Shown here: positions 1 to 64,000 of the stretch, piece after piece
How positions within the stretch are numbered: the stretch's first letter is position 1
Layout: every line of letters starts with the position of its first letter
Source: Escherichia phage vB_EcoM_JNE01
DNA length: 64,000 bases
Reading direction: 5' to 3' (one strand)
Sequence record: OR670491
Position numbers and translations under genes: made by a program
The notes under the pieces: generated by a model
Told to the model about the DNA's origin: nothing
What the model saw: the letters and a program-made list of their open reading frames with translations, nothing else
Databases searched by the model: none

Positions 1-3000
1 TTTGTTCATATATTGAATACGGTCATCGTATGCAGTACTGAATTCTTTAGTGATATATGAAATTTCATCTAAAGAAACTGGGCCAATGTCTGGTAATTGA
101 ATATTCTCACTTCTTCCACTACGCATAGGGAATGAGAATTTACCATTTGGACGTGTAACCCAACGTGGGTCTGCACCTTGTTCACCAAAGTAAACGATGT
201 TATTACCGTTTCCATTTGATGTTGCATGAATATCAAAAGAAACTAGTTGTGGTTGTTGTTTAAACTGATCATTGATTAGTTTAAATTGTAGGTTTTTCTT
301 ACCATCTACGTTACCGTAAGTACCGATTTTAAACGCCCATTCTTGAAGTGCTTTATACTCTTCAGTATCGTAAGACTTAGATACGCGTAATACTTTCTCT
401 AGTACTTGATTCGAACCTTTATCATGAATAAAACCTTTATAGAAATCTACACGGTTAGCATCGCTACCAATCATACGTTGTAGATAATCACGGGTTTGAT
501 ATCCAATAAGGTGGTTCGATAGTTCTTGTAATTGAATATCACTAACAGGAGTTTCGCTGTTGTAATACAATTCAAAATCAGTAACTAATTTTTCAAAGGA
601 AGGTAATGTACCAGCTTCTAGAATGATGAATCCAGGAGCTTGTAGTCTACCAGTCCATGAACCAGTAATGTAACCATACATTTTAATTAGTTCTTGTACG
701 GAACCGAATGTTGGTTGATAGATATAATCACCGAAGATAGTCTGGTCATCGAAAATAACAGCATGTTCATATGAGCATAGACTCAAACGGATTAGTGCCA
801 TACGTTTATCCGAATCATCAGTTGTTCTTACAGTGAAGACGTTACCAATGCGAGATGTTTCAATCTCATATTGACGAATACCTTGGTTTTGATCATCAAG
901 TAGTGACCATACACCACCGCTATTCTGTGCAATTGATTGTACTGAACCAAAATCTGCACCAAATTTAGCATTTGCTGAACTTGGAGTACAAGAAATGTAT
1001 TCACCACTCACAAGAGTACTTTGACTCCATGTTACGAAATCTTTAGCAATAGTATTCCAGTCTTGTTGAGCACCAGAATCGTTTACATCTTCAAAAATCC
1101 AACCATGTTCTTTTAGATACTCACCATAACCACAAATGAAAGTATATACTTCCTGATAAGTGTTGAATACTTTACCATATTCAATTTCACTTTCATTTTT
1201 CCATTCATTGTAATGAGCAACATTACGGGTTCCAATTTTTAGTGATACTTTCTTGCCGTTCTTAACTGGTAATTTATATTTGAATTTAGCACCAACCAAA
1301 TCATAACCATCAATTTGGTATGCACTACCAGTCCATGTAATTTTCACTGCACTAATTACTTCGTCACGAATATTACTGGAACGAACTAGTCCGATAGTTT
1401 GGTTTTCTTGTGAAATCAGACCAAAAGATTTTGCTGTAAATGTTAGTTGGTCAGCTTTAGTGAAGCCACCAATTTTATGTCCCACGTTAACGTAAGAAGA
1501 ACGAACAACATCACCATATTTTGTAGTAATATTTTTATTTTGATAAGCCAAATAGTCACTAACAAACATTTGATAGCCAACGGTTCTGGTATTATTTTCA
1601 CCATGAACTACTGTAGCACTGTCAAAGTTAATTCGTTTACGGGTTTCACCATAAAGGAACTGTGGTTGACCAGTATATACAGAATTTAGACTGTTATTAC
1701 GGGTATCCCAGTAATAGTTTGCGAACTGTGCTGGTTTAGCTTTATACAATAGAAGCATTTGGTCGTAAGCGAACATAGCAGTGTTCATGTAAGTGAATTC
1801 CATGTCACCCATGTCACCATATGACCACGGTTCAGCACGATGATTCAATGAACCACTAACTAGACCTAGAACTTCAGGAGCGATGTACTCAATCTCACAA
1901 ATATCGATACCAGTGCTTGTCTTAGAGCCTGTTTTTGTAATTTTGAACGGTTGTACACCGAAACGTTTGTATTTGTCGTATTGACCTTTACGTGCACCAT
2001 ATAGGATTGTACCAGTACTGCTATCACCAATGGTTCCGTCAACTGACCATAGGCCACTTGGAACATAATCACCATTTTCGTTTAGTACTAGAGCTTCATA
2101 TACAGCAACTGTATCACTTTCACGTTCACCAACCTGTACATATGTTGGTTCATACTCTTGGTTCCACCATGATGGACGTTGAGAGAATCCTAGCATTTCC
2201 CACGGATGGGTTGCTGGACGATATGTACCGTACTGATCAGTGTAAATTGCACGCCATGAACCACGAGCAGGAATATCAGATACATGACCATCAACTACAT
2301 AATTGGTTCCAGTATAGTTCCATGTTTTCCAGTTACTTTGGACATATGCATTAGTACTGTTACTAATACCGTTGGTAGCAGTAAAGTTAATGTATCCACG
2401 CAATAGTAGAGTTTGTTTCTCTGCCATCGTATAATCAGTTGTCTGGAAATACGGGGTTGGGAATAAATCTTCACTACTTAGTACTGGTTGATAATCTACA
2501 TCTTTGAATACGTTATCAATACTATCAAAAATACGAGATTCCAATTCAAACACAACATCATCCATTTTATCAACACCGTTAATTGCACGATATGATTTGG
2601 AAATAATACCAGTGTGGCTGATATTATAGAAGCTTGATTTGCTACCTGGATTTAGGTATGTAGCTTTTTGTGGTGCATAAGCTTGTAGAATACCTAAGAA
2701 TTGTGGTGTTGGTGGAACAAATGTACGAATAAAACCAGAAGTGCTTGCTACGTTGTCATAATAGAATGGGAATGAACTATCACGTCCCATGTTAATAGCA
2801 CTAAAAATTGCATCTACAATATTAGAAGCACTATTAGCAACAAAGCCACTTGGATCTTCGTCATACATACGAATCATTTGTGTATTGAATTTGTTAATGA
2901 AGCGGAAGTATTCTGCTTGCATAAACATGATAGCTTCAAACAAATCGATATCTTCGTTTGCAGTGTGAGCCATCAATGGAAGCATTGAAGCTTCGTTTTG

Positions 3001-4998
3001 AATAATGTGAGTACCGACACCATTATCAACCAACCCAGCAGCTAGACGTTCTTCGTAATCGTTGAAGTCATCAGATGAACCACTTGTAATATTCTTTTGA
3101 ATAATATCCTTGAAATGTAGGGTGTACATTCCTTGGTTGATATAAATGATATTACCGTTGTATGGGTTATTTTGTAAGTTGATTGGAATTTCATATGCAC
3201 CAAGATTCTTATCAGGAGTAATAGTACTGCTATAAGTTCTGATTTGAATAACTGAATCTTCATCTAGTGCAACAGTACTATCGATTGTAATACTTTGAAC
3301 TTGATTTTTGGACACGGTTTTGCTGAAGCTGTTGGTAACTACACCATCAACTGTTAGCTCAATAATGTCATCAGAATTATCAAGTACTTTCTGTGCCAAT
3401 TCAAATGTATGATTGTATTTTACACTTTGAACACCGTCGCCAGTGATAACGTGCCAATCAAGATATGTTTCTTTTTCTGCTTTGTAATATTGGTAAGTGC
3501 GATCCACTTCGATTACATAAGCATACATTCCATCAACTGGTGAACGGAAACTTTCTAGATCGTAAACAGTACTGAATACACGATACATGTCAGTACGGGT
3601 AACTTCTAGAGTTTGTTTAACGAACTGTTTGGAATATTCAGCAGAACGAACCCAGTCAGTTTTTAGGTGCATAGAATTGTCTTCACCGATGACGTTAAAA
3701 TAATACAAACCGTCAATCTCAACTTCTTCACCTAAATGATCATATGTATAACGTTCGGACTGTAGAAAGTTCTCATATGTATAATAGTTGTAATCACCTA
3801 ATTCGATGTTATAACCATATACACCATCAGTTGGATAGTTGTAGTTGATTTTAAATCCAAATAGAGAAGAACCTTTGAAAGTACTGGATGGATAAACGGC
3901 ACTATCGTTTAGTTTATTACCATTGCGATCATATAATTGGAATTGTGGGAAAAAGTTAACTGTAGGTTTGGCTTGTGCTTGAACCCAATGTGCACCATCC
4001 CAATACATTGAACTATTACCATAGGTATTACCTTTAGTAATTAGAACCACGTCACCTTTAATTGGTTCACCACTTGGACGGTCTTCAGTTTCTTCTTCAG
4101 GATCTAATGCTAGACCATATACGCGTGTACCATCTTGTAATTTTTTAATGTATACTTTATAAATTCGGTTATTCTCACCACTGTTACCAATACTGGTGAA
4201 GAGAATGCGTTGACCATCTTGTGGGATAATCCCGTCAATACGAATACCGGAGTTCACATCTTTTTGAACCATATCTTCTGGTTTGATGGTATCAGAGTAC
4301 AAATCAACTGTACCACGGAATTTAGTACCGTAGTTTAGAAGTTCGATATCTTTATTGAACTCGATAATAGGTGCTTTAGCACGAACGAAACGCTCATCCT
4401 GCATTAGATCTTGGGTTAGTACTGTACCATCCCCTAATGTTTCACCTAGAGTGTACCAGAAGTTTTGTAGGGACCATGTGTTGCCGTTAGTAGCATTACG
4501 TTCCATTACAACATAGTCTGGAGTTTGAATATTGTATTCGTTTTGTGTATCCCAAAGATATGAACTGTAGTTGTTCATTTTGTTTGGGTTAATAGCAGGT
4601 GTCCATGCGTAAAACTTACCAGCAAATAGGCGACTTTCATTATCAGTTAGTGCACCGTAATGATTCATGTAGCCAACGAGGTCATCATAAAATTGAATTG
4701 AACGAATACTGCGGTCATCATTTCTTGAGACGTAAGCAGTGGATAACTGATACAGTTGACGTGCAACTGTTGATTCAGCTAGGAAGATGTTACCTTCAGC
4801 GGCGGGAGAACCCATATCACCAATATAGCCGTCAACCAATTCGTTTTCAGCCGGATTAAACCATTGTTGAATGACATCATCACTTACCTTCTGAATGTCT
4901 TCTAGACCTTGCATCCATTCAGGTAATCTTTTGATGAAAAGTTTTTTCTGTACTGCTTCAGCCGTTTGTGTAGGTTGAAACTTAAAATTATTAGTCAT
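1..4998 (-). CDS. Very large virion structural protein (baseplate wedge / tail-fibre module), 3-prime truncated by window edge; more than 1660 codons in window
   Basis: Manual translation of minus strand from ATG at 4998-4996 (GGAG about 9 nt upstream) gives MTNNFKFQPTQTAEAVQKK... with no stop over the several hundred codons I translated; absent from ORF track because stop lies outside window; same operon and orientation as gp6/J-like gene. Confidence 0.6.
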   Translation of the reverse strand, partial: MTNNFKFQPTQTAEAVQKKLFIKRLPEWMQGLEDIQKVSDDVIQQWFNPAENELVDGYIGDMGSPAAEGNIFLAESTVARQLYQLSTAYVSRNDDRSIRSIQFYDDLVGYMNHYGALTDNESRLFAGKFYAWTPAINPNKMNNYSSYLWDTQNEYNIQTPDYVVMERNATNGNTWSLQNFWYTLGETLGDGTVLTQDLMQDERFVRAKAPIIEFNKDIELLNYGTKFRGTVDLYSDTIKPEDMVQKDVNSGIRIDGIIPQDGQRILFTSIGNSGENNRIYKVYIKKLQDGTRVYGLALDPEEETEDRPSGEPIKGDVVLITKGNTYGNSSMYWDGAHWVQAQAKPTVNFFPQFQLYDRNGNKLNDSAVYPSSTFKGSSLFGFKINYNYPTDGVYGYNIELGDYNYYTYENFLQSERYTYDHLGEEVEIDGLYYFNVIGEDNSMHLKTDWVRSAEYSKQFVKQTLEVTRTDMYRVFSTVYDLESFRSPVDGMYAYVIEVDRTYQYYKAEKETYLDWHVITGDGVQSVKYNHTFELAQKVLDNSDDIIELTVDGVVTNSFSKTVSKNQVQSITIDSTVALDEDSVIQIRTYSSTITPDKNLGAYEIPINLQNNPYNGNIIYINQGMYTLHFKDIIQKNITSGSSDDFNDYEERLAAGLVDNGVGTHIIQNEASMLPLMAHTANEDIDLFEAIMFMQAEYFRFINKFNTQMIRMYDEDPSGFVANSASNIVDAIFSAINMGRDSSFPFYYDNVASTSGFIRTFVPPTPQFLGILQAYAPQKATYLNPGSKSSFYNISHTGIISKSYRAINGVDKMDDVVFELESRIFDSIDNVFKDVDYQPVLSSEDLFPTPYFQTTDYTMAEKQTLLLRGYINFTATNGISNSTNAYVQSNWKTWNYTGTNYVVDGHVSDIPARGSWRAIYTDQYGTYRPATHPWEMLGFSQRPSWWNQEYEPTYVQVGERESDTVAVYEALVLNENGDYVPSGLWSVDGTIGDSSTGTILYGARKGQYDKYKRFGVQPFKITKTGSKTSTGIDICEIEYIAPEVLGLVSGSLNHRAEPWSYGDMGDMEFTYMNTAMFAYDQMLLLYKAKPAQFANYYWDTRNNSLNSVYTGQPQFLYGETRKRINFDSATVVHGENNTRTVGYQMFVSDYLAYQNKNITTKYGDVVRSSYVNVGHKIGGFTKADQLTFTAKSFGLISQENQTIGLVRSSNIRDEVISAVKITWTGSAYQIDGYDLVGAKFKYKLPVKNGKKVSLKIGTRNVAHYNEWKNESEIEYGKVFNTYQEVYTFICGYGEYLKEHGWIFEDVNDSGAQQDWNTIAKDFVTWSQSTLVSGEYISCTPSSANAKFGADFGSVQSIAQNSGGVWSLLDDQNQGIRQYEIETSRIGNVFTVRTTDDSDKRMALIRLSLCSYEHAVIFDDQTIFGDYIYQPTFGSVQELIKMYGYITGSWTGRLQAPGFIILEAGTLPSFEKLVTDFELYYNSETPVSDIQLQELSNHLIGYQTRDYLQRMIGSDANRVDFYKGFIHDKGSNQVLEKVLRVSKSYDTEEYKALQEWAFKIGTYGNVDGKKNLQFKLINDQFKQQPQLVSFDIHATSNGNGNNIVYFGEQGADPRWVTRPNGKFSFPMRSGRSENIQLPDIGPVSLDEISYITKEFSTAYDDRIQYMNK

Positions 4999-5045
4999 TG
5001 TTGGACTCCATATAATTCGTTCATTCATTTGATTTATTTATGATA

Positions 5046-5070
5046 TAAAAAAGACGTTCCGAAGAACGCC
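5046..5070 (-). terminator. Rho-independent terminator (minus strand) between gp6-like gene and giant structural gene
   Basis: Minus-strand reading GGCGTTC-TTCG-GAACGTC followed by TTTTTT; UUCG tetraloop. Confidence 0.6.
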
Positions 5071-5079
5071 TTAAATGTA

Positions 5080-8000
5080 TTAAGAACCGATATTAATATT
5101 ACTCTTCGCCAAAGAGTTAACAATTTGTACGTTATCAACGGATGCAGTACTTAGGAAGATTTGGTCAGACCTTGAAGGAATTTCAAAGAGTGAACCAAAT
5201 TTGGAGTTAGGGTTTTTAGCCACAATAACGATAGTACTGATATGTCGTCCCAATTGGGAGTGAATGTAAGTACATAAATCCGTATAATAGAAGCTTTCAC
5301 CGAAATCCCAGTTATCAACGTTAAAGTATTCATTAGTTAATGATATTACATTCTGACGTACTTCATCATCACTCATTGTACTGTTAGGTAATTTGACAAC
5401 TTTAAAGTCTGCTTGATAATCTTCAACAGCACTATTTCCGAATAGTGGTAGATACTCCGCACTATGCCAGATGATACTATCGCTGATTACAATCTTCTCT
5501 TCAACTTCTTTGAAGATATCCTTCAACTCAACAGAGGTTGGTGGCTTAGGTAGGCTACTGGTAGCTCCATTCTTCAACCATACATCAACTTCAGTTTTGT
5601 ATGAGTTGGTTAAAACATACATATCGATTAAGTTCGTTCTACTTGGGTCAATACGGTTATCATCTGGTGCATAGTGCTTCCAATGGAAGTCAACGCTAGT
5701 TCTTGCATCAGTTTTTACTGTGTATTGAGACGTTACATCTATATATCCATAGTAATCTAATTTTTGGTCATCATCAACCGCAGTTCCCATGTTATTTAAT
5801 GCACGATAAAACGCAACTTCAGGTGAAACAGCACTGGCATCATCGCTGGTTGTCATATTGGAAATTAATTGGTTCAAACGGTCGTTATTATTACCAACAG
5901 TTTGTTCAATAAAGTAATATTTACCATCTACTTTAAAAGCAACCAAGAATCCTGAACCTTTACTATACAAACCACTTAGTGTAGTTGAACGAATTTCATT
6001 GTTACGCTGGAATTCATGACGCTTATAAGAGTTAGTTTCTAGAAGTGCCTGATCTACTGTGTAAGCCCATGAAGTATCAAGTAAAGTGAAAGTATCATTT
6101 GGTAATGACAGTACTGAAATGGTAAAATCATCGTTTTCTTGGAAAACTAAGATACCACCGTATTTTAATGCATCTTCACCAGTCCATGTAGGTACGATTT
6201 CATTGAACTTATTGGGTTCCAATGGAATACCATTACTATCAACTGTTTTAGATGTAATTACAACACGAGAGCCATCCAAATACCCATTTTCTTGTTGAAT
6301 TGTATCATAGATTTGGAAATCAATGTTACTAGACAACCCAGCATTGCTGGAACTGGTTGTATTTGAAGAAAGAATCTCAATTTTATCACTTTGAACTGTA
6401 CCACTACTAATATCAGTGATTTTCTTAGATGAAACAAAGTAAAAACGAACCTTATCACCACCAACAAAGATATATTCAACGCCGTTAGCATTAAATTCCC
6501 ATGTTTCAGCAGTATATTTCACATTTACTACAACTTGTGTTGTTACACCATTGTATTGTACGGTTTCTTCATTAGTACTAATCTCGATTGGAACCCATGA
6601 AGTTGTTGCGTTATCATGGATTATAACAAAATCCGTTTTCTTGTCAAGCATTGATGCAATCGCCTGTACTTCTACACTGTTAAAACGTGTACGGTACGGA
6701 AGAATGTAAGATTGTGCTTGCATTGTAGATGAAATCGATGTACTTAGAACATAATAACCATTATCAAGTACGTTTACGATACTAGCCCATACAGTTATAC
6801 CAGTATTTGCAAACTTAATCAAGGTTCCCACTTCATAATTTCCATAAACTGTACCAGATGCACCCAAAATACGACCATATGTGTTGGTTGCGTAGTTGGA
6901 ATTGTATTCAGGTGACCATTTTTGTTGAACTTCGATACCAACAGTGTTAGCTGGATATGCCTGATAACGTTGAATCACAGCATTTTCACCAATTAGTGGC
7001 TGGATGTTATCAACTGCGATACTTGCATTGGTTTTTGTAGTCGGTAAAAGTAATGAAGTGTTGAAAGTATTGTTTTCTTTATACATTGAACCGTCATCAC
7101 TAAACACATCAGTGTTTTGGTACTTACCAGTTGGGTCATTAATGTCAATAAAGCGTGATTGACCACTGTAAATTCGGTTAATTGCTTTTGATTTTAGAAC
7201 AGTGTTACCTAAACTCAATGGAGCAATGTTATAGTCTTCGCCGTTAACGAAACGGTTTTGAGTATAGTACATTTGTGGTGCACGAGCTTTAATTTGTTCA
7301 ATAGTTTCTGCACTTTGTGCTCGGTCTGATTCGTACTGAAGTGTAAATCTAACATCGAGAGTACTGGATTCGTAATTGGATTGTGATTTAGTACGATAAT
7401 TATATTTTACACTCTTATTTTGAATTTCAGAGGTTTTGATATTATATGTTTCACCATTACTAACACGATACCAAACGCGGAATGTACCACGAGGAACTAC
7501 ACCACTACGAGAGTCAGGGAACTTAATAGTAATCTGATCATTATCACGAGTAGTTATTGCAAAGATAGTTTTAAGTTGACGGTCAACGCTGTTGTATGCA
7601 ATACTTTCCATTGAAGGAACTTTAGTCCATTTAGTACGGACAATACCATCTTCGTTAATTTCTTGAACCCAAACGTCAATTTCGTTAATGTTATCTACGT
7701 TAACGTCTTGAATTCGGTTTTCTTCTCTGACATTATACTGATAATCTTGATAAGTCAATGTACCTTGTACAAAATAAACAAAGAAACCAGTGTTTGGTGA
7801 ACTAAAACCATTACCATCGTTCTGATAAACAATGTATTTTTGTTCTTGTGGCTCTGGATGACGTTCTTCAACACCAACTGATGTAATATCAGGGTTAACA
7901 ACTTCAAACGTCATTGATTCACCGTTGACAGTTGCAGAGAATGGCATACTAGGAGCAGTCATTGGTAATGTGTTCATGCGATACAATTGGCGAGATACAC

Positions 8001-8541
8001 CATTGATATCAATACGCTTAACTGGGTTACCAAATTGGTTAGTACTGACGAATGAGCTATTCATTACAAGAATAAAGTTCTCATACCAGTTTGAGTCCAT
8101 TGGGTCATTCCAACGGATGATTTTATCTTTTAATGATTCGTTAAAACTGTTACGTACATCTTGGTTAGTTTTGATTTCAGTTAGTTTTGCTGTTGCACGA
8201 CCTGGATATGAACGGCGTGGAGAATAAGAAATCATTTTAGCAAGTTTTAGTACGGATGCACGACGAGTTGCAGTGTCTAGGAAGTTTTCACGTGTATTAA
8301 GATCCATACGAAACGCTAAGTTCTGCCCCAGCATAGATATTGTATCTAGAATAAAAATAAACTGGTCGTTCTCAATCCAGTCGTTGAAAGAATCTGGATA
8401 TGTAGTACGGAGATAGTCTATCATACTTTGACGAATGGTATCGTAATCAAATGCCGTGAGATTAATTTTATAGAAACTTTCATACACTTGAGTCCAATCC
8501 TCACCACTATATAAATTAGACTGTCTTTTTTGTTGTGACAT
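5080..8541 (-). CDS. Baseplate wedge protein, T4 gp6 / P2 gpJ-like (extended, 1153 aa)
   Basis: N-terminal region (FDYD...RRASVLKLAKMISYSPRR) resembles gp6/J-family N-domain pattern; position directly after gp25/W-like gene as in conserved W-J-I baseplate order. Confidence 0.5.
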   Translation of the reverse strand: MSQQKRQSNLYSGEDWTQVYESFYKINLTAFDYDTIRQSMIDYLRTTYPDSFNDWIENDQFIFILDTISMLGQNLAFRMDLNTRENFLDTATRRASVLKLAKMISYSPRRSYPGRATAKLTEIKTNQDVRNSFNESLKDKIIRWNDPMDSNWYENFILVMNSSFVSTNQFGNPVKRIDINGVSRQLYRMNTLPMTAPSMPFSATVNGESMTFEVVNPDITSVGVEERHPEPQEQKYIVYQNDGNGFSSPNTGFFVYFVQGTLTYQDYQYNVREENRIQDVNVDNINEIDVWVQEINEDGIVRTKWTKVPSMESIAYNSVDRQLKTIFAITTRDNDQITIKFPDSRSGVVPRGTFRVWYRVSNGETYNIKTSEIQNKSVKYNYRTKSQSNYESSTLDVRFTLQYESDRAQSAETIEQIKARAPQMYYTQNRFVNGEDYNIAPLSLGNTVLKSKAINRIYSGQSRFIDINDPTGKYQNTDVFSDDGSMYKENNTFNTSLLLPTTKTNASIAVDNIQPLIGENAVIQRYQAYPANTVGIEVQQKWSPEYNSNYATNTYGRILGASGTVYGNYEVGTLIKFANTGITVWASIVNVLDNGYYVLSTSISSTMQAQSYILPYRTRFNSVEVQAIASMLDKKTDFVIIHDNATTSWVPIEISTNEETVQYNGVTTQVVVNVKYTAETWEFNANGVEYIFVGGDKVRFYFVSSKKITDISSGTVQSDKIEILSSNTTSSSNAGLSSNIDFQIYDTIQQENGYLDGSRVVITSKTVDSNGIPLEPNKFNEIVPTWTGEDALKYGGILVFQENDDFTISVLSLPNDTFTLLDTSWAYTVDQALLETNSYKRHEFQRNNEIRSTTLSGLYSKGSGFLVAFKVDGKYYFIEQTVGNNNDRLNQLISNMTTSDDASAVSPEVAFYRALNNMGTAVDDDQKLDYYGYIDVTSQYTVKTDARTSVDFHWKHYAPDDNRIDPSRTNLIDMYVLTNSYKTEVDVWLKNGATSSLPKPPTSVELKDIFKEVEEKIVISDSIIWHSAEYLPLFGNSAVEDYQADFKVVKLPNSTMSDDEVRQNVISLTNEYFNVDNWDFGESFYYTDLCTYIHSQLGRHISTIVIVAKNPNSKFGSLFEIPSRSDQIFLSTASVDNVQIVNSLAKSNINIGS

Positions 8542-8545
8542 TGTA

Positions 8546-9310
8546 TTAATCCTTTAATATTATGTTAAAATTATCATAAAAGTACCTTTTTAGTACTGAG
8601 ATATGATCCTCATTGTATTTTATACGAAGCAAGTTAATATCATGTTCAGTACAGTACGCGTTTTTAATTTTATCATTGTGTTGAGTTTGTTTTAGTGATT
8701 CATCTCCACCCCAATGTTCTGAACATTGAAAATGCTGTTCACCATCATATTCAATACACAAATTCAAATCTTCAATATAAAAATCAAATGGTAAAGTGAA
8801 TACGTTTCGACAATCAGAAAAACGCTTTTCTTTTACATACTTCATAAAAGATAACATTTTTTCTATATCTGTTACAGCTTTTGATTGAGTTGATTCCATC
8901 ATACACTGCTCACAACCATGCCTACTAGCCAAATGATTATCAGGTCTTTGTAAAAATGACCCATGTATGGGGCATATTATGGATATATGTGTTTTGTTGT
9001 TAATATACTCCGCAGTATTGTAATCAAATTTGTTTTTAAACTTCAAATTAGCTTTTTCACGAAAATTTATAAAGTTTTTTGGACTTTTTTGACGGTTTGC
9101 ATTATATTCTTTTGAACATTTCATGCAACCTTTACCACTAGTATGATCGTTTGGTCTTTGAAGAAAAAAACCATGCTTTTCACACCCAATCCATACCTTT
9201 GTTTTTGCATTATGGTATTTAACCATACTATAATCATATCTAATTCCATGAACTCGTATTGCATTGGTCACAAATTTGTCTTTCGTTGATCTTGTGGTTG
9301 CATATTTCAT
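8546..9310 (-). CDS. Free-standing homing-endonuclease-like protein: two Zn-ribbon modules plus Vsr/DUF559-like PD-(D/E)xK nuclease domain
   Basis: Repeated C-x-x-H-G-x-F-x(7-9)-H-x(4-5)-G-C-x-x-C modules (CEKHGFF...GCMKC; CPIHGSF...GCEQC); C-terminal FDFYIED...IEYDGEQH motif typical of DUF559/Vsr-like endonuclease fold; inserted between gp25-like and gp6-like genes. Confidence 0.5.
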   Translation of the reverse strand: MKYATTRSTKDKFVTNAIRVHGIRYDYSMVKYHNAKTKVWIGCEKHGFFLQRPNDHTSGKGCMKCSKEYNANRQKSPKNFINFREKANLKFKNKFDYNTAEYINNKTHISIICPIHGSFLQRPDNHLASRHGCEQCMMESTQSKAVTDIEKMLSFMKYVKEKRFSDCRNVFTLPFDFYIEDLNLCIEYDGEQHFQCSEHWGGDESLKQTQHNDKIKNAYCTEHDINLLRIKYNEDHISVLKRYFYDNFNIILKD

Positions 9311-9354
9311 ATATCACTCCATGAATTATATAGAAATATTTATCCAAAAAGAAA

Positions 9355-9374
9355 AGCACTCATGAGAGTGCTTT
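9355..9374. terminator. Hairpin with flanking A/T runs between gp25-like gene and endonuclease-like gene (better terminator in minus orientation)
   Basis: GCACTC-atga-GAGTGC stem-loop; minus-strand reading is followed by TTTTCTTTTT. Confidence 0.4.
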
Positions 9375-9379
9375 TGATA

Positions 9380-9775
9380 TTATACAGAAGATACTGAATA
9401 AGTAGCCATTCTATTATTACTTCTAGCATCAAACACAATAGTTAGTTCTTCCAATGTTTCCAGAACCACATAACCAAGTAAAATGCTCATCTGATATCCA
9501 TACTCAATTCTGGAAATTTGAAGTTCTTTTAATTCAAGACGTGGATCTAATCCAATTATTCTTCGGGCATCAGCTTCAAGAAGGTTGATTGTATTGTAAC
9601 CATCCAGTTCGAATAGTAAATCCCATGCAATAAACCCGTAGTCAGCATCAAATGCCCTTTCGCCTTTCTTTGTATTAAAATGATTAATAAGGTCTTGACG
9701 TACCAATTCACTATCGTATAATGTTTGTGTTTTCCCTACTACTGGAGTAGAGAATCCTTTAAAAACTATAGCCAT
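9380..9775 (-). CDS. Baseplate wedge protein gp25 / gpW-like
   Basis: RAFDADYGFIAWDLLFE region parallels T4 gp25 RPFDPEFGCDLSDQLFE; size 131 aa; genomic context. Confidence 0.65.
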   Translation of the reverse strand: MAIVFKGFSTPVVGKTQTLYDSELVRQDLINHFNTKKGERAFDADYGFIAWDLLFELDGYNTINLLEADARRIIGLDPRLELKELQISRIEYGYQMSILLGYVVLETLEELTIVFDARSNNRMATYSVSSV

Positions 9776-9788
9776 AGTGATTCCTTAA

Positions 9789-10277
9789 TTAGACGGACTC
9801 GACAATACGTGCCATTTGTTCCGCTCTGGATGTGGTTTGCTTATACCATGTACTATCACGCATTTCTTTACCAGCAGTTTTATAATCACCACGACCGAGA
9901 GCAGCCATAGCTTTTTTGAAGTTTAAAACTTTTGATTTGCCCATTTGGAAAACCATCAACCACAATACACGTTGTACTTTAACTGGTGCGGTCATACCGA
10001 ATTGGTCATAAATTGATTTAGCGTCATTGTACGCGGATTGAGCATCTTTAATTAATAGAGCATCAGCTTCTGCTTCGGTTAGACCAGATTTGAAATTTTC
10101 ACCAGGACGAACCAAGTGACCATAACCAATTGTATCTAAACCGAGGCTGTCTTTATACACCCAAAATTTGTCATTCTTAAAATAACCCAATTTCTTTTGA
10201 TAAGCAATTGTACCTTCAAATTCTTTAACTTCTTTGAAAAATTGCTCGTCTGTGTTTTTAATTTCCCATTTACTCAT
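9789..10277 (-). CDS. T4-type lysozyme (GH24 muramidase), probable endolysin
   Basis: Motifs TIGYGHL, MVFQMG, WYKQT..RAE match T4 lysozyme catalytic core; 162 aa; own late-type promoter and RBS AGAGGA upstream. Confidence 0.85.
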   Translation of the reverse strand: MSKWEIKNTDEQFFKEVKEFEGTIAYQKKLGYFKNDKFWVYKDSLGLDTIGYGHLVRPGENFKSGLTEAEADALLIKDAQSAYNDAKSIYDQFGMTAPVKVQRVLWLMVFQMGKSKVLNFKKAMAALGRGDYKTAGKEMRDSTWYKQTTSRAEQMARIVESV

Positions 10278-10294
10278 AAAGATTTCCTCTTAAT

Positions 10295-10302
10295 TATTTA
10301 TA
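10295..10302 (-). promoter_or_regulatory. T4-type late promoter element TATAAATA (minus strand) upstream of lysozyme gene
   Basis: Minus-strand TATAAATA about 17 nt upstream of ATG, followed by RBS AGAGGA. Confidence 0.5.
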
Positions 10303-10315
10303 GAAGTAAAAATAT

Positions 10316-12979
10316 TTATTGGCAAGCCTCAATTCGACGTGCCATTAATTCTGCACGACGTGTGGTTTGTCTGTACCAAGCAGAGTTACGGATTTGTGCA
10401 GCAGCTTGCTTGTAATCACCTTTAGCTAGACAACTAAGCATAGTTTTAAATTTAAGAACACCACCTTTACCCATCTGGAATACCATTTGACATAGAACTT
10501 GCTGTGCCATATATGGCGTTTTCATGTTATAAGATGCATAAATTGATTTAGCATCATTAATCGCTTTAGTACTGTCCCTTACAAGCATATCGTTTGCTTC
10601 TTGTTCAGTAATGCCGCCGCTGAAATTTTCACCGCTGATAATCAAGTGTCCATAACCTATAGTTGGGAATCCACGACTATCTATATATCTCCAGAATTTA
10701 CCATTACGGAAATATCCTTTCGCTGCTTGATATTGTTGAGTACCTTCATATTCTTTCAATTCAGATGTAAATTGAGCATCACCAGGTACAACTTTCCAAT
10801 CAATTGCCGTTTTATCAACGGTTCCAACATTATATGATTCTTGCTGTGATGCAGCAGGAGCAGAAGTAGTTCGTTGTGTTCTTCTACGTCTAGGAACATG
10901 ACGAGAACCACGTTGTGAATAACCCGTACCGATAGTTTTGATTTTAGTTGATACAACCAATTCATCACTATCAACTGAAGGTTGAACTACTGCTTTTGGT
11001 GCGGCTTGGTTTGTTGCCTGACCTGCAATTAAGGTTTTATTTGCTGCATCAGAACCAGTACCAGTTTGTGAAGCATAGAATAACCCTGGGTCAACAGAAC
11101 CACTGAAACCGTACACACTTGATGATGTAACACGAATCTCAAACATAATGACACCATTTGCTGTACCGATTTTTTGTCCTTTTTGTACAACATCTTTATT
11201 CATCAAATCAGATTTGATATTAAAGAATACAGATTTGTATCCAGACTTATGCTGAATCAACAGTCCACCATTGGTTGCTGCGACAACACCGCCATCAGGG
11301 GCAACAATATCACCTCTGCATTGGATTTCCCAACCACTACTATCAACTTTACCACCACCTGCGACTGGTACGTTTTTACCCCAGTAACCATTCTGACGAA
11401 TAGTACCGCTACATGGCATAAACATATGCAAACCTTCATATGTAATCGTATATCCGGTCATACCAGGATCAGAAGTCATTAAATCTTCGGATTGAACTGA
11501 TTCTGTTTCTTGTGTATAGTTAATAAATTGTACTGCTTCTGTATCTTGTGCTTCTGCTAGTTCAGGAGCTACGTCATTAGCTGGTTGTGGCTGTACTGGT
11601 GCAGTAGTTGATGATCTACCACCACCTTGATATGGAGGCTCAACAGTACTTCCATGATTTTCTGCATCAACCCAGTTAGAAATGTTATGAATATGGTCAT
11701 TTAATCCAGCAGAAGGTGTTTTAAAATCAGGAGCAGAGAACATTGCAGTACCAGTATTACCTGCACTATCAACAGTTAAGTTCTGACCACCACCACTGAT
11801 GTTTACAGATGAACCACCTATTACGTTTGCACTGCTTGAACCTTTAATAGATGCAGATGAGCCAGCAGTGATATCAGTACTGCTACCACTTTGTAAACGT
11901 AGAGAAGCGGCTGTTACTAGACGTAAATCTGCACCAGAGTTCAATACAATTTGACCACCTACTTTTGCATCCAAATTACCAATTAAATCTAATTTAGTTT
12001 TACCACCAATTCGGGCATTTAGGTCTTGTCCACTCTCTATATTATAAGAACGTCCTGCAACCATGTTAATATCTTGACCAGCACGAATGTTAATGTTCTT
12101 ATCACAGTGCATGTCAATATCACCGTCACCTGAGAATCTAATACGTGCAGTACCGTCACGGTTAATCAATAGAACGTCTCCAGTGGCTTCAGAAAGCAAC
12201 AATTGAGCACCACTGCGTGTCTTTATGACTACACCTTCATTCTTACGAGAACCAACTCTGGTGTCGTTTACGGGGTTATTAAATTGTGTATCCTGGTAAC
12301 CATCTGGATCATCATCCCAAGATGGAGCAGTTAATTCTTCTTCAGTGTATCCATCATCAATAATAAAACTATTCCCGCGTGGTGATGACATACCATAGAC
12401 AGTACTGGTAGTTTGTCGAGTACTGCTGCGGTTTGCTACGCCTGCTTCTTCATCATATAGCAAGTTTTGCTTTTTAAGACCTGCGATGATAGGCACGTTT
12501 GCATATTTTTCTTGTGTAGTTGATGAAAGTGTGTTACGGTCATAGTCAGTTACTGGTAATGGCATATCAGTACCACCATAGTTACTTACTTCGGTAGCCA
12601 TACCAGGAACCATAGTGTTCATTCGTTGATCATAAACACACCCAATCCAGTATGCTTGGAATGTACGAGCCTGTGCAAATATAACAACCACAGTACAACC
12701 AACATCTGGAGGTACAGCCCAAAAACCATACCCTTTAGGGAACTGACCATAAGCTTCCGCACTTGGAATGCCTGGTGTTTTCCCTGCGAATGGAGACATG
12801 TAAGATGCTTCAATCCATGACTCCTTCGAGTTCTTGTCACTTTGTGAACCCTGAATCCATACTTTCAGTTTTCCTGATTTGGTAGGGTCACGGTTATCCA
12901 TTACTGTTGCCAGTTGTGGATAAGAAGGGTCGAAACGACCCAACTGTTGTTGTGCATACTTCTTACTAGTATCTGCCAT
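10316..12979 (-). CDS. Baseplate central spike gp5-like protein with beta-helix, degenerate M23/LytM-like region and C-terminal T4-type lysozyme domain
   Basis: N-terminus DNRDPTKSGKLKVWIQG resembles gp5 OB domain (DPTLKGRVKVRVHG); Gly/Ser-rich beta-helix-like repeats mid-protein; C-terminal 160 aa carry TIGYGHL / MVFQMG / WYRQT lysozyme motifs and are paralogous to the adjacent 162-aa lysozyme. Confidence 0.75.
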   Translation of the reverse strand: MADTSKKYAQQQLGRFDPSYPQLATVMDNRDPTKSGKLKVWIQGSQSDKNSKESWIEASYMSPFAGKTPGIPSAEAYGQFPKGYGFWAVPPDVGCTVVVIFAQARTFQAYWIGCVYDQRMNTMVPGMATEVSNYGGTDMPLPVTDYDRNTLSSTTQEKYANVPIIAGLKKQNLLYDEEAGVANRSSTRQTTSTVYGMSSPRGNSFIIDDGYTEEELTAPSWDDDPDGYQDTQFNNPVNDTRVGSRKNEGVVIKTRSGAQLLLSEATGDVLLINRDGTARIRFSGDGDIDMHCDKNINIRAGQDINMVAGRSYNIESGQDLNARIGGKTKLDLIGNLDAKVGGQIVLNSGADLRLVTAASLRLQSGSSTDITAGSSASIKGSSSANVIGGSSVNISGGGQNLTVDSAGNTGTAMFSAPDFKTPSAGLNDHIHNISNWVDAENHGSTVEPPYQGGGRSSTTAPVQPQPANDVAPELAEAQDTEAVQFINYTQETESVQSEDLMTSDPGMTGYTITYEGLHMFMPCSGTIRQNGYWGKNVPVAGGGKVDSSGWEIQCRGDIVAPDGGVVAATNGGLLIQHKSGYKSVFFNIKSDLMNKDVVQKGQKIGTANGVIMFEIRVTSSSVYGFSGSVDPGLFYASQTGTGSDAANKTLIAGQATNQAAPKAVVQPSVDSDELVVSTKIKTIGTGYSQRGSRHVPRRRRTQRTTSAPAASQQESYNVGTVDKTAIDWKVVPGDAQFTSELKEYEGTQQYQAAKGYFRNGKFWRYIDSRGFPTIGYGHLIISGENFSGGITEQEANDMLVRDSTKAINDAKSIYASYNMKTPYMAQQVLCQMVFQMGKGGVLKFKTMLSCLAKGDYKQAAAQIRNSAWYRQTTRRAELMARRIEACQ

Positions 12980-12990
12980 TTTAAATTTCC

Positions 12991-15129
12991 TTATTCGATT
13001 ATACTATCATGTCGCTTCAATGCACGAATAACGATAGCGGCTTGTATTTGTTGTGTGAAAGAGCCACCTGCACCAAAATCATGAACAATCTTATTAATTC
13101 GATAGATAGTTTGGTTAAATGTAGTTGGAGTTGTGATATCCAATACACCAGTATTATCATTGATAGATACAACTGGTTGCAATTTCAATAAAAGATAAGC
13201 TTCGGATGTTATATAGTTTGCAACGTGGTAATCTTCTGGATTTATTTCCATATCTTCACCATTGATAACTTGTTCAAGATATTGGAGATAAGAATAGTCA
13301 CTCCAGCCAATCCAGAATGGGTCACCAACAACTTTCATATCTAATTTACACAAGAATGGTCTATTATAATAGTTGTCACGTATTTTACGTCTATCCATTT
13401 CATATGTGCTACTGTTATCGTTAAGAGATGCAGATAGTGTTGTTTCATTATTCGTTGCTTCGGTTGGCATAGTGAATATTTCACCATTTCTGTGACCAAT
13501 ACCATCAGTACCGGAGTCACTTGAATCATATGTAGTTACATAGTCTTCAATATAATCAGGTAATACGTTAACTTGATAGTTATTAAGTCTGTCTTGTTCA
13601 TCAGATGCACCAACTTGCATGATATTCTTAGCTGCGTTCTCAACTTTATCCAATAATTCCTGCTGTGCTTGTGTAATCATACCACCAACACTCTTAGTTG
13701 CACGAATATCCTTTGTTGCAGCCCATGCTTCGGGTATACTATTGTACTGAACACCTTGAATATTCAATTCTTGTGATGCGTGAGTGCCCTGATGGTTCGC
13801 TACATCTTGGATTGGGCCTGGGTTGCGAGTAGTTGCAACAAAAAATTGCTGATCGAACTTCAAGTCCAAATCCAATACTTCTGTGTTTAAACCAGAGAAT
13901 TGATAATTATAAGTTTTCATGTTTATTTTTGGTTTATTGTCATTTGGGTCAACATATTTCTCTGCGTTCTCAAAAAAGTACTCAAATGTGAAGTTTTCTG
14001 GTTGCAAATCGTTCTCATGAACGACATCACCAATTTTAAATCTCACAATATAGAAAACGACCTTATAAACTGATGTGTTACGATAATTATCGAACCCTAC
14101 ATATTGTTTAACCGGAATAATGTTAACAAATTGACGTACACTGGTACTTTCATCAGCCCTTACTGTGCATGTATCAATAACATCATCGATAATACGAGAT
14201 ATTGGTGTACTTGGGTTCCATGAGAAGTTTTTAGAACCCTGACTTCCACTCTTTGTCGCACCAGTTTCTGCCATTTGCTTTGAATCATAGTTAATTATCA
14301 AATCTTGTAGGTCTGGTGCGACTTTAAACTCAAAGAACTTACCTTCAGATAGTTCACTGAATTTATAACGCAAGTAACCGTATTGCTGATCAGCCATTTG
14401 ATTCAATTTGTCTTCAATATCAAAACAAAAATCACCAAAGTTCTCTGCTACACAGGTGAATGGTTCTTTTAAAGTCCATTCCACGTTATCTACAAGGGCC
14501 GCACGGTTGTGTACTAACGATAATGTGTACAGCATAGTACTTCCACTCTCAGATGCACTTGCTGCAACACTGTTAATCTTAACAGACCATTTACGGGTAG
14601 TGTCTGGAATTACTTCTGGACGACCATCAGCATTAAAACCTATAAATTTCAATTCTAATATCAAAGGTAAGTCCATAAATTTATGGTAACGTAATTTATT
14701 ACTTAAAGAAATTAGTTCATCATACAAACTCATACTATTGTTTTCAGATATCTTCATTACTGCGGTGTTGAAGCAGTAGTTAGTAGTCATGCCAGGTGTT
14801 GATGGTCCTGCTTGCGTCATCTGAACACTTGTGATATTATACTTACCAGTTACACCACTTTCCGATATAACATGACGTTGAACTTCAGCATTTGGCAAGA
14901 GCCAGAAGTTTTTGAAGTCATCTTTATCAAGTGCAAACAAAGAAAAGTGCCATGTTGGGTTGTCATACTTAAGAAGCTTGTTCTCATAAGGTATAACGAA
15001 CTCCGACAAGTCCAAATCTTCATACACTTGGTCAACACTAGTGTTTTGTTTAGGAAGTGATTGCAAATTACTTACTTGTGCTTTATAATTGTTCTTAAGG
15101 TTTGATGCCATACCTTTAATGTCTGCCAT
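12991..15129 (-). CDS. Baseplate structural protein (hub candidate, gp27/gpD position)
   Basis: 712-aa ORF directly upstream of gp5-like spike in same operon; no motif-level match verified. Confidence 0.35.
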   Translation of the reverse strand: MADIKGMASNLKNNYKAQVSNLQSLPKQNTSVDQVYEDLDLSEFVIPYENKLLKYDNPTWHFSLFALDKDDFKNFWLLPNAEVQRHVISESGVTGKYNITSVQMTQAGPSTPGMTTNYCFNTAVMKISENNSMSLYDELISLSNKLRYHKFMDLPLILELKFIGFNADGRPEVIPDTTRKWSVKINSVAASASESGSTMLYTLSLVHNRAALVDNVEWTLKEPFTCVAENFGDFCFDIEDKLNQMADQQYGYLRYKFSELSEGKFFEFKVAPDLQDLIINYDSKQMAETGATKSGSQGSKNFSWNPSTPISRIIDDVIDTCTVRADESTSVRQFVNIIPVKQYVGFDNYRNTSVYKVVFYIVRFKIGDVVHENDLQPENFTFEYFFENAEKYVDPNDNKPKINMKTYNYQFSGLNTEVLDLDLKFDQQFFVATTRNPGPIQDVANHQGTHASQELNIQGVQYNSIPEAWAATKDIRATKSVGGMITQAQQELLDKVENAAKNIMQVGASDEQDRLNNYQVNVLPDYIEDYVTTYDSSDSGTDGIGHRNGEIFTMPTEATNNETTLSASLNDNSSTYEMDRRKIRDNYYNRPFLCKLDMKVVGDPFWIGWSDYSYLQYLEQVINGEDMEINPEDYHVANYITSEAYLLLKLQPVVSINDNTGVLDITTPTTFNQTIYRINKIVHDFGAGGSFTQQIQAAIVIRALKRHDSIIE

Positions 15130-15140
15130 AATTTACTCCG

Positions 15141-15455
15141 TTAACCTACGTTACGTGTACCATTTAAGAATGTTTGTACACGCTGACTTGATGGGATGCG
15201 AATTGATACTCCACTTTTGAAGTTGTAGATTGGGTCAGAACCCAAAATGTTGGGATTCAAAAGGGCAAAAACATAGTACAGGCGTTCGTTACCATACATT
15301 TCATATGCTAAACGCCAAGGTTGAAATTCATACTTAGGGGGAATTTCATAGATATCATCGGTATCTGCTGGAACAATATCTCGTGGTAGATTGTACCCTA
15401 GATACCAGGTTTGTTTCACCTTAGCATAAGGTGAATATTGACTATATGTTGACAT
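15141..15455 (-). CDS. LysM-like small tail/baseplate protein (P2 gpX-like)
   Basis: C-terminal LAYEMYGNERLYYVFALLNPNILGSDPIYNFKSGVSIRIP fits LysM pattern; typical position upstream of hub gene. Confidence 0.4.
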   Translation of the reverse strand: MSTYSQYSPYAKVKQTWYLGYNLPRDIVPADTDDIYEIPPKYEFQPWRLAYEMYGNERLYYVFALLNPNILGSDPIYNFKSGVSIRIPSSQRVQTFLNGTRNVG

Positions 15456-16186
15456 TAAATAAATCCTCCATTGCGTAATAGTTCACCACGTTTAAATGAA
15501 TTCAAGTTGAATTTCTTCGTCATGAAATCAGACGTGGGTTGTTCTTCCAACTGAATAACAACTGAAATCTTTTGAGGAACCCATACTTCATCTTGTGGAT
15601 TCATATAGCCAGTACTTCTAAGTTGGTTGAAGAACTCACGACTATCTTTATCAGCTAAGTTGAAAGTACTGTTACTACTATCTAGTGGTACTTGAATATA
15701 CGATACATCGTTTGGGTATGTAAAGTTATAAGATTTCATAATTACAGGAATATCATTATATGTATAACGACCATAACCACTTAAAAGTAAAATTGGTGGT
15801 GGAGCACCAGGTATCGCCAGTTCAGGGTTGTTGGCGGCAGCAGCCTGACGACCAAAATCCATCAACGATACTGAACGGATGAAGTGCATACATGCTAGTG
15901 TATAAAGTGCTTCAGCCGCAGTATTTGCATAGAATTCACCTTGGATAGTGAAGACTGTGTTTGTTGTGTTTTTGTAGTTGTTATAGTTACTGTTTGTGTG
16001 TATAGGCGACTGTGTTTCATATTGCACAGATCTTTGTTCGGAAATTGTAGGTGTTACAGTCCAGACAAGACCATTAGTTGGACGCAGAAACGACAGTAAT
16101 GTAGGTTCAGCACTATTGCCAAAATCACCATATACGTAATTAGCACCTGCGGTTTTAGGTCTTAATCGAATTCTACGATCAATCAT
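15455..16186 (-). CDS. Tail/baseplate-associated structural protein (function unassigned)
   Basis: 243-aa ORF, first gene of minus-strand baseplate operon; start overlaps next gene (ATGTTGA-type coupling). Confidence 0.35.
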   Translation of the reverse strand: MIDRRIRLRPKTAGANYVYGDFGNSAEPTLLSFLRPTNGLVWTVTPTISEQRSVQYETQSPIHTNSNYNNYKNTTNTVFTIQGEFYANTAAEALYTLACMHFIRSVSLMDFGRQAAAANNPELAIPGAPPPILLLSGYGRYTYNDIPVIMKSYNFTYPNDVSYIQVPLDSSNSTFNLADKDSREFFNQLRSTGYMNPQDEVWVPQKISVVIQLEEQPTSDFMTKKFNLNSFKRGELLRNGGFI

Positions 16187-16248
16187 TTTGATTCTCCATT
16201 ATAAGGGAACATTTGATGTATTTATACGTGGAACAAAGTTGATTTTGG

Positions 16249-16257
16249 TGCTATAAT
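16249..16257 (+). promoter_or_regulatory. Extended -10 promoter element TGCTATAAT upstream of gp55-like gene
   Basis: TGnTATAAT match in divergent intergenic region about 55 nt upstream of ATG 16313. Confidence 0.4.
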
Positions 16258-16312
16258 AACATTGATGGTACAAGGATTGTGCCAATTGGTTTCAAAACAT
16301 GGAGAGTTAATA

Positions 16313-17152
16313 ATGTCAATTAAACCCAAGCGTAAAAAGTATCTCAACAATGCTGATTTGCTTAGAGAAATTCAGAAAAGTAAAATGTCATATTGCTGGT
16401 TGTTAGACAAAAGCTACAGTATGTACGATTACATTGTTTTTGATGAATCTGAAATTACAGCAGAAATGTTGGATAAAGCTAAAGCTGCTCGTATCAAACG
16501 TCTTAACAATGAGATGCTTGATGCAGTACGTGAAAAAGAGGGTATGAGTGCTAAGAAAGCGAAGGAATACGCAGAAGCAAACAATTTAGTACTCACTGAT
16601 GTAGCCATTGATGAAGTTGTTATTCGTGTCATCACTGATGAACATATCCAACCGGATACACGAGTGAATTTTGAACCTTTTAAACATTACATTGTTGATG
16701 AAGAAGGTATCCTGTATGAAGTTGCTCGCTCTCACTGGAAAGGTGATTTAGAAGAAGGTGAGTTCTGCTTGACACATGGCAAAATCACAAATGAACTAGG
16801 TAAGATGTTCATCAAACTAGCAGAAGAAATCTCTCACAAATCAAACTATCGTAACTATACGTATCTTGATGAAATGATGGGTGATGCTAGAATACAATTA
16901 GTTAAAAACGCACTACTCTTTAAAGAGAGTATTCTTTATAAGAAAGATAAACCAGCAGTACAGTTGAATCCTTTCTCATATTATACTTCGTTTGTCAACA
17001 ACAGTTTCAGGTCAATCCTGAACAGTGAGAAGAATGTACGTAACATCCGTGATGATCTTCTTGAGATGCATGGTTTTACACCTTCCCATACACGACAAAT
17101 TGAAATTGAAATGAATATGATTGAAAGGAAGAACGAAGATGGCTCTATTTGA
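16313..17152 (+). CDS. Late-transcription sigma factor, T4 gp55-like
   Basis: N-terminus MSIKPKRKKYLNNADLLREIQ parallels T4 gp55 KPKYNYVNNKELLQAI; RBS GGAGAG 7 nt upstream; ORF-track ORF starts further upstream at 16262. Confidence 0.6.
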   Translation: MSIKPKRKKYLNNADLLREIQKSKMSYCWLLDKSYSMYDYIVFDESEITAEMLDKAKAARIKRLNNEMLDAVREKEGMSAKKAKEYAEANNLVLTDVAIDEVVIRVITDEHIQPDTRVNFEPFKHYIVDEEGILYEVARSHWKGDLEEGEFCLTHGKITNELGKMFIKLAEEISHKSNYRNYTYLDEMMGDARIQLVKNALLFKESILYKKDKPAVQLNPFSYYTSFVNNSFRSILNSEKNVRNIRDDLLEMHGFTPSHTRQIEIEMNMIERKNEDGSI

Positions 17153-18170
17153 TAAACTGATTACATTTACTGACATTCATCTAGGATTGAAGAATAACAG
17201 TAAGCAACACAATGAAGATTGTTTAAACTTTATCCGCTTCATGATAAAGATTGCCAAAGAAAAGGGCATTACTAAATGTGCCTTTCTTGGTGATTACTTC
17301 CATAACAGAAGTAACATTAACATTCAAACATTGAACTATGGTTTAGAAATTCTACAATTACTAAATGACAACTTTGAAAAAACATATTTCTTAGTTGGGA
17401 ACCACGATATGTATCATAAAAATAAACGTGACATTACGAGTATCAATATGGCACAGGTTTATGAGAACATCGAGTTCATTAATGAGATTACTACAATCGA
17501 TGATTGTACTTTCATTCCATTTATGATTGAAGATGAATACAAACTACTACCACAACTTAAAAGTAAGTATGTTTTCGGACACCTTGAGTTGCCTGGATAC
17601 ATGCTTAACAAGATGGTTGAAATGCCAGATCATGGCAAAGAGACAGAAGGTTCATTTAGTGGGTGTGAATATGTTTTTAGTGGACACTTTCATAAGCGTC
17701 AATCTAAAATCACCCCTAAAGGTACTCGCGTAATTTATACTGGTAACTGTTTTCCGCATAATTTCTCTGACACTTGGGATGATGCTAGAGGTGTGATGAT
17801 TTTAGAACACGGAATGGAACCAATTTTCCAAACGTGGTCTGAAGCACCTAAGTATAGAACATTTACTCTTTCAGAATTACTAACCGACCCTAGTTTCTAT
17901 CTTCAAGATAATACTATTTCAAAGATTCAGGTTGATATCCAAATCACTACTGATGAGATTAGTTTTATCCGTGATACTTTTACTAAACTGTATAACATTC
18001 GTGAGTTTAACGTTGTTACCAGTAAGCAAAGTATTAAGGAATTACTTGAAGAAGGTGAAAGTTTTGAAAGTACTGAATCAGTTGATGATATTGTTATGCA
18101 ACAAATCATGGAAATTGATTCACCTATGTTCGATAAAAATCTCCTAATTCAAATTTATAGATCATTATAA
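17139..18170 (+). CDS. Recombination nuclease subunit gp47 (Mre11/SbcD-like phosphoesterase)
   Basis: Calcineurin-like phosphoesterase motifs: DIHLG, GDYFH, GNHD, SGHFH; strong similarity in pattern to T4 gp47; start alternatives 17121/17139. Confidence 0.85.
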   Translation: MALFDKLITFTDIHLGLKNNSKQHNEDCLNFIRFMIKIAKEKGITKCAFLGDYFHNRSNINIQTLNYGLEILQLLNDNFEKTYFLVGNHDMYHKNKRDITSINMAQVYENIEFINEITTIDDCTFIPFMIEDEYKLLPQLKSKYVFGHLELPGYMLNKMVEMPDHGKETEGSFSGCEYVFSGHFHKRQSKITPKGTRVIYTGNCFPHNFSDTWDDARGVMILEHGMEPIFQTWSEAPKYRTFTLSELLTDPSFYLQDNTISKIQVDIQITTDEISFIRDTFTKLYNIREFNVVTSKQSIKELLEEGESFESTESVDDIVMQQIMEIDSPMFDKNLLIQIYRSL

Positions 18171-18179
18171 GGAAATTCT

Positions 18180-20327
18180 GTGCTAAACATTACAAGTATA
18201 TCGATGAGAAACTTCTTCTCCTTTGGGAATGCACCACAAGTTATTGAAATGAATGGTGCTGATATCTCCCTAGTGCTAGGACAAAACAACGATGCAGTTA
18301 TTGAAGGTGGCGACAGTTCTGGTCGCCGTAATGGTGTAGGTAAAAGTGCCATTATACAAGGTTTAGTATATGGTTTGTTTGGCAAAAGTATTGGTAATGA
18401 TATTAAAATTCCAAACTTAGTTAATAAAACTAATGCTAAGAACTGTGAAGTAATCGTTGAGTTCGAAAAGGATGGGGTAAATTATAGAGTTGAACGTGGT
18501 AGAAGTCCTACTTACTTTAACTTTATTACTGTAGGAACTGATAATACAGTTACAGACGAATCAAGGGGTGAAAAGAAAGATACCCAAGAAGATCTAAATG
18601 AGATTTTGGGTATTTCTCAACTCCTGTTCGAACATATTGTAGTACTGAATGCTAACGTAGAACCATTTTTGGCATTAGGTGCTCAACGTCAACGTGATAT
18701 GATCGAAGAACTCCTTGGGATTACACAATTGACTGAAAAAGCTGAACTACTTAAGGATATGAACAAAGAATCCAAGCGTTTAGCAGAACAAGAGAAGTTT
18801 AAGAACGAAACAGTTGCTGCTAGTAATGAACGTATACAGAAAAGTATCGAATCATTGCAGGAACAAGCAAATAACTTCGAAATCGAGAAGTCAAAACGTG
18901 TTGAAAGTCTGGAAAGTGAGATTAGTTTGTATAGTACTGTTAACTTTGAGGATTTGTACAAAGCTGCTGCTCTTAATGAAGAAGCAATTGCTCATAACCT
19001 TAATATTGACAATCTATCCATCCGAGTACAAGATCTGGCTTCTAAATTTGAGACATACAATGCCGATTTAGAACGTAACAAAAGTATTCTTGCTCAAAAT
19101 ATCGATAATCTAAAGAACATTGATATTAATGCGGAGTTAAAGAGTCATGAAGAACTGGAAATGTGGAAACAATTAGATACTATTCTAAAAGAGAACAATA
19201 ACCAAAAGCGTTTCAAAGAACAGAAGTTAAATTCATTGAAAGCTAACCTTCAAACTTATAAAACTTCGTTTAGTGCAGAAGATAACAAACGTATTGAGTT
19301 GGAAAAGAGTAAATGTCCAACGTGTTTGACTACACTTGAACATAATGAACACACAATGTCATTGAAAGCTAAAATTCAAGAGACTATTGATTCATTACAT
19401 CTGAAAATTGATGAATGTACTCGTGAAATTGAGCAAGTAGAAGGTGAAATTGGTGCTATTGAGATCTTCGATATGCCACCTAAACCTATTACTCATTACA
19501 ATACGTTGACTGAAGCACAAATGCATGAACATAAGCTTCAAGAGTTGCAGAAAAAGTATGATGAGGTTCCAATTAATATCTATCAAGAAGAGTTGATGAA
19601 CTCCTATGATACTTTGAACTCATTAGTTCGTAAAGAAGTATCCGAGTCATTGACTCAATCAGAAGTAAGAGAGATTGAATTGGCTTATAACTCATTAAAA
19701 CAACAACTGGAACGTGAATTAGCAACGACTAATACTTTTATTAGTCAAATTAACACGCTTACTCAAGATTCACTTGTTGCAATCGATTATTCCGATTATA
19801 ATAACTTAGATAAGTTGGCTAATCACCAAGATTTCTTAGTTAAGCTGCTTCTCAATAAAGATTCATATGTTCGTAAACGTATCATTGAACAAAATATCTC
19901 ATATCTGAACAACCGTCTTCAGTACTACATCGAAATGTGTGGTTCAGAGCATAGCGTTGTGTTCCTTAACGATCTAAGCGTTGAGATTGAGAAAAGTGGT
20001 CAATACTTTGACTATAAACAATTAAGTCGTGGGGAAAGAACAAGGGTTAACATTGCGTTATCTTGTGCATTCCGTGATACTTATGAGTCTCTATATCAAA
20101 GTATTAACATTCTGATTATCGATGAGATGATTGACCAAGGTCTAGATTCAAGTGGTGTTCTTCGTGTGTGGTCTATCTTCCAAGATATGTCTGCTGTACG
20201 TGGTAAAAACGTATATGCAATTTCACACAGAGAAGAGTTGCTTTCTAAGACTGAAAAAATCCTTAAAGTAGTAAAAGAATACGGTTTCAGTACTGTTGAA
20301 TATACTACTCTGGATGATGTATTCTAA
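18180..20327 (+). CDS. Recombination ATPase gp46 (Rad50/SbcC-like)
   Basis: Walker A GRRNGVGKS, long central coiled coil, C-terminal signature/Walker B (LSRGERTRVNIAL... ILIIDE); follows gp47 as in T4; GTG start at 18180 or ATG at 18204. Confidence 0.85.
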   Translation: MLNITSISMRNFFSFGNAPQVIEMNGADISLVLGQNNDAVIEGGDSSGRRNGVGKSAIIQGLVYGLFGKSIGNDIKIPNLVNKTNAKNCEVIVEFEKDGVNYRVERGRSPTYFNFITVGTDNTVTDESRGEKKDTQEDLNEILGISQLLFEHIVVLNANVEPFLALGAQRQRDMIEELLGITQLTEKAELLKDMNKESKRLAEQEKFKNETVAASNERIQKSIESLQEQANNFEIEKSKRVESLESEISLYSTVNFEDLYKAAALNEEAIAHNLNIDNLSIRVQDLASKFETYNADLERNKSILAQNIDNLKNIDINAELKSHEELEMWKQLDTILKENNNQKRFKEQKLNSLKANLQTYKTSFSAEDNKRIELEKSKCPTCLTTLEHNEHTMSLKAKIQETIDSLHLKIDECTREIEQVEGEIGAIEIFDMPPKPITHYNTLTEAQMHEHKLQELQKKYDEVPINIYQEELMNSYDTLNSLVRKEVSESLTQSEVREIELAYNSLKQQLERELATTNTFISQINTLTQDSLVAIDYSDYNNLDKLANHQDFLVKLLLNKDSYVRKRIIEQNISYLNNRLQYYIEMCGSEHSVVFLNDLSVEIEKSGQYFDYKQLSRGERTRVNIALSCAFRDTYESLYQSINILIIDEMIDQGLDSSGVLRVWSIFQDMSAVRGKNVYAISHREELLSKTEKILKVVKEYGFSTVEYTTLDDVF

Positions 20328-20333
20328 TAACAC

Positions 20334-20359
20334 AAAAGGGAGCCTTAGCTCCCTTTTTT
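20334..20359. terminator. Bidirectional rho-independent terminator between convergent genes
   Basis: AAAA-GGGAGC-CTTA-GCTCCC-TTTTTT. Confidence 0.7.
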
Positions 20360-20836
20360 CACATGCAACATATTTAATTTACCTTCCTTGATAAGCTTCC
20401 TAGCTTGCTTTACACGAGCAGCATTGTTAGCACCAGGGATGATATCGTACTCTTCCAGAATAGCGTTCTGTTGGGCTGCTGGGAGCCTTTTAAACTTACC
20501 TACATCAACTGCTAAAGCAGTGTGGTGTATAATCTGTTCCTCTTCAGGGATGCTATTATTTTTCTCTAAATAGTCTGCAAGATTACGCAGTACTTCGTAT
20601 AGGGGTTTATCAGTTAAGTGCTTCATATAGCGATTAAAGCTGTTCTGAACCTTTCCTTCCCATGCGTTCACTTCATTCTGGAGTACTTCACGACAGTGTT
20701 GATTCTCGAAGTGATAGTGATCCAGTACTGGTTTAGTGATAGTTTCTTTGATGATAGGATCTATACCTTTTTGTTTTTTAAGTAATTCATTTCGATAGTT
20801 TGCAGCGTCTTTACTATCTTTCAATCTTCGTTTCAT
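20345..20836 (-). CDS. Hypothetical protein (163 aa)
   Basis: ORF with plausible length and context; no recognisable motif. Confidence 0.5.
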   Translation of the reverse strand: MKRRLKDSKDAANYRNELLKKQKGIDPIIKETITKPVLDHYHFENQHCREVLQNEVNAWEGKVQNSFNRYMKHLTDKPLYEVLRNLADYLEKNNSIPEEEQIIHHTALAVDVGKFKRLPAAQQNAILEEYDIIPGANNAARVKQARKLIKEGKLNMLHVKKGS

Positions 20837-20949
20837 AAATCCCCTCTTAACTAATTCCTATTGAAATATTTATGCGTTAGTTTTCAGTGCAGGAACTAAG
20901 TACTTTTTCATAAAAAAATCACATAATACTGAGACACTTTTAAAAAATG

Positions 20950-20958
20950 TGCTATAAT
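20950..20958 (+). promoter_or_regulatory. Extended -10 promoter TGCTATAAT reading into ORF-free region
   Basis: TGnTATAAT match; no protein gene downstream on plus strand. Confidence 0.4.
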
Positions 20959-20959
20959 G

Positions 20960-21413
20960 TTTATTGTAGTAATGACAATCCTGTTGAATGCAGAAATGCA
21001 TATAAATTAGAACCTGATCCTATCGAAAACGTAGATGGCAGATGAGCAGTTCAACAGTGCGATGAGCAAAAGAAACCCGTCAGATGTGGGCATAGTTTGA
21101 ACCCCTCACGGCAATGCGGCTCAATAAAGAACTCCGATAAGATACAGAGAGTTCCTCGATAGACATATAAGGTAAATTCCTTACCAGATTATCTAAGGGA
21201 GTTTTTGATTTATTTCAAAAACAGCTTGAAGTTTGATTGTATAGACTTTCAAGTGAGTGTCAGGATGTTTAAGACTGACGACCGTTGCATATGACTGCGA
21301 TAGAGAGAAACAGAGCAACCCGCTTTCGTTCTTAATTAATTAAGAAATTCGCAATACAATAATTCCGATGCCATCAGCGTCAAGATTAAGAGACTTCATT
21401 GTCTCTTTTTTAT
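20960..21413 (+). ncRNA. Candidate noncoding transcription unit (about 450 nt) bounded by promoter and terminator; function unknown
   Basis: No ORF with RBS; upstream extended -10; internal hairpins (e.g. ATGCA-GAAA-TGCAT around 20990-21005); ends at AGAGAC-ttcatt-GTCTCT-TTTTT terminator 21389-21411; local GC visibly higher than flanks. Confidence 0.3.
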
Positions 21414-21613
21414 TATCTTCATTCCCCTGCGGGGGGATGAAATATCCTCAACAAATCCCGTCAAGTATTAAATCATTTAAAGTTCTTTATAATTATATTA
21501 AAATGAATATGAGTTACGTCAGTAACGAATATTCTTCAGCTAACGAATGAAATGAGTTAGATGAGTTCAATATAATCCTTCTAGTATAATTCAAATCATC
21601 ATAATTTAGATAC

Positions 21614-21638
21614 AAAAAAAACCAGCAATAGATGCTGG
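21614..21638 (-). terminator. Rho-independent terminator (minus strand) after minus-strand operon 22696-21651
   Basis: Minus-strand reading CCAGCA-tctat-TGCTGG-TTTTTTTT. Confidence 0.65.
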
Positions 21639-21650
21639 CTTAGTAGTGAG

Positions 21651-21863
21651 TTACTGCTTCCCGTTGAGTTTTTTAATTTTCTTATTAAATGACTTAACTA
21701 ATAAATTCCTGTCAATTACTGGCATATTAAGGAGTGTTCCGTAGTCAATATTTTCCATATTCACAGCACACTCCATAAGTGCTTCTTTGATCTCTTTTTT
21801 ATTCAGTTCTATTTCCTTCAAAAATTCTTGAATTTCTTCTGGAGTTGACTGGAGAAGCGTCAT
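21651..21863 (-). CDS. Hypothetical small protein (70 aa)
   Basis: ORF translationally coupled (4-nt overlap) to upstream gene 21860-22696. Confidence 0.45.
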   Translation of the reverse strand: MTLLQSTPEEIQEFLKEIELNKKEIKEALMECAVNMENIDYGTLLNMPVIDRNLLVKSFNKKIKKLNGKQ

Positions 21864-22696
21864 GCGAAAAAATGACTAGGGTCATACTTGAGTCCTTCAA
21901 TTTCCCATTGATGAGAACACTCACTGCATTCAACTTCCATAGTATGAGAAATACCTACTTCAAGTACTTCATCCATTTTTTCTTTGATTACTTTAATAAC
22001 TGCTTTGGATTGTTGTCCTAACCATTCTACAATGAATTCCTTTTCAGTTACTTCATCCCCGTCAGGAGTAATAATTTTGTTAATGACTCCAGCGATCATA
22101 TCGAAGTTCAACTGTGCCATCTTTTCAAAGATCTCACCAAATAGTTTAATTTTCTCTTCTTCTTCAATACCAGCACCTTCTAAGTACTTACTTTTCTGCT
22201 GTTCTGCGAACATACGTTCAGCAAAGTCAGAGTATTCCTTCCAAGTCAAAGGACGAAACTCCAAAGTAAGTCCGTTATCTAGGTTGACAGTCGGTACTTC
22301 TTCGAATACACTAGCAGTCTCAAGTAGGAAACTTAAGTCACGTTCAAAACGTCCTTCTTTGTGACATTCAGGACATTCAACGTTGACATCATAAGTAGTT
22401 TCTTTAGATGCTACTTTAATTGCGATAAGAAGTTGCTCAATGTCGTTGACATACAATCCATCTGCATCTATAATGTTTGGTACGCAGTTCTCGATAACAC
22501 GGGATACAGATTCACCACTCAAAAGCATGTCAGGGGTGTTAAGTGTCATCTCATCACGAGCACTACGAGCACAAATGCCACATTTTACGCTTTTACTACC
22601 GAGAACACCTTCACTGTAAGGGATCACGGCATTACTGATTAGTTTAGTACTAAGTTCTTCAATTTTAGTGTATTTTGCTAATGGGTTCATAGCCAT
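21860..22696 (-). CDS. Hypothetical protein with paired Cys-x-x-Cys/His zinc-ribbon-like motifs
   Basis: VKCGICARS, VECPECH, VECSECSH motifs; acidic coiled-coil-like middle. Confidence 0.5.
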   Translation of the reverse strand: MAMNPLAKYTKIEELSTKLISNAVIPYSEGVLGSKSVKCGICARSARDEMTLNTPDMLLSGESVSRVIENCVPNIIDADGLYVNDIEQLLIAIKVASKETTYDVNVECPECHKEGRFERDLSFLLETASVFEEVPTVNLDNGLTLEFRPLTWKEYSDFAERMFAEQQKSKYLEGAGIEEEEKIKLFGEIFEKMAQLNFDMIAGVINKIITPDGDEVTEKEFIVEWLGQQSKAVIKVIKEKMDEVLEVGISHTMEVECSECSHQWEIEGLKYDPSHFFA

Positions 22697-22771
22697 TTTA
22701 GTTTCTCCATGTAATTCAAAAAATGTGTTTATAGTATTTATCCTGATAAATTATCCAAAATGAGGTAAATT

Positions 22772-23308
22772 ATGTTAAAAGATTTTTATAAAAAATATTC
22801 CGAGCGTGTTAAAGCATTCTTTGGGATCTCATTCCTGTGCTTAGTGTTCGCAGCAGGGTTCTTTAGCTATGATTCATATAAAACTGATGAACCACCAGCT
22901 AACCATGCTCTTGAGAAGCTTAAAAGCAAACTACATGAACGTGAGTTGAGTGCGGGTACTCATATGCTACGTGGTAAAGCATACCGCTTTGATTACAGTA
23001 CTAATGAATTTGATAAGAAAGTTTGGGTAATCCTGAACGTGAAGTTCAAAGAAGACAAGGTGTACTTAGGAGACACTTACTCTATTGTACTGACATATAT
23101 CGGAACTGATGCAGATGGTCTTGACTATTATTACAAAGCTCATCATTACATCAAGGGTATCCCTGAATTACAAAAAGAAGGATATTACCTAGATTATCTG
23201 GTTATTCATGACCCAGCACGTAAGGCAGTATCAGTTAATACTACCCCAAGTGGGAACCAAACTGGTGTACCAGACACATTTATCGGAACGCTAGACCCAG
23301 TATTCTAA
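22772..23308 (+). CDS. Membrane-anchored protein (N-terminal transmembrane segment), function unknown
   Basis: Hydrophobic stretch FFGISFLCLVFAAGFF near N-terminus; RBS GAGG upstream; followed by strong terminator. Confidence 0.55.
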   Translation: MLKDFYKKYSERVKAFFGISFLCLVFAAGFFSYDSYKTDEPPANHALEKLKSKLHERELSAGTHMLRGKAYRFDYSTNEFDKKVWVILNVKFKEDKVYLGDTYSIVLTYIGTDADGLDYYYKAHHYIKGIPELQKEGYYLDYLVIHDPARKAVSVNTTPSGNQTGVPDTFIGTLDPVF

Positions 23309-23330
23309 AATAATATAACTAAATCCACTA

Positions 23331-23367
23331 AGCCCAAGGGTATATTCTACTCTTGGGCTTTTTTTAT
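23331..23367 (+). terminator. Rho-independent terminator
   Basis: AGCCCAAG-loop-CTTGGGCT followed by TTTTTTTAT. Confidence 0.7.
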
Positions 23368-23419
23368 TCAAAAAATGTCATAAATATCTTTATACTACAA
23401 TTTATTAAAAGGGATTGTT

Positions 23420-25651
23420 ATGGCTATCAATACGAGTGATTACCTTCTTCAGCAGTTGGTTAATCAGAATAAAGATAATAACGATAGTTTAACTGCAATA
23501 AGAGAACTATTGGCTGACAACTTAAAACAGAATTCTAAGAAAAAGACAGGCTCCAGTAGTCCAGGTTCCCCAAGACCAGGTGGTTCCGGTGGACGTGGTG
23601 GTTCAGGAAGCGGTTCCGGTAACAAAAACACTTTCGGAAAAATGTTTAAATCACTATCATCTGAAGTTTCTAACGTAAGTAAAACAATGATGAACAGTAG
23701 TGCGAACGTAAGCACTGTAGTGAACTCATTAGGTATGAGTGCATCATCAGCAGCCGGAGCATTAACAATGATTCCTGGCCCGATTGGTGTAGCTGCAACT
23801 GCATTTAAAATGGTAGCTGACGTAGGAATGGCAGTATACAACGTCCTGAACGCACAATTAGAAGTCTACACTAAAATTAACAGTGCAGGTGTTGCATTGG
23901 CTGAAGGTTATGGTTCAGTACTGAAAGGTGCTGGTGCGTCAATGATGAGTGTTGACAACTTTGCTGCGGCATTACAAACACACAGTGCTGTTGTTGCACA
24001 GTTGGATGGGGTTTATGGGGATGGTGTATCATCATTTGGTAAATTATTGGGAAGTGTTCAATTGGCACAAAACCAATTAGGCTTATATGGTGTATCACAA
24101 CAAACTCTAACTGATTTAACTGCACGTAATATTAAATTCCAAAAACAATACGGTGGGGCTGAAATGATTCGTAATATGAATCAGGCTCAAAGTAGTGAAC
24201 AGTTTATTACTACATTAACTAAATTCAGTAAAAGTATAGGTGAATCAGTAGATTCATTATTGAATAAAACAAAGAACTTGGATAAATCTATTGATACTCG
24301 TTCTATGATCATTGCACTTAAAAACTATTCTCATTTACCAAAAGAAACTGCTGCTCTTACATCAAAAGCTTTTAACGAAGCTGCATCTTCAATGGGTGAT
24401 ATGGGCAGTGATTATTTGCGTTTGATTTCTCATAGACTATCAATTGGTGGTATTCCTGATGACCTATTTTCTCCAGTACTGAATGAGGTTGCGGATCTTG
24501 GTGAGTATATGGTTAAGTCTGGGATTACAGATGCTAATGTAATTCGCCAGAAACAAATCGAGTACGTTCGTGCTAACCGTGAAACAATTGAACAAGATAT
24601 TCTTTATCAACGTAGTATCGGTAATGAACAAGCTGCCCTATTTGAAAGTCAATTACTAGACCTAGAAGCAGCAGCGAATGACCCTAAAAATAGCCCAGCA
24701 GATAAACTAACACAATTCACAAACCGCTTTAATATGTGGATTAGTAAAACATTCTCTGAACCATTTAATAAACTCTATGCTGATACACAGAATTCAGTAG
24801 TTGATTACCTTTCTGGTATTGCAGATAGAACTGATGGTGCATGGGAATTCCTATGGGAATTTGCTAAGGATGGTTTCGGATTAATCCCAATTGCTAAAGA
24901 TGCAATAGAATATGTTGATGGCCTAGGTGCAGAATTCTCAACTTGGTTGGATAATTTGGGTTCCGATTTAATGGGTGGCTCATATGATAAGATTTCTAAT
25001 GCGTTTAACTCTTTCATTGATAACCTAGTTGATTTGCCTGGTAAACTTTGGGATTCAGTTTCTGGTTGGTTTGGTGGCGGTGAAAAAGAAAAACCTAAAA
25101 CACAAGAACCATCTGTGGATGTTACCAATAAGTCCCAGTATATAACCACCGAACAGACAACACTAAATAAGATTACAGATTCAGTTATGGGGTTGTTTGA
25201 TTCGATATATACACCATTCAAACAGTGGAATGACGCAAGAACATGGACACCACCTAAGCCAACAGATAAAGAAGCAATGTGGCGTATGGGTGATCTAATC
25301 TCTAGTAATAATGGTAAAAAACCAATATCTACTCCACGTATTGAGAAAACCGAAAACGTGGTTCCAGATGTAGTACTGGAAAGAAAAATGTTTGATAAAT
25401 CAGCTTGGAAGCCCGGTGAAGCACCTTATCAAGCCGAAAAGCCAATTGATTTTGAGTCATTTGTCAATGATCGCAAAGACCTAAATATAACAAACAGGGC
25501 AGACGTACCGCAACTACAAGCTATGGATGAACAGTCAGAGATTTTGAAACGCTTGGCTGATGCATCAGAAGCATCACTGTCAGCCATTCAACAAACAAAT
25601 AACTTCTTGAGAACTATCTCTGAGAACACTCAAGGTGAAAGAAACAGTTAA
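23420..25651 (+). CDS. Large virion-associated protein (743 aa), possibly tape-measure-like or internal/ejected protein
   Basis: Gly/Ser-rich N-terminal low-complexity tract, Ala/Gly-rich helical body; immediately upstream of portal gene; function not verified. Confidence 0.5.
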   Translation: MAINTSDYLLQQLVNQNKDNNDSLTAIRELLADNLKQNSKKKTGSSSPGSPRPGGSGGRGGSGSGSGNKNTFGKMFKSLSSEVSNVSKTMMNSSANVSTVVNSLGMSASSAAGALTMIPGPIGVAATAFKMVADVGMAVYNVLNAQLEVYTKINSAGVALAEGYGSVLKGAGASMMSVDNFAAALQTHSAVVAQLDGVYGDGVSSFGKLLGSVQLAQNQLGLYGVSQQTLTDLTARNIKFQKQYGGAEMIRNMNQAQSSEQFITTLTKFSKSIGESVDSLLNKTKNLDKSIDTRSMIIALKNYSHLPKETAALTSKAFNEAASSMGDMGSDYLRLISHRLSIGGIPDDLFSPVLNEVADLGEYMVKSGITDANVIRQKQIEYVRANRETIEQDILYQRSIGNEQAALFESQLLDLEAAANDPKNSPADKLTQFTNRFNMWISKTFSEPFNKLYADTQNSVVDYLSGIADRTDGAWEFLWEFAKDGFGLIPIAKDAIEYVDGLGAEFSTWLDNLGSDLMGGSYDKISNAFNSFIDNLVDLPGKLWDSVSGWFGGGEKEKPKTQEPSVDVTNKSQYITTEQTTLNKITDSVMGLFDSIYTPFKQWNDARTWTPPKPTDKEAMWRMGDLISSNNGKKPISTPRIEKTENVVPDVVLERKMFDKSAWKPGEAPYQAEKPIDFESFVNDRKDLNITNRADVPQLQAMDEQSEILKRLADASEASLSAIQQTNNFLRTISENTQGERNS

Positions 25652-25661
25652 GGACATAATA

Positions 25662-27398
25662 ATGAGTTGGAAACGACATATGACAGTTGGGAGATCGAAA
25701 CTTTCGAAAACCCCAAATCAGTCCAGTAATAGCAATAAAACTACAGGTTCAAAGTCAAATTTCGCTTCGTACCTACCAATAGTTTATAATGGTCTGGCTA
25801 ACCGTACTGATCGTTATAGTCAGTACGACCAAATGGACCAAGATCCTGAAATTAGAACTGCTCTAAACATTATAGCAGACTTCTGTACACAAAGTACTGA
25901 GGATTTTGGTCTACCTTACAAAATTAAATATAAAGACGATATCGGTGATACCGAAGTCACTACCATTGAAGACCGTCTTGATGCTTGGACAGAACAAAAC
26001 GACTTCAAAACCAGAATGTATGAAATTGTTCGTGGCCTTTTAAAATACGGCGACCAATTCTTTATTCGTGACCCTGAAACATATGACTGGTACTGGGTAA
26101 GCCCACAAAACGTTGAACAAGTATTTGTCAACGAGGCAACAGGCAAAACCCCAGTTATCTATTATATTCGTGACGTATCATTGAATCTAAAAGATAAAGT
26201 CTTTAGTAACCTTCAAGTTGGTTTTGACAAAACAGCATATCCTGGTGGCATCCCATCTACTCTAGGTGGCGGCGGTGCAGTAGCAGCAGGTGGTGCTTCC
26301 GGCTTCACTAACCAAGGAAATACCTCCGACCCATTCAGTACTAACGGTCGTATGGATGTTATCCCAGTTGGTGCAGAACACGTCATTCACCTAACACTAA
26401 ATACAGGACAAGATGGCGTTTGGCCTTTTGGTTCTAGTATACTCGAAGATGTCTTTAAAGTATATAAACAAAAAGAGCTACTCGAAGATAGTATCATTAT
26501 CTATCGTGTTCAGCGTGCTCCAGAACGTCGCGTATTTAAAATTGACTGCGGTGATATGCAAACACACCAAGCTATGGCTTATGTAGAACGCTTCAAAAAT
26601 GAAATACACCAACGCCGTATACCTTCTAATAAAGGTGGCAGTACTTCACTAATGGATGCAGCATATAACCCACTAAGTATTCTAGAAGATTACTTTTTCC
26701 CACAAACTTCAGAAGGTCGTGGTTCAGATGTTCAAACCCTACCTGGTGGTGATAACTTAGGTCAGATTGATGACTTACGTTACTTTAATAATAAATTAGT
26801 TCGTGGCCTACAAATCCCAGCATCATACCTTCCACAAGGTCCAGATGATGGCGGTGTTTCAATGTTTGGTGACGGTGCAACACAAGCAATGGCAAGTGAA
26901 CTTCGTTTTAATAACCAATGTATGCGTTATCAACGTTTAGTACAAAAAGTATTTGATAGTGAATTTAAACGTTTTATGGTTAAAAATGGATACAACATTA
27001 GTACTTCTTCTTTTGAAGTAATTATGAATCCACCAATGAACCTAGCATCTTACCGTAAAGCAGAACTAGATGCAAAACTAATTAACACTTACATGCCATT
27101 GAATGATCTACCTTATATGTCTAAACAGACTATTCTTAAGAAAATGGGCTTCTCCCAAGCTGATATTGTTGAAAACGAACAATTGTGGCTACAAGAAAAC
27201 CCTCAAGACGGTAGTAATCAACCGACTTCAGAAGACGATGCAGCAGGTTTACAATCAGTTGGTATCGACGCTCCAAATGACCCAGGAATGGATTTAGGGT
27301 TGGATGACGAAGGAAACTTGGAAAGTGCTGATGCAGAATACCAAGAACAACAAGGAAGTGCCTCTTTTGACCCGAATAATTTAGGCGATTCTTTTTAA
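25662..27398 (+). CDS. Portal protein, T4 gp20-like
   Basis: IYRVQRAPERRVFKID and TLPGGDNLGQIDDLRYF regions parallel T4 gp20 IYRITRAPDRRVWYVD / TLPGADNTGNMEDIRWF; ATG 25662 has RBS AAGGA; track ORF begins 25635. Confidence 0.85.
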   Translation: MSWKRHMTVGRSKLSKTPNQSSNSNKTTGSKSNFASYLPIVYNGLANRTDRYSQYDQMDQDPEIRTALNIIADFCTQSTEDFGLPYKIKYKDDIGDTEVTTIEDRLDAWTEQNDFKTRMYEIVRGLLKYGDQFFIRDPETYDWYWVSPQNVEQVFVNEATGKTPVIYYIRDVSLNLKDKVFSNLQVGFDKTAYPGGIPSTLGGGGAVAAGGASGFTNQGNTSDPFSTNGRMDVIPVGAEHVIHLTLNTGQDGVWPFGSSILEDVFKVYKQKELLEDSIIIYRVQRAPERRVFKIDCGDMQTHQAMAYVERFKNEIHQRRIPSNKGGSTSLMDAAYNPLSILEDYFFPQTSEGRGSDVQTLPGGDNLGQIDDLRYFNNKLVRGLQIPASYLPQGPDDGGVSMFGDGATQAMASELRFNNQCMRYQRLVQKVFDSEFKRFMVKNGYNISTSSFEVIMNPPMNLASYRKAELDAKLINTYMPLNDLPYMSKQTILKKMGFSQADIVENEQLWLQENPQDGSNQPTSEDDAAGLQSVGIDAPNDPGMDLGLDDEGNLESADAEYQEQQGSASFDPNNLGDSF

Positions 27399-27472
27399 TA
27401 ATAAATAACAATGTATAAAAATGAGGGTGATTAATTCATCCTCATTATAATGCATTATTCAAAGGAGACGAA

Positions 27473-27700
27473 ATGTTAAAGGACATCTTTGAATCTAGCA
27501 GTGATTCTATGTACGACCCTGAAGATGATCAGAACGTTTATAAAATTACTGATTCTCGTAAACCAAAATTAACATTACAAGTACTGAACAATTTAAGAAA
27601 GTACCGTGAGTTTAAGGCACATGAAGAACAACGACGCAAAGCAGTTGTTGCAGTTGTTTATGCCCCAGCACCCGCTGGAGATGGTTCTGGATTAATGTAA
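27473..27700 (+). CDS. Small head-module protein (75 aa), function unknown
   Basis: ORF between portal and prohead core genes with RBS AGGAG. Confidence 0.45.
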   Translation: MLKDIFESSSDSMYDPEDDQNVYKITDSRKPKLTLQVLNNLRKYREFKAHEEQRRKAVVAVVYAPAPAGDGSGLM

Positions 27701-27751
27701 ACAAAAATCGCACTTTTTAAAGCGTTTAAAAATGGCGAAATTTTTCAGTAC

Positions 27752-27763
27752 TAAATAATATCA
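27752..27763 (+). promoter_or_regulatory. Late-promoter-like motif TAAATAATATCA
   Basis: Same 12-mer occurs upstream of major capsid gene and twice (minus strand) upstream of the 41948-43240 paralog pair. Confidence 0.4.
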
Positions 27764-27800
27764 TACTTTATACGAATATAATATATCTATGGAGGATATA

Positions 27801-28643
27801 ATGGCGAATTTAAAACTACTACAAGAAGCAATTGAAGCTTTCGCAAACGGCGAGCAAGATGTTGCAGATAAAAAAATGCGTAAGTACTTTGTTGAGCAAG
27901 CTCAAGAAATTAACAAAGAACTAGAAGAAAGCATGGAAGACGAAGAAGAAATTGAAGTCAAGGATGAAGAAAAACTTGATGAAGATTTCGATGTACAACC
28001 TGATGCTGGCCTAAACTCTGAAATCGAATTCGCTCTAGGTGAAGAAGATGAAAGTGCCGAAGCTGAAGTCGAAGAATTTGGTTCTGAAGACGATGGCGAA
28101 GTTGAAGTTGGTGCTGAAGAAGAAGTTGAAGGTGATGCTGGTGTTCCTTCCGAAGATCAATGGGAATCCATTCAAGATGCTTTCCGTGGCCTACAAGACA
28201 TGTTTGATGAAATCGGTGGCGATGTAGACGTTGACCTAGACTCTGAAGAAGAAGTTGAAGGTGATGTTGAAGAATTTGGTGCTGATGGTGAAGAAGCAGA
28301 AGACGAATTTAGTGATGTTCAATTCGGTGATGAAAAAGTTGGTGAATCTTTCAAACTAAAACCAGTAGCTGGTGTTGATAAGAAAGAAAAAGCTGGTGCT
28401 AACACCAAGTCCCCAGTGGCTGGTCAAGCAAAATCTCCAGTAGCTGGCGTAGAACCAGTTAAATTCGCTAAAGCAACCGAAACTCAAGTTGATGACGATT
28501 TCGAAACCGCTGACACCCTATCTGCTAAGAAAGAAGATATGGCTAAAAATGCTCGTGGTGAAATGAAAGACGTTAAAGCACCTAAAGTTGCCGCTGCTGC
28601 GAAAAGTCGCTCAGTACTACCAAAATCTCAACCAAAAATCTAA
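27801..28643 (+). CDS. Highly acidic, repeat-containing prohead core / internal head protein
   Basis: Asp/Glu-rich with internal repeats (EEEVEGD..., KSPVAG x2); position between portal and prohead protease as for T4 core proteins. Confidence 0.55.
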   Translation: MANLKLLQEAIEAFANGEQDVADKKMRKYFVEQAQEINKELEESMEDEEEIEVKDEEKLDEDFDVQPDAGLNSEIEFALGEEDESAEAEVEEFGSEDDGEVEVGAEEEVEGDAGVPSEDQWESIQDAFRGLQDMFDEIGGDVDVDLDSEEEVEGDVEEFGADGEEAEDEFSDVQFGDEKVGESFKLKPVAGVDKKEKAGANTKSPVAGQAKSPVAGVEPVKFAKATETQVDDDFETADTLSAKKEDMAKNARGEMKDVKAPKVAAAAKSRSVLPKSQPKI

Positions 28644-28674
28644 CAATAAATAAAAGAAAGAAGGAGATCATTAT

Positions 28675-29295
28675 ATGAGTATGATTCGTGAATGGTCTTC
28701 ATTCAATGATTCTAATATTGTTCTGGAACATCGTGATAACGGATTTGGCGGTCGTGATTGCTACCTACGTGGTATTGCAATTCAGGCCGACCAAAGAAAC
28801 TTGAACGAGAGAATTTACCCTTTATCTGAAATTACGAAGGCCGTAAATAATATGGGTCAACGTTTAGCTAAAGGGGAAAGCATTCTAGTAGAATGTGACC
28901 ATCCAGAAACATTAACCATTAACCTAGACCGTGTAGCTGCAATGATTACCAAAGTCTGGATGGAAGGTGCTAATGGTATGGCAGAAATCAAATTGCTTGA
29001 TACTGCTCATGGTCAAAATATTCGTAAAATGCTAGAGGCTGGCGTAAAACTTGGTGTCAGTTCACGCGGTTCCGGTAACGTAGATTATAATGGAATAGTT
29101 TCTGATTTTGAAATTATCACTATCGATATTGTTGCTCAACCTAGTGCTCCAGAGGCATACCCAACTGCGGTATTTGAATCTCTAATGAGCAAGTACGGAT
29201 CACCTTGTAATAGTCCTAAAAAAATCAATGAATCTAAAACAGTAAATAATGTAGATTCTGAAATTTACGATTTTTTCAAGAAATTAAAAGGTTAA
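28675..29295 (+). CDS. Prohead core protease, T4 gp21-like
   Basis: LNERIYPLSE, GESILVECDHPE, VWMEGANGMAEIKLLDT, GVKLGVSSRGSGN closely parallel T4 gp21 motifs. Confidence 0.85.
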   Translation: MSMIREWSSFNDSNIVLEHRDNGFGGRDCYLRGIAIQADQRNLNERIYPLSEITKAVNNMGQRLAKGESILVECDHPETLTINLDRVAAMITKVWMEGANGMAEIKLLDTAHGQNIRKMLEAGVKLGVSSRGSGNVDYNGIVSDFEIITIDIVAQPSAPEAYPTAVFESLMSKYGSPCNSPKKINESKTVNNVDSEIYDFFKKLKG

Positions 29296-29311
29296 CATTT
29301 TAAAAATATAA

Positions 29312-29337
29312 ATATCTGTATGTTGAAGTACAGATAT
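29312..29337 (+). promoter_or_regulatory. Perfect 9-bp stem hairpin between protease and scaffold genes (attenuator/processing candidate)
   Basis: ATATCTGTA-tgttgaag-TACAGATAT; weak T-run after. Confidence 0.35.
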
Positions 29338-29362
29338 TTCAGTACTTAAAGGAGAGAACAGG

Positions 29363-30478
29363 ATGTCTAAATTAGAAAAGCTTCTAAAAGAATCATCACT
29401 TTCTGATGAGGCAAAACAGCTAATTCAGGAAGCATGGAATGAAGAAAAGAATACACTTGCCGCAGAAATGCGTGAAGAAATGAAAGGTCGATACAAACAA
29501 GATTTGTCCGAGCTAACCGAAGGTCTAAATACTATGGTTACTCAAGTTATCGCTGAAGAAATGGGTGCAGTATATGATGAGAAAAAACGTCTTGTAGAAG
29601 ACCGTGTAACTCTTCGTAAAACCCTAGGTAATTTCTCTCAGTTCGCAAACTCTGTATTGGCTGAAGAAGTCAAACAACTACGTAAAGAACGTAAACATCT
29701 AAGAGAAAGTATGAGCAAATTTGTTAATTTCTCAAACGGTATCTTAGCTGAAGAACTAAAAGAATTCCACGTGGAAAAACGTCAACTAGTAGAAACTCGC
29801 GTTAAACTACTTGCTGAAGGTTCCCGTCAAATTGCTGAAGCACGTAACAACTTCATCAAACGTACCTCTGAAAGTGCTGCTAAATACATTGCAGAAACAA
29901 CTCAGAAGAACCTATACGCTTTGAAACAAGATCTTGTTGAAGCAAAACAAAATATGTTTGGTCGTAAAATTTTCGAAGCATTTGCTCAAGAATTCCATAT
30001 CAAACAATTTAACGAGAATTCACTTCTACGTTCCCTAACTGAATCAGTTAAGTCTAAAGAAGACGAAATTGCTCAAGTTAAATCTGAACTAAATGAATCT
30101 GTTGCTGCTGTTAAAGCTGCGAAAACCAAACTCCGTATTATGGAAGATACTCAAACCCGTAATGCAATTATGTCCGAGTTGGTGAAGCCACTAAATACTC
30201 AGCAAAAACAAATTATGGAATCCCTTCTAGCTACTTCTCCTACAGAAAAGCTTAAAGACGATTTCAGCAAGTACCATAAGTCAGTACTTAACGGTACTAA
30301 AGTAAATGAATCTGCTACCTCTCGTCAAGCAGTTCAGTCTTCAGCTAAGAAAACTCTTGCCGAAGGTAAAGTAATCACTGGCAACCGTCAGGCTATTGTT
30401 GAAAGCGAAGAAATGACCGCTGACGATATGGCATTCCTAAAAGAACTCGATGTTCTTTCTGGTATCAATAAAAAATAA
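29363..30478 (+). CDS. Scaffolding (prohead core) protein, gp22-like
   Basis: Coiled-coil-rich, charged 371-aa protein between protease and major capsid genes. Confidence 0.6.
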   Translation: MSKLEKLLKESSLSDEAKQLIQEAWNEEKNTLAAEMREEMKGRYKQDLSELTEGLNTMVTQVIAEEMGAVYDEKKRLVEDRVTLRKTLGNFSQFANSVLAEEVKQLRKERKHLRESMSKFVNFSNGILAEELKEFHVEKRQLVETRVKLLAEGSRQIAEARNNFIKRTSESAAKYIAETTQKNLYALKQDLVEAKQNMFGRKIFEAFAQEFHIKQFNENSLLRSLTESVKSKEDEIAQVKSELNESVAAVKAAKTKLRIMEDTQTRNAIMSELVKPLNTQQKQIMESLLATSPTEKLKDDFSKYHKSVLNGTKVNESATSRQAVQSSAKKTLAEGKVITGNRQAIVESEEMTADDMAFLKELDVLSGINKK

Positions 30479-30516
30479 ACATTTTAAAGCATTTTAATAA
30501 TCAATCTTTTCAGTTC

Positions 30517-30524
30517 TATAAATA
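30517..30524 (+). promoter_or_regulatory. T4-type late promoter TATAAATA upstream of major capsid gene
   Basis: CTATAAATAATATCATACTG about 45 nt upstream of ATG 30570. Confidence 0.55.
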
Positions 30525-30569
30525 ATATCATACTGAAAAACGAATATAACATCTTTAAGGAGATATACA

Positions 30570-31745
30570 ATGTCACAACTACTAAATGAATCCAAATGGG
30601 TAGCAGTTAAAGAGAAACTAGTTGAAGGTCTACAAGGTACTCGTAAGTCCGTAATGGAAACCGTACTTGATAACCATCGTAAACTAATGCTTAACGAATC
30701 TGCTACTTCTGGTGCAACCACCGCTGGTAACATCGCTACTCTAAACAAAGTGATTCTACCAATTATGCGTCGTGTAATGCCTACCGTAATCGCTAACGAA
30801 ATCATCGGTGTTCAGCCAATGACTGGCCCAGTTGGTCAGATCCACACCCTACGTGTTCAATATGCTGACAACGCTCCTGGTGTTATCGCTGGTGAAGAAA
30901 TGCTTTCTCCATACAAAATCGCTAAAGCGTATTCTGGTGAACTAAACGCTGACAACAGCAACCCACAAGCTGCTCCTACTAGCCAACTAGAAGGTACTAT
31001 GGGTCGTCGCGTTAACATCCGTATCCTACGTGAAACTGTTGAAGCGAAATCTCGTCGTCTATCTGCACGTTGGACTGTTGAATCTGCACAAGATGCTCAA
31101 TCCCAACATGGTATCGATGTTGAAGCTGAACTAATGGCTGCTATCGCTCAAGAAGTTACCGTTGAAATCGACCAAGAGCTACTAAGCCGTCTACGTGCAC
31201 TACCTGGTGCTGCTGCTGTAACTTATGACCAATCTAAAGTTACTGGTGTTGCTACCTTCGTTGGTGACGAACACGCCGCTCTAGCTACTCTAATCAACCG
31301 TCAAGCGAACGAAGTTGCTCGTCGTACCAAACGTGGTGCTGCGAACTGGGCTGTTGTTTCTCCAACCGCTCTAACCATTCTACAGTCTGCAACTACTTCT
31401 AGTTTTGCACGTACTACTGAAGGTACTTTCGAAGCTCCAACTAACGTTAAATTTGTTGGTACTCTAAACAGTACTATGCGTATTTTTGTAGACACTTACG
31501 CCAGCGATGTCGAGGACATTTTGATTGGTTATAAAGGTAATGCAGAAACTGATGCTGGTGTATTCTACTGCCCATACATCCCACTAATGGCATCTGGTAC
31601 TGTAATGGACCCTAACACTGGAGAACTCGTTACGACCTTCTTGACACGTTATGGTTACGTTCAACTAACTGACTCAACCAGTTCTTTAGGTAATGCTGCG
31701 GATTACTACAGCAAAATCGCTATCAAAAACGTTACTTTCATGTAA
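30570..31745 (+). CDS. Major capsid protein, T4 gp23-like (compact form)
   Basis: IIGVQPMTGPVGQIHTLRVQY, VEAKSRRLSARWTVESAQD, GYKGNAETDAGVFYCPYIPL parallel T4 gp23 segments; strong RBS AAGGAG. Confidence 0.9.
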   Translation: MSQLLNESKWVAVKEKLVEGLQGTRKSVMETVLDNHRKLMLNESATSGATTAGNIATLNKVILPIMRRVMPTVIANEIIGVQPMTGPVGQIHTLRVQYADNAPGVIAGEEMLSPYKIAKAYSGELNADNSNPQAAPTSQLEGTMGRRVNIRILRETVEAKSRRLSARWTVESAQDAQSQHGIDVEAELMAAIAQEVTVEIDQELLSRLRALPGAAAVTYDQSKVTGVATFVGDEHAALATLINRQANEVARRTKRGAANWAVVSPTALTILQSATTSSFARTTEGTFEAPTNVKFVGTLNSTMRIFVDTYASDVEDILIGYKGNAETDAGVFYCPYIPLMASGTVMDPNTGELVTTFLTRYGYVQLTDSTSSLGNAADYYSKIAIKNVTFM

Positions 31746-31789
31746 TTGTAAACGATTTAAAAGATTTAATCAAGAATTTAAAAACAATA

Positions 31790-31816
31790 GGGACTCTTCG
31801 GAGTCCCTTTTCTTTT
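31790..31816 (+). terminator. Rho-independent terminator after major capsid gene
   Basis: GGGACTC-TTCG-GAGTCCC followed by TTTTCTTTT. Confidence 0.75.
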
Positions 31817-31889
31817 GTAAATACACTTGCACTACATACGTAATCGTGATATTATATTTTTATGGTAAACACAAGGATTTTCTTAAATT

Positions 31890-32888
31890 ATGGCTAGTAA
31901 ATTTAATGAACAATATTATGTTGATAAAATTGAAGGTATCATCAAACGTAATAACTTGAACATGAAATTCATAAAAATCATAAACTTCAAAAATGCTAAA
32001 AGTAATTTTTGTTATACATGTTGGGATTGTAAGTCTTCAGTACTGGAAACTAATATAGATAATTTTTCAACCCGCAAAAAATGTCAACACTGTGGTATTA
32101 TGAAACAACAGCACGGTACTAGTGTTCCAAAAACTGAAAGTCAATATAGACATGAATGTTTAAAACGTATTAAGCAAGAGAAAAAACCGTGGGAATATAT
32201 TAAAACCATTAGCTATAATGACAAGAAAAACTCTAGAGTGGAATTCCACTGTAAAAAGCATGAGCGTAATTTCATTGTTACATTTGATGATTTCTTGGGT
32301 AACAAAAGTGGTTGCGTGGACTGTGGAATAGAACGCACTAGTGAGTCCAAAAGAAAAGACCTCAAAACAATGAAATCCCAGTTGATAGGAATTCATGGTG
32401 AAAAGTACACCTATGATGATTTTCAATATGATGAAAGTTATGATTATCACAGTACTGAATGTGTATTTGGATGTCCCATACACAAAGACGTGAAGATTTA
32501 TAAAACTGTACCAAACTTTAGAAAAACTGATAGAGAACATTGTCCTGTGTGCAACGAACGTGAAGGAACAATGCGTGAACCATCAACACTATACGTCCAA
32601 CGTATAACACACCCAAGTAAAGGTGTATTTTATAAGTTAGGTGTAACTAACGATATAAGCCGTAGGATTAGTCAACAAAAACATTATGCAAACACTGAAC
32701 ATGAAGTATTGTTGATTGAAGATTTTGAAACTCGTAGAGAAGCACAAGACTTAGAACAGAAAATAAAAGGTACTATAACTAACAAGGTAGTTGATAAAGA
32801 AGATTTCCCTGATGGATACACTGAAACTTTCAATGAATCTGATTTAGACTTAGTACTATCCATGATTAAAGAATGGAAAGCTATGTAA
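31890..32888 (+). CDS. Homing-endonuclease-like protein: three Zn-ribbon modules plus C-terminal T5orf172/GIY-YIG-like domain
   Basis: Zn-ribbon modules like those in 8546-9310 gene (FHCKKHE...GCVDCG; CPIHKD...HCPVCN); C-terminal LYVQRI...GVFYKLGVTNDISRR...EHEVLLIEDF pattern of T5orf172 (GIY-YIG-like) domain. Confidence 0.5.
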   Translation: MASKFNEQYYVDKIEGIIKRNNLNMKFIKIINFKNAKSNFCYTCWDCKSSVLETNIDNFSTRKKCQHCGIMKQQHGTSVPKTESQYRHECLKRIKQEKKPWEYIKTISYNDKKNSRVEFHCKKHERNFIVTFDDFLGNKSGCVDCGIERTSESKRKDLKTMKSQLIGIHGEKYTYDDFQYDESYDYHSTECVFGCPIHKDVKIYKTVPNFRKTDREHCPVCNEREGTMREPSTLYVQRITHPSKGVFYKLGVTNDISRRISQQKHYANTEHEVLLIEDFETRREAQDLEQKIKGTITNKVVDKEDFPDGYTETFNESDLDLVLSMIKEWKAM

Positions 32889-32912
32889 CTAAACTAAAAG
32901 GAGTTGACAAGG

Positions 32913-33263
32913 ATGTTAACTGTATACTTATTTCGCAAAGAAGAGTACTTAATGAGTCAGTACTCAAACATTGAGATTAATGTTCCATACGGCACGTATG
33001 TTGCTTATGATGAAGAAAGTGAAACATTGCATTACTATGATGACAAATTAGATTATAGTACTGAAAAGTTTATTGAAGATGTACTAACCTGTAGTACTGA
33101 AGAAATGGTGTATGAAATCTATCTCCAGAAGTACAGAGAACGTATGTCCAAGGTACATGCAGACGCACCAGTACTGAACATTAACCAGACTCCCTCCGAA
33201 TTCCAACCTTCCAACCCATTCCAGCGTTTAATAGATGCTGGGGTAAATTTCCGAATTAGTTAG
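32913..33263 (+). CDS. Hypothetical protein
   Basis: ORF with RBS AAAGGAG upstream of ATG 32913 (track uses TTG at 32904). Confidence 0.45.
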   Translation: MLTVYLFRKEEYLMSQYSNIEINVPYGTYVAYDEESETLHYYDDKLDYSTEKFIEDVLTCSTEEMVYEIYLQKYRERMSKVHADAPVLNINQTPSEFQPSNPFQRLIDAGVNFRIS

Positions 33264-33301
33264 ATGATAAATATCTTCATAATAAAATGGAGATATTTTC
33301 T

Positions 33302-33610
33302 ATGTCACAAATATGTTATGTAATAACTAATGCTGCTTGGCCTGAGTATGTAAAGATTGGATTTACATCCAAATCAGAGATGACAGAAAGATTACGAACA
33401 TACCAAACTGCGACCCCATTCCGTGATTTTGAAGTGTATCATGAGGTTAAGTTCCCTGATGCTAGGGTTGCAGAGAAAGAGATTCATAAAAGACTAAAGC
33501 AGATGAATGCGACACGTCAGCCTAATACTGAGTGGTTCAAGATGCCTAAGAAGCTGGCAGCTAATATAGTTGACTCTGTACTTGACGATATGGAGAACGA
33601 TTTACTTTAG
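33302..33610 (+). CDS. Stand-alone T5orf172/GIY-YIG-like domain protein
   Basis: CYVITNAAWPEYVKIGFTSKS...RLRTY...FEVYHEV...EKEIHKRLK...EWFKM matches T5orf172 pattern; RBS GGAG. Confidence 0.5.
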   Translation: MSQICYVITNAAWPEYVKIGFTSKSEMTERLRTYQTATPFRDFEVYHEVKFPDARVAEKEIHKRLKQMNATRQPNTEWFKMPKKLAANIVDSVLDDMENDLL

Positions 33611-33650
33611 TAATAAATATAGTATATATTAATCATAAAGGGATTTATAC

Positions 33651-35324
33651 ATGAGCATAAGTTTTAATAACCCATTAGATACTATGACCAGTACTGGTGG
33701 TAACGGGTCATTGGAACTAATAGTGCTTGGTGGTACACCAACTAACCCAAGACCTATCCGTTTCAATTCATCATCAGTCATCATTCCAGTACAGACTTTA
33801 CCAGCGGGTGAAGCGGGTGCATTAGTATTTGACCGAGCGGAAGCAGTACTGAAATATCATAACGGTACTAGCTGGATTGCAGTATATGACACTGATACAA
33901 TTCTTGAACCAATTCGTTTATCTTTAGAAGAAGTAAACAGAAAATTAAATTTAAAAGTAGAAACTGTTTCTTATAGTAGTGGTTCTGTGCCGACTGCAAG
34001 TATCAGTGGTACTAACCTGAATATCGTATTCCCACTTCCTTCATCTTCTGGTGGTACTGGTCCAACTGGTCTATACACTTCAATGAAGCCTGGGGCAATT
34101 ACACAATATTCCTTGACTTCTGGACAATCTGTTAGTAGTATACGTGAACAGATGTCGGGTACTAGCGGTGGACAGAGTGGTAGAAACGGTACACAGAGTT
34201 CACCTTGGAAAACTTCCGATGGTTGGTGTTTTGCTGACGGAATGTGGTGGACATGGGCTGGTGATAGTGGTACAGTAACCAAACAAGTACCGAACCTTAA
34301 CCAGAACGCTTACTTGAAAGGTATGACCACAAGTGGTGTAACCAAAACTGATTCAACTATCAGTGGTAGTGGTTCTATCAGCAGTACTACATTGTCTATT
34401 GCACAGATACCTGCGATGCAATTTAGTTTTAGTGGAACAACTGGTGGTGGTGGTCGTCACAGTCATAGTCAAGCACTAAAAGGTATGGATAGAAGCGGTC
34501 TGAACGCATTGACATCAAGTAATGATAATGGTATACCTACAGTCATTAGTAACATTAACGAAGCTCCTGACCACGTTCACAGCTTCAGTGGTGTGACAAA
34601 CTGGCAAGGTGGTGGTCAAGGCCATACTCATGGACTTTCAGGTGTTGACGTAGACCACTTTAATGTGGCATACTTATACAACATTGCAGAATCCAACGTA
34701 GCATTAAGTGAAACAGTAGCTAACACTCGTTATGTACTGAAAACTGGTGATACAATGTCTGGTGCGTTGTCTATTGCGAACAGTGTTACAGTTCGTTCTA
34801 ATGATACATCATTAGTGTTCTATTTTAGAAATACTTCTGGTGGGGAACGTGCCGCAATTTATCATAGTTCTTCAAACAACACACTACGTTTAAGAAGTGC
34901 AGGTGGTACAGAAGTTTCTATCAACACAAGTGGTGGTTTATCTGCATCATCTCTATCAGCATCTTCTGCTACTATTAGTGGAACAGCAACAGCTAACGCA
35001 GTTTCATCTGCATCATTAACTGTATCTGGTCAATCTGCTGTAGTCGGTGGTAAAAACGTTGTTCGTTCAATCAACAACACGACTGCTGATAGTAATGGTA
35101 ACGTTACATTGACACTAGGTTCTGTGCAGGGTTTCCGTTTGGGTGCTAGAGTACAAAGTGGTAAACTATCAGCATCATCATGGAACTATGCACCAGATGG
35201 ATCAGTATTAGATGGTATATGGTTATCAGGTAATGGTAGTACTGGTACACACGTGGACAACTTTAGTTATCGCCAAATGGAAGTTCTCGTTAATGGAGTT
35301 TGGAAAATGGTAGATGTACTATAA
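33651..35324 (+). CDS. Tail fibre protein with His-x-His metal-binding motifs
   Basis: Ser/Thr/Gly-rich beta-type sequence; HxH motifs (RHSHSQ, DHVHSF, GHTHGL) as in T4 gp37/gp12 fibre tips; followed by chaperone-like gene. Confidence 0.6.
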   Translation: MSISFNNPLDTMTSTGGNGSLELIVLGGTPTNPRPIRFNSSSVIIPVQTLPAGEAGALVFDRAEAVLKYHNGTSWIAVYDTDTILEPIRLSLEEVNRKLNLKVETVSYSSGSVPTASISGTNLNIVFPLPSSSGGTGPTGLYTSMKPGAITQYSLTSGQSVSSIREQMSGTSGGQSGRNGTQSSPWKTSDGWCFADGMWWTWAGDSGTVTKQVPNLNQNAYLKGMTTSGVTKTDSTISGSGSISSTTLSIAQIPAMQFSFSGTTGGGGRHSHSQALKGMDRSGLNALTSSNDNGIPTVISNINEAPDHVHSFSGVTNWQGGGQGHTHGLSGVDVDHFNVAYLYNIAESNVALSETVANTRYVLKTGDTMSGALSIANSVTVRSNDTSLVFYFRNTSGGERAAIYHSSSNNTLRLRSAGGTEVSINTSGGLSASSLSASSATISGTATANAVSSASLTVSGQSAVVGGKNVVRSINNTTADSNGNVTLTLGSVQGFRLGARVQSGKLSASSWNYAPDGSVLDGIWLSGNGSTGTHVDNFSYRQMEVLVNGVWKMVDVL

Positions 35325-35839
35325 TGATGAACTTAAAAAACTTTAAGAAGTATAAAAAGTACTCTGAGCCTGATGGGTTCTTATATTTGATATGTGATGA
35401 GGGCATCGATTGGTATGATGCCCGACCATTATTTCAGAAAGACAGTACTAAATTTATGTATGACTCGAAAACTGGTATTATTGTATCAGCGTCACGTGAC
35501 GTAAATGATATAACACCAATGAATTTCTGTGTTTCTGAAGTTGAATATAACGGTGACGTGAATAACTTGTATGGTATGGTTTTTGATGGAGTAAACATAT
35601 CTCCTTATATAGAAACTGAACAGGAACGTGTATCAAGAATAAAAAATGAGTTGACACATATCAAACGAAGTGTTATCATTGAAATGAATCATCTTAAAAT
35701 GACAATTGACTGTGGAGTTGCAACTGATGATGAAATTAAACAGTTTGAAAAATTTCAGAGTTATGTAGTCGAGTTGTCAAAAATCACTGATGATGAAATT
35801 TTGAATGAATCATTCGTGATTCCACATAAACCTGAATAA
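35324..35839 (+). CDS. Tail fibre assembly chaperone candidate
   Basis: About 170-aa protein immediately downstream of, and overlapping, the fibre gene; assignment by context only. Confidence 0.35.
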   Translation: MMNLKNFKKYKKYSEPDGFLYLICDEGIDWYDARPLFQKDSTKFMYDSKTGIIVSASRDVNDITPMNFCVSEVEYNGDVNNLYGMVFDGVNISPYIETEQERVSRIKNELTHIKRSVIIEMNHLKMTIDCGVATDDEIKQFEKFQSYVVELSKITDDEILNESFVIPHKPE

Positions 35840-35875
35840 AACTTTGGAACAAACCTCAAAGCAGTGATACAATAA

Positions 35876-35910
35876 AGACAACCTCATAATAACGGGTTGT
35901 CTTATTTTTT
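35876..35910 (+). terminator. Rho-independent terminator
   Basis: AGACAACC-loop-GGTTGTCT followed by TATTTTTT. Confidence 0.65.
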
Positions 35911-35937
35911 CTAAAAACAAAATGGAGATATACACAA

Positions 35938-36237
35938 ATGGCTAAAGCAAATAAAGAAGTTAAAGTTGAAATCCGTGACCTAAACGACGAACAACGTAAA
36001 CGTCTAGGTGATGCACTGTCTAACGCAGTAGTTCAACTTACTTACATTGATGATCTACGTGCATCATTCACTGATTTCATCAAATCAACTTCTGATGAAC
36101 TAGGCATTGACGCAGCAGATATCAAACAAGCTGCACAACGTATCTATAAAGGCGACTACTTCGATAAGCAAAACAAGCTAGACAATATCGAAACTATTCT
36201 AAGTGTAACCAACAACCTACCACAAGCTGACGATTAA
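35938..36237 (+). CDS. Hypothetical protein (99 aa), monocistronic unit flanked by terminators
   Basis: RBS GGAG; terminators on both sides. Confidence 0.55.
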   Translation: MAKANKEVKVEIRDLNDEQRKRLGDALSNAVVQLTYIDDLRASFTDFIKSTSDELGIDAADIKQAAQRIYKGDYFDKQNKLDNIETILSVTNNLPQADD

Positions 36238-36260
36238 TAAGTACTACAAACTATTCTTTT

Positions 36261-36288
36261 AGCCTCCAATGACGGAGGCTTTATTTTT
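36261..36288 (+). terminator. Rho-independent terminator
   Basis: AGCCTCC-aatgac-GGAGGCT followed by TTATTTTT. Confidence 0.7.
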
Positions 36289-36318
36289 AACTTAATACAA
36301 TGTAAAGGAATACGAACG

Positions 36319-39300
36319 ATGTATATCGATGCTTATATGGAACGTAAACGTACTGGTGATATCTTACACGTAGCAGAGCGTAAGAAAGGCAAACGCATTC
36401 TGCGTGAGGTTGACCCAGTATATGAGTATTTTGTAGAGTCGCCACTAGGTACTCATAAAACCGTCTATGGTACAATGGCACAACAACTTGAGTTCAGTTC
36501 TCAATCGCAGATGAACAAGAGTGTTGAGCAGCATAAACTTGAAGGTCTACGTATCTTTGAGAGTGATTGTAACATTACGTTTAAAACCTTGGCTAAAGAG
36601 TACATGGGTAAAGAATCGCCAGAACTTAATATTATGTTCTTCGATATCGAGACGGATTTTCATAAGAAGTTTGGTTATGCACCTCCGTCTGACCCATTCA
36701 ACCGTGTAACTGCTATTTCTTTGTATCAATCATGGACTGGTAAGGATTATGTACTGACTCTACCACCTGCTGATATGGAATTAGTTGAAGCACAAGATAT
36801 TGTAACTCGTTTGAACCAAGAAACTGATGATCCAAACAGCATTGTAATTCTCTATACTGACGAGAAAGAAATGTTCATGGAATTCTTCAGTCTAATGGAT
36901 GATGCCGATGTAATCTCTGGCTGGAACAGTGAGTTCTTTGATATTCCATACATGATTAACCGTACTCGTAAAATCTTCAATGAAGCGATGACGGCTCGTT
37001 GGTGCTTGTGGAATAAGAAACCATCCCAGCGTGAAGCAGATAACTTTGGTAAAACTGTAATCACATATGATTTGGTTGGTCGTGTTCACCTTGACTATCT
37101 CGCACTGTACAAGAAACACGCAGGACAAGTTGAGCAATCTTACAAGCTAGATGATATTGCTGAAAAAGTAACTAAAGAGAAGAAAGTAGCATATGAAGGT
37201 TCATTGGATAAATTATATCGTGAAGACTACATTACTTTCTTACGTTATTCTAAACAGGATAGTATCTTACTTAAAAAGATTGATGCTAAACAGGACTATA
37301 TCAACCTTCATAACCGACTGGCCCACAAAGAGTGTGTACTGATTAGTACTACAATGGGTTCTGTAGCACTGATTGATACTGCTATTATCAACCTAGCACA
37401 CAGTCGTGGTGAAGTAGTTTTCAACAAAGCACCTAAAGAAGACTTTGAAGTAGATCCAGAAATGGAGTACTATGAAGATGAAGAAGACGAAGAAGGTGAT
37501 GAAAAGATTAGTGCAAAAGCTGCTGGTGCATGGGTACAAGATCCAGTACTGGGTATTGTGGATTGGTTAGGATGTACTGACTTTAACTCCCTATATCCAA
37601 CCGTATTGCGTACACTCGGCATGAGTACTGAATGTATTATCGGTCAGTTGCGTCAGGATTATACTGAAGCGTATTTGGCTGCTAAGGTACAAGAGCAGAA
37701 AGCAAAATCTAAATCTAAATCTTTTGAACCTGACTGGACGGCAGCATGGCATGGTCTATTTGCAGCAGTTGAGTTTACAATGGTGCATGAAAAATCCGAA
37801 GAAAACATTATTGTTGATTTGGAAGATGGTAGTTCGTTCAATGCTACTGGTAAAGAACTATATGACATTATCTTTGCAGAAGACAGTACTATTGTACTAA
37901 GTGCAAACGGAACACTATTTGATAAGACAAAGTATGGTGTAATTCCAGAAATTCTAACTCAATGGTATTCTGAACGTAAAGCACAGCAGAAAATGGTAAT
38001 CGATTATAAGCATATGTATACTGATGGTTGGGAACTTCCACAACCAGCGACAGTTGAAGAACTTCTAAAGAACTTCACTCCTGGAACTATGCATCGTACT
38101 AACCTACATGAAGATGATCCAATTTACCTATTACGTCTTGCAATTGTTGCGGAAGAATGGGATAATGTTGCGAAGCTTATTGTAGAGAATGGAATTGAAT
38201 TGAAAGATGGTCGTATCTTCTGTTCTAAAGGGGATAAATCATACTTCAAACAACAAAGTGCATTCTGGAAACAGAACCAGCAGATTCGTAAGATTCTTCT
38301 AAACAGTCTGTATGGTGCACTACTGAACAAAGGCTCACGTTTCTTTGATAAGCGTTTAGGTCAGTCTGTAACATTGACTGGTCGTTCCATGACTAAACAC
38401 ATGGCAAGCCGTATCAATGAAATCACAACTGGTGTTTACAATCACCAAGGTGGTGTGGTAATATATGGTGATACTGACTCCGTATATTTCAGTGTAGCTC
38501 ATTACTTCAAAGAACAAAACATTCCATTCGACTTGACTAAAGAAGAAGTCGTTGATATGTACGTTAAAATTGGTGATGAAGTTGGTGAATCATTCCCTGA
38601 GTTCATGGACGAGAAATTTAACACTGGTATTGAGAAAGGACGCATTGTTGGTGCAGACCTTGAGATGGTCGGTTCCCGTGGTCTATTCTTGAAGAAAAAG
38701 CGTTATGCTATTCTTAAGTACTGGGAAGATGGTTTCCGTAAAGACATTGATGGACAGCCTGGTGAGATTAAGGCGATGGGTCTTGAAATTAAACGTTCAG
38801 ACACACCAAAATACATCCAGAACTTCCTACAGGAGACGCTAATTGCGTTGCTGGTGGGTGAGGATGAAGTCCAGCTAAAACAGCGTGTACGTGACTTTAA
38901 GAGCGTATTTAAAGACATGCCAGTACACCTTAAGGGTTCACCGAGAACCGTTAAGAACTACACTAACCTAGAAGCAGAATATGCAACTACTGGTAAGTGT
39001 AAAGTTGGACACGTACTAGCGGGTATCCAATGGAACCGTCTACGTGATGCATTCGAAGACAAGTCTGTACCGGAAGTAACTGATGGTACGAAAGTTATCG
39101 TATGTAACTTGAAAGATAACCCAATGGGTATTAAAGCAGTTGGTTATCCAATCGATTGTGCTGAGTATCTTCCAGAATGGTTCTTAGAACTACCATTCGA
39201 TGAAGAGAAAATGGAAGAAATCGTTCTAACTAAAAAGTTAGATAACATTTTTGGCATTCTTGATATGGATATTGGTATTCACGAGAAGAGTACTGCTGCA

Positions 39301-39327
39301 TTGAACAACGGATTTTTCACATGGTAA
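36319..39327 (+). CDS. DNA polymerase, family B (T4 gp43-like)
   Basis: Exo motif FFDIETD, polymerase motifs incl. YGDTDS (VIYGDTDSVYF) and KILLNSLYG; about 1000 aa. Confidence 0.9.
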   Translation: MYIDAYMERKRTGDILHVAERKKGKRILREVDPVYEYFVESPLGTHKTVYGTMAQQLEFSSQSQMNKSVEQHKLEGLRIFESDCNITFKTLAKEYMGKESPELNIMFFDIETDFHKKFGYAPPSDPFNRVTAISLYQSWTGKDYVLTLPPADMELVEAQDIVTRLNQETDDPNSIVILYTDEKEMFMEFFSLMDDADVISGWNSEFFDIPYMINRTRKIFNEAMTARWCLWNKKPSQREADNFGKTVITYDLVGRVHLDYLALYKKHAGQVEQSYKLDDIAEKVTKEKKVAYEGSLDKLYREDYITFLRYSKQDSILLKKIDAKQDYINLHNRLAHKECVLISTTMGSVALIDTAIINLAHSRGEVVFNKAPKEDFEVDPEMEYYEDEEDEEGDEKISAKAAGAWVQDPVLGIVDWLGCTDFNSLYPTVLRTLGMSTECIIGQLRQDYTEAYLAAKVQEQKAKSKSKSFEPDWTAAWHGLFAAVEFTMVHEKSEENIIVDLEDGSSFNATGKELYDIIFAEDSTIVLSANGTLFDKTKYGVIPEILTQWYSERKAQQKMVIDYKHMYTDGWELPQPATVEELLKNFTPGTMHRTNLHEDDPIYLLRLAIVAEEWDNVAKLIVENGIELKDGRIFCSKGDKSYFKQQSAFWKQNQQIRKILLNSLYGALLNKGSRFFDKRLGQSVTLTGRSMTKHMASRINEITTGVYNHQGGVVIYGDTDSVYFSVAHYFKEQNIPFDLTKEEVVDMYVKIGDEVGESFPEFMDEKFNTGIEKGRIVGADLEMVGSRGLFLKKKRYAILKYWEDGFRKDIDGQPGEIKAMGLEIKRSDTPKYIQNFLQETLIALLVGEDEVQLKQRVRDFKSVFKDMPVHLKGSPRTVKNYTNLEAEYATTGKCKVGHVLAGIQWNRLRDAFEDKSVPEVTDGTKVIVCNLKDNPMGIKAVGYPIDCAEYLPEWFLELPFDEEKMEEIVLTKKLDNIFGILDMDIGIHEKSTAALNNGFFTW

Positions 39328-39479
39328 GGAGTTGTACAGATGGTAAATCACGATATTGAAATGATCTTAGATGAAGTAAACGATACATTCTTCAATGTAA
39401 CTTTAGAGTTCACAGAAGAGGGTTTAGAAGACGCTTGGGCTGCTTATGTTGAATATGCAGCAACATATGGGGACAACCA

Positions 39480-39785
39480 ATGAAAAACATTTACACACGT
39501 ATTGGTGAAGTACTGGATAACATTTCAGTTGATTCAGTACTGGCATACAACAATGACGAAGAAGAAGTTCTAAAAGGTGCGGGTTTTACCCGTACTGGTT
39601 CAGTTACAATCGATGATGAAATCGTTGATGTGTACAAACGTATTGAAAAACGTAATATTGTCGTTATTGATGATAAAGGCTGGACATTAAAAGACCTAGA
39701 AAACTTCCGAATTGAGCATCATATTGGTTTAGGTTCCGGTGATGATAACTTTGCTTATCTTGAAAAATGGAACACTAAATTCTAA
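39480..39785 (+). CDS. Hypothetical protein (101 aa)
   Basis: ORF; start overlaps preceding small unannotated ORF (39340-39483). Confidence 0.45.
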   Translation: MKNIYTRIGEVLDNISVDSVLAYNNDEEEVLKGAGFTRTGSVTIDDEIVDVYKRIEKRNIVVIDDKGWTLKDLENFRIEHHIGLGSGDDNFAYLEKWNTKF

Positions 39786-39790
39786 AAAAA

Positions 39791-39829
39791 TGAGACAAGC
39801 ACCAACAACCTGATATAATGGTGCTTGTC
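39791..39829 (+). promoter_or_regulatory. Sigma70-type early promoter (TGAGAC-17-TGATATAAT) embedded in a 10-bp perfect inverted repeat
   Basis: -35 TGAGAC 39791-39796, extended -10 TGATATAAT 39811-39819; IR GACAAGCACC (39794-39803) / GGTGCTTGTC (39820-39829). Confidence 0.5.
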
Positions 39830-39881
39830 GTTATCTGACACAGAAACAAATCTTTCAAAAACAAATAATGGAGAATATATA

Positions 39882-40613
39882 ATGGATCTACGCAATGTAC
39901 TACGTGACCTCGTAAACACTACTAGCGGCATCGACTTTACCTGTATCGCAATGAGTAGTGAAGACCGTGGTGATGGACAGCGTGTTTACATGGAATCATA
40001 CACTGAAGACCGTACCTTAGTTATGCGTGCATACACTAAAGAGAATGCTCCTGAAGTTCAAGGTCGTTTTGGTCTTGGTAACTTAGGTCTTCTACAGGGT
40101 CTAATGTCTCTAAAAACTTACAGTACTGAAAGCACCACTATCACACCTAATGTTAAAGACGGCGTTATCAAAAGTCTTGTATTTAAGTCTGATGATGCAA
40201 ACACTACCTTTATGGTACAAGCTGAAAAACTAATCCCAGCCCAGCCACGTTTCCATGAACAACCATATGACGTACAGGTTACACCTAGTGCAGCAAAGGT
40301 TCAGGAACTAAAAAGCTTCTCTGGTGTGTTTAAATCTTTCAGTTCACTAGTTACTCCTTACACTGAAGGTGATACACTTTACTTCCACGTTGGTGAGAAA
40401 AACAAAAGCAACCACGTTGGTGCTCTAGCATTCTCTAAAACTGACGGTGAGCTTGGTCTAGGGTTTGGTTATAGTATTGACCGTGTTCTACAAGCACTAG
40501 CCCGTGTTGCTAACTCCGAATCTGTATCTCTTGGTATTACCAAAACTGGTATGCTAAATGTACAAATTGACACTGGTATCGCAGTGTACAAATTCTACGT
40601 AAATGGTTGCTAA
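39882..40613 (+). CDS. Hypothetical protein (sliding-clamp position candidate, unverified)
   Basis: ORF with RBS GGAG before ATG 39882; located between DNA polymerase and RNase H; no motif-level support for clamp identity. Confidence 0.45.
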   Translation: MDLRNVLRDLVNTTSGIDFTCIAMSSEDRGDGQRVYMESYTEDRTLVMRAYTKENAPEVQGRFGLGNLGLLQGLMSLKTYSTESTTITPNVKDGVIKSLVFKSDDANTTFMVQAEKLIPAQPRFHEQPYDVQVTPSAAKVQELKSFSGVFKSFSSLVTPYTEGDTLYFHVGEKNKSNHVGALAFSKTDGELGLGFGYSIDRVLQALARVANSESVSLGITKTGMLNVQIDTGIAVYKFYVNGC

Positions 40614-40623
40614 TATAAATAAC

Positions 40624-40652
40624 GGGGAACATGGAGTTCCCCATAATTTTTT
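40624..40652 (+). terminator. Rho-independent terminator
   Basis: GGGGAAC-atgga-GTTCCCC followed by ATAATTTTTT. Confidence 0.7.
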
Positions 40653-40676
40653 GAATAATAAGTAAAGGAAGACAAA

Positions 40677-40883
40677 ATGCCACTATATACATATCGTTGT
40701 GAAAAAGAAGAATGCAAACATAGCATGGAAAAAATTGTGAAAATTGCCAATCGTGAGACACCGCATGATTGTCCAAAATGTAGTGGTGAACAAACAATGA
40801 AACTTGAAGTCTTTACACCAGGTGATAAAGGTGCTAACTTATATTTCCGTGGTAAATGGTTTGCAAACACTGGAGGTTACTGA
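40677..40883 (+). CDS. FmdB-family zinc-ribbon protein
   Basis: MPLYTYRCEKEEC...HDCPKCSG matches FmdB-type Zn-ribbon start (MP-x-Y-x-Y-x-C ... C-x-x-C). Confidence 0.5.
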   Translation: MPLYTYRCEKEECKHSMEKIVKIANRETPHDCPKCSGEQTMKLEVFTPGDKGANLYFRGKWFANTGGY

Positions 40884-40884
40884 T

Positions 40885-41184
40885 ATGAAAATTAAAATGC
40901 AGAATGATTATGTACTGGTTCGTCAGATTGAAGCACAGAACAAAAGTAATGGCGGTATTATCCTCGGTAACGTTGAACCACCTTGTGTTGGTATGGTAAT
41001 CTCCGTTGGGCCAGGTAAAGTACTACCAAATGGTCAAATTGCAGAACACAACATTAACGTTGGTGACATGATTGTTTTTGGTCGTTCATCTCTAAATACT
41101 CCGATCACCGAAGATTTAGGTGGTGGTGAAGATACGTATTACGTAATGAAAATTGAAGAGATTTTTGGTAAGAAACATGGCTAA
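40885..41184 (+). CDS. GroES-like co-chaperonin (Hsp10 family; functional analogue of T4 gp31)
   Basis: MKIKMQNDYVLVRQIE...SNGGIILG...GMVISVGPGK...VGDMIVFGR mirrors GroES (MNIRPLHDRVIVKR...SAGGIVL...GEVLAVGNGR...VGDIVIF); RBS GGAGG before ATG 40885. Confidence 0.7.
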   Translation: MKIKMQNDYVLVRQIEAQNKSNGGIILGNVEPPCVGMVISVGPGKVLPNGQIAEHNINVGDMIVFGRSSLNTPITEDLGGGEDTYYVMKIEEIFGKKHG

Positions 41185-41902
41185 AAAAAGATACTTGCCT
41201 TTCTGTCTAGTCCCTGCTCATTGGGGACTTTCAGGGAAAGCAAAAGAGATTGCAAAAGCATACTATTACAACGATGATTATGAAGCAGATATTATAGTTG
41301 CAGAACTTACATATCTTACTCCATATGAAGTTGAAAAGGCTCAATTAGATATCAAGAAGAAGTATGGAGTTATCTCCGATGAACTTGAGTATCTAATTGC
41401 ACTTGCTGATTTAGATTTAAAATACTCAAAGATTACTCGTGATGAATATAATGTAAAGATACTTGATGCAAAATTAAGTACTGAAGCAATCACTAAACAA
41501 GAGTATGATCTTGAGATTATAGAACTAATGCCCGATAGTGATGATAAGTTATTAAAAACTATTGAGTACGCATATAGTTATGGTGAAATTACTCAACAAG
41601 AGTATTCTAAGGAAATCTTTACTTTACGTAAAGAACCTTGGATTGATTTGGATGTAATTCTAAACGATTCAAATGAAGTAGAATTTATATTTGATTATAA
41701 TGAATACTTCGTTAAGAAACTAAAAGATGAAGGTCATCCAGGAAATGATGAAGAAGAACTAATTGATAACTTCATTCGTGACTTGGGTCGCAAATTAGCA
41801 ACTGACGAGTTTAGTGATAACTATGACGTAAAGCTAGTAGCCGAGAACGAGGGGATCGAGAACCTACCTGGTTTACCTGACGGCTTTAAAAGATACAAAT
41901 AA
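41177..41902 (+). CDS. Hypothetical protein with short internal repeats
   Basis: ORF overlapping GroES-like stop; repeated I-T-x-x-E-Y segments. Confidence 0.45.
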   Translation: MAKKRYLPFCLVPAHWGLSGKAKEIAKAYYYNDDYEADIIVAELTYLTPYEVEKAQLDIKKKYGVISDELEYLIALADLDLKYSKITRDEYNVKILDAKLSTEAITKQEYDLEIIELMPDSDDKLLKTIEYAYSYGEITQQEYSKEIFTLRKEPWIDLDVILNDSNEVEFIFDYNEYFVKKLKDEGHPGNDEEELIDNFIRDLGRKLATDEFSDNYDVKLVAENEGIENLPGLPDGFKRYK

Positions 41903-41933
41903 AAAAAAGGAGAGCAAAAATGCTCTCCTTTTC
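41901..41933. terminator. Bidirectional rho-independent terminator between convergent genes
   Basis: AAAAAAAA-GGAGAGCA-aaaa-TGCTCTCC-TTTTCTT. Confidence 0.7.
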
Positions 41934-41947
41934 TTGTATATAAATTA

Positions 41948-42625
41948 TTAAACCATAGGTGGGATAAATTTGAATAGTTTGATACCGAAATCACCAGCAG
42001 CATCAGCAGCTTTGGAATTCAGAACAACTTCAGTTACGCCATCTTTAGCTAGTAGTGGAACCATAGTTAGATCGTCAATTAGTAGACGGCCTTCTTCGAT
42101 ATCAGTACTTGGAACGCCTTGGAAAGATTGAATATCTTTATCAAACACGTTAGCACGTTCAACTAGGAAAGTAACTACGGAAGCACTAGGAATTGAAACA
42201 GCACCAACATTCATCACACCATCAGCAGCGTTGGTAAAATCAGTAACTGCTAGGTCTGCACCGATTTGGGAAGTAGCAATGATTACAGCACGTTGTTGAA
42301 CAACATCAACGATACGTTTAACGTTGGTTTGTGCAGCATAAGAAGCATTATAATCAGCTTCTAGGGTTGCAACTTCAAATGGAGTACCATCGATACGGAT
42401 GATACCTTTTTCGTTTAGGTAAACAACGATATCTTCAGCGATATCAGAGTTTAGGAAACGTTGTAGCCCAGCGAAAGAAGCAACTGCACCAGTAACTAGT
42501 ACGTTAACATCACCTAGTTTACTAACAGCGATGGATGCTAGGGCGTTTTTACCACAGAAGTAACCTAGAACGCTTTCATAGGAAAAACCATTGATACGTT
42601 CAAAAGTAGTATTAGTATTAGACAT
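41948..42625 (-). CDS. Late-expressed protein, paralog B of tandem pair (probable virion component)
   Basis: Shares blocks with upstream paralog (QQRAVIIATS vs QQRAVLVTTS; FLVERANVFDKD vs FICERQDVFDKQ); Ala/Val/Thr/Gly-rich; strong RBS. Confidence 0.55.
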   Translation of the reverse strand: MSNTNTTFERINGFSYESVLGYFCGKNALASIAVSKLGDVNVLVTGAVASFAGLQRFLNSDIAEDIVVYLNEKGIIRIDGTPFEVATLEADYNASYAAQTNVKRIVDVVQQRAVIIATSQIGADLAVTDFTNAADGVMNVGAVSIPSASVVTFLVERANVFDKDIQSFQGVPSTDIEEGRLLIDDLTMVPLLAKDGVTEVVLNSKAADAAGDFGIKLFKFIPPMV

Positions 42626-42640
42626 AGTAATGTTCTCCTA

Positions 42641-43240
42641 TTATAGTTGTACTGGAAGTGCAGCACGTACTTTAATAGCAACAGCAGTAGAAGCAGCCGC
42701 ATCACCAACACCATCAGTACCAACTGCTTGGTAAGTTTTGGTACGGAAGAATTTAGCTTGAGCAATAGACTTAGCTAGTTCTACGGTTGGGTCAACTGGA
42801 ACAGAGTAAGCAGCACCAGGACGAACTTCTTGCTTGTCAAATACGTCTTGACGTTCACAAATGAAGGTTAGAGCAACAGAGTTAGCACCACCAGTAACAT
42901 CAGCACCACTAGTACCGAATGCGATTACGTTACCACCAACGGTTTTGAAATCACTAGGAATAACAACTTCAGTATCTAGAGCTAGAACAGAAGTGGTAAC
43001 TAGAACAGCACGTTGTTGTAGTAGTTGGGTGATCATGAATTGGTTGTATTGAGCATTACTGATTGCAGTTTGTAGTGCTTCGTCTTGAACATCAGAACCA
43101 TCGGAAGTAACTTTAGTAGTACCAACTTCAACGTCAGTTGGAAGATTTACAACGATAGTTACGAAACCGTTGTTACCACCCCAGTACTCACGACCAGTAG
43201 CAGACATACCATAGTTACGGTTAAAAGAATTAAGACTCAT
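42641..43240 (-). CDS. Late-expressed protein, paralog A of tandem pair (probable virion component)
   Basis: See paralog B; preceded on minus strand by two copies of TAAATAATATCA late-type motif. Confidence 0.55.
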   Translation of the reverse strand: MSLNSFNRNYGMSATGREYWGGNNGFVTIVVNLPTDVEVGTTKVTSDGSDVQDEALQTAISNAQYNQFMITQLLQQRAVLVTTSVLALDTEVVIPSDFKTVGGNVIAFGTSGADVTGGANSVALTFICERQDVFDKQEVRPGAAYSVPVDPTVELAKSIAQAKFFRTKTYQAVGTDGVGDAAASTAVAIKVRAALPVQL

Positions 43241-43281
43241 AAAAATCTCCTTGTCAAATTTTGTGCAGGATTCTCCTGCTT

Positions 43282-43296
43282 GATATTATTTATCAA
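43282..43296 (-). promoter_or_regulatory. Late-promoter-like motif (minus-strand TGATAAATAATATCA), proximal copy
   Basis: Motif shared with capsid-gene upstream region. Confidence 0.4.
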
Positions 43297-43344
43297 AAAT
43301 TATCCAGTGGCATTTAAAAATAACTGAATTACCCTTGACTCTAT

Positions 43345-43359
43345 GATATTATTTATCAT
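43345..43359 (-). promoter_or_regulatory. Late-promoter-like motif (minus-strand TGATAAATAATATCA), distal copy
   Basis: Second exact copy about 63 bp from the first. Confidence 0.4.
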
Positions 43360-43465
43360 TTCTGGGACAGCAGCTAAAGATGTGCTACAATTATTAACGA
43401 AATACAAAGAAAACGGAGATTTCATATGCATTACCATTAAACATAAATGGCGACCTGAATGGTAA

Positions 43466-49683
<6,218 letters not shown>

Positions 49684-49734
49684 GTAGTTTGTCGGAGGAA
49701 TAAAAACCCTCCGACAAATTTTCGAAAAAATATT

Positions 49735-49764
49735 TTGGAACGCTTTAAAAACCAATGATATAAT
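49735..49764 (+). promoter_or_regulatory. Sigma70-type early promoter P2 (TTGGAA-18-TGATATAAT)
   Basis: Second copy of the repeated promoter unit. Confidence 0.5.
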
Positions 49765-49811
49765 GAAGTTTGTAAGACGATACATGGTGTTGAATCTTAC
49801 GAAAAAAATCC

Positions 49812-49840
49812 TGAACGAATCAAGTTCAGGTGATATAATG
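49812..49840 (+). promoter_or_regulatory. Sigma70-type early promoter P3 (CTGAAC-17-TGATATAAT)
   Basis: Third copy; its -35 lies inside hairpin CCTGAAC-gaatcaa-GTTCAGG. Confidence 0.5.
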
Positions 49841-49936
49841 AAGTATGTGATTGTATGATTGCATAAGTCATGGAAGATAATCTAACAAAGAAGCTCAATA
49901 ACTTTTTGACAAAGAAACTATAAAGGAATATATAAT

Positions 49937-51004
49937 ATGCAAACTCTAGCTGAAATTCGTGCAAAACTAAAAGCGGAACAAGAAAAAGCAGAAGCTCAAA
50001 AGAATGGTACTTTTACTGGTGAACGTAAAGCCGATTCTTTCCTAGCTTTCTGGAACGTTCCTTATAACGAACCACTAAACCTACGTTTTCTTCCAGATGC
50101 AGATGAAAGCAACCCTTTCTTCTGGCGTGAACGTGATATGATTAACCTGACTTTCCAAGGTGTAGTAGGTCTTCACACTGATAAAGTTACCGTACAAGTA
50201 CCTTGTAACGAAATGTGGGTTCCTAAATCATGTCCAGTACTGAAAGAAGTTCGTCAATGGTTCCAAAGTGCGAATGAATCTGGTGATGAAGAACTGAAAG
50301 CTATGGCTGGTCGTTACTGGAAAAAGAAAACCTATCTAATGCAATGTTTCATCGCTCCTGATAGTGTTGCAGTAAAAGATGACATGGCTCCAGAAAACCC
50401 AATTCGTCGTATTCTAGCTAACAAAGATATTTTCGATAAAGTAAAATCTATTCTACTGAATCCTGGTATCAAAGAACTACCAACTCACTACACTCATGGT
50501 CGTGACTTCGGTATTGTTAAGACTAAGAACGGCGGCGGTTACAACAGCTACGATATGTCTCAATTCTCCATGTCCGAGCGTGAACTAAACGCAGACGAAA
50601 TGGCAGCTATTGAAAAATATGGTCTATACAATCTAAATGATTTTATGCCTAAACAACCAACTCCAGAAGAACTAACAGCAATCGCTGAAATGTTCGAAGC
50701 TTCTGTAAATGGTGAAGCATATGATCCAGCACGTTGGGCTTTCGCATACCGTCCAGCAGGTGTTCAAAAACCTGTAACTGGTGGTTCTGCTCCAGCAGCA
50801 CAACCTGCTCCACAAGCTCCAGCAACACCACAACCTGCTCCACAGGCAGCGGTACAGGAATCTACTCCTGTTACTCCAACTGCTCCTGTTACCCCAGCAG
50901 CACAACCTGCTCCAACTGCTCCAGCATCAACTGGTACTGAAGCACCAAAAGAACAACTATCTGCATCTGCTCTAGTTGCTCGTTTGAAGCAACAAAGCAA
51001 GTAA
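49937..51004 (+). CDS. Single-stranded DNA-binding protein, T4 gp32-like, with atypical Pro/Ala/Gln/Thr-rich C-terminal region
   Basis: LNLRFLPDADESNPFFW parallels T4 gp32 IRFLPSKNDEQAPFA; Cys/His-containing core; upstream of uvsX. Confidence 0.65.
   Translation: MQTLAEIRAKLKAEQEKAEAQKNGTFTGERKADSFLAFWNVPYNEPLNLRFLPDADESNPFFWRERDMINLTFQGVVGLHTDKVTVQVPCNEMWVPKSCPVLKEVRQWFQSANESGDEELKAMAGRYWKKKTYLMQCFIAPDSVAVKDDMAPENPIRRILANKDIFDKVKSILLNPGIKELPTHYTHGRDFGIVKTKNGGGYNSYDMSQFSMSERELNADEMAAIEKYGLYNLNDFMPKQPTPEELTAIAEMFEASVNGEAYDPARWAFAYRPAGVQKPVTGGSAPAAQPAPQAPATPQPAPQAAVQESTPVTPTAPVTPAAQPAPTAPASTGTEAPKEQLSASALVARLKQQSK
50765..50935. repeat. Low-complexity nucleotide/peptide repeat inside SSB gene (CAACCTGCTCCA-type units; PAPQ/TPVTP)
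   Basis: Repeated CACAACCTGCTCCAC units; generates multiple spurious overlapping ORFs in other frames. Confidence 0.6.
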
Positions 51005-51029
51005 TAATTTAGATACAAAAAAAGATATA

Positions 51030-51058
51030 GGGGCAACGGAGTTGCCCCATTTTATTTC
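51030..51058 (+). terminator. Rho-independent terminator after SSB gene
   Basis: GGGGCAAC-ggag-GTTGCCCC followed by ATTTTATTT. Confidence 0.7.
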
Positions 51059-51079
51059 ATAAAATTCAAGGAGTGAATT

Positions 51080-52192
51080 ATGAAAATGACAAGTGGTTTT
51101 GCAAACATTCTAAAAAATAGTACTGGCAGCGTTAAGAAAAATACTGGTGTTAGCGTAGGTTTTCATGATCCTGATACTTGGATTAGTACTGGTAACTTTG
51201 CTTTGAACTACCGTATTAGTGGTTACTTTGACCGTGGTATTCCACTTGGTAAAGTAACAATGTTTGCTGGTGAATCCGGTTCTGGTAAATCCTTTATCGT
51301 GTCTGGTAACATTGCACGTGAAGCACAACAGCAAGGAATCTTTGTTGTGATGATTGACTCCGAGAACGCATTGGATTCAGATTGGTTGCAAGCTCTAGGT
51401 GTGGATACATCTGAAGAGAAACTACTTAAAGTTAACATGGGTATGATTGGTGACGTAGCTAAATTTACTTATGAGTTCATCGAAGGTTATCGTAAAGAAT
51501 ACGAAAACACCCCGAAAGAAGAACGTCAGAAAGTACTATTCATCATCGACTCAATTGGTATGCTTAATACTGAAGTTGCTAATGACCAGATGAAAGCTGG
51601 TAACCTAAAAGGTGACATGGGTCATAAACCTAAGCAACTTAAAGCGTACATTACTAACTGTGTAAACTCCATTGGTTCTTTGAACATTGGTATGGTTTGT
51701 GTAAACCACAGTTATGAATCTCAAGACATGTTCAACCCTGATCCTAAAGTATCTGGTGGTAGCGGTCTGATTTATGCATCATCTATGGTGATTGCAATGG
51801 GTAAACTAAAACTTAAAGAAGATGAAGATGGTAATAAAACATCTGATGTAAGTGGTATCCGTTCAAAATGTAAAGTGATGAAAACTCGTTACAACAAACC
51901 ATTTGAAGATGTAGAGATTAAAATTCCTTGGGATAAAGGTATGGACCCACGCAGTGGCCTACTTGATATGTTCGAGAAATATGAACTAATCACCAAATCT
52001 GGTAACCGTCTAATGTATGTTGACATTGATACTGGTGAACAAATTCTGAAATATCGTAAAGAATGGATGCGTAATGAAGATTCTTGCTTAGACTTAGTAA
52101 TGAATCAATTCAAACGTCACCCAATGATTGAAGATGTTAAAGAAGAAGAGAAAGGTGATGAATCATTTGGTACTGACATTAGTGAGGAATAA
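51080..52192 (+). CDS. uvsX: Recombinase UvsX (RecA/Rad51 family)
   Basis: Walker A GESGSGKS; VCVNHSYESQDMF and DPRSGLLDM closely parallel T4 UvsX IAINHTYETQEMF and DPYSGLLDM. Confidence 0.85.
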   Translation: MKMTSGFANILKNSTGSVKKNTGVSVGFHDPDTWISTGNFALNYRISGYFDRGIPLGKVTMFAGESGSGKSFIVSGNIAREAQQQGIFVVMIDSENALDSDWLQALGVDTSEEKLLKVNMGMIGDVAKFTYEFIEGYRKEYENTPKEERQKVLFIIDSIGMLNTEVANDQMKAGNLKGDMGHKPKQLKAYITNCVNSIGSLNIGMVCVNHSYESQDMFNPDPKVSGGSGLIYASSMVIAMGKLKLKEDEDGNKTSDVSGIRSKCKVMKTRYNKPFEDVEIKIPWDKGMDPRSGLLDMFEKYELITKSGNRLMYVDIDTGEQILKYRKEWMRNEDSCLDLVMNQFKRHPMIEDVKEEEKGDESFGTDISEE

Positions 52193-52653
52193 TGAAACCT
52201 TGGCATTGGATTATCAAAGATGACAAATCTAAACTTCTTGAAATGATTGAATTTTTCGATAAAGAAATCGAAGAAGCACGTAAAGAAGTTAAAAAGATAG
52301 GTATCATTGAAAAGATTGCTCAAGAGATTCCAGGCTGGCATGAGACACGTCTTAGCCAGCTTCAAGAACTCGAAGCAGTACTTGAGATGTTAGAAATAGA
52401 AATGCGTCAGCTTCAAGGTGAGAAGTTCCAGTACTACCTAGAAGCGTACCGTCGTGCGTTATCATCGTCTGACTGTAAAAAGTATGTAGAAGGTGATAAA
52501 GAGGTATGTGAATTATATGAACTTATTAATGAAGTATCATATATTCGAAATACATTTACAAGCATTGTTAAATCCTTAGAGATGAAAGCTTTTCAGTTAA
52601 ACAATATTGTAAGACTACGTGCTGCTGGTATTGAAGATGCTCGTTTAGAATAA
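52192..52653 (+). CDS. UvsY-like recombination mediator candidate
   Basis: Size (153 aa), position directly after uvsX, loose pattern similarity to T4 UvsY (YY...R segment; C-terminal ...RAAG). Confidence 0.35.
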   Translation: MKPWHWIIKDDKSKLLEMIEFFDKEIEEARKEVKKIGIIEKIAQEIPGWHETRLSQLQELEAVLEMLEIEMRQLQGEKFQYYLEAYRRALSSSDCKKYVEGDKEVCELYELINEVSYIRNTFTSIVKSLEMKAFQLNNIVRLRAAGIEDARLE

Positions 52654-52663
52654 ACTAATAATA

Positions 52664-52688
52664 AGGACGCACTTCGCGTCCTTTTTCT
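52664..52688 (+). terminator. Rho-independent terminator
   Basis: AGGACGC-acttc-GCGTCCT followed by TTTTCT. Confidence 0.7.
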
Positions 52689-52700
52689 ATGTAGGTACAT

Positions 52701-53519
52701 ATGTCAAATAAATTAGATTTCGTTAAAAAGATTTCAGTACTGGATACTGAAACCACTGGTGTTGAAAGTGATGATGATATTATTGAATTTAGTATTTCAT
52801 TTCCATGTAAAGTAACAGAAGATATTGATGGAATTGATAACTACACTTTACGTTACAAACCATTAAAAGATATTCCACCTGAAGCATCGGCAGTGCACTT
52901 TATCAGTACTGAAGATGTAGCAAACTGCCTGAACTACAGCGATGATTTGGAGAATATTGATGCTCTAATGGGTTGTCGTGATTATTTCGTTGGTCATAAT
53001 GTTCAGTTTGACCGTCGAATGATGGTAGATAACGAATATAAATATCGTAACTCTGTATCACAGTATCTATTGGATGAAGAACGTTGGATTTGTACTCTAC
53101 GTTTTGCCAAGAAGATGTTTGCAGAAGATGTTGAATTCAAGAACTTGACACTGAGTTATTTGTGGTATAAATTTGGATGTTACCGTGAAGTACATCGTCA
53201 TGTAAATGCTCACGCAGCAAAAGATGATGTATTCATGTGTTATCAAGTACTAATGAAGTTGATTGATATTGCCATTGAGCGTGGACACATTGACGAGTCC
53301 GGTGATATTGGAGCACAAATCGTAGACTTCTGTAACAAACCTATGCTTTATTCTTGTATGCCATTTGGTAAACACAAAGGTATGAAGATGAGTGAAGTAC
53401 CACTTAACTACATTGAGTGGATGATTACGAATAGTGATATTCTGGATACAAGTAATCCAAACTGTGATAAAGATTTAGTATATACATTCGAGTACGAGTA
53501 TAGTAGTCGTACTAACTAA
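52701..53519 (+). CDS. DnaQ-like 3-prime-5-prime exonuclease (DEDD family; DexA-like)
   Basis: Exo I VLDTETTG, Exo II VGHNVQFD, Exo III-like H-x4-D (HVNAHAAKDD). Confidence 0.6.
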   Translation: MSNKLDFVKKISVLDTETTGVESDDDIIEFSISFPCKVTEDIDGIDNYTLRYKPLKDIPPEASAVHFISTEDVANCLNYSDDLENIDALMGCRDYFVGHNVQFDRRMMVDNEYKYRNSVSQYLLDEERWICTLRFAKKMFAEDVEFKNLTLSYLWYKFGCYREVHRHVNAHAAKDDVFMCYQVLMKLIDIAIERGHIDESGDIGAQIVDFCNKPMLYSCMPFGKHKGMKMSEVPLNYIEWMITNSDILDTSNPNCDKDLVYTFEYEYSSRTN

Positions 53520-53536
53520 GAAAAAGGCATTCATGG

Positions 53537-55021
53537 ATGAAAACTTGTAAACTAACCTTACTGGACGAGGTTAACTGTAAATTTGAGGGTCTTGAACCCT
53601 CTATTCGTCAAAAGATGATTCGTGCAACTGAATATGTTTTACCATATGCAAAGTTCACACCAGCAGGTCGTATTGGTCGTTGGGATGGTAAAGTTCAGTT
53701 CATGAATCTTGGTGGCTCAACTTATTATCATATGTTGGATAAGTTGCTTCCTATTCTTGATGAAGCGAAAATTGATATTGAATTAGAAGATCACCGAGTA
53801 AATTATGGTTTCGATTTCGAACCAATTGATGAGAATATCTTTGCTGATGTAGTCTTTGGTGCAGGACACCACATGGAAGGTAAATCAATTAAACTCCGTG
53901 AGCATCAGGTAGAAGCTGTAAACGCGTGTCTGGCTAATCAACATGGTTTACTATTGGCAGCAACAGGTGCAGGTAAAACACTCATCACAGCAGCATTATC
54001 CAAGAAGGTAGAGCAGTATGGTCGCTCTGTTATCATCGTTCCTAGTACTGATTTAGTACAACAAACGTATGATGACTATGTGATGTGTGGTTTAGACACT
54101 GGTATGTTCTATGGTGCACAGAAAGACTTTGGTCATCAGCATACAATCACCACATGGCAATCCTTCAATTCTTTGTGGAAGAAAACAAAGAAAGGTGAAA
54201 TTGAACTAACTGAACAAGACGTTCATGACTTTATTGACGGTGTTGTTTGTGTTATAGTTGATGAGTGTCAAGGTGCTGGTGGTGATGCACTTGTACAAGT
54301 ACTATCTAAAGTAATGAACAACGTCCCGCTTCGTTGGGGTTTGACTGGTACTATTCCTAAAGATAAAGTGGTAGCAGCAAAGATTCGTTGTAACATTGGC
54401 GATGTGATATTCAAAATCACTGCTAAAGAATTACAAGATAAACAAATTCTAAGTACATGTAACGTGAACTGTATTAAACTTAAAAGTAATATGAAATTTG
54501 CATCATATGCTGAAGAGTTGAAGTACTTAGTTACTGACCGTGACCGAATGGCTTACATTGCGTCATTGATTGGTGCGTTGTCTGAATCGGGAAATACATT
54601 AGTACTGGTGGACCGACTGGAGGCAGGAGAACTTCTATGTGAGTATCTCGGTATTCCTAAGTCCGAATTTGTTCGTGGTGAAACTAAGAAGAAAGACCGT
54701 GAATCATCTTATGGTGAGATCCGTTGGGCTGATAACAAAATCTTGATTGCAACCTACGGTGTTGCGAGTACTGGTATCAGTATTTCACGTTTATACAATG
54801 TTGTTCTTCTTGAGCCAGGCAAAAGCTTTGTGCGTACAATTCAGTCCATTGGTCGTGGATTGCGTCGTGCCGAAGACAAAGACCACGTTGAAATCTATGA
54901 TATCAGTGGTTCAAACAAATACAGTGCAAAACACTTACGCGAGCGTATTGCATTCTATAAAGAAGCACAGTATCCACACAGTATCATTGATGTAAAAGAT
55001 TGGGAAAACACAGCGGGATAA
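53537..55021 (+). CDS. uvsW: SF2 DNA helicase, UvsW-like
   Basis: Walker A ATGAGKT, DExx box IVDECQ, helicase C-terminal motifs (TYGVASTGISI, QSIGRGLRR). Confidence 0.75.
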   Translation: MKTCKLTLLDEVNCKFEGLEPSIRQKMIRATEYVLPYAKFTPAGRIGRWDGKVQFMNLGGSTYYHMLDKLLPILDEAKIDIELEDHRVNYGFDFEPIDENIFADVVFGAGHHMEGKSIKLREHQVEAVNACLANQHGLLLAATGAGKTLITAALSKKVEQYGRSVIIVPSTDLVQQTYDDYVMCGLDTGMFYGAQKDFGHQHTITTWQSFNSLWKKTKKGEIELTEQDVHDFIDGVVCVIVDECQGAGGDALVQVLSKVMNNVPLRWGLTGTIPKDKVVAAKIRCNIGDVIFKITAKELQDKQILSTCNVNCIKLKSNMKFASYAEELKYLVTDRDRMAYIASLIGALSESGNTLVLVDRLEAGELLCEYLGIPKSEFVRGETKKKDRESSYGEIRWADNKILIATYGVASTGISISRLYNVVLLEPGKSFVRTIQSIGRGLRRAEDKDHVEIYDISGSNKYSAKHLRERIAFYKEAQYPHSIIDVKDWENTAG

Positions 55022-55028
55022 CCCCGCT

Positions 55029-55042
55029 GTTCGTGATATAAT
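55029..55042 (+). promoter_or_regulatory. Early promoter-like element GTTCGTGATATAAT with conserved downstream GTTGT/GTGAATA leader
   Basis: Near-identical block recurs at 59914-59940. Confidence 0.45.
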
Positions 55043-55093
55043 GGGTTGTATGTGAATACAACGACAAAAATAATACAAGGAAGTATAATAAAA

Positions 55094-55534
55094 ATGGAAC
55101 TAAGATCTAGTATTGCATTTATCTGTGACCAAGAAACATTGGATATTATTGATGTGTTTTTGAATGATGATGGTATTATGGATGACATGGTATCTTCACT
55201 TGATTACATTGCCGAATTAGAAACTGATGATACTAATGTATGGCGTTGTAATATTGATAGTGATTCATGGATTAATATCTATGAACTTCAAACACGCATT
55301 GATGATAAGAAAATAGATAAAAAACTAACATATGATATTATCTATGCAAGTACTGATTCTAAAACATTCATTGATGTGGTTAGTCTAAGTGGTAATTTTG
55401 ATTCATATCTAGACACTGACGTTGATAAGATTCAAGAACTATGTGAAACCTACGGTCTTGAGTTCTATGGAACTAATGATGAAGATGATGATATTGATGA
55501 TGAAGATTACAACAACGAAGAATCATATTACTAA
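55094..55534 (+). CDS. Strongly acidic small protein (DNA-mimic / anti-restriction-type candidate)
   Basis: Very high Asp/Glu content with C-terminal DEDDDIDDEDYNNEESYY tail; RBS AAGGA; early promoter upstream. Confidence 0.5.
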   Translation: MELRSSIAFICDQETLDIIDVFLNDDGIMDDMVSSLDYIAELETDDTNVWRCNIDSDSWINIYELQTRIDDKKIDKKLTYDIIYASTDSKTFIDVVSLSGNFDSYLDTDVDKIQELCETYGLEFYGTNDEDDDIDDEDYNNEESYY

Positions 55535-55546
55535 AGGTGAAAAACA

Positions 55547-56044
55547 ATGAATGTATTAACCCCTGAAAACATCACATTTGACATGGACTTAGTTACTGAA
55601 CACATCCCTGAAGAGATGTATTGTGTTCTAGACTTAAGCCCAACTGGTGAATCCGATTTCTACTTCAGACATATTCTAAACACTGTATCCTTTAACAGTA
55701 TTAGTGCTGACCTTCAAATCGGTGAAAAGATCATTCAAGTCCCACTTGGATGGCAAATTATGCTTGGTGATGAAGAGACTGGTATGGTTGAGATGTGCAC
55801 TATCGAAAACATCTTGAATATGAAAGAACCAAAAGCTTTTGTTTACAATCCAATCCGTTCAATGTATCCTAAGTTTGAACCAGTAAAAGTACTGCGAGTA
55901 TTCGCATTAACTACTAAGTGGCAAATCCCAATGCTACCGAAGAAAAACTTATTGTGTGTTCCATTGGCAAATGGTGACAATCCACCATGTGTGTACTTTG
56001 CCGATGAGAATGAGAAAATCCAAGATCTGTACTTAGGAGTATAA
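55547..56044 (+). CDS. Hypothetical protein (165 aa)
   Basis: ORF with RBS AGGTG. Confidence 0.45.
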   Translation: MNVLTPENITFDMDLVTEHIPEEMYCVLDLSPTGESDFYFRHILNTVSFNSISADLQIGEKIIQVPLGWQIMLGDEETGMVEMCTIENILNMKEPKAFVYNPIRSMYPKFEPVKVLRVFALTTKWQIPMLPKKNLLCVPLANGDNPPCVYFADENEKIQDLYLGV

Positions 56045-56046
56045 TA

Positions 56047-56892
56047 GTGTTTGATTTCAGTAATGTTAAAAATAAATCAGTTGAAGACGAAAGTAAACCA
56101 ACACAACATTCTTTTGGTATTACTGATATTCTTCAACAGATTGACCGAGCCAACTACAACTATTACAATGAAATGACTGAGAAAGAGCGTAAAGACTTTA
56201 CGCCTTATACTGTTCTACGCTGGGTAAGTTCCTTAGATGATTCTCTACAGGTAACTTATCCAAGTTCTAAAGTGGAAAGTGTATTTGGTAAATGGAAAAA
56301 TGGTGGCAAAGAAGCACTATCTGAACTCGTTGAAGAGATGAAGAAATCTGGTATCAATGTATCATCAGTTACAAAGTACTGTCATGGTGATTACGATTGG
56401 CGTATCAAATTCGCAGTTCAAGGTCAAGGTGATGCTGCAACTCTAATCAGCAACATGACTGAATTTAACATTACTGGATCACAAATCATTTCCTTAGTGG
56501 ACAGTGATGTGGTAAAATACCAACTAATCATGCTGAATGATATGGTGAACGATGGGTTTTGGGATATGAAAGACCACCCTGAGCTTGTATACCAATTGAT
56601 GTGTTCAGTGCATGATATGCTTGGTGGTAAAGAACTACAAAGAAACTGGTTGAACTTCTCTAAAAGTTTCAAACATTCTAATAACGAATTGTTTGCTTTA
56701 CTAAAGAGTACTCAACCAGATAGCATTTCAGCACAAATGAATGAAGACGAATACAAGATTGTTCTCATGCAGTATGATAAGAAATCTTTTGAGGTATTAC
56801 TAAACAGTATGGGATACCAAGACAAAGATGCTAAATCCATGATGAAACTATTCAAAGAAGAATGTAAAAAATATGGCAAAGAAATCAAGTAG
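56047..56892 (+). CDS. Hypothetical protein (281 aa)
   Basis: ORF (GTG start in track), tightly packed with neighbours. Confidence 0.45.
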   Translation: MFDFSNVKNKSVEDESKPTQHSFGITDILQQIDRANYNYYNEMTEKERKDFTPYTVLRWVSSLDDSLQVTYPSSKVESVFGKWKNGGKEALSELVEEMKKSGINVSSVTKYCHGDYDWRIKFAVQGQGDAATLISNMTEFNITGSQIISLVDSDVVKYQLIMLNDMVNDGFWDMKDHPELVYQLMCSVHDMLGGKELQRNWLNFSKSFKHSNNELFALLKSTQPDSISAQMNEDEYKIVLMQYDKKSFEVLLNSMGYQDKDAKSMMKLFKEECKKYGKEIK

Positions 56893-57583
56893 TCCAGTTT
56901 TTCAATGCAAATTTTGTGATCGTGAATTCAAACGTGAAGATACCGTAAACACTCATAAATGTGTTAAGCGTGATCGTTACGACGACAGAGAGAGCCGCCC
57001 GATGAGGGAGGCTTTTCGTCTTTATATGCAATTCATGGAAATCAATAAGTTTCCTTTCAAGAAAGGAGTGGAACCTTTCATTGGTTTCATTAAGTCAAAG
57101 TACTTTAATGATTTCTATGACTTCGCAACATACTATTTAAATAATCGTGATATTTTACGTATTGATGAATTCACAGAACATTTAATGCGTACTGGTACTC
57201 CAATTACAATGTGGAGTACATACAAAGAGAAAGACAGTTGGGTACTGAGTTGTATCCGTTCAGAACTGCCAAGAGATGGTGTAGTTCGAAGCATCAACGC
57301 ATTAGTTGAGTGGGGAGAAACCGTACACAAAGAATGGAATACTTTCTTCCAGAACGTGAGTTCAGCCCGTGCAATCTCGTGGATTGAGAGTGGTAAGATC
57401 TCACCTTGGATTCTATGGTTATCTCCAAGAGAAAGTGTTAACAATTTCATGTCAAACTTCTCACATTCAGAATTAGAATATATACTTAAATACATTGACT
57501 ATAGTTACTTTGAGATTAAAACAATCAAGTACCGTAGTGATTGTGATAATATACGAGCTATGCTCAAGGAAGCAGGATTATGA
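56873..57583 (+). CDS. Hypothetical protein with N-terminal C2H2-like zinc finger
   Basis: FQCKFCDREFKREDTVNTHKC motif. Confidence 0.5.
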   Translation: MAKKSSSPVFQCKFCDREFKREDTVNTHKCVKRDRYDDRESRPMREAFRLYMQFMEINKFPFKKGVEPFIGFIKSKYFNDFYDFATYYLNNRDILRIDEFTEHLMRTGTPITMWSTYKEKDSWVLSCIRSELPRDGVVRSINALVEWGETVHKEWNTFFQNVSSARAISWIESGKISPWILWLSPRESVNNFMSNFSHSELEYILKYIDYSYFEIKTIKYRSDCDNIRAMLKEAGL

Positions 57584-57909
57584 ATAATAAAAGTATATAC
57601 AATAAAATACCTGAAGGGTATGTGCCAACCCCAAAGGTTGACAAGAGTAGAGAGATTAGTTTATTAAGGCAGGGTTCTATTACTGAGATTACACTTGATG
57701 GGTCAACCTTTCAAGTATCTGATCCAGTACGAATTGAAAAGATAATTAAACTTGTTGAAAGACACGATGAACGATTGTATAATATGAATCAGGAATTATT
57801 ACAATACAAGCGTGCTTGTGCACAGTTGGAACAGAAAGTCAACAAACTTTCCATAACTGTGAATAAATTACAGGAGCAGATTAAGAATGCAGGACTCGAC
57901 AGGTTCTAA
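57580..57909 (+). CDS. Hypothetical protein with C-terminal coiled coil
   Basis: ATGA overlap coupling; heptad-like C-terminus. Confidence 0.45.
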   Translation: MNNKSIYNKIPEGYVPTPKVDKSREISLLRQGSITEITLDGSTFQVSDPVRIEKIIKLVERHDERLYNMNQELLQYKRACAQLEQKVNKLSITVNKLQEQIKNAGLDRF

Positions 57910-58525
57910 TCATTACAGAAAAGCAAGGACTGATATTGACATTGACTTCAAAGATAGTAAGTCAGTGATTGCAATGTTACCTTGCATTAGAAGTACTGAA
58001 AAAATTACCGAAGATGGATTGATTGCACACAATAGTGGTGTTCATTTTGATAACATCCCAGTTGACCCAATCTCCGGTCTAGCAAGCATTCAATACAAAG
58101 AAGCCGAAAGATTGGGATACCAAAAGGTTGATATCCTGTCACAATCGGCTTATATGTACGTGCGTGACAGAAAACATCTAAAGGAACTTATGAATCGTGA
58201 ACCAGATTGGAGTCACTTATTAGTACCGGAAATTGTTGACAATCTATCACAAATTAAAAAACACATAACGTTACTTAACGTTTGGAAACCGCAAACTATC
58301 GACCAACTAGCTATGTTTATCGCTATGATTCGACCGGGTAAACGCGAATGCCAAAGTATGAACACATGGTCTGAAGTTGAGGCTGTTATTTGGGATTACA
58401 GCACTATCGGTACAGATCAGAGTGGGAACAAGCTACGTTACTTCAAAAAGCCACATGCTTATGCATATAGCTTAATGATTGTCGTGCAACTTAATGCACT
58501 GGTTGAACATCTTACTTCTTCTTAA
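57887..58525 (+). CDS. Hypothetical protein (212 aa)
   Basis: ORF overlapping upstream gene. Confidence 0.45.
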   Translation: MQDSTGSNHYRKARTDIDIDFKDSKSVIAMLPCIRSTEKITEDGLIAHNSGVHFDNIPVDPISGLASIQYKEAERLGYQKVDILSQSAYMYVRDRKHLKELMNREPDWSHLLVPEIVDNLSQIKKHITLLNVWKPQTIDQLAMFIAMIRPGKRECQSMNTWSEVEAVIWDYSTIGTDQSGNKLRYFKKPHAYAYSLMIVVQLNALVEHLTSS

Positions 58526-58925
58526 GTGCCACGTTGCGACGTTTAATACGCTTCTGTGGCAAATCACTTAAAGACACAGTTGGGCCACATACGAAATTCA
58601 CCGCTGGGGTATCGAATCTCTGTGTGTAAGGCTCAAATTTTTCCATTTCTTCTTGAAAAAATAAACATACTGGGATGTTTCTGTTGCTTTGCCACCACCA
58701 GTCATGTGCTATGCTAAGTAATTCGTCTTGCATTGGCTCATTCATATCATCAAAGGAGTAAAGAGTAGTGTACTGTTTACTTTTGATTTTGATAATACCA
58801 ATGTAAGTTTTGCCATCACACTGCACAACAGTAATGAATGGTGGAATAGTATTATATTGATTCATATGAGTTCCATAAATATTAGTATAAATGTTATACC
58901 TATTATTTATGGAAGGAAAAATCAT
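58512..58925 (-). CDS. Hypothetical protein (137 aa), lone minus-strand gene in plus-strand block
   Basis: ORF on opposite strand, convergent with 57887-58525. Confidence 0.4.
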   Translation of the reverse strand: MIFPSINNRYNIYTNIYGTHMNQYNTIPPFITVVQCDGKTYIGIIKIKSKQYTTLYSFDDMNEPMQDELLSIAHDWWWQSNRNIPVCLFFQEEMEKFEPYTQRFDTPAVNFVCGPTVSLSDLPQKRIKRRNVALKKK

Positions 58926-59901
58926 GGCTCATCACGGTGTCTTTATGTACCCTTATAATCAGGAAGTCTCGTTGGGCAATTTTAATATGCCATATAGCAA
59001 CGAGAAGCTTACTATATATCGAGGTGCAAATAATACTTTATCTTTTACAGTACATAATGCTGATGGAAAATATACTCTTTTAAAAGATAATGAATATCTT
59101 ACTTTTATGATATTCGATGCACGTAATAATACTAAACTAATTGATATAGTACTTGAAAAAGTTAAACCAAGTTGGCTATCAGAAAGTGGTCAAGCACGTC
59201 AAACACTTGGTAATAGTAAGAAAGTTTACTATGGATGTATAGTTCCAGCAGGTGTTATCCAAGATACAAGTCCTGGTTCTAAGTATCGCTGGAGTATTAC
59301 AAAAGTTACAATGGACGGTTCTCTAATTGAACCTACGCAGTACTTGTATACGGGTCATGACTATGAAGCATGTGGTGATTTGATTATATCTGATCAAGCT
59401 GCTCCTGTATTTGTACCAAGTGTTGAAGTGTCAAGAAATAAGAATCCAGCATGGACTTCTATTATGCGTTTGTATCATGAACCGATTGCAATGGGAATGA
59501 CTGGTGAATTTGATATTCTTGCTTCTTCCCCTCTACCTGCACAGATGCAGTACGGATTGGTAGATGGTTTGAGTACTCTCGCTATGTATTTTGATAACTT
59601 CATTGGACGTATCCAATTACAAGGGTGTTTATGTAACAACGTACCTACAGATAATGAAAACTATAAATGGTTTATCATTAAATTGGATGGTAAAGATTAT
59701 ATAGAAAATGGTATTGATGCTAATGGTTTTGCTAAACCACTAGACGACATACAAGCTTTTAACTTTAAAGGTAACTATATGTGGTTGCGTTTGGTTGTAT
59801 GTATACATCCAAAGGTTGAACCTGTCCCTTATGACTATGCAGCAGTTAGAAAGATCTACGATCCTCTATTAACTGTTCCAAAAATTTTGATTCGCAGATG
59901 A
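58924..59901 (+). CDS. Hypothetical protein (late-type upstream motif)
   Basis: ATG 58924 with RBS GGAAGG; TATAAAT-like element upstream. Confidence 0.5.
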   Translation: MAHHGVFMYPYNQEVSLGNFNMPYSNEKLTIYRGANNTLSFTVHNADGKYTLLKDNEYLTFMIFDARNNTKLIDIVLEKVKPSWLSESGQARQTLGNSKKVYYGCIVPAGVIQDTSPGSKYRWSITKVTMDGSLIEPTQYLYTGHDYEACGDLIISDQAAPVFVPSVEVSRNKNPAWTSIMRLYHEPIAMGMTGEFDILASSPLPAQMQYGLVDGLSTLAMYFDNFIGRIQLQGCLCNNVPTDNENYKWFIIKLDGKDYIENGIDANGFAKPLDDIQAFNFKGNYMWLRLVVCIHPKVEPVPYDYAAVRKIYDPLLTVPKILIRR

Positions 59902-59927
59902 GACAACACTGATGTTCGTGATATAAT
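59899..59927 (+). promoter_or_regulatory. Sigma70-type early promoter (TGAGAC-17-TGATATAAT) upstream of primase gene
   Basis: -35 TGAGAC 59899-59904; GTTCGTGATATAAT block 59914-59927. Confidence 0.5.
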
Positions 59928-59956
59928 CGTTTGTGAATAAGAATGAGGAATATATC

Positions 59957-61006
59957 ATGAACGCAGTACAAAACATAATGGCACAAATCATGAATGACCC
60001 AGTGCCAGGTATTGGTATGTGGACACATCACAATTGTCCAGTGTGTGTGTTCCGTGGTCATTCCCGTCCCGACACAAAGGGTCGTGGTAATCATATGTTC
60101 AACGCTGATGGTTCAGTGTCGTACAACTGCTTCAACTGTAGTTTAAAAACTGGTTGGCAACCAGGAAAATATATGAGCAAAGATATGGAGTCTTTGCTCA
60201 TTTCTTTTGGAGCACAGGATAAAGAAATAGAATTAGCCAAATTCTATATTAAAGAAATGGTTGAAAGTGGTGAGTTTGGTGAAATCGAAACCACAGCAAC
60301 TAAGTTGTACCAAAGGGTAACTGTACGTGATCTTCCTCCAACTGCTAAGAAATTAACAGAGTGGGTCGCAGAAGATAATATCCCAAATGAGTTTTATAGT
60401 GTTCTAAACCATATCAACGAACGTAATCCATATTTGTTAGATTTGGATTTGTATTGGAGTCCTTCAAAGGAACATAAGATGTATGATCGTTTTATCATCC
60501 CTTATGTTATGAATGGTAAAATTGTCGGTTACACAGCTAGACATAAGTTGAAAGACCCAGGAGCAACATATCGTTTTATCAATCAGGTCAGTACTAATAT
60601 TTTATATAACTATGATTTATTACAAGATGACAGAATAAAGACAATTCTAGTTTGTGAAGGTCCATTAGATGCAGCATTAATGGGTGGAGTATCAGCAAAC
60701 AACTTTAAACTATCATCAGTACAGATTGATGTACTCAAAGCTGCACAGGCTAAGGGTAAGAAGATAGTAGTAGTTCCAGACCGTGATAAGGATGGATTGG
60801 TAACAATCGAGCAAGCCCTTGAGAATGAATTTTCAGTATCATTTCCAGATTTTGGAACAGTAAGGGAAGGTAGCAATATCCGTCATATTAAAGATTTCGA
60901 AGAAGCGTGTGCTCGTTTTGGTAGATTATTTTGTTTACAACTGATACATGAAAGTACAGTTGACGAACCTTTCTATATTAAAGCACAAACGGATAAGTGG
61001 ATGTAA
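59957..61006 (+). CDS. DNA primase (T4 gp61-like; zinc ribbon + TOPRIM)
   Basis: Zn ribbon CPVCVF...NCFNC; TOPRIM-like VCEGPLDA and VVPDRDKDG. Confidence 0.8.
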   Translation: MNAVQNIMAQIMNDPVPGIGMWTHHNCPVCVFRGHSRPDTKGRGNHMFNADGSVSYNCFNCSLKTGWQPGKYMSKDMESLLISFGAQDKEIELAKFYIKEMVESGEFGEIETTATKLYQRVTVRDLPPTAKKLTEWVAEDNIPNEFYSVLNHINERNPYLLDLDLYWSPSKEHKMYDRFIIPYVMNGKIVGYTARHKLKDPGATYRFINQVSTNILYNYDLLQDDRIKTILVCEGPLDAALMGGVSANNFKLSSVQIDVLKAAQAKGKKIVVVPDRDKDGLVTIEQALENEFSVSFPDFGTVREGSNIRHIKDFEEACARFGRLFCLQLIHESTVDEPFYIKAQTDKWM

Positions 61007-61027
61007 AATGTAAATGAGGGAACATAA

Positions 61028-62545
61028 ATGAACCAAAACACAGTGGACGTGAAACAATATGGGATTAACGCACAACAGTACCTATTGTCGCAGGTTTTCA
61101 GCAATCCAGATTTGTATGTTCGTTGTAAGAACATTCTAAAGCCAGAATACTTTGATAATACATTCCGTGAAAGTATTAAGTTTGTTCACGATTATAGTGC
61201 AAAGTATAGTGCATCACCTACACTAAAAGATATTGAAGTGAAAGGTGGTTATCAGTATGATGTATATGAAGTAACAGAACTTCACAAGCAATCAGTACTG
61301 GATACATGCAGTGAATTTTGCCGTCACAAAGCACTTGCATTAGCAGTTGAAAAAGGTATGGAATTAGTACACCAGAAAAAATATGGTGGTATTGAAGAAC
61401 TAATTCGTGAAGCGATGTTGGTATCAGTACAGAACGAGTTAGGTCTGGATGTATTTGAAAATCCAGAAGATACCATTCGTTCATTGAGTACTATGCAAGG
61501 TTCCTTTAAGAGTGGTTGGGAAACTCTTGATTATAAATTATTTGGTGGTTTTGGTCGTCGTGAACTTGAAATTTTCGCTGCTGCTTCCGGTGGTGGTAAG
61601 TCAGTTGTTCTACAAAACCTAGCAGTAAACTTTGCTAAAGCTGGTTTGAATGGAGCATACATTTCACTAGAACTAGCAGAAGAGTTGGTTGCAGTACGTA
61701 TCTATGGTATGATGACTGAATCTAAACTAAGTAACGTAAAACAAGATGCAACTAACATTGGGTTGCAAGTGCAGGTTGAAGGTAAAAACAGTGGTGTACT
61801 ACGTATCAAGCGTTTACCAGAATCTGTTACAACTACCGATGATATTGAAAGCTATCTTCGTGAACTACAAATTAAGCTTGAGATTAAGCTTGACTATGTT
61901 TGCGTGGACTACCTTGACTTGTTAACATCAAACCGTTTGGGTTCAAATGACCAATCGAACGCATTCGTAAAAGATAAGTTTGTATCTGAAGAATTACGTG
62001 CACTTGCAACTAAACTTGACCTAACTGTATTCACTGCATCACAGTTTAACCGTGGTGGTATTAGTGAAGATAAGAAAAGTCAAAGTCAGATTGCTGGTGG
62101 TATTTCTAAGATCTATACCGCAGATAACGTAATTTACATTGAAGCACGTAAAGAACTAGGTGAGATGTGGTTTGACTTCCAGAAAACACGTAACAGTAGT
62201 GCAGTAGGTTCTCGTTTGCGTATGTCTTATGATATGGACTCACTACGAGTTCTAGATCATGCAACTACAGTACAGCAAATGGAAATGGAAGGAAGCGGCT
62301 TTAAACACAGCGGTAACTGCCGTGTTGGTGGTGGGATGGTGTCACCCCCTAATGCTATGCAAACATTGCGTCATCAGCTTTCTAATGCGTCTAATACTAC
62401 ATCAGAAACTATTCCTGCAACCACAACACTAAATAGTGTTAGTGAGCAAGTTTCCACCAATGTGTCGGAAACTGTGAAACCACAAGAACACTCAGGTAAT
62501 GACCGTGTTAATGCTATGAAGCAATGGTTGAATCAAAGGAAATAA
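61028..62545 (+). CDS. Replicative DNA helicase, DnaB family (T4 gp41-like)
   Basis: Walker A AAASGGGKS, DnaB-type C-terminal RecA-like fold motifs (DYLDLL, FTASQFNRGG). Confidence 0.85.
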   Translation: MNQNTVDVKQYGINAQQYLLSQVFSNPDLYVRCKNILKPEYFDNTFRESIKFVHDYSAKYSASPTLKDIEVKGGYQYDVYEVTELHKQSVLDTCSEFCRHKALALAVEKGMELVHQKKYGGIEELIREAMLVSVQNELGLDVFENPEDTIRSLSTMQGSFKSGWETLDYKLFGGFGRRELEIFAAASGGGKSVVLQNLAVNFAKAGLNGAYISLELAEELVAVRIYGMMTESKLSNVKQDATNIGLQVQVEGKNSGVLRIKRLPESVTTTDDIESYLRELQIKLEIKLDYVCVDYLDLLTSNRLGSNDQSNAFVKDKFVSEELRALATKLDLTVFTASQFNRGGISEDKKSQSQIAGGISKIYTADNVIYIEARKELGEMWFDFQKTRNSSAVGSRLRMSYDMDSLRVLDHATTVQQMEMEGSGFKHSGNCRVGGGMVSPPNAMQTLRHQLSNASNTTSETIPATTTLNSVSEQVSTNVSETVKPQEHSGNDRVNAMKQWLNQRK

Positions 62546-62820
62546 TGATGGCGAATGAATCCAGTAAAAATAATCTACTTGATAGTATAGTAAACTATAC
62601 ACCAGAGAAGAATACATTACAGAGTTTTGGCAATCGTGCAGATCATGCCATTAACTCTGTCATTCATTTATTGGAAAGTATAGAAAATGAGTTCAACAAT
62701 GCAGATGCCGAAGATCTCAAGAAGCGTTTGTTTCTTAGTATTAAGAATCGTGATTACAAGAAGTTTCAAAAGGGTTTAGAAAACATTGCTCTTGATGAAA
62801 AACGTAATAAAGGTAATTGA
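62545..62820 (+). CDS. Hypothetical small protein
   Basis: ORF with RBS AAGGAAA; overlaps helicase stop. Confidence 0.4.
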   Translation: MMANESSKNNLLDSIVNYTPEKNTLQSFGNRADHAINSVIHLLESIENEFNNADAEDLKKRLFLSIKNRDYKKFQKGLENIALDEKRNKGN

Positions 62821-62821
62821 T

Positions 62822-62986
62822 ATGAAAAAGAAAATTAAAGAGAACGCTTCTGCCGGAGCTACATCTGCTGGTGCTGTTGCATCAGTAAGCACTGGACTTA
62901 ATTATCCATTACTTCGCAGAATGCCACCAACCAACTTCTTTGGATATAAAGAATACAAAGTCAAAAATCAGAAAGGTGATGAATGA
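62822..62986 (+). CDS. Hypothetical small protein
   Basis: Short ORF coupled to neighbours. Confidence 0.3.
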   Translation: MKKKIKENASAGATSAGAVASVSTGLNYPLLRRMPPTNFFGYKEYKVKNQKGDE

Positions 62987-63375
62987 AACCATACACGTTC
63001 TACACAATTAATACAGTTGTAGATATTGGTGATGGTAGCACTCCAACAATCATTGATTCTAAGTTCACTGGAGCTATGAATCTATCAAGGTTGTTGGAGT
63101 GTGTTATGGAGTATGATTATCCTATGATGGTAAGTGTAGTAAAGACTGAAGTGAATCTGTGTGATGAAAACAATTCTTCTTTCTATAACTTACCTTCTAC
63201 ATGGGGAAAATGTATAGTCAGTACTTTTAAATTTGCTATCCCAATGGATGTAGAATTACGTATTAATGGAATACCATTAGTACTTCCAACTGTAGTTAAT
63301 AATAATCGAATTACAAAATTCGCAATTACAGGTAAAGAATCAAATATAAGCATCAGCAAACAGACCTTTTCTTAA
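62983..63375 (+). CDS. Hypothetical protein (130 aa)
   Basis: ATGA overlap with upstream ORF. Confidence 0.45.
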   Translation: MKPYTFYTINTVVDIGDGSTPTIIDSKFTGAMNLSRLLECVMEYDYPMMVSVVKTEVNLCDENNSSFYNLPSTWGKCIVSTFKFAIPMDVELRINGIPLVLPTVVNNNRITKFAITGKESNISISKQTFS

Positions 63376-63431
63376 TTGTGATAAATATCATAAAGCAAGA
63401 CAAAGGTCTTTTTATTTTATTTGGAGAAAAC

Positions 63432-64000
63432 ATGAACATTGACCAAACAGCAAGCGAACTTCAGAAATTCGCTGATGCACATAATCTAAATATGGATGTT
63501 TCCGTAGTATTGGATAACATGGATGCAGGTGACTTCATTACACTAAACGCAGCTATTGATAATTCAGATAATCGTGAAATCTTCCAATTGCTTCAGAAAT
63601 ACAAAGCACAAATGAGTGAAAGCTACAAACTATTCAGTACTCGTAACATTTCTCGTCATATCAATGAAAGCAGCGAAACTGTAGCTAAAGTTGAAAACAT
63701 GACAGCTAAAGAATTAAATGAAGCATATGCTAAACAATATACTTATGCCGATACTACTAAACTTAGCCTACAAGAACTAAAAACTATTGTATATGAAGAT
63801 ATTACTCAAATGCAATCTAATCAACTTGCTAAGATGAATGTATCCCAACAACAGCAACAAGTTAACCCACAAACCCAAGCGAAACTTAAACAAGCAGAAC
63901 TTCAACGTAATGCTAATAACATGAAAGTAAGTGTTCCTGGGAATCAAAGCGGTACAGATGCTATTGAACCAGTTGTTGGTGTAGACCCAGGCCAGAACCC
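63432..64000 (+). CDS. Hypothetical protein, 3-prime truncated by window edge
   Basis: Manual translation MNIDQTASELQKFADAHNL... remains open to window end; RBS GGAG upstream. Confidence 0.5.
   Translation, partial: MNIDQTASELQKFADAHNLNMDVSVVLDNMDAGDFITLNAAIDNSDNREIFQLLQKYKAQMSESYKLFSTRNISRHINESSETVAKVENMTAKELNEAYAKQYTYADTTKLSLQELKTIVYEDITQMQSNQLAKMNVSQQQQQVNPQTQAKLKQAELQRNANNMKVSVPGNQSGTDAIEPVVGVDPGQN

What the first reader, a model, noticed from the sequence alone, without database searches (positions are those of the whole stretch)
8546..9310. Homing-endonuclease-like gene inserted inside the baseplate operon, sharing Zn-ribbon modules with a second endonuclease-like gene
This gene sits between the gp25-like and gp6-like genes, which are normally adjacent, and is set off by a hairpin. 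It combines two unusual Zn-ribbon modules with a DUF559/Vsr-like nuclease motif (IEYDGEQH). Zn-ribbon modules of the same spacing occur in the 31890-32888 gene, where they are fused to a different catalytic domain (T5orf172/GIY-YIG-like). That implies a shared DNA-binding cassette shuffled between nuclease types.
Basis: partly seen in the sequence, partly recalled or inferred. Interest (0 to 1): 0.5.

Follow-up and report, generated by a model that had tools for sequence, protein, structure and literature searches.

The report
Homing endonuclease gene in baseplate operon
This is a selfish "homing endonuclease" gene wedged between two baseplate genes of a giant E. coli phage; it is an ordinary kind of mobile element, but relatives preserve an unusually complete record of its arrival, decay and replacement.

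Summary
ORF 8546-9310 (minus strand, 254 aa) lies between the gp25-like and gp6-like baseplate genes of a 121Q/PBECO4-type (Asteriusvirus) jumbo phage. It encodes two CxxH...CxxC zinc modules (DUF723/DUF4379 class) and a C-terminal nuclease containing IEYDGEQH.

The gene is sporadic. About 31 Asteriusvirus records lack it, including the 97%-identical Turkey5. Only 121Q, JP4 and some metagenomic phages carry it, always at this site. TH47 carries a GIY-YIG-type gene in the same slot.

Divergence from the nearest gene-less relatives is confined to a roughly 50-100 nt patch of gp6 beside the gene. dN/dS is about 0.1.

The zinc array is homologous to that of the T5orf172 gene at 31890-32888 (hhalign 94.6%, E 7e-8), but at 14% identity, so this is not a recent swap. 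Such shuffling is already published.

New details: the gene took over gp6's translation start and supplies a new one. "Empty" sites in Asteriusvirus and RaK2 hold relics of its 3' end.

Verdict: a new member of a known kind, of modest interest.

The parts
8546..9310 (-). Free-standing homing endonuclease gene (254 aa): two zinc modules plus a Vsr-like nuclease
9107..9277 (-). Zinc module 1 (residues 12-68; C43, H46, C62, C65)
   Evidence: Module HMM domain 13-68. DUF4379 treble-clef hit 34-67. Ligands invariant.
8894..9067 (-). Zinc module 2 (residues 82-139; C113, H116, C133, C136)
   Evidence: DUF723 hit 85-136, E 3e-6. Module HMM domain 83-139. Ligands invariant.
8549..8884 (-). Vsr-like (PD-(D/E)xK superfamily, EDxHD/Hef-type) nuclease domain, residues 143-254. 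Invariant D176, E187, D189, H193, D213, K216. IEYDGEQH lies at 8732-8755.
8549..8601 (-). Last ~18 codons of the gene (...SVLKRYFYDNFNIILKD). The final codons AAG GAT TAA supply the Shine-Dalgarno sequence (AAGGA, 8550-8554) for gp6, whose ATG follows 4 nt after the stop. This is the part that survives as a relic in 'empty' relatives.
   Evidence: Sequence. The same ...LK[DE]* / AAGGA(A/T)TAA ending occurs in all gp25|gp6-site homologs. Relic alignments.
9311..9327 (-). Leader and Shine-Dalgarno of the endonuclease gene (TTCATGGAGTGATAT-ATG). It resembles the gp6 leader of pristine relatives (TATATGAGGTGTATAAAAC-ATG), so it is the captured gp6 translation start. TH47's GIY-YIG gene uses the same leader.
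9328..9343 (-). Conserved ATAAATA-containing box (late-promoter-like), present in occupied, relic and pristine junctions
   Evidence: ATAAATA is the proposed late promoter of Rak2-like phages (PMC5259590). Function inferred.
   Evidence: z -3.5. Conserved in all relatives with or without the insert.
8442..8541 (-). First 100 nt of gp6: a patch of divergence from the nearest gene-less relative. Nt 1-56 (8486-8541) are identical in all five Asteriusvirus-type occupied genomes. Candidate co-conversion tract or cleavage-immunity allele.
9380..9775 (-). gp25-like baseplate wedge gene (upstream flank)
   Evidence: Pfam GPW_gp25 E 2e-7. phrog_43.
5080..8541 (-). gp6-like baseplate wedge gene (downstream flank; its expression now depends on the insert's 3' end)
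   Evidence: phrog_10646 E 0. Annotated T4 gp6-like in 121Q.
31890..32888 (+). Second free-standing endonuclease gene (332 aa): three zinc modules (about 20-70, 108-147, 167-223) plus a T5orf172 domain (235-329). Also sporadic among relatives.
   Evidence: Pfam T5orf172 26.2 bits vs cut-off 20. phrog_681 E 2e-40. Module HMM. hhalign. Distribution.

Best explanation
ORF 8546-9310 is a free-standing homing endonuclease gene.

**The protein.** Two treble-clef-type zinc modules (DUF723/DUF4379/CapR class) are inferred to read a long DNA target. A C-terminal Vsr-like nuclease, the same fold as I-Bth0305I of the 'EDxHD' family, is inferred to cut it.

**The insertion (shown).** The gene sits exactly between gp6's late-promoter-like box and ribosome-binding site and gp6's ATG. 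It uses the captured gp6 leader for its own translation. Its last codons (AAG GAT TAA) form a new Shine-Dalgarno sequence 4 nt upstream of gp6, so baseplate expression is preserved.

**Spread (inferred).** In a mixed infection the enzyme cuts the gene-less allele at or near the gp25|gp6 junction, most likely at the very conserved start of gp6. Double-strand-break repair then copies the gene, plus about 50-100 nt of gp6, from the carrier genome.

**History of the site (shown by comparison).** Across Rak2-like jumbo phages the site is found in several states:
- never invaded (GAP32, CBB, Munch, Yen9-04);
- occupied by an intact gene under purifying selection (this window, 121Q, JP4, four metagenomic phages);
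- deleted down to a 3' relic (RaK2 strongly supported; most Asteriusvirus moderately supported);
- re-occupied by a GIY-YIG-type endonuclease gene (TH47).
For: - **Families.** DUF723 above its cut-off; phrog_559, phrog_9084 and phrog_681 endonuclease families.
- **Catalytic residues.** D176, E187, D189, H193, D213 and K216 are invariant in 30 homologs.
- **Sporadic distribution at one site.** The junction is contiguous in about 31 Asteriusvirus records and about 24 more distant ones. It is occupied in 121Q and JP4 and in L028, L029, L033 and L035 at 87/66/51/49% amino-acid identity. TH47 carries a phrog_314 homing endonuclease in the same slot with the same leader.
- **Local conversion patches on two backbones.** Window vs Turkey5 has 22 mismatches in gp6 nt 1-100, then about 1-3%. 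JP4 vs PBECO4 has 9 mismatches, then about 0. On the gp25 side the counts are 2 and 0.
- **Selection.** dN/dS is 0.08-0.12, against 0.03-0.05 for gp25 and gp6.
- **Relics.** RaK2 scores 104 against a null maximum of 48. Asteriusvirus 'empties' score 32, reached by 0-2 of 500 shuffles, at the correct 3'-end position. Pristine junctions have none.
- **Not an intron, not a defence gene.** No group I intron and no defence-system match.
Against: - Nuclease activity, target site and mobility are untested.
- Synonymous divergence of the gene between lineages (dS 0.8-1.2) is about the same as that of the flanking genes (about 1.4). This fits long vertical residence with losses as well as it fits recurrent homing.
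- The direction of the conversion patches (gain in the window lineage or loss in the Turkey5 lineage) cannot be determined.
- The glutamate of the EDxHD motif is not at the position used by most family members (V146 here, with E150 one helical turn away).
- There is no sequence-level hit to any solved structure.
- The short Asteriusvirus relic is only moderately significant, and is not significant against the window's own gene (p about 0.06-0.2).
- The one 'frameshifted' copy (L030) has only homopolymer indels, which may be sequencing errors.
Confidence: 0.8

Rival explanations
1. An old resident gene, no longer mobile. It entered the ancestor of Asteriusvirus/RaK2-like phages once, has been inherited vertically, and is being lost by deletion. 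The nuclease is kept because it benefits the phage, for example by excluding a competitor's markers or degrading rival genomes, rather than because it homes.
For: - dS of the gene (0.8-1.2) is close to dS of the flanking gp25 and gp6 (1.4) between the window and 121Q lineages.
- Relics in 'empty' sites imply the occupied state is older than most empty sites.
- Strong purifying selection.
Against: - Two nearly identical backbone pairs (window/Turkey5 at about 99%, JP4/PBECO4 at about 100% in the flanks) differ by presence of the gene plus a 50-100 nt patch. This implies recent local gene conversion centred on the gene.
- A different endonuclease gene occupies the same slot in TH47.
- Paralogs occupy other conserved junctions.
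- These are hallmarks of active homing sites. The two views also overlap: marker exclusion is a consequence of homing.
Confidence: 0.13
2. A domesticated DNA-binding regulator. The zinc array binds the late baseplate promoter/leader region, as the CapR repressor derived from homing endonuclease modules does, and the nuclease domain is inactive or vestigial.
For: - CapR, a repressor, evolved from the same class of zinc modules (PMC10448857).
- The gene sits on the gp6 leader and is translationally linked to gp6.
Against: - Catalytic-type residues D176, E187, D189, H193, D213 and K216 are invariant.
- The nuclease domain is under purifying selection (dN/dS 0.13-0.15).
- Most relatives make baseplates without the gene.
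Confidence: 0.04
3. An HNH endonuclease, as annotated in RefSeq and PHROGs (for example a terminase-associated or intron-associated HNH protein).
Against: - No Pfam HNH match at E <= 1.
- The fold search returns Vsr, I-Bth0305I and DUF559-type nucleases, not beta-beta-alpha-metal folds.
- No intron RNA nearby.
- The gene is intergenic.
Confidence: 0.01

Closest known systems
I-Bth0305I and the 'EDxHD' homing endonuclease family (Taylor et al. 2011, PMC3239194; PDB 3R3P)
   Same: - N-terminal DNA-binding region plus a C-terminal Vsr-like nuclease.
- Conserved Asp...His...Asp, with the same 17-residue Asp-His spacing.
- Encoded by a phage.
   Different: - I-Bth0305I is intron-encoded (recA) and binds DNA through NUMOD/helix-turn-helix motifs. 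Here the gene is free-standing and uses two Cys/His zinc modules.
- No detectable sequence similarity.
- The motif's glutamate is displaced.
Hef-type free-standing homing endonucleases of T4-related phages (Sandegren et al. 2005; e.g. F-LimIII of Dickeya phage LIMEstone1, PMC3296691)
   Same: - Free-standing, Vsr/DUF559-like nuclease.
- Inserted upstream of a baseplate wedge gene in LIMEstone1.
- Both proteins hit phrog_559 over overlapping profile positions.
- The catalytic strand motif aligns (LPFDFYIEDLNLCIEYDG / LQLDIYCPEHKLAIEFNG).
   Different: - F-LimIII is 547 aa with a DUF7487 N-terminal region and no DUF723 modules.
- Pairwise BLASTP is not significant (E 0.26).
T5orf172 homing endonucleases with repeated CapR/DUF723/DUF4379 zinc-finger arrays (Barth, Dunham & Seed 2023, PMC10448857)
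   Same: - The same class of repeated 'beads-on-a-string' zinc modules.
- The same habit of sitting beside essential structural genes and at boundaries of genetic exchange.
- Module number varies (two here, three in most homologs).
- The window's own gene at 31890-32888 is of this type.
   Different: The catalytic domain here is Vsr-like, not T5orf172/GIY-YIG-like. That study did not cover Vsr-type partners.
T4 seg/mob free-standing endonucleases and 'intronless homing' (Edgell et al. 2010, PMC2988022)
   Same: - Intergenic, promoter-less cassette embedded in an existing transcription unit.
- Sporadic among relatives.
- Flanking co-conversion.
- Different endonuclease families replace each other at one site (as segH/hef replace mobC/mobE).
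   Different: - Different nuclease fold and DNA-binding modules.
- Here the insertion point coincides with the start codon of the downstream gene, and the element supplies that gene's ribosome-binding site.

Membership tests
Free-standing homing endonuclease gene (operational definition) | Intergenic, between genes that are adjacent in relatives; not inside an intron or intein | tested here: met
   gp25 and gp6 are adjacent (67-101 nt apart) in about 55 related records. No Rfam intron.
Free-standing homing endonuclease gene (operational definition) | Sporadic presence or absence among close relatives at one fixed site | tested here: met
   Absent in Turkey5 (97% identical) and about 30 other records. 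Present in 121Q, JP4, L028, L029, L033 and L035 at the same site.
Free-standing homing endonuclease gene (operational definition) | Co-conversion of flanking sequence with the gene | tested here: inconclusive
   Divergence patches of 50-100 nt in gp6 next to the gene occur on two backbones, and a 56-nt allele is shared by all five Asteriusvirus-type carriers. However, one gene-less phage (phAPEC6) has the allele, and the direction of exchange is unknown.
Free-standing homing endonuclease gene (operational definition) | Site-specific cleavage of the gene-less allele and super-Mendelian inheritance | not testable with these tools
   Requires an in vitro cleavage assay and phage crosses.
EDxHD / Vsr-like homing endonucleases (I-Bth0305I) | Vsr-like nuclease fold | tested here: met
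EDxHD / Vsr-like homing endonucleases (I-Bth0305I) | Conserved catalytic Asp, His, Asp (D196, H213, D222 in I-Bth0305I) | tested here: met
   D176, H193 and D213 are invariant in 30 homologs. The D-H spacing of 17 matches. Assignment is by order and spacing, not by inspected superposition.
EDxHD / Vsr-like homing endonucleases (I-Bth0305I) | Conserved upstream Glu (E170) | tested here: inconclusive
   Most homologs have S-K-G-E. This lineage has S-K-A-V-T-D-I-E, with E150 one helical turn later.
EDxHD / Vsr-like homing endonucleases (I-Bth0305I) | N-terminal NUMOD / helix-turn-helix DNA-binding region | tested here: not met
   The N-terminal region consists of two Cys/His zinc modules (DUF723/DUF4379).
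HNH endonucleases (database annotation) | HNH motif / beta-beta-alpha-metal fold | tested here: not met
   No HNH Pfam hit at E <= 1. Fold hits are PD-(D/E)xK / Vsr-type.
DUF723 (PF05265) zinc-module family | Score above Pfam gathering cut-off | tested here: met
   27.4 bits vs 20.9, residues 85-136. Precomputed PF05265 on essentially all homologs.
T5orf172 (PF10544) endonucleases: the second gene, 31890-32888 | Score above Pfam gathering cut-off | tested here: met
   26.2 bits vs 20, residues 235-329. phrog_681 E 2e-40.
Shared zinc-array between the two genes | Statistically supported, colinear homology of the N-terminal arrays | tested here: met
   hhalign Prob 94.6%, E 7e-8, 196 columns, ending at the start of the nuclease domains. 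Module HMM E 5e-4, the only hit among 526 frames. BLASTP E 0.001, in register. Identity is only 14-21%.

The most novel reading that the evidence does not exclude
The gp25|gp6 junction of Rak2-like jumbo phages may be a natural series covering the whole homing endonuclease life cycle for an uncharacterised enzyme architecture (zinc-finger array plus Vsr-like nuclease).

- The element would have hijacked gp6's translation start.
- Its own C-terminal codons would have become gp6's ribosome-binding site.
- That 3' fragment would be retained as a functional relic after the gene is deleted, so most 'empty' Asteriusvirus genomes are ex-carriers.
- The invariant 56-nt gp6 allele linked to the gene would be the cleavage-immunity form of the target.
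Probability: 0.4. Interest if true: 0.45.

Novelty: new member of a known kind. Interest (0 to 1): 0.3.

Why it matters
- **Annotation.** It corrects a widespread annotation error. Proteins of this type (relatives detectable in about 1000 phage records) are labelled 'HNH endonuclease' in the records examined (121Q, JP4, GAP32, the phrog_559 name) or left as hypothetical, although this one has a Vsr-type fold.
- **An experimental entry point.** The zinc-array plus Vsr-nuclease architecture has no biochemically studied member that I could find in the library searched. This locus provides a defined candidate target (the gp6 start region) and natural occupied, relic and pristine alleles to test it on.
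- **Minimising harm to the host phage.** The gene is inserted at a start codon, captures that gene's ribosome-binding site, and donates a new one.
- **Comparative genomics.** 'Empty' sites used as negative controls may themselves be remnants of an earlier invasion.
- **Context.** None of this changes the general picture of phage homing endonucleases.

Tried and rejected
- **Sequence searches against solved structures.** Both the single sequence and the 30-sequence profile found nothing meaningful. Only fold comparison revealed the Vsr relationship.
- **NCBIfam.** No hits.
- **IMG/VR scan with gp25.** It returned only 121Q and distant phages, so it did not help the presence/absence survey.
- **Paralogs in the window.** tblastn found none.
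- **A shared 'cassette leader'.** The leader motif occurs only once more in the window, with 3 mismatches, in front of the UvsX-like gene. That is an ordinary strong ribosome-binding site.
- **The ATAAATATTTCTATAT box.** The full 16-mer is not clearly over-represented in the window (7 matches vs 3.3 expected). The promoter assignment rests on the literature and on conservation.
- **RNA structure.** I looked for a structure spanning the gene's stop and the gp6 start that might explain the invariant 56 nt. None is significant (z -0.9 and +0.4).
- **Group I intron association.** Rejected: no Rfam hit.
- **Defence-system role.** No PADLOC hit.
- **L030 as a decaying copy.** Downgraded. Its three indels all lie in homopolymer runs and may be sequencing errors.
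- **The Sandegren et al. 2005 Hef paper.** It could not be read. Hef was represented instead by LIMEstone1 F-LimIII.

Full report
**1. What is in the sequence**

- The window is part of a 121Q/PBECO4-type (Asteriusvirus) E. coli jumbo phage. The closest record is phage Turkey5, at 97% identity.
- On the minus strand the gene order is: hub/lysozyme protein (10316-12979), lysozyme (9789-10277), gp25-like (9380-9775), the ORF in question (8546-9310, 254 aa), then gp6-like (5080-8541).
- The motif IEYDGEQH is residues 186-193.
- The protein has two CxxH...CxxC modules at residues 43-65 and 113-136.
- A 10-bp hairpin followed by a T-run lies just after gp25 (9352-9375).

**2. What the protein is**

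- *Profile hits.* Pfam finds DUF723 above its cut-off, DUF4379 ('probable treble clef zinc finger') and a weak DUF2726. PHROGs places the protein in endonuclease families 559, 9084 and 681.
- *Homologs.* 588 homologs were found, nearly all carrying DUF723/DUF4379. JGI names some of them 'very-short-patch-repair endonuclease / Zn ribbon protein'.
- *Conservation.* In an alignment of 30 homologs, all eight zinc ligands are invariant, as are D176, E187, D189, H193, D213 and K216. Most homologs have three zinc modules; this one has two.
- *Structure.* The AlphaFold model is confident (pLDDT 91.7). Each module is a beta-hairpin carrying CxxH, followed by a helix that starts with CxxC.
  - RAP-domain proteins and other PD-(D/E)xK nucleases.
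- *Catalytic spacing.* The Asp-to-His spacing (D176 to H193, 17 residues) equals that of I-Bth0305I (D196 to H213).
- *Conclusion.* The RefSeq and PHROG name 'HNH endonuclease' is wrong. No HNH profile matches. The nuclease is of the Vsr / 'EDxHD' / Hef kind.
- *Link to Hef.* A Hef-like endonuclease of phage LIMEstone1, which also lies upstream of a baseplate wedge gene, falls in the same PHROG. It has a different N-terminal region and no significant pairwise similarity.

**3. Is it an insert?**

- *Survey.* I used the PBECO4 junction as query. About 31 Asteriusvirus records and about 24 records of more distant Rak2-like phages (GAP32, CBB, Munch, 7t3, Yersinia, Erwinia and Serratia phages) have gp25 and gp6 directly adjacent. 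Only 121Q (two records) and JP4 carry this ORF.
- *Metagenomic carriers.* Four homologs, at 87, 66, 51 and 49% amino-acid identity, sit in the same gp25 -> ORF -> gp6 position.
- *A paralogous lineage.* Related genes occupy a different conserved junction (recombinase/hypothetical | DnaQ-like exonuclease) in GAP32 and UE-S1. That junction is empty in the window.
- *TH47.* The same slot holds a 235-aa GIY-YIG-type protein instead (phrog_314 'homing endonuclease', E 2e-14; weak Pfam GIY-YIG and I-TevI DNA-binding hits). It is preceded by the same leader, ATTCATGGAGTGATGTATG.
- *Exclusions.* There is no intron RNA nearby and no defence-system match.

**4. Anatomy of the insertion**

- *Pristine junctions* read: gp25 stop, terminator hairpin, GATAAATATTTCTATAT..., GAGGTGTATAAAAC, then the gp6 ATG.
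- *Occupied junctions* keep the hairpin and the ATAAATA box. That box is the proposed late promoter of Rak2-like phages (PMC5259590).
- A similar leader (CATGGAGTGATAT) then runs into the endonuclease ATG.
- The endonuclease ORF ends ...ILKD*, encoded as AAG GAT TAA. The gp6 ATG follows 4 nt later. The last codons therefore form the Shine-Dalgarno sequence for gp6.
- All gp25|gp6-site homologs share this ...LK[DE]* / AAGGA(A/T)TAA ending. Paralogs at the other site end earlier.
- I infer that the element captured gp6's translation start and supplies a substitute.
It is independent of the insert.

**5. Evidence for movement**

Mismatch counts against the nearest gene-less relative:

| Comparison | gp6 nt 1-100 | Rest of gp6 flank | gp25 side |
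|---|---|---|---|
| Window vs Turkey5 | 22 | about 1-3% | 2 in the first 50 nt |
| JP4 vs PBECO4 | 9 | almost 0 | 0 in the first 600 nt (1 in 1200) |

- Two different backbones thus show a small conversion patch centred on the gene.
- All five Asteriusvirus-type carriers (window, 121Q, JP4, L028, L030) have identical gp6 nt 1-56. Their endonuclease genes differ by 13-19%. Gene-less genomes vary at about 14 of those 56 positions.
- This may be a co-converted tract or a cleavage-immunity allele. It remains unexplained, for two reasons:
  - one gene-less phage (phAPEC6) has the allele;
  - a distant carrier (L035) does not.
- No RNA structure accounts for it.
- The gene is under purifying selection: dN/dS is 0.08-0.12 overall, 0.06 in the zinc part and 0.13-0.15 in the nuclease part.
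- Its synonymous divergence between lineages (0.8-1.2) is close to that of the flanking genes (1.4). Long residence with losses therefore cannot be excluded.

**6. Relics**

- *RaK2.* The 248-nt spacer contains a clear remnant of the gene's last ~135 nt. It reads ...RIRYDENHISVLIQHFKNTFNIILKE* (score 104 against a shuffle maximum of 48).
- *Asteriusvirus 'empties'.* The 45 nt upstream of gp6 (CCAGTACTGAACTAGTACTTTACTGA...AAAGGAATAA) align to the same 3' region of the gene. In frame they read PVLN*YFTD-LKE* against SVLKKYFKNKFNIDLKE*.
  - Zero to two of 500 shuffles reach the observed score against the L035 gene.
  - The match is not significant against the window's own gene.
- The 'EDHIxVLKxxF' helix also occurs in paralogs at the other site. 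It therefore belongs to the protein, not to the locus.
- Most 'empty' Asteriusvirus junctions are thus probably deletion derivatives of an occupied site. Truly pristine sites occur in Mimasvirus, Eneladusvirus and Munch-like phages.
- One full-length copy (L030) looks frameshifted, but all three indels are in homopolymer runs and may be sequencing errors.

**7. The second gene and the 'shared cassette'**

- *Architecture.* ORF 31890-32888 (332 aa) has a T5orf172 domain (above cut-off) preceded by three zinc modules.
- *Homology tests.*
  - Direct BLASTP to the first protein is weak but in register (E 0.001).
  - A module HMM built from the first family finds this ORF as the only other hit among 526 frames (E 5e-4).
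  - hhalign aligns the three-module arrays colinearly over 196 columns and stops where the two different nuclease domains begin (Prob 94.6%, E 7e-8, 14% identity).
The relationship is ancient, however, and the principle is published: Barth et al. 2023 describe repeated, shuffled CapR/DUF723/DUF4379 modules on T5orf172 endonucleases.
- *This gene is also mobile-looking.* Only TH47 and SHEFM2K share it. Turkey5 has a different four-module T5orf172-type gene there (22% identity). PBECO4 has none.

**8. Verdict**

- This is a free-standing homing endonuclease gene of the Vsr-like kind with a zinc-module DNA-binding array, inserted at the start of gp6.
- It is a new member of a known kind.
- The extra value lies in:
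  - the corrected fold assignment;
  - the way the element rewired gp6's translation start;
  - the series of pristine, occupied, relic and replaced alleles.
- Activity, target and mobility are inferred, not shown.

Noticed in passing
window 31746-33610; L043 (Turkey5) 1161-2381; L044 (PBECO4): The junction after the major capsid gene is a second endonuclease hot spot. The window's T5orf172 gene is shared only with TH47 and SHEFM2K. The nearest relative, Turkey5, has a different 406-aa CapR+DUF4379+DUF723+MUG113 gene there (22% identity). PBECO4 has none. A small T5orf172-only ORF (33287-33610) is kept in all of them.
   Followed up: partly
window 52654-52700; L032 (UE-S1) 1983-2702; L031 (GAP32) 1812-2720: A paralog of the zinc-array/Vsr endonuclease occupies the junction between the UvsX-adjacent ORF and the DnaQ-like exonuclease in UE-S1 and GAP32. 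It is inserted just upstream of the same terminator. This junction is empty in the window (47-nt spacer).
   Followed up: partly
L041 (RaK2) spacer between ORF072 and ORF071, about 553-802: The 248-nt gp25-gp6 spacer of Klebsiella phage RaK2 contains a remnant of the endonuclease gene's last ~135 nt (...RIRYDENHISVLIQHFKNTFNIILKE*). It still ends in the AAGGAATAA that serves as gp6's ribosome-binding site.
   Followed up: yes
L003 (TH47) 2246-2953, minus strand: TH47 carries a 235-aa GIY-YIG-type homing endonuclease gene in the same gp25|gp6 slot. It uses the same leader and start (ATTCATGGAGTGATGTATGAAA) as the zinc-array/Vsr gene. This suggests replacement of one endonuclease ORF by another within the same expression context.
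   Followed up: partly
L024 (phAPEC6) 1301-1400: phAPEC6 lacks the endonuclease gene (relic-type junction). Yet it has the exact 56-nt gp6 5' allele otherwise seen only in carrier genomes. It could be a resistant target or a product of recombination between carrier and relic alleles.
   Followed up: no
L030 (GCA_050939295.1 contig) 2813-3549: A 97.5%-identical copy of the JP4-type gene is split into 63- and 182-aa ORFs by +1, +1 and -2 indels. All three lie in A/T homopolymer runs, so this may be sequencing error rather than decay. The record is filed as an Escherichia coli assembly although the contig is phage-like.
   Followed up: partly
window 9789-10277 and 10316-12979: The free-standing 162-aa lysozyme is clearly paralogous to the C-terminal ~160 residues of the 887-aa hub/tail-lysozyme protein encoded just upstream. 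This is a tandem duplication of the lysozyme module.
   Followed up: no
window 8580-8601 and relic sites (e.g. L001 about 2255-2285): A small hairpin-forming motif (CAGTACT-N5/6-(A/G)GTACT) is conserved both in the 3' coding end of the endonuclease gene and in the relic upstream of gp6 in gene-less phages. It might have a role in gp6 mRNA, but the folding statistics were not significant.
   Followed up: partly

What the first reader, a model, noticed from the sequence alone, without database searches (positions are those of the whole stretch)
9789..12979. Adjacent paralogous T4-type lysozyme modules and an atypical gp5-like spike architecture
The spike protein carries its lysozyme domain at the extreme C-terminus, after an OB domain, a Gly/Ser-rich beta-helix-like region and a region with M23/LytM-like spacing but apparently lacking the HxH catalytic signature. 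In T4 gp5 the lysozyme is in the middle. Immediately downstream a free-standing lysozyme paralog shares the same motifs and has its own late promoter. This suggests a recent duplication, fission or fusion, and possibly dual cell-wall-degrading activities in the spike.
Basis: partly seen in the sequence, partly recalled or inferred. Interest (0 to 1): 0.5.

Follow-up and report, generated by a model that had tools for sequence, protein, structure and literature searches.

The report
Jumbo-phage tail spike plus spare lysozyme
This is the cell-puncturing tail spike of a RaK2/121Q-type giant E. coli phage, carrying a lysozyme at its far end and followed by an old free-standing copy of that lysozyme; the arrangement is real but was already described for this phage group in 2013 and 2017.

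Summary
ORF 10316-12979(-) is an 887-aa central spike and ORF 9789-10277(-) is a 162-aa T4-type lysozyme, 53% identical to the spike's last 160 residues. Domain order in the spike: OB fold, conserved insert, VgrG-like beta-helix, conserved HxH apex-like motif, linker, M23/LytM-like block, linker, GH24 lysozyme.

The window is an Asteriusvirus-like jumbo phage (98% to phage Turkey5). This architecture, the paralogy, the weak M23 hit and a late promoter before the free gene were all published for RaK2 (2013) and CBB (2017). The free-lysozyme ortholog LysUE1 was shown to be muralytic (2025).

- The duplication is ancient, not recent. Free copies are monophyletic (98-99% bootstrap) across at least five genera. 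Nucleotide identity is 58% and dS is saturated. Both copies are under purifying selection.
- A Vibrio outgroup has only the spike copy, so the free gene most likely arose from the spike's 3' module.
- The M23-like block has lost every zinc ligand in all relatives, so dual enzymatic activity is unlikely.

The role of the free lysozyme, probably a soluble late lysozyme that is not in the virion, remains inferred.

The parts
10316..12979 (-). Central baseplate spike gene, 887 aa plus stop
   Evidence: ORF. [quoted passage not shown] Orthologs were detected in virions of CBB and phAPEC6.
12632..12913 (-). OB-fold domain (residues 23-116) that docks the spike in the hub
   Evidence: Pfam Phage_base_V, 29.6 bits against cut-off 23.8. 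Aligns with the OB region of VgrG1.
12188..12631 (-). Conserved insert between OB fold and beta-helix (residues 117-264), no family match
   Evidence: Many invariant columns across 10 spikes, including PA5oct, SCTP-2 and RsoM2USA. No Pfam or PDB hit. It occupies the topological position of the lysozyme insertion in T4 gp5.
11750..12187 (-). Gly/Ser-rich triple beta-helix (residues about 265-410), VgrG-like
   Evidence: Pfam DUF2345, 30.0 bits. A profile of 10 spikes hits P. aeruginosa VgrG1 4uhv at E 9e-9, better than T4-type gp5 at E 5e-3.
11630..11749 (-). Apex-like segment (residues 411-450) with conserved HxH (H429-I-H431, nt 11687-11695)
   Evidence: The only HxH in the protein. It is conserved at the same place in RaK2, Munch, CBB and the Vibrio phage. 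HxH directly after the helix is the published signature of the Fe-binding apex of gpV-type spikes. Metal binding is inferred, not shown.
11465..11629 (-). Linker 1 (residues 451-505), Gly/Ser/Pro/Gln-rich and poorly conserved
   Evidence: Alignment. The short spikes of PA5oct and SCTP-2 end at the position equivalent to about residue 450.
11060..11464 (-). Degenerate LytM/M23-like domain (residues about 506-640), predicted non-catalytic
   Evidence: Pfam M23 scores are below threshold: 19.7 bits here and 25.8 bits in RaK2. A profile hits LasA, DipM, zoocin A, SpoIIQ and TagE at E 3e-4 to 5e-3. hhalign against canonical M23 gives E 1.8e-4. All metal-ligand positions are substituted in all relatives.
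10805..11059 (-). Linker 2 (residues 641-725), containing the conserved motif ELVVSTKIKTIGTGYSQRGSRHVPRRRR (residues 673-700, nt 10880-10963)
   Evidence: Alignment. The motif is nearly invariant in the enterobacterial phages. Its function is unknown.
10319..10804 (-). C-terminal GH24 (T4-type) lysozyme module of the spike (residues 726-887)
   Evidence: Pfam Phage_lysozyme, 43 bits. Best PDB matches are the T4 gp5 lysozyme domain at E 1e-12. Equivalents of T4L E11/D20/T26 are conserved. dN/dS against 121Q is 0.069.
10278..10319 (-). Spike-lysozyme gap with two late-promoter-like elements (ATAAATA 10313-10319, TATAAATA 10295-10302) and a Shine-Dalgarno AGAGGA (10285-10290)
   Evidence: Sequence. 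TATAAATA is conserved in Turkey5, 121Q and RaK2; ATAAATA at the stop codon is conserved in Munch, Yen9-04, GAP32 and CBB. Positional enrichment. CBB supplementary Table S7 lists Porf_239 at the same place. Promoter activity has not been shown.
9789..10277 (-). Free-standing 162-aa GH24 lysozyme, an ancient paralog of the spike module
   Evidence: 53% identity to spike residues 728-886. Catalytic triad conserved. dN/dS against 121Q is 0.063. The ortholog LysUE1, reported as 96.3% similar to the 121Q protein, is muralytic in vitro. Not detected in virion MS of Rak2-like phages.
9380..9775 (-). gp25-like baseplate wedge gene (context: shows that the free lysozyme sits inside the baseplate operon)
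   Evidence: Pfam GPW_gp25, 31.1 bits; phrog_43.

Best explanation
The region encodes the central cell-puncturing spike of an Asteriusvirus-type (RaK2-like) jumbo myovirus, followed by an old free-standing copy of the spike's lysozyme module.

The spike core (residues 1 to about 450) is an OB fold, a conserved insert, a VgrG-like triple beta-helix and an HxH apex-like clamp. This core is what the shorter spikes of related jumbo phages consist of. Tethered to it by a flexible linker is about 430 residues of C-terminal cargo: a LytM/M23-fold domain that has lost all metal ligands, then a catalytically intact GH24 lysozyme.

Inferred mechanism:
- Sheath contraction drives the trimeric spike through the outer membrane.
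- The three tethered lysozymes then cut glycan strands locally so that the tube can pass.
- The dead LytM domain acts as a peptidoglycan-binding, positioning or regulatory module rather than as a second enzyme.

The downstream 162-aa gene arose by duplication of the spike's 3' module in the ancestor of the enterobacterial RaK2-like phages and has been kept under purifying selection since. It has its own late-promoter-like element and a strong ribosome-binding site. It has no signal or transmembrane segment and is absent from published virion proteomes. It is most likely made in excess late in infection as a soluble muramidase, in the way T4 gene e relates to T4 gp5, alongside the separate SAR-type endolysin of these phages.

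Shown here: the domain content, the paralogy, the age and direction of the duplication, the loss of M23 ligands and the motif conservation. Shown elsewhere: muralytic activity of the free ortholog and virion presence of the spike. Inferred: Fe binding, the role of the dead LytM domain, and the in vivo role of the free lysozyme.
For: - Identity of the phage and conservation of the gene pair in Asteriusvirus, Alcyoneusvirus, Eneladusvirus, Mimasvirus and Munch-like phages.
- Domains.
- Paralogy.
- Ancient duplication: free copies monophyletic 199/200 and 98/100; clade of free plus enterobacterial spike modules 180/200 and 71-98/100; nucleotide identity 58%; dS 2.7.
- The Vibrio outgroup has a single GH24 locus.
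- Purifying selection and intact catalytic triads in both copies.
- M23 ligands lost in all nine relatives. The top structural relatives include the non-catalytic LytM proteins DipM and SpoIIQ.
- HxH conserved directly after the helix, and its meaning in gpV-type spikes.
- The short spikes of PA5oct, SCTP-2 and RsoM2USA end where the cargo begins here; Atu_ph07 and Xoo-sp13 carry other cargo (trypsin-like, SLT-like).
- Promoter-like motifs.
- Literature: RaK2 2013; CBB 2017, including a separate SAR endolysin and the statement that only the spike and the gp25-like protein were confirmed in virions; phAPEC6 virion MS; LysUE1 activity.
- T4 precedent: gp5 lysozyme domain versus gene e lysozyme, 43% identity.
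Against: - No structure is available. Single-sequence AlphaFold2 of the middle region failed with pLDDT 30.6, and relatives could not be used as an alignment. The M23 fold therefore rests on sub-threshold sequence and profile matches only.
[quoted passage not shown] Its absence from virion MS is negative evidence for a small protein that may be present in low copy number. The spike itself was missed in RaK2 virions.
- Whether the cargo stays attached in the virion is unknown: MS coverage of the spike was only 4-10%.
- The basal position of the Vibrio module could be a long-branch effect, and monophyly of the enterobacterial spike modules is weak with p-distances (42-53%).
Confidence: 0.7

Rival explanations
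1. One reading: a recent duplication, fission or fusion produced the two lysozymes, and the spike carries two active wall-degrading enzymes (M23 peptidase and lysozyme).
For: The genes are adjacent and co-linear over the full module. There is a weak M23 match.
Against: - Free copies are monophyletic across at least five genera and mirror the phage tree.
- Nucleotide identity is 58%, the longest exact run is 16 nt and dS is saturated.
- All M23 metal ligands are replaced in every relative.
Confidence: 0.04
2. The free 162-aa lysozyme is a structural, low-copy component of the baseplate or tail, for example an extra wall-cutting subunit assembled next to the spike, rather than a soluble enzyme.
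For: The gene lies between the spike and gp25-like genes in the late baseplate operon, and that synteny is conserved. Even in RaK2, where 1.8 kb is inserted, it remains just upstream of the gp25-like gene. Public annotations call it a baseplate hub subunit.
Against: It was not detected in the virion proteomes summarised for the Rak2-like phages or in phAPEC6, whose MS table jumps from gp241 to gp244. Having its own promoter-like element and a strong SD suggests expression above spike stoichiometry.
Confidence: 0.2
3. The C-terminal cargo is cut off during assembly, by analogy with the maturation cleavage of T4 gp5, perhaps at the conserved SQRGSRHVPRR motif. In that case the virion would carry a non-covalently held lysozyme and a bare HxH-tipped spike.
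For: - The HxH apex signature normally ends a spike protein.
- The motif at residues 673-700 is highly conserved and basic, inside an otherwise variable linker.
- T4 gp5 is known to be processed (established knowledge of T4 gp5*/gp5C).
Against: There is no evidence of processing. The RaK2 authors reported that the virion proteins they identified ran at their predicted masses, although the spike was not among them. No protease site is known for this motif, and the Vibrio phage lacks the motif.
Confidence: 0.12
4. The free lysozyme is the phage's main endolysin.
For: Turkey5 annotates it as an endolysin. Its ortholog LysUE1 lyses permeabilised E. coli. It has a late-promoter-like element.
Against: These phages encode a separate membrane-tethered (SAR-type) lysozyme elsewhere that was predicted to be the endolysin: CBB_187, 121Q gp532 and RaK2 gp506. 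No holin or spanin gene lies next to the free lysozyme; its neighbours are baseplate genes.
Confidence: 0.15

Closest known systems
RaK2 gp078/gp073, CBB_240/CBB_239 and 121Q gp587/gp586 (published RaK2-like jumbo phage spike and adjacent lysozyme)
   Same: Orthologous genes with the same lengths (886-894 aa and 162 aa), the same domain order and the same neighbours. The unusual architecture, the similarity between the two lysozymes, the weak central M23 hit and a late promoter before the free gene are all already in print. The UE-S1 ortholog of the free gene has been purified and is active.
   Different: This window is a different isolate: 98% nucleotide identity to Turkey5 and about 81% to 121Q. 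The papers did not date the duplication, did not note that the M23 block has lost its ligands, and did not note the HxH motif.
T4 gp5 (tail lysozyme / central spike) together with T4 gene e lysozyme
   Same: An OB fold, a GH24 lysozyme and a triple beta-helix in one spike protein, plus a free paralogous lysozyme in the same genome. T4 gp5 lysozyme versus e is 43% identical; the pair here is 53% identical. The spike module here is closer to the gp5 lysozyme domain than to T4L.
   Different: - In T4 the lysozyme is inserted between the OB fold and the helix, and the helix ends the protein. Here the helix is central and the lysozyme is at the far C-terminus, after an M23-like domain.
- In T4 the two genes are far apart; here they are adjacent.
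- Only the lysozyme region aligns with gp5 by BLAST.
P2 gpV / phi92 gp138-type spikes with an Fe-loaded HxH apex
   Same: OB fold, beta-helix and a conserved HxH directly after the helix.
   Different: In gpV-type spikes the apex is the C-terminal end. Here 456 more residues follow it. Iron binding was not tested.
'Evolved' T6SS VgrG spikes with C-terminal effector domains, such as those carrying peptidoglycan hydrolase extensions
   Same: The beta-helix is most similar to VgrG1 (E 9e-9). Enzymatic cargo is appended after the helix.
   Different: There is no fused gp27-like N-terminal domain: the protein starts with the OB fold. It is a phage virion protein, not a secretion-system component.
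[quoted passage not shown]
   Same: A structurally characterised central spike whose C-terminal end carries a putative wall-polymer-degrading enzyme beyond the OB/beta core.
   Different: The cargo is different (a GlpQ-like phosphodiesterase) and so is the tether (a coiled coil). The host is Gram-positive and there is no sequence relationship.
Non-catalytic LytM-domain proteins (DipM, SpoIIQ; also EnvC and NlpD from my own knowledge)
   Same: M23-fold similarity together with loss of the zinc ligands. DipM and SpoIIQ are among the best structural-database matches.
   Different: Those are bacterial regulators or scaffolds of cell-wall enzymes. Here the domain sits on a phage spike, and nothing shows that it binds or activates any enzyme.

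Membership tests
GH24 / T4-type lysozyme (Pfam PF00959) | Sequence match above the curated threshold | tested here: met
   Spike module 43.0 bits and free protein 38.1 bits, against a cut-off of 22.3. PDB matches to the gp5 lysozyme domain at E 1e-12 and to T4L at E 5e-9.
GH24 / T4-type lysozyme (Pfam PF00959) | Catalytic residues equivalent to T4L Glu11, Asp20 and Thr26 | tested here: met
   E/D/T are present in both window modules and in 16 of the 17 modules compared. The Munch spike module has Thr replaced by Asp.
GH24 / T4-type lysozyme (Pfam PF00959) | Muralytic activity | not testable with these tools
   The ortholog LysUE1 of phage UE-S1 is active on permeabilised E. coli (PMC12805682). 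The spike module has never been assayed.
T4 gp5-type tail lysozyme spike | N-terminal OB fold | tested here: met
   Phage_base_V at residues 23-116, 29.6 bits against a cut-off of 23.8.
T4 gp5-type tail lysozyme spike | Lysozyme domain inserted between the OB fold and the beta-helix | tested here: not met
   The lysozyme is at residues 726-887, after the helix at about 265-410. T4 gp5 has it at residues 174-339.
T4 gp5-type tail lysozyme spike | The beta-helix forms the C-terminal end and is capped by a separate PAAR tip protein | tested here: not met
   The helix is central and is followed by an HxH motif and 456 more residues. I did not search for a PAAR gene.
T4 gp5-type tail lysozyme spike | Maturation cleavage into gp5* and gp5C | not testable with these tools
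   Needs virion protein analysis. Published MS coverage is 4-10%.
P2 gpV-type spike with Fe apex | Conserved HxH directly after the beta-helix | tested here: met
   H429-I-H431 is the only HxH in the protein. It is conserved in RaK2, Munch, CBB and the Vibrio phage.
P2 gpV-type spike with Fe apex | The apex lies at the C-terminus of the protein | tested here: not met
   456 residues follow the motif.
P2 gpV-type spike with Fe apex | Bound iron in a six-histidine cage of the trimer | not testable with these tools
   Needs a trimer structure or metal analysis.
Peptidase M23 (LytM/lysostaphin type) | Sequence match above the curated threshold | tested here: not met
   19.7 bits here, 25.8 bits in RaK2 and 19.7 bits in the Vibrio phage, against a cut-off of 28.7. 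Fold-level similarity is supported by profile hits to at least eight M23-fold structures at E 3e-4 to 5e-3 and by hhalign at E 1.8e-4 with probability 49%.
Peptidase M23 (LytM/lysostaphin type) | Zinc ligands and catalytic histidines (HxxxD, HxH, and the His of the Y-x-H motif) | tested here: not met
   HxH aligns with V-I-M, V-I-Q, I-L-K, V-F-D, V-F-E and S-W-L in the relatives. The Y-M-H position reads F-F-N, F-Y-G or F-Y-D. The first-motif region (GWEIQ, GWTIQ, GWIIQ) has neither the His nor a conserved Asp.
Evolved T6SS VgrG | Fused gp27-like N-terminal domain | tested here: not met
   The protein begins with the OB fold at residue 23. The VgrG1 alignment starts at VgrG residue 418.
Evolved T6SS VgrG | VgrG-type beta-helix followed by a C-terminal effector | tested here: met
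   Profile hit to VgrG1 4uhv at E 9e-9. DUF2345 scores 30.0 bits against a cut-off of 30.7.

The most novel reading that the evidence does not exclude
The spike may be a hybrid that has not been described structurally. In this reading, a gpV-type iron-clamped apex sits in the middle of the polypeptide and the chain continues into a tethered cargo. The catalytically dead LytM domain of that cargo would work like bacterial LytM factors (EnvC, NlpD, DipM): it would bind or activate host peptidoglycan amidases, or gate the adjacent lysozyme, at the point of entry. More broadly, the C-terminal cargo slot of spikes in this jumbo-phage superclade (GH24, SLT, trypsin-like or none) would be a swappable effector position analogous to evolved VgrGs, with a free copy of an enzyme often encoded just downstream.
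Probability: 0.1. Interest if true: 0.6.

Novelty: already known. Interest (0 to 1): 0.2.

Why it matters
As a discovery it matters little. The gene pair, the odd domain order and the weak M23 hit are published for RaK2 and CBB, and the free enzyme's ortholog has been purified.

This analysis does correct two points:
- Annotation of the free gene as a 'baseplate hub subunit' is unsupported.
- The M23-like block should not be counted as a second enzyme.

It also leaves a modest open structural question: how a spike with an apex-type HxH motif accommodates about 430 residues of C-terminal cargo, and what a dead LytM domain does there. That is relevant to how giant myoviruses cross the Gram-negative wall and to engineering spike-borne enzymes.

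Tried and rejected
1. The search for homologous proteins with spike residues 405-725 returned no hit at E <= 1e-3, although the frame was correct and GenBank holds 72 full-length relatives. I therefore had no deep alignment and did not repeat the search.
3. Single-sequence AlphaFold2 of residues 495-725 gave mean pLDDT 30.6. The model is unusable, so I ran no fold search on it.
4. The 712-aa upstream protein, a possible hub, has no Pfam or PDB sequence match.
5. MAFFT alignment of the M23-like block with canonical M23 domains misplaced the first motif, and my labels were scrambled by duplicate record names. I used only the C-terminal motif mapping, which hhalign reproduced, and the HMMER alignment to DipM.
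6. The ungapped dN/dS for the RaK2 free copy was invalid because of a one-codon offset. I redid it with a protein-guided codon alignment.
7. I recalled that the phage 812 central spike carries an M23-like domain. The paper shows a phosphodiesterase-like petal domain instead, so I dropped that claim.
8. The raw TATAAATA count is not above chance. Only its placement is informative.
9. No supplementary MS peptide data are held for phAPEC6. No Asteriusvirus baseplate structure, and no report of an M23 domain on a jumbo-phage central spike, was found in the paper library.

Full report
**What is there**

The minus strand carries an 887-aa ORF (10316-12979) and, 38 nt downstream, a 162-aa ORF (9789-10277). 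A gp25-like baseplate gene follows at 9380-9775.

Pfam places four matches on the large protein:
- an OB-fold Phage_base_V domain at residues 23-116
- a DUF2345/VgrG-type helix match at 278-330
- a sub-threshold Peptidase_M23 match at 557-607 (19.7 bits against a cut-off of 28.7)
- a clear Phage_lysozyme domain at 765-882

The small protein is a Phage_lysozyme. BLASTP aligns spike residues 728-886 with residues 4-162 of the small protein without gaps, at 53% identity and E 2e-58. These are the only two GH24 loci in the window.

**Where it comes from**

The region is 98% identical at nucleotide level to Escherichia phage Turkey5 and about 81% identical to 121Q, PBECO4 and some 30 other Asteriusvirus genomes of 320-385 kb.

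The non-lysozyme part of the spike is found full-length in 72 phage records. These include Klebsiella RaK2 and K64-1, Salmonella Munch, Yersinia fHe-Yen9-04, Serratia BF, Erwinia phages, Cronobacter GAP32, Pectobacterium CBB and a Vibrio phage.

The order spike, free lysozyme, gp25-like, gp6-like is conserved in 121Q, Yen9-04, Munch, GAP32, CBB and Turkey5. In RaK2 four small ORFs are inserted between the spike and the free lysozyme. The Vibrio phage has the spike followed directly by the gp25-like gene.

**Already published**

[quoted passage not shown] [with] a very unusual domain composition' compared with T4 gp5.
- The CBB paper (2017) describes CBB_238, 239 and 240 as gp25-like, T4-type lysozyme, and a spike with an N-terminal gp5 OB domain, a C-terminal lysozyme and a possible central M23 domain.
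- The same paper notes the difference from gp5, states that only 238 and 240 were confirmed in virions, and assigns the endolysin role to a separate membrane-anchored lysozyme: CBB_187, 121Q gp532 and RaK2 gp506.
- Its supplementary promoter table lists Porf_239, ATAAATACTTATAC, in front of the free lysozyme.
- phAPEC6 virion MS found the 95.9-kDa spike but not its neighbours.
- The UE-S1 ortholog of the free lysozyme (LysUE1, 162 aa) was purified and lyses EDTA-permeabilised E. coli.

**Age and direction of the duplication**

I aligned the last 162 residues of nine spikes with eight free lysozymes and T4 lysozyme.
- The free copies form one clade in 199 of 200 bootstraps. With the T4 gp5 lysozyme domain added as a second outgroup, the figure is 98 of 100 under both distance models.
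- Inside both the free clade and the spike clade the branching follows the phage genera.
- Identity between spike and free module within one phage (40-62%) is no higher than between phages.
- In this window the two modules are 58.2% identical in DNA and 46% at third codon positions, with a longest exact run of 16 nt, dN 0.45 and dS 2.7.

The duplication therefore predates the split of at least five genera.

On direction:
- The Vibrio spike module falls outside the clade of free plus enterobacterial spike modules in 180 of 200 bootstraps, and in 71-98 of 100 in the second analysis.
- All spike modules together are monophyletic in at most 1% of bootstraps.
- The Vibrio record holds only one GH24 locus.

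The simplest history is a copy of the spike's 3' module that acquired its own start codon in the enterobacterial lineage. Long-branch attraction of the Vibrio module is a caveat.

Both copies are functional by evolutionary criteria. dN/dS against 121Q is 0.063 for the free copy and 0.069 for the spike module, and the equivalents of T4L Glu11, Asp20 and Thr26 are conserved.

**The M23-like block**

- A profile of this block from seven phages hits M23-fold structures: elastinolytic metalloprotease, LasA, DipM, zoocin A, SpoIIQ and TagE at E 3e-4 to 5e-3, with further M23 peptidases more weakly.
- hhalign against a small canonical M23 alignment gives E 1.8e-4 but only 49% probability. The RaK2 protein scores 25.8 bits in Pfam.
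- The fold assignment is therefore reasonable but rests on sub-threshold matches.
- The catalytic machinery is gone. The position of H-x-H reads VIM, VIQ, ILK, VFD, VFE and SWL in the relatives. The Y-x-H histidine reads N, G or D. The first-motif region (GWEIQ, GWTIQ, GWIIQ) has no His and no conserved Asp.

This is a degenerate LytM domain, so a second enzymatic activity is unlikely.

**The core of the spike**

- A profile of residues 1-470 from ten phages matches T6SS VgrG1 best (E 9e-9), ahead of T4-type gp5 at E 5e-3.
- About 150 conserved residues (117-264) with no database match lie between the OB fold and the helix, at the topological place where T4 gp5 carries its lysozyme.
- Directly after the helix lies the only HxH of the protein (LNDHIHNIS, residues 429-431). 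It is conserved in RaK2, Munch, CBB and the Vibrio phage.
- In gpV-type spikes such an HxH forms the iron-binding histidine cage of the apex and is used to recognise apex domains, but there it lies at the C-terminus.
- The related shorter spikes of PA5oct (477 aa), SCTP-2 (476 aa) and RsoM2USA (375 aa) stop about where the linker begins here. Atu_ph07 carries a trypsin-like domain. Xoo-sp13 carries an SLT-like domain and is followed by a free M23 peptidase gene.

The spike is thus a conserved core with an exchangeable C-terminal cargo. This resembles evolved VgrGs and, structurally, the enzyme-tipped central spike of phage 812.

**The promoter**

The gap contains ATAAATA overlapping the spike stop codon, and TATAAATA 17 nt before the ATG, followed by AGAGGA.
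- TATAAATA is conserved in Turkey5, 121Q and RaK2. In RaK2 it moved with the displaced gene.
- The stop-codon ATAAATA is conserved in Munch, Yen9-04, GAP32 and CBB.
- The total TATAAATA count is at chance level.
- 5 of 6 TATAAATA and 16 of 22 ATAAATA sites lie within 60 nt upstream of a same-strand start, against about 3% expected. AT-rich intergenic sequence makes this test lenient.
- A gp55-like late sigma factor gene lies nearby in 121Q.

The element is credible, but transcription from it has not been shown.

**Verdict**

The finding is real and ordinary for this phage group. The 'recent' dating is wrong and 'dual activity' is improbable.

The most likely working model is a spike that delivers three tethered lysozymes into the periplasm, plus a separately expressed soluble paralog, analogous to the T4 gp5 and gene e pair, which are 43% identical.

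Three things remain open: whether the cargo stays attached in the virion, what the dead LytM domain and the conserved motif at residues 673-700 do, and what the free lysozyme contributes in vivo.

Noticed in passing
window 8546-9310 (-): An HNH/homing-endonuclease-like gene (phrog_559, 194 bits; Pfam DUF723 and a treble-clef zinc finger) sits between the gp25-like and gp6-like baseplate genes. 121Q has it at the same place, annotated 'protein associated with group I intron'. Turkey5, which is 98% identical here, lacks it: its gp25-like and gp6-like genes are about 100 nt apart. This looks like a mobile insertion polymorphism.
   Followed up: partly
L003 (RaK2) 5662-7445: In RaK2 about 1.8 kb holding four small hypothetical ORFs, two on each strand, is inserted between the spike and the free lysozyme. 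A TATAAATA still precedes the lysozyme gene, 42 nt upstream.
   Followed up: partly
L012 (Xoo-sp13) 3899-7649; L009 (Atu_ph07) 3968-7390: Distant jumbo-phage spikes with the same OB and helix core carry other C-terminal cargo, and a free wall enzyme is encoded just downstream. Xoo-sp13 has an SLT_3 domain on the spike and then a free M23 peptidase with an intact HLH motif. Atu_ph07 has a trypsin-like domain on the spike and, two genes later, a 'phage tail lysozyme 2' protein.
   Followed up: partly
window 10880-10963 (-), spike residues 673-700: The strongly conserved basic motif ELVVxT..IGxxYSQRGSRHVPRR lies in the otherwise variable linker between the LytM-like and lysozyme domains. It is absent from the Vibrio phage. 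Its function is unknown; it could be a docking strand or a processing site.
   Followed up: no
window 12188-12631 (-), spike residues 117-264: A conserved stretch of about 150 residues between the OB fold and the beta-helix is shared even with the short spikes of PA5oct, SCTP-2 and RsoM2USA. It has no Pfam or PDB match and occupies the position where T4 gp5 has its lysozyme.
   Followed up: no
L008 (PA5oct), L010 (SCTP-2) and L009 (Atu_ph07) spike C-terminal regions: Spikes that lack HxH share a different short motif near the end of the core: FEPCPEH, HEPCPDH and HEPFDQH. It lines up roughly with VEPPY at residues 446-450 here and may be an alternative tip or metal site.
   Followed up: no
L004 (Munch) 5185-5670: The spike lysozyme module of Salmonella phage Munch sits on a long branch (35-54% identity to the other spike modules). 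Its Thr26-equivalent is replaced by Asp, and it has a 4-residue insertion. Its free copy is ordinary.
   Followed up: no
window 12991-15129 (-): The 712-aa virion protein encoded just upstream of the spike (phrog_11190, 'virion structural protein') has no Pfam or PDB sequence match. By position it could be the hub (gp27 analogue), but nothing tested here shows that.
   Followed up: partly
window-wide, e.g. 9337, 16219, 20867, 22735, 23380, 28646, 29308, 30518, 33267, 33613, 40615, 43287, 48327, 58875: ATAAATA sites lie 9-55 nt upstream of same-strand gene starts: 16 of the 22 sites in the window. This is consistent with a T4-like late promoter used across the structural region.
   Followed up: partly
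spike residues 405-725 (window 10805-11767): The 5.8-billion-protein search returned no hit at all for a region that has 72 full-length relatives in GenBank phage records. That collection seems not to contain, or not to index, this family.
   Followed up: no

What the first reader, a model, noticed from the sequence alone, without database searches (positions are those of the whole stretch)
20940..21650. ORF-free 700-bp locus with its own promoter and terminator: candidate structured ncRNA
This is an unusually long non-coding gap for a densely packed phage genome. A plus-strand extended -10 (TGCTATAAT, 20950-20958) has no protein gene behind it. About 450 nt downstream sits a plus-strand hairpin plus T-run (AGAGAC-ttcatt-GTCTCT-TTTTT, 21389-21411), followed by a GC-rich 10-bp-stem hairpin (21418-21441). 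The interval contains a GNRA-loop hairpin and looks locally more GC-rich than its flanks. Alternatives are a replication origin or a pseudogenised remnant.
Basis: seen in the sequence. Interest (0 to 1): 0.55.

Follow-up and report, generated by a model that had tools for sequence, protein, structure and literature searches.

The report
New ornate RNA gene family
The ORF-free gap holds a gene for a roughly 500-600-nt, heavily pseudoknotted non-coding RNA; relatives of this giant phage keep 2-5 diverged copies each, a few enterobacterial chromosomal islands carry one, no RNA database family matches it, and its function is unknown.

Summary
Window 20837-21650 is the longest ORF-free gap among ORFs fully inside the window.

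The "structured ncRNA" interpretation is supported and extended. The locus is one member of an RNA family that matches nothing in Rfam 15. I collected 61 distinct full-length members, plus two on bacterial chromosomes. Asteriusvirus genomes hold 4 copies, GAP32, BF and CBB hold 5, and RaK2 holds 2.

The fold has about 20 helices, including four long-range or pseudoknot helices, and covariation supports it strongly. In 61 sequences, 93% of cells pair, against 38-46% in slid controls. G-U cells outnumber A-C cells 409 to 90, which points to the plus strand. 31 of 34 members checked carry a TGnTATAAT promoter.

The terminator-like hairpin is internal and optional. Conserved structure continues past it to at least 21565.

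Intact copies also sit in integrase-bearing islands on two E. coli chromosomes and one Citrobacter chromosome.

Function is unknown. My best guess is a folded RNA particle acting in trans. A cis-acting transcription leader and an RNA-primed replication origin are live rivals.

The parts
20930..20936 (+). -35-like element TGAGACA. The family consensus is TGRRACR, 16-nt spacer, then the -10.
   Evidence: It matches the TGAAACG-type 'divergent RpoD-like' promoter class reported for phages CBB and GAP32 (PMC5259590).
20950..20958 (+). Extended -10, TGCTATAAT. Transcription start is inferred near 20965.
   Evidence: TGnTATAAT is present at the equivalent place in 31 of 34 members checked. The start site is inferred, not measured.
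20981..20987 (+). 5' leader strand of long-range helix PK3 (CUGUUGA). It pairs with the P3 loop at 21051-21057.
   Evidence: 7 bp with 6 covarying positions. Per-member complementarity is listed. This places the RNA 5' end upstream of 20981.
20988..21001 (+). P1 hairpin with a GAAA loop.
   Evidence: A hairpin is present in all members I inspected, with different stem sequences. MAFFT aligns it poorly (55% paired).
21019..21038 (+). P2 hairpin with a bulged U. The 9-nt loop GAAAAYGUA is nearly invariant.
   Evidence: 98% paired, and all 5 pairs show changes on both sides.
21046..21060 (+). P3 hairpin. Its loop UCAACAG (21051-21057) is the 3' strand of PK3.
   Evidence: 100% paired.
21063..21123 (+). 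P4 (21063-67/21119-23) encloses P5 (21077-80/21108-11) and the variable hairpin P5a.
   Evidence: P4 is 100% paired and P5 99%. P5a comes in short and long forms. In L019 and L013 it is replaced by a UUCG tetraloop that caps P5.
21129..21154 (+). P6 hairpin. Loop nucleotides 21140-21143 (AGAU) form pseudoknot PK6 with 21191-21194 (AUCU).
   Evidence: P6 is 93-95% paired, and all pairs covary. For PK6, 3 of 4 pairs are 98% paired, and the sequences are listed (AGAU/AUCU, AGCA/UGCU, GACA/UGUU and others).
21168..21183 (+). P7 hairpin.
   Evidence: 90% paired.
21191..21200 (+). 3' strand of PK6, followed by the invariant single-stranded run UAAGGGA.
   Evidence: AAGGGA is at least 97% identical in 61 members.
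21201..21222 (+). P8 hairpin. In many members its tip carries an optional 40-60-nt insert (GUACAA...CGUC module).
   Evidence: Stems covary by eye. The column count is low (52%) because lengths differ.
21223..21254 (+). P9 hairpin. Its 6-7-nt loop (21236-21242) is the 5' strand of PK10.
   Evidence: 95% paired in 61 sequences. Also found by the helix search.
21259..21279 (+). P11 hairpin.
   Evidence: 92% paired.
21284..21353 (+). Pseudoknotted core. It holds P12 (21284-88/21315-19), P13 (21296-300/21349-53), Px (21303-07/21323-27) and the P14 hairpin (21330-45). The 3' strand of P12 lies inside the Px loop.
   Evidence: P12 is 100% paired and P13 99%. Px is invariant in the first 31 sequences, but the RaK2 copies supply compensatory changes. 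This stretch has the highest sequence conservation.
21354..21360 (+). 3' strand of PK10 (AUACAAU). It pairs with the P9 loop.
   Evidence: 7 bp, 6 covarying, 96-99% paired.
21367..21381 (+). Possible hairpin P15 (weak). It ends in the first CGUCAAG motif.
   Evidence: Only about 50% paired, so it is treated as uncertain.
21389..21412 (+). P16, a terminator-like hairpin plus U run. It is internal and optional.
   Evidence: 94.5% paired, 5 pairs covary. It is absent in paralog groups c261 and c18.
21418..21441 (+). P17, a 10-bp GC-rich hairpin with a near-invariant GGGGGGA.
   Evidence: It occurs only with the RNA: once in the window and exactly 4 times in a whole 350-kb relative.
21445..21466 (+). 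Conserved single-stranded tail CCUCAACAAAUCCCGUCAAG. No pairing partner was found.
   Evidence: Partner searches were negative.
21513..21565 (+). 3' extension with hairpin E1 (21513-17/21522-26), the motif CGAAUAUUCUU, and hairpin E2 (21535-65).
   Evidence: 25 of 60 members share the motif, flanked by two hairpins whose stems differ in sequence. In many other loci the ribosome-binding site of a same-strand gene follows directly.
21608..21641 (.). Hairpin that terminates the convergent minus-strand genes. It is a possible but weak stop for the RNA.
   Evidence: One search reports it as a minus-strand terminator at 21641-21619. On the plus strand no U run follows it.

Best explanation
Shown:
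- The gap holds a self-contained gene for a long non-coding RNA. It runs from about 20965 to at least 21565 on the plus strand.
- A sigma-70-type extended -10 promoter with a phage-typical -35 (TGRRACR) sits immediately upstream, at the same place in 31 of 34 family members checked. Transcription itself has not been measured.
- Selection acts on the fold of the RNA. The fold has about 20 helices, locked by four long-range helices: leader to P3 loop, P6 loop to J7/8, P9 loop to the strand after P13, and Px loop to the strand before P13.
- About 90 nucleotides are near-invariant, many of them in junctions.
- The gene is one of 4-5 old paralogs that each Rak2-like jumbo phage keeps.
- The promoter-plus-RNA unit also occurs on its own in a few enterobacterial integrative islands.

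Inferred:
- Because the whole promoter-RNA unit moves and is kept as a unit, and because this copy has no same-strand gene for 1.2 kb downstream, I take the folded RNA itself to be the product.
- It most likely acts in trans as a compact particle that binds a conserved partner, or assembles with itself. This is how the phage RNAs ROOL and GOLLD are thought to work.
- P16 would then act as a leaky internal stop.

I put about 0.95 on 'structured RNA gene family' and about 0.4-0.45 on 'trans-acting particle'.
For: - Family and copy number.
- Structure, 31 sequences: 84.9% of cells paired against 38-46% when partners are slid. 75 of 108 pairs change on both sides. 0 of 500 shuffles reach the observed score.
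- Structure, 61 sequences: 93.3% paired over the 88 best-aligned pairs.
- New long-range helices were found by covariation.
- RaK2 copies give compensatory changes in Px.
- Strand: 409 G-U cells against 90 A-C cells.
- RNA-specific tetraloops occur.
- Not coding.
- Promoter present in 31 of 34 members checked, of the class described for CBB and GAP32.
- 91 positions are at least 97% identical in 61 members.
- This locus type has opposite-strand genes on both sides in every genus sampled.
- Intact copies with the promoter sit in E. coli and Citrobacter islands that share no neighbouring genes with the phages.
- P17 and the tail occur only with the RNA.
Against: - No expression data exist for any member.
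- 35 of 50 copies lie 80-150 nt upstream of a same-strand ORF. In those loci the conserved 3' extension runs straight into a ribosome-binding site. That arrangement is what a cis-acting leader would look like.
- A terminator-like hairpin directly after a large sensor-like body is riboswitch or attenuator architecture.
- Long-term retention of 4-5 paralogs at syntenic sites is explained more simply by a cis-acting role.
- No partner protein is known.
- The long-range helix sequences are shared between paralogs within a genome. There is therefore no sign of paralog-specific assembly.
Confidence: 0.5

Rival explanations
1. Cis-acting transcription leader. The folded RNA acts on the polymerase that makes it, or senses a factor. 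It then decides whether transcription passes the internal terminator P16 into downstream genes. This would be processive antitermination in the manner of HK022 put RNA, or an attenuator or riboswitch-like device.
For: - Every copy lies directly behind a promoter.
- 35 of 50 copies are followed by a same-strand ORF. The 3' extension ends at that ORF's ribosome-binding site in several groups.
- P16 plus a U run follows the structured body in most members.
- Each copy would serve its own transcription unit, which explains why all paralogs are kept.
- Island copies are also followed by same-strand ORFs.
- From my own knowledge, HK022 has two paralogous put sites, each behind a promoter.
Against: - The window's own ortholog group, the most widely syntenic one, has no same-strand gene for about 1.2 kb and faces convergent genes.
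- P16 is absent in two paralog groups.
- I saw no alternative pairing between P16 and the invariant core. P16 covaries freely while the core is fixed.
- Downstream genes are unrelated between loci.
- At 400-600 nt with four long-range helices, the RNA is far larger than any known antiterminator RNA.
Confidence: 0.27
2. RNA-primed replication origin. The transcript forms a persistent RNA-DNA hybrid near its 3' end and primes leading-strand synthesis. This is how ColE1 RNA II and the phage T4 origins oriF and oriG work.
For: - There are several dispersed copies, all on one strand, roughly evenly spaced in a 350-kb genome at 18.5, 128.5, 208.3 and 261.7 kb.
- The promoter is of the class that precedes DNA-synthesis genes in CBB. 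From my own knowledge, T4 oriF and oriG use middle promoters.
- The distance from promoter to tail is about 500 nt, and there is an invariant G6 run. From my own knowledge, both resemble ColE1 RNA II.
- Flanks are AT-rich.
- A host-factor-only origin would be a portable module for islands.
Against: - GC skew does not change at any copy.
- Downstream AT content is no higher than upstream.
- Four pseudoknots and about 90 invariant positions are much more than a primer needs.
- Conserved structure continues 100 nt past the G run.
- The islands show no sign of autonomous replication genes near the copy.
Confidence: 0.1
3. Self-processing ribozyme or mobile RNA element. The conserved core is a catalytic site. 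The repeated CGUCA(A)G motifs at 21078-83, 21378-84 and 21459-65 mark processing or insertion boundaries.
For: - Junction nucleotides are invariant and the pseudoknot core is compact.
- There are several copies per genome.
- Klebsiella islands hold a 'mini' version: promoter, AUCUCGUCA, P16, P17 and the tail ...CUCGUCAG. It lacks exactly the ornate body, as if the body were a separable unit bounded by that motif.
Against: - No match to any ribozyme or intron family in Rfam, even at E up to 10.
- There are no flanking exons.
- The order of helices does not fit a group I core. Only 7 nt separate the P3-like and P7-like strands.
- Paralogs sit at syntenic sites, so there is no sign of recent mobility.
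Confidence: 0.07
4. Decayed protein gene, or a DNA-level repeat with no RNA function.
For: Some depositors annotated short 'hypothetical proteins' across the region.
Against: - There are at least 8 stops in every frame, no codon periodicity, and indels of 1, 2, 4 and 7 nt.
- Compensatory base changes and strand-specific G-U pairs occur.
- Annotated ORFs differ in strand and position between records.
Confidence: 0.01

Closest known systems
ROOL and GOLLD RNAs (large 'ornate' RNAs of phages and prophages; Rfam families; cryo-EM structures in PMC12286853)
   Same: - Encoded by phages, several hundred nucleotides long, with many helices and multiple pseudoknots.
- Junction nucleotides are conserved, no partner protein is known, and function is unknown.
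- In ROOL, a covarying 'tertiary' helix turned out to be an intermolecular kissing loop. The long-range helices here could be the same.
   Different: - No covariance-model match even at E up to 10.
- Not next to tRNA islands. There are 0 tRNAs in 40 short loci holding members, and the nearest tRNA in the whole-genome relative is 12 kb from a copy.
- Present as 2-5 diverged paralogs per genome, each with its own promoter.
- Has an internal terminator-like hairpin.
HK022 put RNAs and other processive-antitermination RNAs (for example EAR). This comparison rests on my own knowledge and was not tested.
   Same: Paralogous copies within one phage genome, each directly behind a promoter and upstream of terminators and long same-strand gene arrays. 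They act as folded nascent RNA.
   Different: put RNA is about 70 nt with two stem-loops and EAR is about 120 nt. This RNA is 500-600 nt with four long-range helices. One ortholog group, the window's, has no operon behind it.
ColE1 RNA II and the T4 oriF/oriG primer transcripts. This comparison rests on my own knowledge and was not tested.
   Same: A promoter-driven structured transcript of about 500 nt, a G run near the 3' part, several origins per large phage genome, and a middle-type promoter.
   Different: No skew or unwinding-element signal. The structure is far more elaborate and more conserved. No antisense regulator is evident.
Group I introns (P3-P7 pseudoknot core)
   Same: The interleaved helices P12 and P13 with the hairpin P14 between their 3' strands look superficially like P3/P7/P8.
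   Different: There is no P4-P6 domain between the two 5' strands, only 7 nt. An extra helix (Px) sits inside. There are no exons, no Rfam Intron_gpI hit, and the RNA has its own promoter.

Membership tests
Any Rfam 15 family (4227 models) | Covariance-model score at or above the family's gathering threshold | tested here: not met
   0 hits in the whole window. At E up to 10, nothing overlaps the core in the window or in 17 loci holding other members. The only hits are terminator-like sRNA matches outside the element.
ROOL / GOLLD | Match to the family model | tested here: not met
ROOL / GOLLD | Frequent location next to tRNA islands in phages and prophages | tested here: not met
   ARAGORN found 0 tRNA genes in 40 loci with members. 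The nearest island in the whole-genome relative is 12-16 kb from a copy.
ROOL / GOLLD | RNA-only homo-oligomeric assembly | not testable with these tools
   This needs native gels or cryo-EM of the transcript.
tRNA / tmRNA | tRNA-like domain detectable by ARAGORN | tested here: not met
   0 genes in the window.
Group I intron | P3-P7 pseudoknot with the P4-P6 domain between the 5' strands, and flanking exons | tested here: not met
   Only 7 nt lie between the two 5' strands, neighbouring genes are on the opposite strand, and the RNA has its own promoter. There is no Rfam hit.
Structured non-coding RNA gene (generic) | Compensatory base changes that keep helices across homologs, beyond controls | tested here: met
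Structured non-coding RNA gene (generic) | No protein-coding signal | tested here: met
Structured non-coding RNA gene (generic) | A detected transcript with defined ends | not testable with these tools
   I found no transcriptome for any Rak2-like phage. The four RNA-seq ncRNAs of the distant relative PA5oct are unrelated.
Sigma-70-type extended -10 promoter | TGnTATAAT with an upstream element at 16-17 nt, conserved in position | tested here: met
   Promoter activity itself was not tested.
Intrinsic terminator (P16) | GC-containing hairpin followed by a U run at the end of the transcription unit | tested here: inconclusive
   The hairpin plus U6 is present and covaries. However, it is absent in some paralogs and conserved structure continues downstream.
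RNA-primed origin (ColE1 / T4 oriF type) | Initiation of DNA synthesis at the locus, with an unwinding element downstream | tested here: inconclusive
   Only indirect tests were possible. There is no skew shift and no extra AT-richness downstream.
Riboswitch / attenuator leader | Conserved alternative pairing between the sensor and the terminator, and a functionally coherent set of downstream genes | tested here: not met
   I saw no alternative pairing in the alignment. Downstream genes differ between loci and are absent at this one.

The most novel reading that the evidence does not exclude
This is a previously undescribed class of large, multi-pseudoknotted RNA. It behaves as a portable promoter-plus-RNA module shared between giant lytic phages (2-5 copies each) and small integrative islands of their hosts. 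It works either as an RNA-only or RNA-protein machine, or as a giant nascent-RNA device that reprograms host RNA polymerase. The island copies would then be decoys or hijacking devices aimed at the jumbo phages.
Probability: 0.35. Interest if true: 0.9.

Novelty: categorically new. Interest (0 to 1): 0.8.

Why it matters
Large RNAs with this much conserved tertiary structure are rare. Known examples are ribosomal RNA, RNase P, introns, and a handful of unexplained bacterial and phage RNAs. Each new class has eventually revealed new biochemistry.

This class has features that make it testable:
- It occurs in culturable E. coli phages such as 121Q, PBECO4 and phAPEC6.
- It comes in 2-5 paralogs per genome, which invites deletion genetics.
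- It has a well-defined fold suited to structure determination.
- It has natural variants. Some lack the internal hairpin. A 'mini' version lacks the body. There are chromosomal island copies.

Its presence both in jumbo phages and in islands that carry conflict-system-like domain genes (SMODS, DuOB, DUF488, mSLOG-DUF4326) hints at a role in phage-host or phage-satellite conflict.

It also shows that annotators have been calling spurious small ORFs across these loci.

Tried and rejected
- Rfam at gathering and at permissive thresholds on the window and on 17 other members gave nothing.
- tRNA/tmRNA scan found none.
- Literature: eight full-text searches covered Rak2-like and jumbo phages, ncRNA, ornate RNAs and ribozymes. 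They found no description of this family. Two genome papers that I searched by keyword (UE-S1 and CBB) do not mention it.
- PA5oct ncRNAs as homologs with expression data: they carry none of the signature motifs apart from isolated 6-mers, and nhmmer gives E above 0.1. Rejected.
- A pairing partner for the conserved tail, or a helix closing 5' to 3': duplex predictions are no better than shuffles, and no covarying partner turned up. Unresolved.
- P15 as a hairpin: only about 50% paired. Uncertain.
- Idea that each paralog has private long-range-helix sequences (orthogonal assembly): rejected. CBB has three copies with the same PK10 sequence.
- GC skew as an origin signal: no change at the copies.
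- Conserved protein neighbour: none. Island proteins downstream of the RNA have no homologs in Rak2-like phages.
- Plasmids: no match.
- A Lewinella genome hit to the search pattern is a chance match, with no profile hit.
- A resemblance of the tail (CUCAACAAAUCUCGUCAG) to rrn/lambda boxA is recalled from memory only. I did not test it and do not rely on it.
- I did not build a covariance model of my own. The element exceeds the tool's practical model size, and nhmmer already recovered all copies.
Full report
**1. Where the window comes from, and the observation**

The region is 99.3% identical to Escherichia phage Turkey5. It lies in a Rak2-like jumbo phage of the Asteriusvirus type.

The gap 20837-21650 sits between two minus-strand genes. 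One is an endonuclease VII gene (20345-20836). The other is a 70-aa ORF followed by a gene that depositors call baseplate hub subunit (21651-22696).

- No ORF in the gap exceeds 60 aa.
- It is the largest gap among ORFs fully inside the window; the median gap is 55 nt.
- TGCTATAAT (20950-58), the hairpin plus T run (21389-21412), the GC hairpin (21418-41) and a GAAA-loop hairpin (20988-21001) are all present.
- The core is 38.8% GC against about 27% in the flanks.

**2. It is a family, with several copies per genome**

BLAST of the gap finds it in 71 phage records. Hosts include Escherichia, Salmonella, Klebsiella, Cronobacter, Serratia, Yersinia, Erwinia and Pectobacterium. Identity falls to 66-74% outside the genus, which is unusually high for intergenic DNA. 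Each record has 4-5 matching places.

I loaded 350 kb of one unannotated relative, phage ECO103 4-12-1. It has four copies at 18.5, 128.5, 208.3 and 261.7 kb. All are on one strand and are about 70% identical to each other.

Pattern scans of IMG/VR and metagenomes, followed by profile searches, gave 61 distinct full-length members. All IMG/VR hits whose full contig was sampled (about 350-380 kb), and the larger metagenome contigs, are Rak2-like in size. The rest are fragments.

- Copy number is 4 in 121Q, 5 in GAP32, BF and CBB, and 2 in RaK2.
- Clustering shows that the paralog groups are shared between genera. The duplications are therefore old, and each copy has been kept.
- The window's ortholog group is syntenic, between endonuclease VII and the hub gene, as far away as Salmonella phage 7t3.

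**3. It is a folded RNA**

Reading the alignments showed many helices in which both strands change together. I wrote a 22-helix structure and counted it on a structure-blind MAFFT alignment of 31 members.

| Measure | Observed | Control |
|---|---|---|
| Cells forming standard pairs (31 sequences) | 84.9% | 38-46% with partners slid |
| Pairs with a change on both sides | 75 of 108 | 24-36 in slid controls |
| Covariation score | 0.365 | 0.148 in shuffles; 0 of 500 reach it |

On 61 sequences, the 88 well-aligned pairs are 93.3% paired. G-U cells outnumber A-C cells 409 to 90, so the plus strand is the folded one.

A covariation search found long-range helices:
- The P9 loop pairs with the 7 nt that follow P13 (PK10; 6 of 7 pairs covary).
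- The 5' leader 20981-87 pairs with the P3 loop (PK3; 6 of 7 covary, including a matched 1-nt deletion on both strands in this copy).
- The P6 loop pairs with 21191-94 (PK6).
- P12 interleaves with P13 and Px.

Px is invariant in most members, but the diverged RaK2 copies change both strands together.

Some members replace a whole hairpin by a UUCG tetraloop that caps P5.

The minimum-free-energy z-score is -3.67.

The region does not code for protein. Every frame has at least 8 stops, there is no codon periodicity, and most indels are not multiples of three.

91 positions are at least 97% identical in 61 members, and many of them lie in junctions.

**4. Promoter and ends**

31 of 34 members checked have TGnTATAAT 25-35 nt before P1, preceded by TGRRACR. 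This is the 'divergent RpoD-like' class (-35 TGAAACG) that the CBB paper reports upstream of DNA-synthesis genes. The same class also drives protein genes in this window.

PK3 requires the transcript to begin upstream of 20981. That fits a start near 20965.

The 3' end is not settled.
- P16 plus its U run looks like a terminator and covaries as terminators do. It is missing in two Asteriusvirus paralog groups.
- P17 and the tail CAAAUCNCGUCA follow in all members I inspected apart from the two most diverged or truncated ones (L053, L050). They occur nowhere else in the window or in a whole relative genome.
- Beyond the tail, 25 of 60 members share CGAAnnUUCUU flanked by two hairpins whose stems differ in sequence. 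In the window these are E1 (21513-26) and E2 (21535-65).
- In most other loci a same-strand ORF starts just after the conserved region. 35 of 50 copies have a same-strand ORF within about 150 nt.
- At the window's locus type there is none for about 1.2 kb. The next feature is the terminator of the convergent genes.

**5. Not in any database or paper I could search**

Rfam 15 gives nothing, even at E up to 10 on 18 members. No tRNA or tmRNA is predicted. Full-text searches found no description.

The four RNA-seq ncRNAs of the distant relative PA5oct are unrelated. No tRNA genes neighbour the copies, unlike ROOL and GOLLD.

**6. Copies outside jumbo phages**

Two of 5,426 complete E. coli genomes carry one intact copy each on the chromosome. 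One species-representative genome, Citrobacter amalonaticus, also does.

- These copies are 69-81% identical to phage copies and 78% identical to each other. Promoter, leader pairing and all motifs are intact.
- In E. coli LR-29-1 the copy lies in an island integrated beside ffs. The island has a tyrosine integrase (split by IS3), a resolvase, and a module of DuOB, DUF488 and mSLOG-DUF4326 domain proteins.
- In Citrobacter the copy lies between a large serine recombinase and a CI-like repressor with a Cro-like regulator.
- The two islands also share a 118-aa protein, which is widespread in Enterobacterales. In the Klebsiella and Yersinia contexts I fetched, it sits in islands at the same chromosomal site.
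- Klebsiella versions of the island hold only a 'mini' locus: the same promoter type, AUCUCGUCA, a P16-like terminator, a P17-like hairpin, the tail and the same downstream hairpin. The ornate body is missing. The Yersinia versions have nothing.
- Island proteins next to the RNA have no homologs in the jumbo phages.
- The shared unit is therefore promoter plus RNA. The 3' module (P16, P17, tail) is separable from the body.

**7. How it probably works**

Shown:
- It is a non-coding gene with a conserved promoter whose RNA fold is under selection.
- It has multiple old paralogs and is a portable unit.

Not shown:
- Whether it is transcribed at all, where the transcript ends, what it binds, or what it does.

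I favour a folded RNA particle acting in trans, at about 0.4-0.45. The unit is self-contained and moves between unrelated genomic contexts. The most widely conserved locus has no gene to regulate. The invariant junctions look like a binding or active site.

The main rival is a cis-acting leader that controls passage through P16 into downstream genes, at about 0.27. Most copies directly precede same-strand genes, and retention of every paralog is then easy to explain.

An RNA-primed origin (about 0.1) and a self-processing ribozyme (about 0.07) remain possible. A decayed gene is excluded.

**8. Novelty and verdict**

This is a real and strongly supported feature. It fails every membership test for known RNA families. 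The nearest analogues are the unexplained ornate phage RNAs ROOL and GOLLD, and they are analogues only. I rate it a new RNA class of high interest, with its mechanism open.

Noticed in passing
window 49650-49840: Three tandem promoters of the same class as the RNA's promoter lie about 80 bp apart: TTGAACA/TGGAACG/TGAACG, spacer, TGATATAAT. They sit in a 278-nt ORF-free gap upstream of the plus-strand gene starting at 49938. The first is followed by a terminator-like hairpin (GTCGGAGG...CCTCCGAC at 49691-49718, then AAATTTT), which could give a very short transcript.
   Followed up: partly
L099 11900-12560 (E. coli LR-29-1 chromosome, NZ_AP027515.1); L100 3480-4131 (Citrobacter amalonaticus P55): Intact copies of the RNA with its promoter lie on bacterial chromosomes, inside integrase-bearing islands. 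The E. coli island sits beside ffs and carries DuOB, DUF488 and mSLOG-DUF4326 genes. The Citrobacter element has a serine recombinase and a CI/Cro-like pair.
   Followed up: partly
L102 6520-6790 (Klebsiella pneumoniae island at the ffs locus): This is a 'mini' version of the locus: the same promoter type, AUCUCGUCA, a P16-like terminator, a P17-like hairpin, the tail CAAAUCUCGUCAG and the shared downstream hairpin. The roughly 400-nt ornate body is absent. The 3' module is therefore separable.
   Followed up: partly
L099 12545-13258: A 700-nt ORF-free stretch lies downstream of the island RNA copy. It contains repeated ATCGATCG-type motifs (about 12975-13025) that look like iterons or operators.
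   Followed up: no
alignment A1 columns about 300-350 and 480-510, for example L020, L017, L025, L029 and L019: An optional module of about 40-60 nt (AAUUUUG...GUACAAnAnAG...CGUC(C)AAAAUU) is inserted at the tip of P8 in some members and at the tip of P14 in others. Its sequence is conserved more than its pairing. The short motif CGUC(A/C)A recurs up to five times per RNA.
   Followed up: no
ECO103 4-12-1 genome 128961-129917 (L006 28961-29917), minus strand: A 318-aa ORF lies between the endonuclease VII gene and the RNA gene in this relative. It is absent at the same place in the window. It may be an inserted selfish gene.
   Followed up: no
window 21438-21551 and 20870-21001; L057 1372-2310: Depositors of related genomes (Turkey5, 7t3) annotated short 'hypothetical protein' ORFs across the RNA gene. 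They lie on different strands and at different positions in different records. These are almost certainly spurious calls.
   Followed up: yes
window 43241-43498: This is the third-longest ORF-free gap among ORFs fully inside the window (258 nt). I did not examine it.
   Followed up: no

What the first reader, a model, noticed from the sequence alone, without database searches (positions are those of the whole stretch)
31890..33610. Cluster of T5orf172/GIY-YIG-like genes between capsid and tail-fibre genes
Two genes carrying the T5orf172-type motif (one fused to three Zn ribbons, one stand-alone) plus a small unknown ORF sit directly after the capsid-gene terminator. This looks like a hot spot for selfish-element insertion and may mark a mosaic boundary, since a tail fibre follows immediately.
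Basis: partly seen in the sequence, partly recalled or inferred. Interest (0 to 1): 0.45.

Follow-up and report, generated by a model that had tools for sequence, protein, structure and literature searches.

The report
Homing-endonuclease hot spot after capsid gene
Right after the capsid gene of this giant E. coli phage sits a selfish nuclease gene in a slot that related phages fill with other such genes or leave empty, while its two neighbours, one a small stand-alone nuclease, are conserved resident genes; this is a clear example of a known phenomenon.

Summary
The window is Escherichia jumbo phage vB_EcoM_JNE01, a relative of 121Q and PBECO4. After the capsid-gene terminator (31789-31816) lie three genes, followed by a tail-fibre gene:
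- ORF1 (31890-32888): three Cys/His zinc modules plus a C-terminal T5orf172 domain.
- ORF2 (32913-33263): unknown function.
- ORF3 (33302-33610): a stand-alone T5orf172/GIY-YIG domain.

Only ORF1 behaves as a selfish element. It is best read as a free-standing T5orf172-family homing endonuclease gene. It sits in a 1.1-kb cassette (31817-32912) whose position is highly variable among relatives: empty, a remnant, about six diverged T5orf172 types, or an unrelated nuclease-like gene. Contigs with an identical capsid protein carry four different occupants. The nearest relative, Turkey5, is about 99% identical across 64 kb but holds a different gene there (22% amino-acid identity).

ORF2 and ORF3 are resident genes under purifying selection. 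ORF3 occurs once in 62 of 72 related phage records and is as conserved as the DNA polymerase. It is probably a fixed nuclease of unknown role.

The tail-fibre mosaic break (34942-35837) is a separate event. Overall this is a new member of a known kind (Barth et al. 2023). Cleavage and homing are untested.

The parts
30570..31745 (+). Major capsid protein gene (T4 gp23-like), the left anchor of the slot. In Turkey5-type cassettes its last ~40 nt are recoded.
   Evidence: Pfam Gp23 4e-90 and PHROG 138. The window/Turkey5 breakpoint lies at 31704-31708. Turkey5 carries 7 synonymous changes in 31709-31724.
31789..31816 (+). Intrinsic-terminator-like hairpin (GGGACTCTTCGGAGTCCC) plus T run that ends the capsid transcription unit. 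It is the left edge of the variable cassette.
   Evidence: Terminator scan. It is conserved in relatives, and the SHEFM2K/PBECO4 identity ends exactly after the T run.
31817..32912 (+). Variable cassette: promoter-like element, ORF1 and a 22-nt right end. It corresponds to the segment that is replaced or absent in relatives.
   Evidence: There is no Turkey5 or PBECO4 alignment for 31825-32890 and 31817-32897 respectively. In PBECO4 47 nt stand where SHEFM2K has a 1090-nt cassette. Slot lengths range from 110 to 1921 nt.
31827..31855 (+). Candidate sigma-70-type promoter with an extended -10 (TTGCAC, 17 nt, TGATATTAT). This is inferred only.
   Evidence: Read from the sequence. The consensus scan did not call it. 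Other cassette types carry much better matches at the same place, for example TTGACA-17-TATAAT in A4 and L024.
31890..32888 (+). ORF1 (WOL22789.1, 332 aa): putative free-standing homing endonuclease of the T5orf172 family.
   Evidence: Pfam T5orf172 1.2e-5, PHROG 681 2e-40. tblastn matches the ICP1 'tcgB putative homing endonuclease' at 4e-12. dN/dS is 0.12-0.21 against other 332-aa alleles, with no stop codons.
32010..32093 (+). Zinc module 1 of ORF1 (aa 41-68; C41/C44/C47...C65, C68).
   Evidence: Motif scan.
32250..32324 (+). Zinc module 2 of ORF1 (aa 121-145; C121, H124...C142, C145). This is the most variable part of the protein (51-72% aa identity among 332-aa alleles).
   Evidence: Marginal Pfam DUF723 hit at aa 114-146 (E 0.048).
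32460..32552 (+). Zinc module 3 of ORF1 (aa 191-221; C195, H198...C218, C221).
32574..32885 (+). T5orf172 (GIY-YIG clan) nuclease domain of ORF1 (aa 229-332). The motif residues Y235, Y248-K249-x-G251, R259, E289 and G309-x-T-E312-T are invariant among the T5orf172 proteins at this position in the relatives compared.
   Evidence: Pfam hit at aa 235-329. Invariant columns of alignment A4.
32891..32912 (+). Right end of the cassette (AACTAAAAGGAGTTGACAAGG), which carries the ORF2 ribosome-binding site. Unrelated cassette types share it; empty-site phages have a different sequence here.
   Evidence: Junction comparison.
32913..33263 (+). ORF2 (WOL22790.1, 116 aa): conserved resident gene of unknown function, restricted to this clade.
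   Evidence: PHROG 15724 7e-47 and no Pfam hit. Orthologues found in all relatives examined, including RaK2 at 49% identity. dN/dS 0.12-0.20. Only 20 clusters in 1.84 billion representative proteins. The AF2 model has pLDDT 67 and gives only weak SH3-like hits.
33302..33610 (+). ORF3 (WOL22791.1, 102 aa; alternative start 33287): stand-alone T5orf172/GIY-YIG-fold domain, fixed in the clade.
33651..35324 (+). Tail-fibre gene, the right-hand context. Its C-terminal part and the chaperone gene (34942-35837) form a separate mosaic block relative to Turkey5.
   Evidence: PHROG 13229 4e-234. Unaligned block reported.

Best explanation
The region holds two different kinds of gene.

(1) ORF1 is most likely a free-standing homing endonuclease gene (HEG) of the T5orf172 family. 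It has three zinc-finger DNA-binding modules and a C-terminal GIY-YIG-clan nuclease domain. It is carried on a ~1.1-kb cassette that probably has its own early-type promoter. The cassette is wedged between the capsid-gene terminator and the start codon of ORF2.

Inferred mechanism: in a mixed infection the enzyme cuts a sequence in or near this intergenic site in a co-infecting relative that lacks this cassette. Recombinational repair then copies the cassette across, using the conserved capsid gene and ORF2 as homology arms. Repeated invasions by different nucleases (HEG turnover) have made this position a hyper-variable slot.

(2) ORF2 and ORF3 are not part of the mobile unit. They are resident genes that are kept in place, possibly expressed with or just after the cassette. 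ORF3 is a 102-aa stand-alone T5orf172 nuclease domain with all motif residues intact. It was probably acquired once from a mobile ancestor and then fixed, because it does something useful for the phage. That role is unknown; host or competitor DNA cleavage and DNA-structure processing are possibilities.

Shown: domain content, polymorphism, junctions, selection.
Inferred: cleavage, homing, expression timing and any role of ORF3.
For: Domains:
- ORF1 and ORF3 both hit Pfam T5orf172 and matching PHROGs.
- ORF1 has three Cys/His modules.
- ORF1 relatives include ICP1 genes annotated 'tcgB putative homing endonuclease', plus genes in T4-like, Aeromonas and RaK2 phages.
- This architecture, its closeness to capsid genes and its position at exchange boundaries were described by Barth et al. 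2023 (PMC10448857).

Polymorphism at the slot:
- Empty in PBECO4, fEgEco12, Erwinia pEa19 and Yersinia Yen9-03.
- A 77-aa remnant in GAP32.
- T5orf172 genes of 304, 307, 332, 365, 368 and 406 aa that share only 21-37% identity between types.
- A non-T5orf172 DUF7487 protein in ph0011.
- Contigs encoding an identical 391-aa capsid protein carry four different occupants.

Junctions:
- The window is about 99% identical to Turkey5 over 64 kb, but the cassette is unrelated. The breakpoints are 31704-31708 and about 32890.
- SHEFM2K equals PBECO4 (99.96% and 99.4% identical flanks), except that 47 nt are replaced by a 1090-nt cassette.
- In 121Q versus PBECO4, mismatches pile up within ~300 nt to the left and ~550 nt to the right of the slot, as co-conversion tracts would.

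Selection:
- ORF1 is intact and under purifying selection, with dN/dS 0.12-0.21.
- ORF3 has one copy in 62 of 72 related records.
- ORF3 is 69-100% identical across the genera sampled, while only 36-49% of its conserved-residue codons are unchanged relative to six relatives.
- ORF3 is 88.8% identical to its PBECO4 orthologue, against 88.3% for the DNA polymerase.
- The ORF3 model has a GIY-YIG fold, and its motif residues are invariant.

Virion proteomics:
- ORF1-3 homologues are not marked as detected in the Kae01 virion LC-MS/MS, whereas the capsid and tail-fibre proteins are.
Against: - No cleavage site, cleavage activity or biased inheritance has been shown for any of these proteins.
- To my knowledge, among T5orf172 proteins nuclease activity has been demonstrated experimentally only for the ICP1 protein Odn. 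I did not check this in the paper (PMC8263062).
- For the 332-aa allele itself, the one clean comparison (SHEFM2K versus PBECO4) shows no co-conversion tract. The capsid 3' end and terminator next to it are identical to those of empty-site phages, so its target cannot be read from the sequence.
- The promoter upstream of ORF1 is weak by the consensus scan.
- ORF3 is absent from RaK2, where an unrelated gene takes its place, so it is not universally required.
Confidence: 0.75

Rival explanations
1. ORF1 is not an actively homing element. It is a domesticated sequence-specific nuclease or repressor that the phage uses against competitors or satellites, as with ICP1 Odn or the satellite protein CapR. 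On this reading the diversity at the slot reflects an arms race rather than homing.
For: T5orf172 and zinc-finger modules have been co-opted in this way in the ICP1/PLE system. The central zinc module of ORF1 is the fastest-changing part (51-72% aa identity). The gene is itself mosaic relative to L016, which fits specificity switching. ORF1 is under purifying selection.
Against: Near-identical phages differ by clean presence or absence of the cassette. Flanking mismatches cluster as in co-conversion tracts. An unrelated nuclease-like gene (DUF7487) occupies the same slot. Turkey5-type cassettes bring a recoded capsid 3' end. These are the marks of mobile elements competing for one site. The two readings are not exclusive, because homing endonucleases also cause marker exclusion.
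Confidence: 0.12
2. All three genes (ORF1-ORF3) form one selfish island inserted between the capsid and tail-fibre genes.
For: Two of the three carry the T5orf172 domain and all sit between two late structural genes. None of the three homologues is marked as detected in the Kae01 virion mass spectrometry. In RaK2 the ORF3 position holds an unrelated gene, so that position has changed at least once.
Against: ORF2 and ORF3 are present in the same order in every phage examined from Asteriusvirus, Mimasvirus and Eneladusvirus, and in the unclassified Kae01 and PHA46, whether or not the slot is occupied. ORF3 occurs in 62 of 72 records, one copy each. Both are under purifying selection. The variable segment ends exactly at the ORF2 start codon.
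Confidence: 0.04
3. ORF3 is the decaying remnant of an old homing endonuclease that lost its DNA-binding part and has no function.
For: It is only the nuclease domain, with no DNA-binding module. Its nearest non-orthologous relatives are small T5orf172 genes in T5-like phages, some of them annotated as putative homing endonucleases. A true remnant exists at the neighbouring slot in GAP32.
Against: Length is kept at 100-109 aa in 36 clusters. About 20 columns, including all motif residues, are invariant. The protein is 89-91% identical within Asteriusvirus, while only 36-49% of conserved-residue codons are unchanged. It is as conserved as the DNA polymerase. A decaying remnant would not behave this way.
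Confidence: 0.05
4. ORF2 and ORF3 work together as a two-part nuclease, with ORF2 as the targeting subunit and ORF3 as the catalytic subunit. Their own cutting near their locus could be what makes the neighbouring position recombination-prone.
For: They are always adjacent and co-oriented, 25-40 nt apart, in all phages examined outside RaK2. Erwinia, Yersinia and GAP32 phages have a TGGTATAAT extended -10 element just upstream of ORF2 that could drive both. SLX1, the best structural match to ORF3 among characterised GIY-YIG nucleases, is solved in complex with a partner, Slx4.
Against: RaK2 keeps ORF2 (49% identity) but has an unrelated 244-aa gene in place of ORF3. PHA46 keeps ORF3 while ORF2 is annotated as two short pieces. 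ORF2 evolves much faster than ORF3 (72% versus 89% identity to PBECO4). The ORF2 model shows no recognisable DNA-binding fold. No interaction test was possible.
Confidence: 0.06

Closest known systems
T5orf172-family homing endonuclease genes of Vibrio phage ICP1 and other phages (Barth, Dunham & Seed 2023, NAR Genom Bioinform, PMC10448857)
   Same: ORF1 has a C-terminal T5orf172 nuclease domain and N-terminal repeated zinc-finger DNA-binding modules of the CapR/DUF723/DUF4379 type. It is free-standing, lies next to an essential structural gene (31% of their gene neighbourhoods held a capsid gene), and sits at a boundary of genetic exchange. It shows domain shuffling inside the gene and turnover at one locus. 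ORF1 matches ICP1 'tcgB' at 24% identity over 83% of its length, E 4e-12.
   Different: The host clade is different (350-kb RaK2-like coliphages). I found no mention of this slot or these phages in that paper (no occurrence of 121Q, PBECO4, Asteriusvirus or jumbo). Pfam recognises the zinc modules in ORF1 itself only marginally. Nothing here has been tested experimentally.
Seg-type free-standing GIY-YIG homing endonucleases of phage T4 (SegA-G) and I-TevI
   Same: They belong to the same nuclease superfamily (GIY-YIG clan). They are intergenic, free-standing genes whose spread leaves co-conversion tracts in flanking genes and causes marker exclusion between related phages (my own knowledge; SegE and SegG are cited in PMC10448857). 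The clustering of mismatches around the slot in 121Q versus PBECO4 looks like such tracts.
Small stand-alone GIY-YIG proteins: SLX1/HIGLE catalytic domain, bacterial UPF0213 (YhbQ-like), T4 endonuclease II (DenA)
   Different: There is no detectable sequence similarity to any solved structure. ORF3 belongs to the T5orf172 branch, and its nearest non-orthologous relatives are small genes in T5-like phages (40% identity). No partner or substrate is known.
Domesticated relatives: ICP1 Odn and the satellite repressor CapR
   Same: They show that T5orf172 nuclease domains and their zinc-finger modules can be fixed and reused for phage or satellite functions. That is the kind of history proposed here for ORF3.
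   Different: Odn keeps a DNA-binding domain (RepA_N) and CapR keeps only the zinc fingers. ORF3 keeps only the nuclease domain.

Membership tests
T5orf172-family free-standing homing endonuclease gene (ORF1) | T5orf172 (GIY-YIG clan) nuclease domain | tested here: met
   Pfam PF10544 at aa 235-329, E 1.2e-5, 26.2 bits against a cut-off of 20. PHROG 681 'endonuclease' 2e-40.
T5orf172-family free-standing homing endonuclease gene (ORF1) | Catalytic-motif residues intact (Tyr of GIY, Tyr/Gly of YIG, Arg, Glu) | tested here: met
   Y235, Y248-K249-x-G251, R259, E289 and E312 are invariant among seven proteins at this position that share as little as 27% identity. Their equivalence to I-TevI residues is inferred from motif spacing, not from a structure.
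T5orf172-family free-standing homing endonuclease gene (ORF1) | Repeated zinc-finger DNA-binding modules (CapR/DUF723/DUF4379) | tested here: inconclusive
   Three C-x2-C/H...C-x2-C modules are present. BLASTP to the 121Q protein spans them (27% identity over 332 aa, 1.5e-26). Homologues hit CapR, DUF723 and DUF4379 above threshold. In ORF1 itself Pfam gives only DUF723 at E 0.048, below the cut-off. No structure was predicted.
T5orf172-family free-standing homing endonuclease gene (ORF1) | Presence/absence or replacement polymorphism at one site between otherwise near-identical genomes | tested here: met
   Window versus Turkey5 (about 99% identical, cassette unrelated). SHEFM2K versus PBECO4 (99.96% and 99.4% identical flanks, 47 nt versus 1090 nt). 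Four different occupants beside an identical capsid protein.
T5orf172-family free-standing homing endonuclease gene (ORF1) | Co-conversion of flanking markers | tested here: inconclusive
   Seen for the 365-aa type: 121Q versus PBECO4 mismatches cluster within ~300 nt to the left and ~550 nt to the right. Seen for the 406-aa type: a recoded capsid 3' end. Not seen for the 332-aa type in the one clean comparison.
T5orf172-family free-standing homing endonuclease gene (ORF1) | Site-specific cleavage of the allele lacking the gene, and biased inheritance in crosses | not testable with these tools
   Needs enzyme assays and phage crosses.
GIY-YIG nuclease superfamily (ORF3) | GIY-YIG alpha/beta fold | tested here: met
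GIY-YIG nuclease superfamily (ORF3) | Motif residues conserved | tested here: met
   Y6, K18, G20, T22, R30, Y34, E58 and E77 are invariant and N88 nearly so across 33 sequences down to 40% identity.
Homing endonuclease gene (ORF3) | Sporadic distribution among close relatives | tested here: not met
   One copy in all 62 non-Klebsiella and Kae01 records that share the capsid gene. It is missing from 10 Klebsiella records; the one whose locus I read, RaK2 (Alcyoneusvirus), has a different gene at that position.
Homing endonuclease gene (ORF3) | DNA-binding domain that gives site specificity | tested here: not met
   The protein is 102 aa and the T5orf172 hit covers aa 9-97 of the 107-aa version. 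All orthologues are 100-109 aa.
PADLOC defence candidate PDC-S57 (ORF3) | Full-length match to the ~212-aa model | tested here: not met
   Only model positions 5-92 of 212 match (E 9e-17). This is the shared nuclease domain.

The most novel reading that the evidence does not exclude
ORF3 would be a homing-endonuclease nuclease domain that lost its DNA-binding part and was domesticated at least as early as the common ancestor of the ORF3-bearing genera examined here (Asteriusvirus, Mimasvirus, Eneladusvirus). It would now be a core enzyme of these 350-kb phages, for example for host or competitor DNA cleavage or for processing recombination intermediates. Its position beside the hyper-variable slot would then not be a coincidence: its own activity, alone or with ORF2, could keep this position recombination-prone.
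Probability: 0.15. Interest if true: 0.55.

Novelty: new member of a known kind. Interest (0 to 1): 0.35.

Why it matters
The general rule is already published: T5orf172 nuclease genes sit beside essential phage genes and mark exchange boundaries. This locus therefore adds an example, not a principle.

Its value is as a clean natural test system:
- One intergenic position has two sharply defined edges (a terminator and a start codon).
- At least eight different states are seen among sequenced relatives.
- Four different occupants sit beside an identical capsid protein.
- Matched pairs of phages differ almost only by the cassette (SHEFM2K and PBECO4; JNE01 and Turkey5).

That makes homing, target-site recoding and endonuclease turnover directly measurable in culturable coliphages.

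In practical terms, ORF1-3 are 'hypothetical protein' in the GenBank record of this phage, and ORF3 is sometimes mislabelled 'homing endonuclease' in relatives. This work shows which gene is mobile and which are resident.

The conserved stand-alone nuclease ORF3 is an uncharacterised protein as well conserved as the DNA polymerase, and is worth a knockout.

Tried and rejected
- Step in divergence at the slot. Against 121Q-type phages the capsid side is 87-98% identical and the ORF2 side 66-85%. I first read this as a recombination boundary. Whole-window comparison with PBECO4 showed a genome background of about 80%, with only the protease-scaffold-capsid block (28650-31800) elevated. The step may simply be the end of a slow-evolving block, so I dropped it as evidence.
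- Extreme ORF3 pS values. The Nei-Gojobori pS of 0.79-0.94 looked like deliberate recoding. Direct codon counting gave 36-49% identical codons at conserved residues, which is ordinary saturation.
- ORF1 nuclease domain as a local duplicate of ORF3. An ORF3-family HMM does not find ORF1 at E<10, and the profile-profile match is weak (E 0.008, probability 5%). They are separate branches of T5orf172.
- Sequence search of ORF3 against solved structures. It returned only a chance hit.
- T4-type late promoter motif TATAAATA. It is not enriched in the window (6 found, 6.9 expected). It does occur just upstream of the scaffold and capsid genes and not before ORF1-3. This is suggestive only.
- Structure of ORF1.
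Full report
**Identity of the window.** The proteins encoded at 30570-35324 are exact matches to WOL22788-WOL22792 of Escherichia phage vB_EcoM_JNE01, where ORF1-3 are annotated 'hypothetical protein'. Megablast places the phage among the ~350-kb RaK2-like jumbo phages. The closest sequenced genome is Escherichia phage Turkey5, followed by the Asteriusvirus phages 121Q and PBECO4.

**Check of the observation.**
- The + strand carries, in order: head protease (28675-29295), scaffold (29363-30478), gp23-type major capsid protein (30570-31745; Pfam Gp23 4e-90), ORF1 (31890-32888), ORF2, ORF3, tail fibre (33651-35324; PHROG 13229 4e-234), tail-fibre chaperone, a 99-aa gene and the DNA polymerase.
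- A terminator-like hairpin with a T run lies at 31789-31816.
- ORF1 has a C-terminal T5orf172 domain (Pfam 1.2e-5, above the curated cut-off; PHROG 681 'endonuclease' 2e-40). It also has three Cys/His zinc modules at aa 41-68, 121-145 and 195-221.
- ORF3 is little more than a T5orf172 domain (Pfam 5e-14).
- Two starts need correcting. ORF2 begins at the ATG at 32913 (116 aa). ORF3 most likely begins at 33302 (102 aa). Both agree with every annotated orthologue.

**Only ORF1 is variable.** I fetched the capsid-to-polymerase region from 15 relatives. The gene order capsid, [slot], ORF2, ORF3, tail fibre, chaperone, small gene, polymerase holds in Asteriusvirus, in Mimasvirus (GAP32), in Eneladusvirus (Erwinia and Yersinia phages) and in Klebsiella phage Kae01 and Salmonella phage PHA46. 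The stretch between the capsid stop codon and the ORF2 start codon ranges from 110 to 1921 nt. Its states are:
- Empty in PBECO4, fEgEco12, pEa_SNUABM_19 and fHe-Yen9-03.
- A 77-aa C-terminal remnant of a T5orf172 gene in GAP32.
- T5orf172 genes of 304 aa (Kae01), 307 aa (G17), 332 aa (this window, SHEFM2K, TH47), 365/368 aa (121Q, A4) and 406 aa (Turkey5). These share only 21-37% identity between types.
- In ph0011, a 532-aa protein with no T5orf172 domain (Pfam DUF7487, 1e-13).
- RaK2 also has a 408-aa gene of this family directly after its capsid gene.
- From the coordinates, the distance from the capsid end to the ORF3 start falls into at least nine size classes among the 62 records that carry ORF3.

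**The polymorphism is recent and has sharp edges.**
- Metagenomic and genomic contigs that encode a capsid protein identical in all 391 residues carry four different occupants. These are 332 aa; 376/379 aa plus an extra 207-aa ORF; 406 aa; and 362 aa.
- Across the whole 64-kb window, JNE01 and Turkey5 are about 99% identical. Only four blocks do not align, and the ORF1 cassette (31825-32890) is one of them.
- Site-by-site comparison puts the left breakpoint at 31704-31708, about 40 nt before the capsid stop. The right breakpoint is about 22 nt before the ORF2 start.
- SHEFM2K and PBECO4 are 99.96% identical over 2817 nt on the left and 99.4% over 3469 nt on the right. They differ by replacement of 47 nt with a 1090-nt cassette. 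The edges are the last T of the terminator and the ORF2 ATG.
- In 121Q versus PBECO4, 35 of 45 left-flank mismatches lie within the last ~300 nt before the slot. About 50 of 73 right-flank mismatches lie within the first ~550 nt after it. This is the pattern expected from co-conversion during double-strand-break repair.
- Turkey5-type cassettes carry a capsid 3' end with seven synonymous changes in 16 nt, including an AGC-to-TCT serine switch. That is what a recoded, self-protected target site would look like. This reading is an inference.
- Each cassette type brings a sigma-70-like promoter just after the terminator. It is a perfect TTGACA-17-TATAAT in A4 and L024, and a weaker extended -10 version in the window at 31827-31855, which the consensus scan did not call.

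**ORF1 is intact and itself mosaic.**
- Against four other 332-aa alleles it has no stop codons and dN/dS of 0.12-0.21.
- Relative to contig L016, the first zinc module and the nuclease domain are nearly identical (pS 0.06-0.09). Zinc modules 2 and 3 are strongly diverged (pS about 0.56).
- Module 2 is the most variable part in all comparisons (51-72% aa identity).
- This matches the modular exchange of DNA-binding repeats described for this family.
- The exact ORF1 protein is on 2 contigs in the 15-billion-protein collection, against 32 for the capsid protein, 15 for ORF2 and 25 for ORF3.
- The motif residues Y235, Y248-K249-x-G251, R259, E289 and E312 are invariant among the T5orf172 proteins compared from this position.

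**ORF2 and ORF3 are resident genes.**
- ORF3 orthologues (E <= 1e-25) occur once each in 62 phage records. The host-genus counts equal those of the 72 records sharing the capsid gene, except that 10 Klebsiella records lack ORF3.
- In RaK2 (Alcyoneusvirus), the only one of those Klebsiella records whose locus I read, an unrelated 244-aa gene stands in its place, while ORF2 is kept at 49% identity.
- ORF3 is 69-100% identical across the genera sampled and 100-109 aa long in 36 protein clusters.
- Only 36-49% of its conserved-residue codons are unchanged relative to six relatives, against 79% for the capsid gene compared with PBECO4. Its synonymous sites are therefore saturated while the protein is held.
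- Against PBECO4 it is 88.8% identical. That is the 63rd percentile of 51 window genes and equal to the DNA polymerase at 88.3%. ORF2, at 71.7%, is in the 16th percentile.
- Y6, K18, G20, R30, Y34, E58 and E77 are invariant.
- ORF3 is a different branch of T5orf172 from the ORF1 domain. Its nearest non-orthologous relatives are small genes of T5-like phages (40% identity).
- It matches only the N-terminal domain of the PADLOC candidate PDC-S57.
- ORF2 has no recognisable family or fold. Only 20 relatives were found among 1.84 billion representative proteins, all small and stand-alone.
- Homologues of ORF1-3 are not flagged in the Kae01 virion LC-MS/MS annotation, although the capsid and tail-fibre proteins are. 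In phAPEC6 no protein numbered between gp215c and the capsid protein gp225c was detected. That second result is weak negative evidence.

**The mosaic-boundary claim.**
- The slot is a breakpoint at cassette level.
- The second break near it (34942-35837, tail-fibre C-terminus plus chaperone) is separated from the slot by ORF2, ORF3 and the tail-fibre N-terminal part, which are 94-100% identical to Turkey5. It is an independent host-range-type swap.
- The sharp fall in identity to more distant Asteriusviruses at the slot is not reliable evidence of exchange. Genome-wide identity to PBECO4 is about 80%, and only the protease-scaffold-capsid block stands out at 86-98%.

**Mechanism.**
- Shown: a nuclease-domain gene with zinc-finger repeats; sharp cassette junctions; replacement polymorphism among near-identical genomes; clustered flank divergence in some lineages; purifying selection.
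- Inferred: ORF1 is transcribed from its own promoter. Its zinc modules recognise a site in or next to the capsid-ORF2 interval of phages lacking this cassette. The T5orf172 domain cuts that site. Repair from the cassette-bearing genome then copies the cassette, with the conserved capsid gene and ORF2 acting as homology arms. Successive invasions by enzymes of different specificity replace one another.
- Caveat for the 332-aa type: the adjacent capsid 3' end and terminator are identical to those of empty-site phages. The target either spans the insertion point, and so is destroyed by insertion, or lies in ORF2, or is unknown.
- ORF3 is best explained as a once-mobile nuclease domain that became fixed. 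Its role is open.

**Comparison with what is known.** The architecture, the preference for capsid neighbourhoods, the position at exchange boundaries, the domain shuffling and the idea of turnover are all in Barth, Dunham & Seed 2023. None of my search terms for these phages (121Q, PBECO4, Asteriusvirus, jumbo) occurs in that paper. The one jumbo-phage paper I read for this, on phage CBB, lists only HNH endonucleases and the terminase intein as selfish elements and has no occurrence of T5orf172 or GIY-YIG. ORF1 is therefore a new member of a known kind. The conserved stand-alone ORF3 is uncharacterised but not a new category.

**Score.** Interest is 0.35. The locus is a well-defined and experimentally attractive example, but not a surprise to a specialist.

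Noticed in passing
window 8546-9310 (- strand): A second homing-endonuclease-like gene (254 aa) lies between a 1153-aa baseplate wedge gene and the gp25-like gene. It has two zinc modules of the same kind as ORF1 (Pfam DUF723 3e-6, DUF4379 2e-4; HMM built from the capsid-slot proteins 6e-22). Its C-terminus is different and looks like a Vsr or restriction-endonuclease type ('FDFYIEDLNLCIEYDGEQHF'; weak DUF2726 hit). The block 8556-9322 is absent from both Turkey5 and PBECO4.
   Followed up: partly
window 45936-46953, inside the large terminase gene 45670-48330: An in-frame ~339-aa insertion carries LAGLIDADG and Hom_end domains, beginning ...GK|ALANN and ending ...THN|T. It is an intein with a homing endonuclease. 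It is absent from Turkey5 and PBECO4. Terminase inteins were reported before for RaK2 and K64-1.
   Followed up: partly
window 34942-35837: The tail-fibre C-terminal part and the tail-fibre assembly chaperone do not align with Turkey5, which has a shorter, different segment. This is the only one of the four non-homologous blocks between the two phages that is not a selfish nuclease element, and it is probably a host-range swap.
   Followed up: partly
L017 6959-7582 (also L018, L019, L022, L023): One cassette type at the capsid slot carries a second gene of 207 aa. It overlaps the stop codon of a 376/379-aa T5orf172 gene, and its only Pfam hit is a weak one to chloramphenicol acetyltransferase (E 3e-3). 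It may be cargo of the cassette.
   Followed up: no
L015 2889-4487 (phage ph0011; UE-S1 has a slot of the same length): Here the capsid slot holds a 532-aa protein with no T5orf172 domain. It hits Pfam DUF7487 (1e-13) and, weakly, REase_MTES_1575. So unrelated nuclease-like genes compete for the same position.
   Followed up: partly
window 31709-31724 compared with L002 (Turkey5) and L020: Turkey5-type cassettes come with seven synonymous changes in 16 nt at the capsid 3' end and a different terminator loop. All other phages share the common sequence. This may be a recoded target site of the 406-aa enzyme.
   Followed up: partly
L006 3256-3489 (GAP32): A 77-aa ORF equals the C-terminal part of a T5orf172 gene of this family (47% identity to ORF1 aa 279-329). 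It is a decayed remnant in the same slot.
   Followed up: partly
L012 5869-6124 (Salmonella phage PHA46): The ORF2 orthologue is annotated as two short ORFs (31 and 55 aa), while ORF3 is intact. ORF2 may be disrupted in this phage, or there may be a sequencing error.
   Followed up: no
window 28650-31800: The protease-scaffold-capsid block is 86-98% identical to PBECO4 against a genome background of about 80%. This could reflect slow evolution of these genes or a more recent exchange that ends at the slot. I could not tell which.
   Followed up: partly
L007 and L008 just upstream of the ORF2 orthologue; also L006: In Erwinia, Yersinia and Cronobacter phages a TGGTATAAT extended -10 element lies about 20 nt before the ORF2 start. 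This suggests that ORF2 and ORF3 are transcribed by host-type polymerase, separately from the flanking late structural genes.
   Followed up: no
window 43430-43443: At this point Turkey5 has about 195 nt that the window lacks (a shift in alignment offset). I did not examine it.
   Followed up: no
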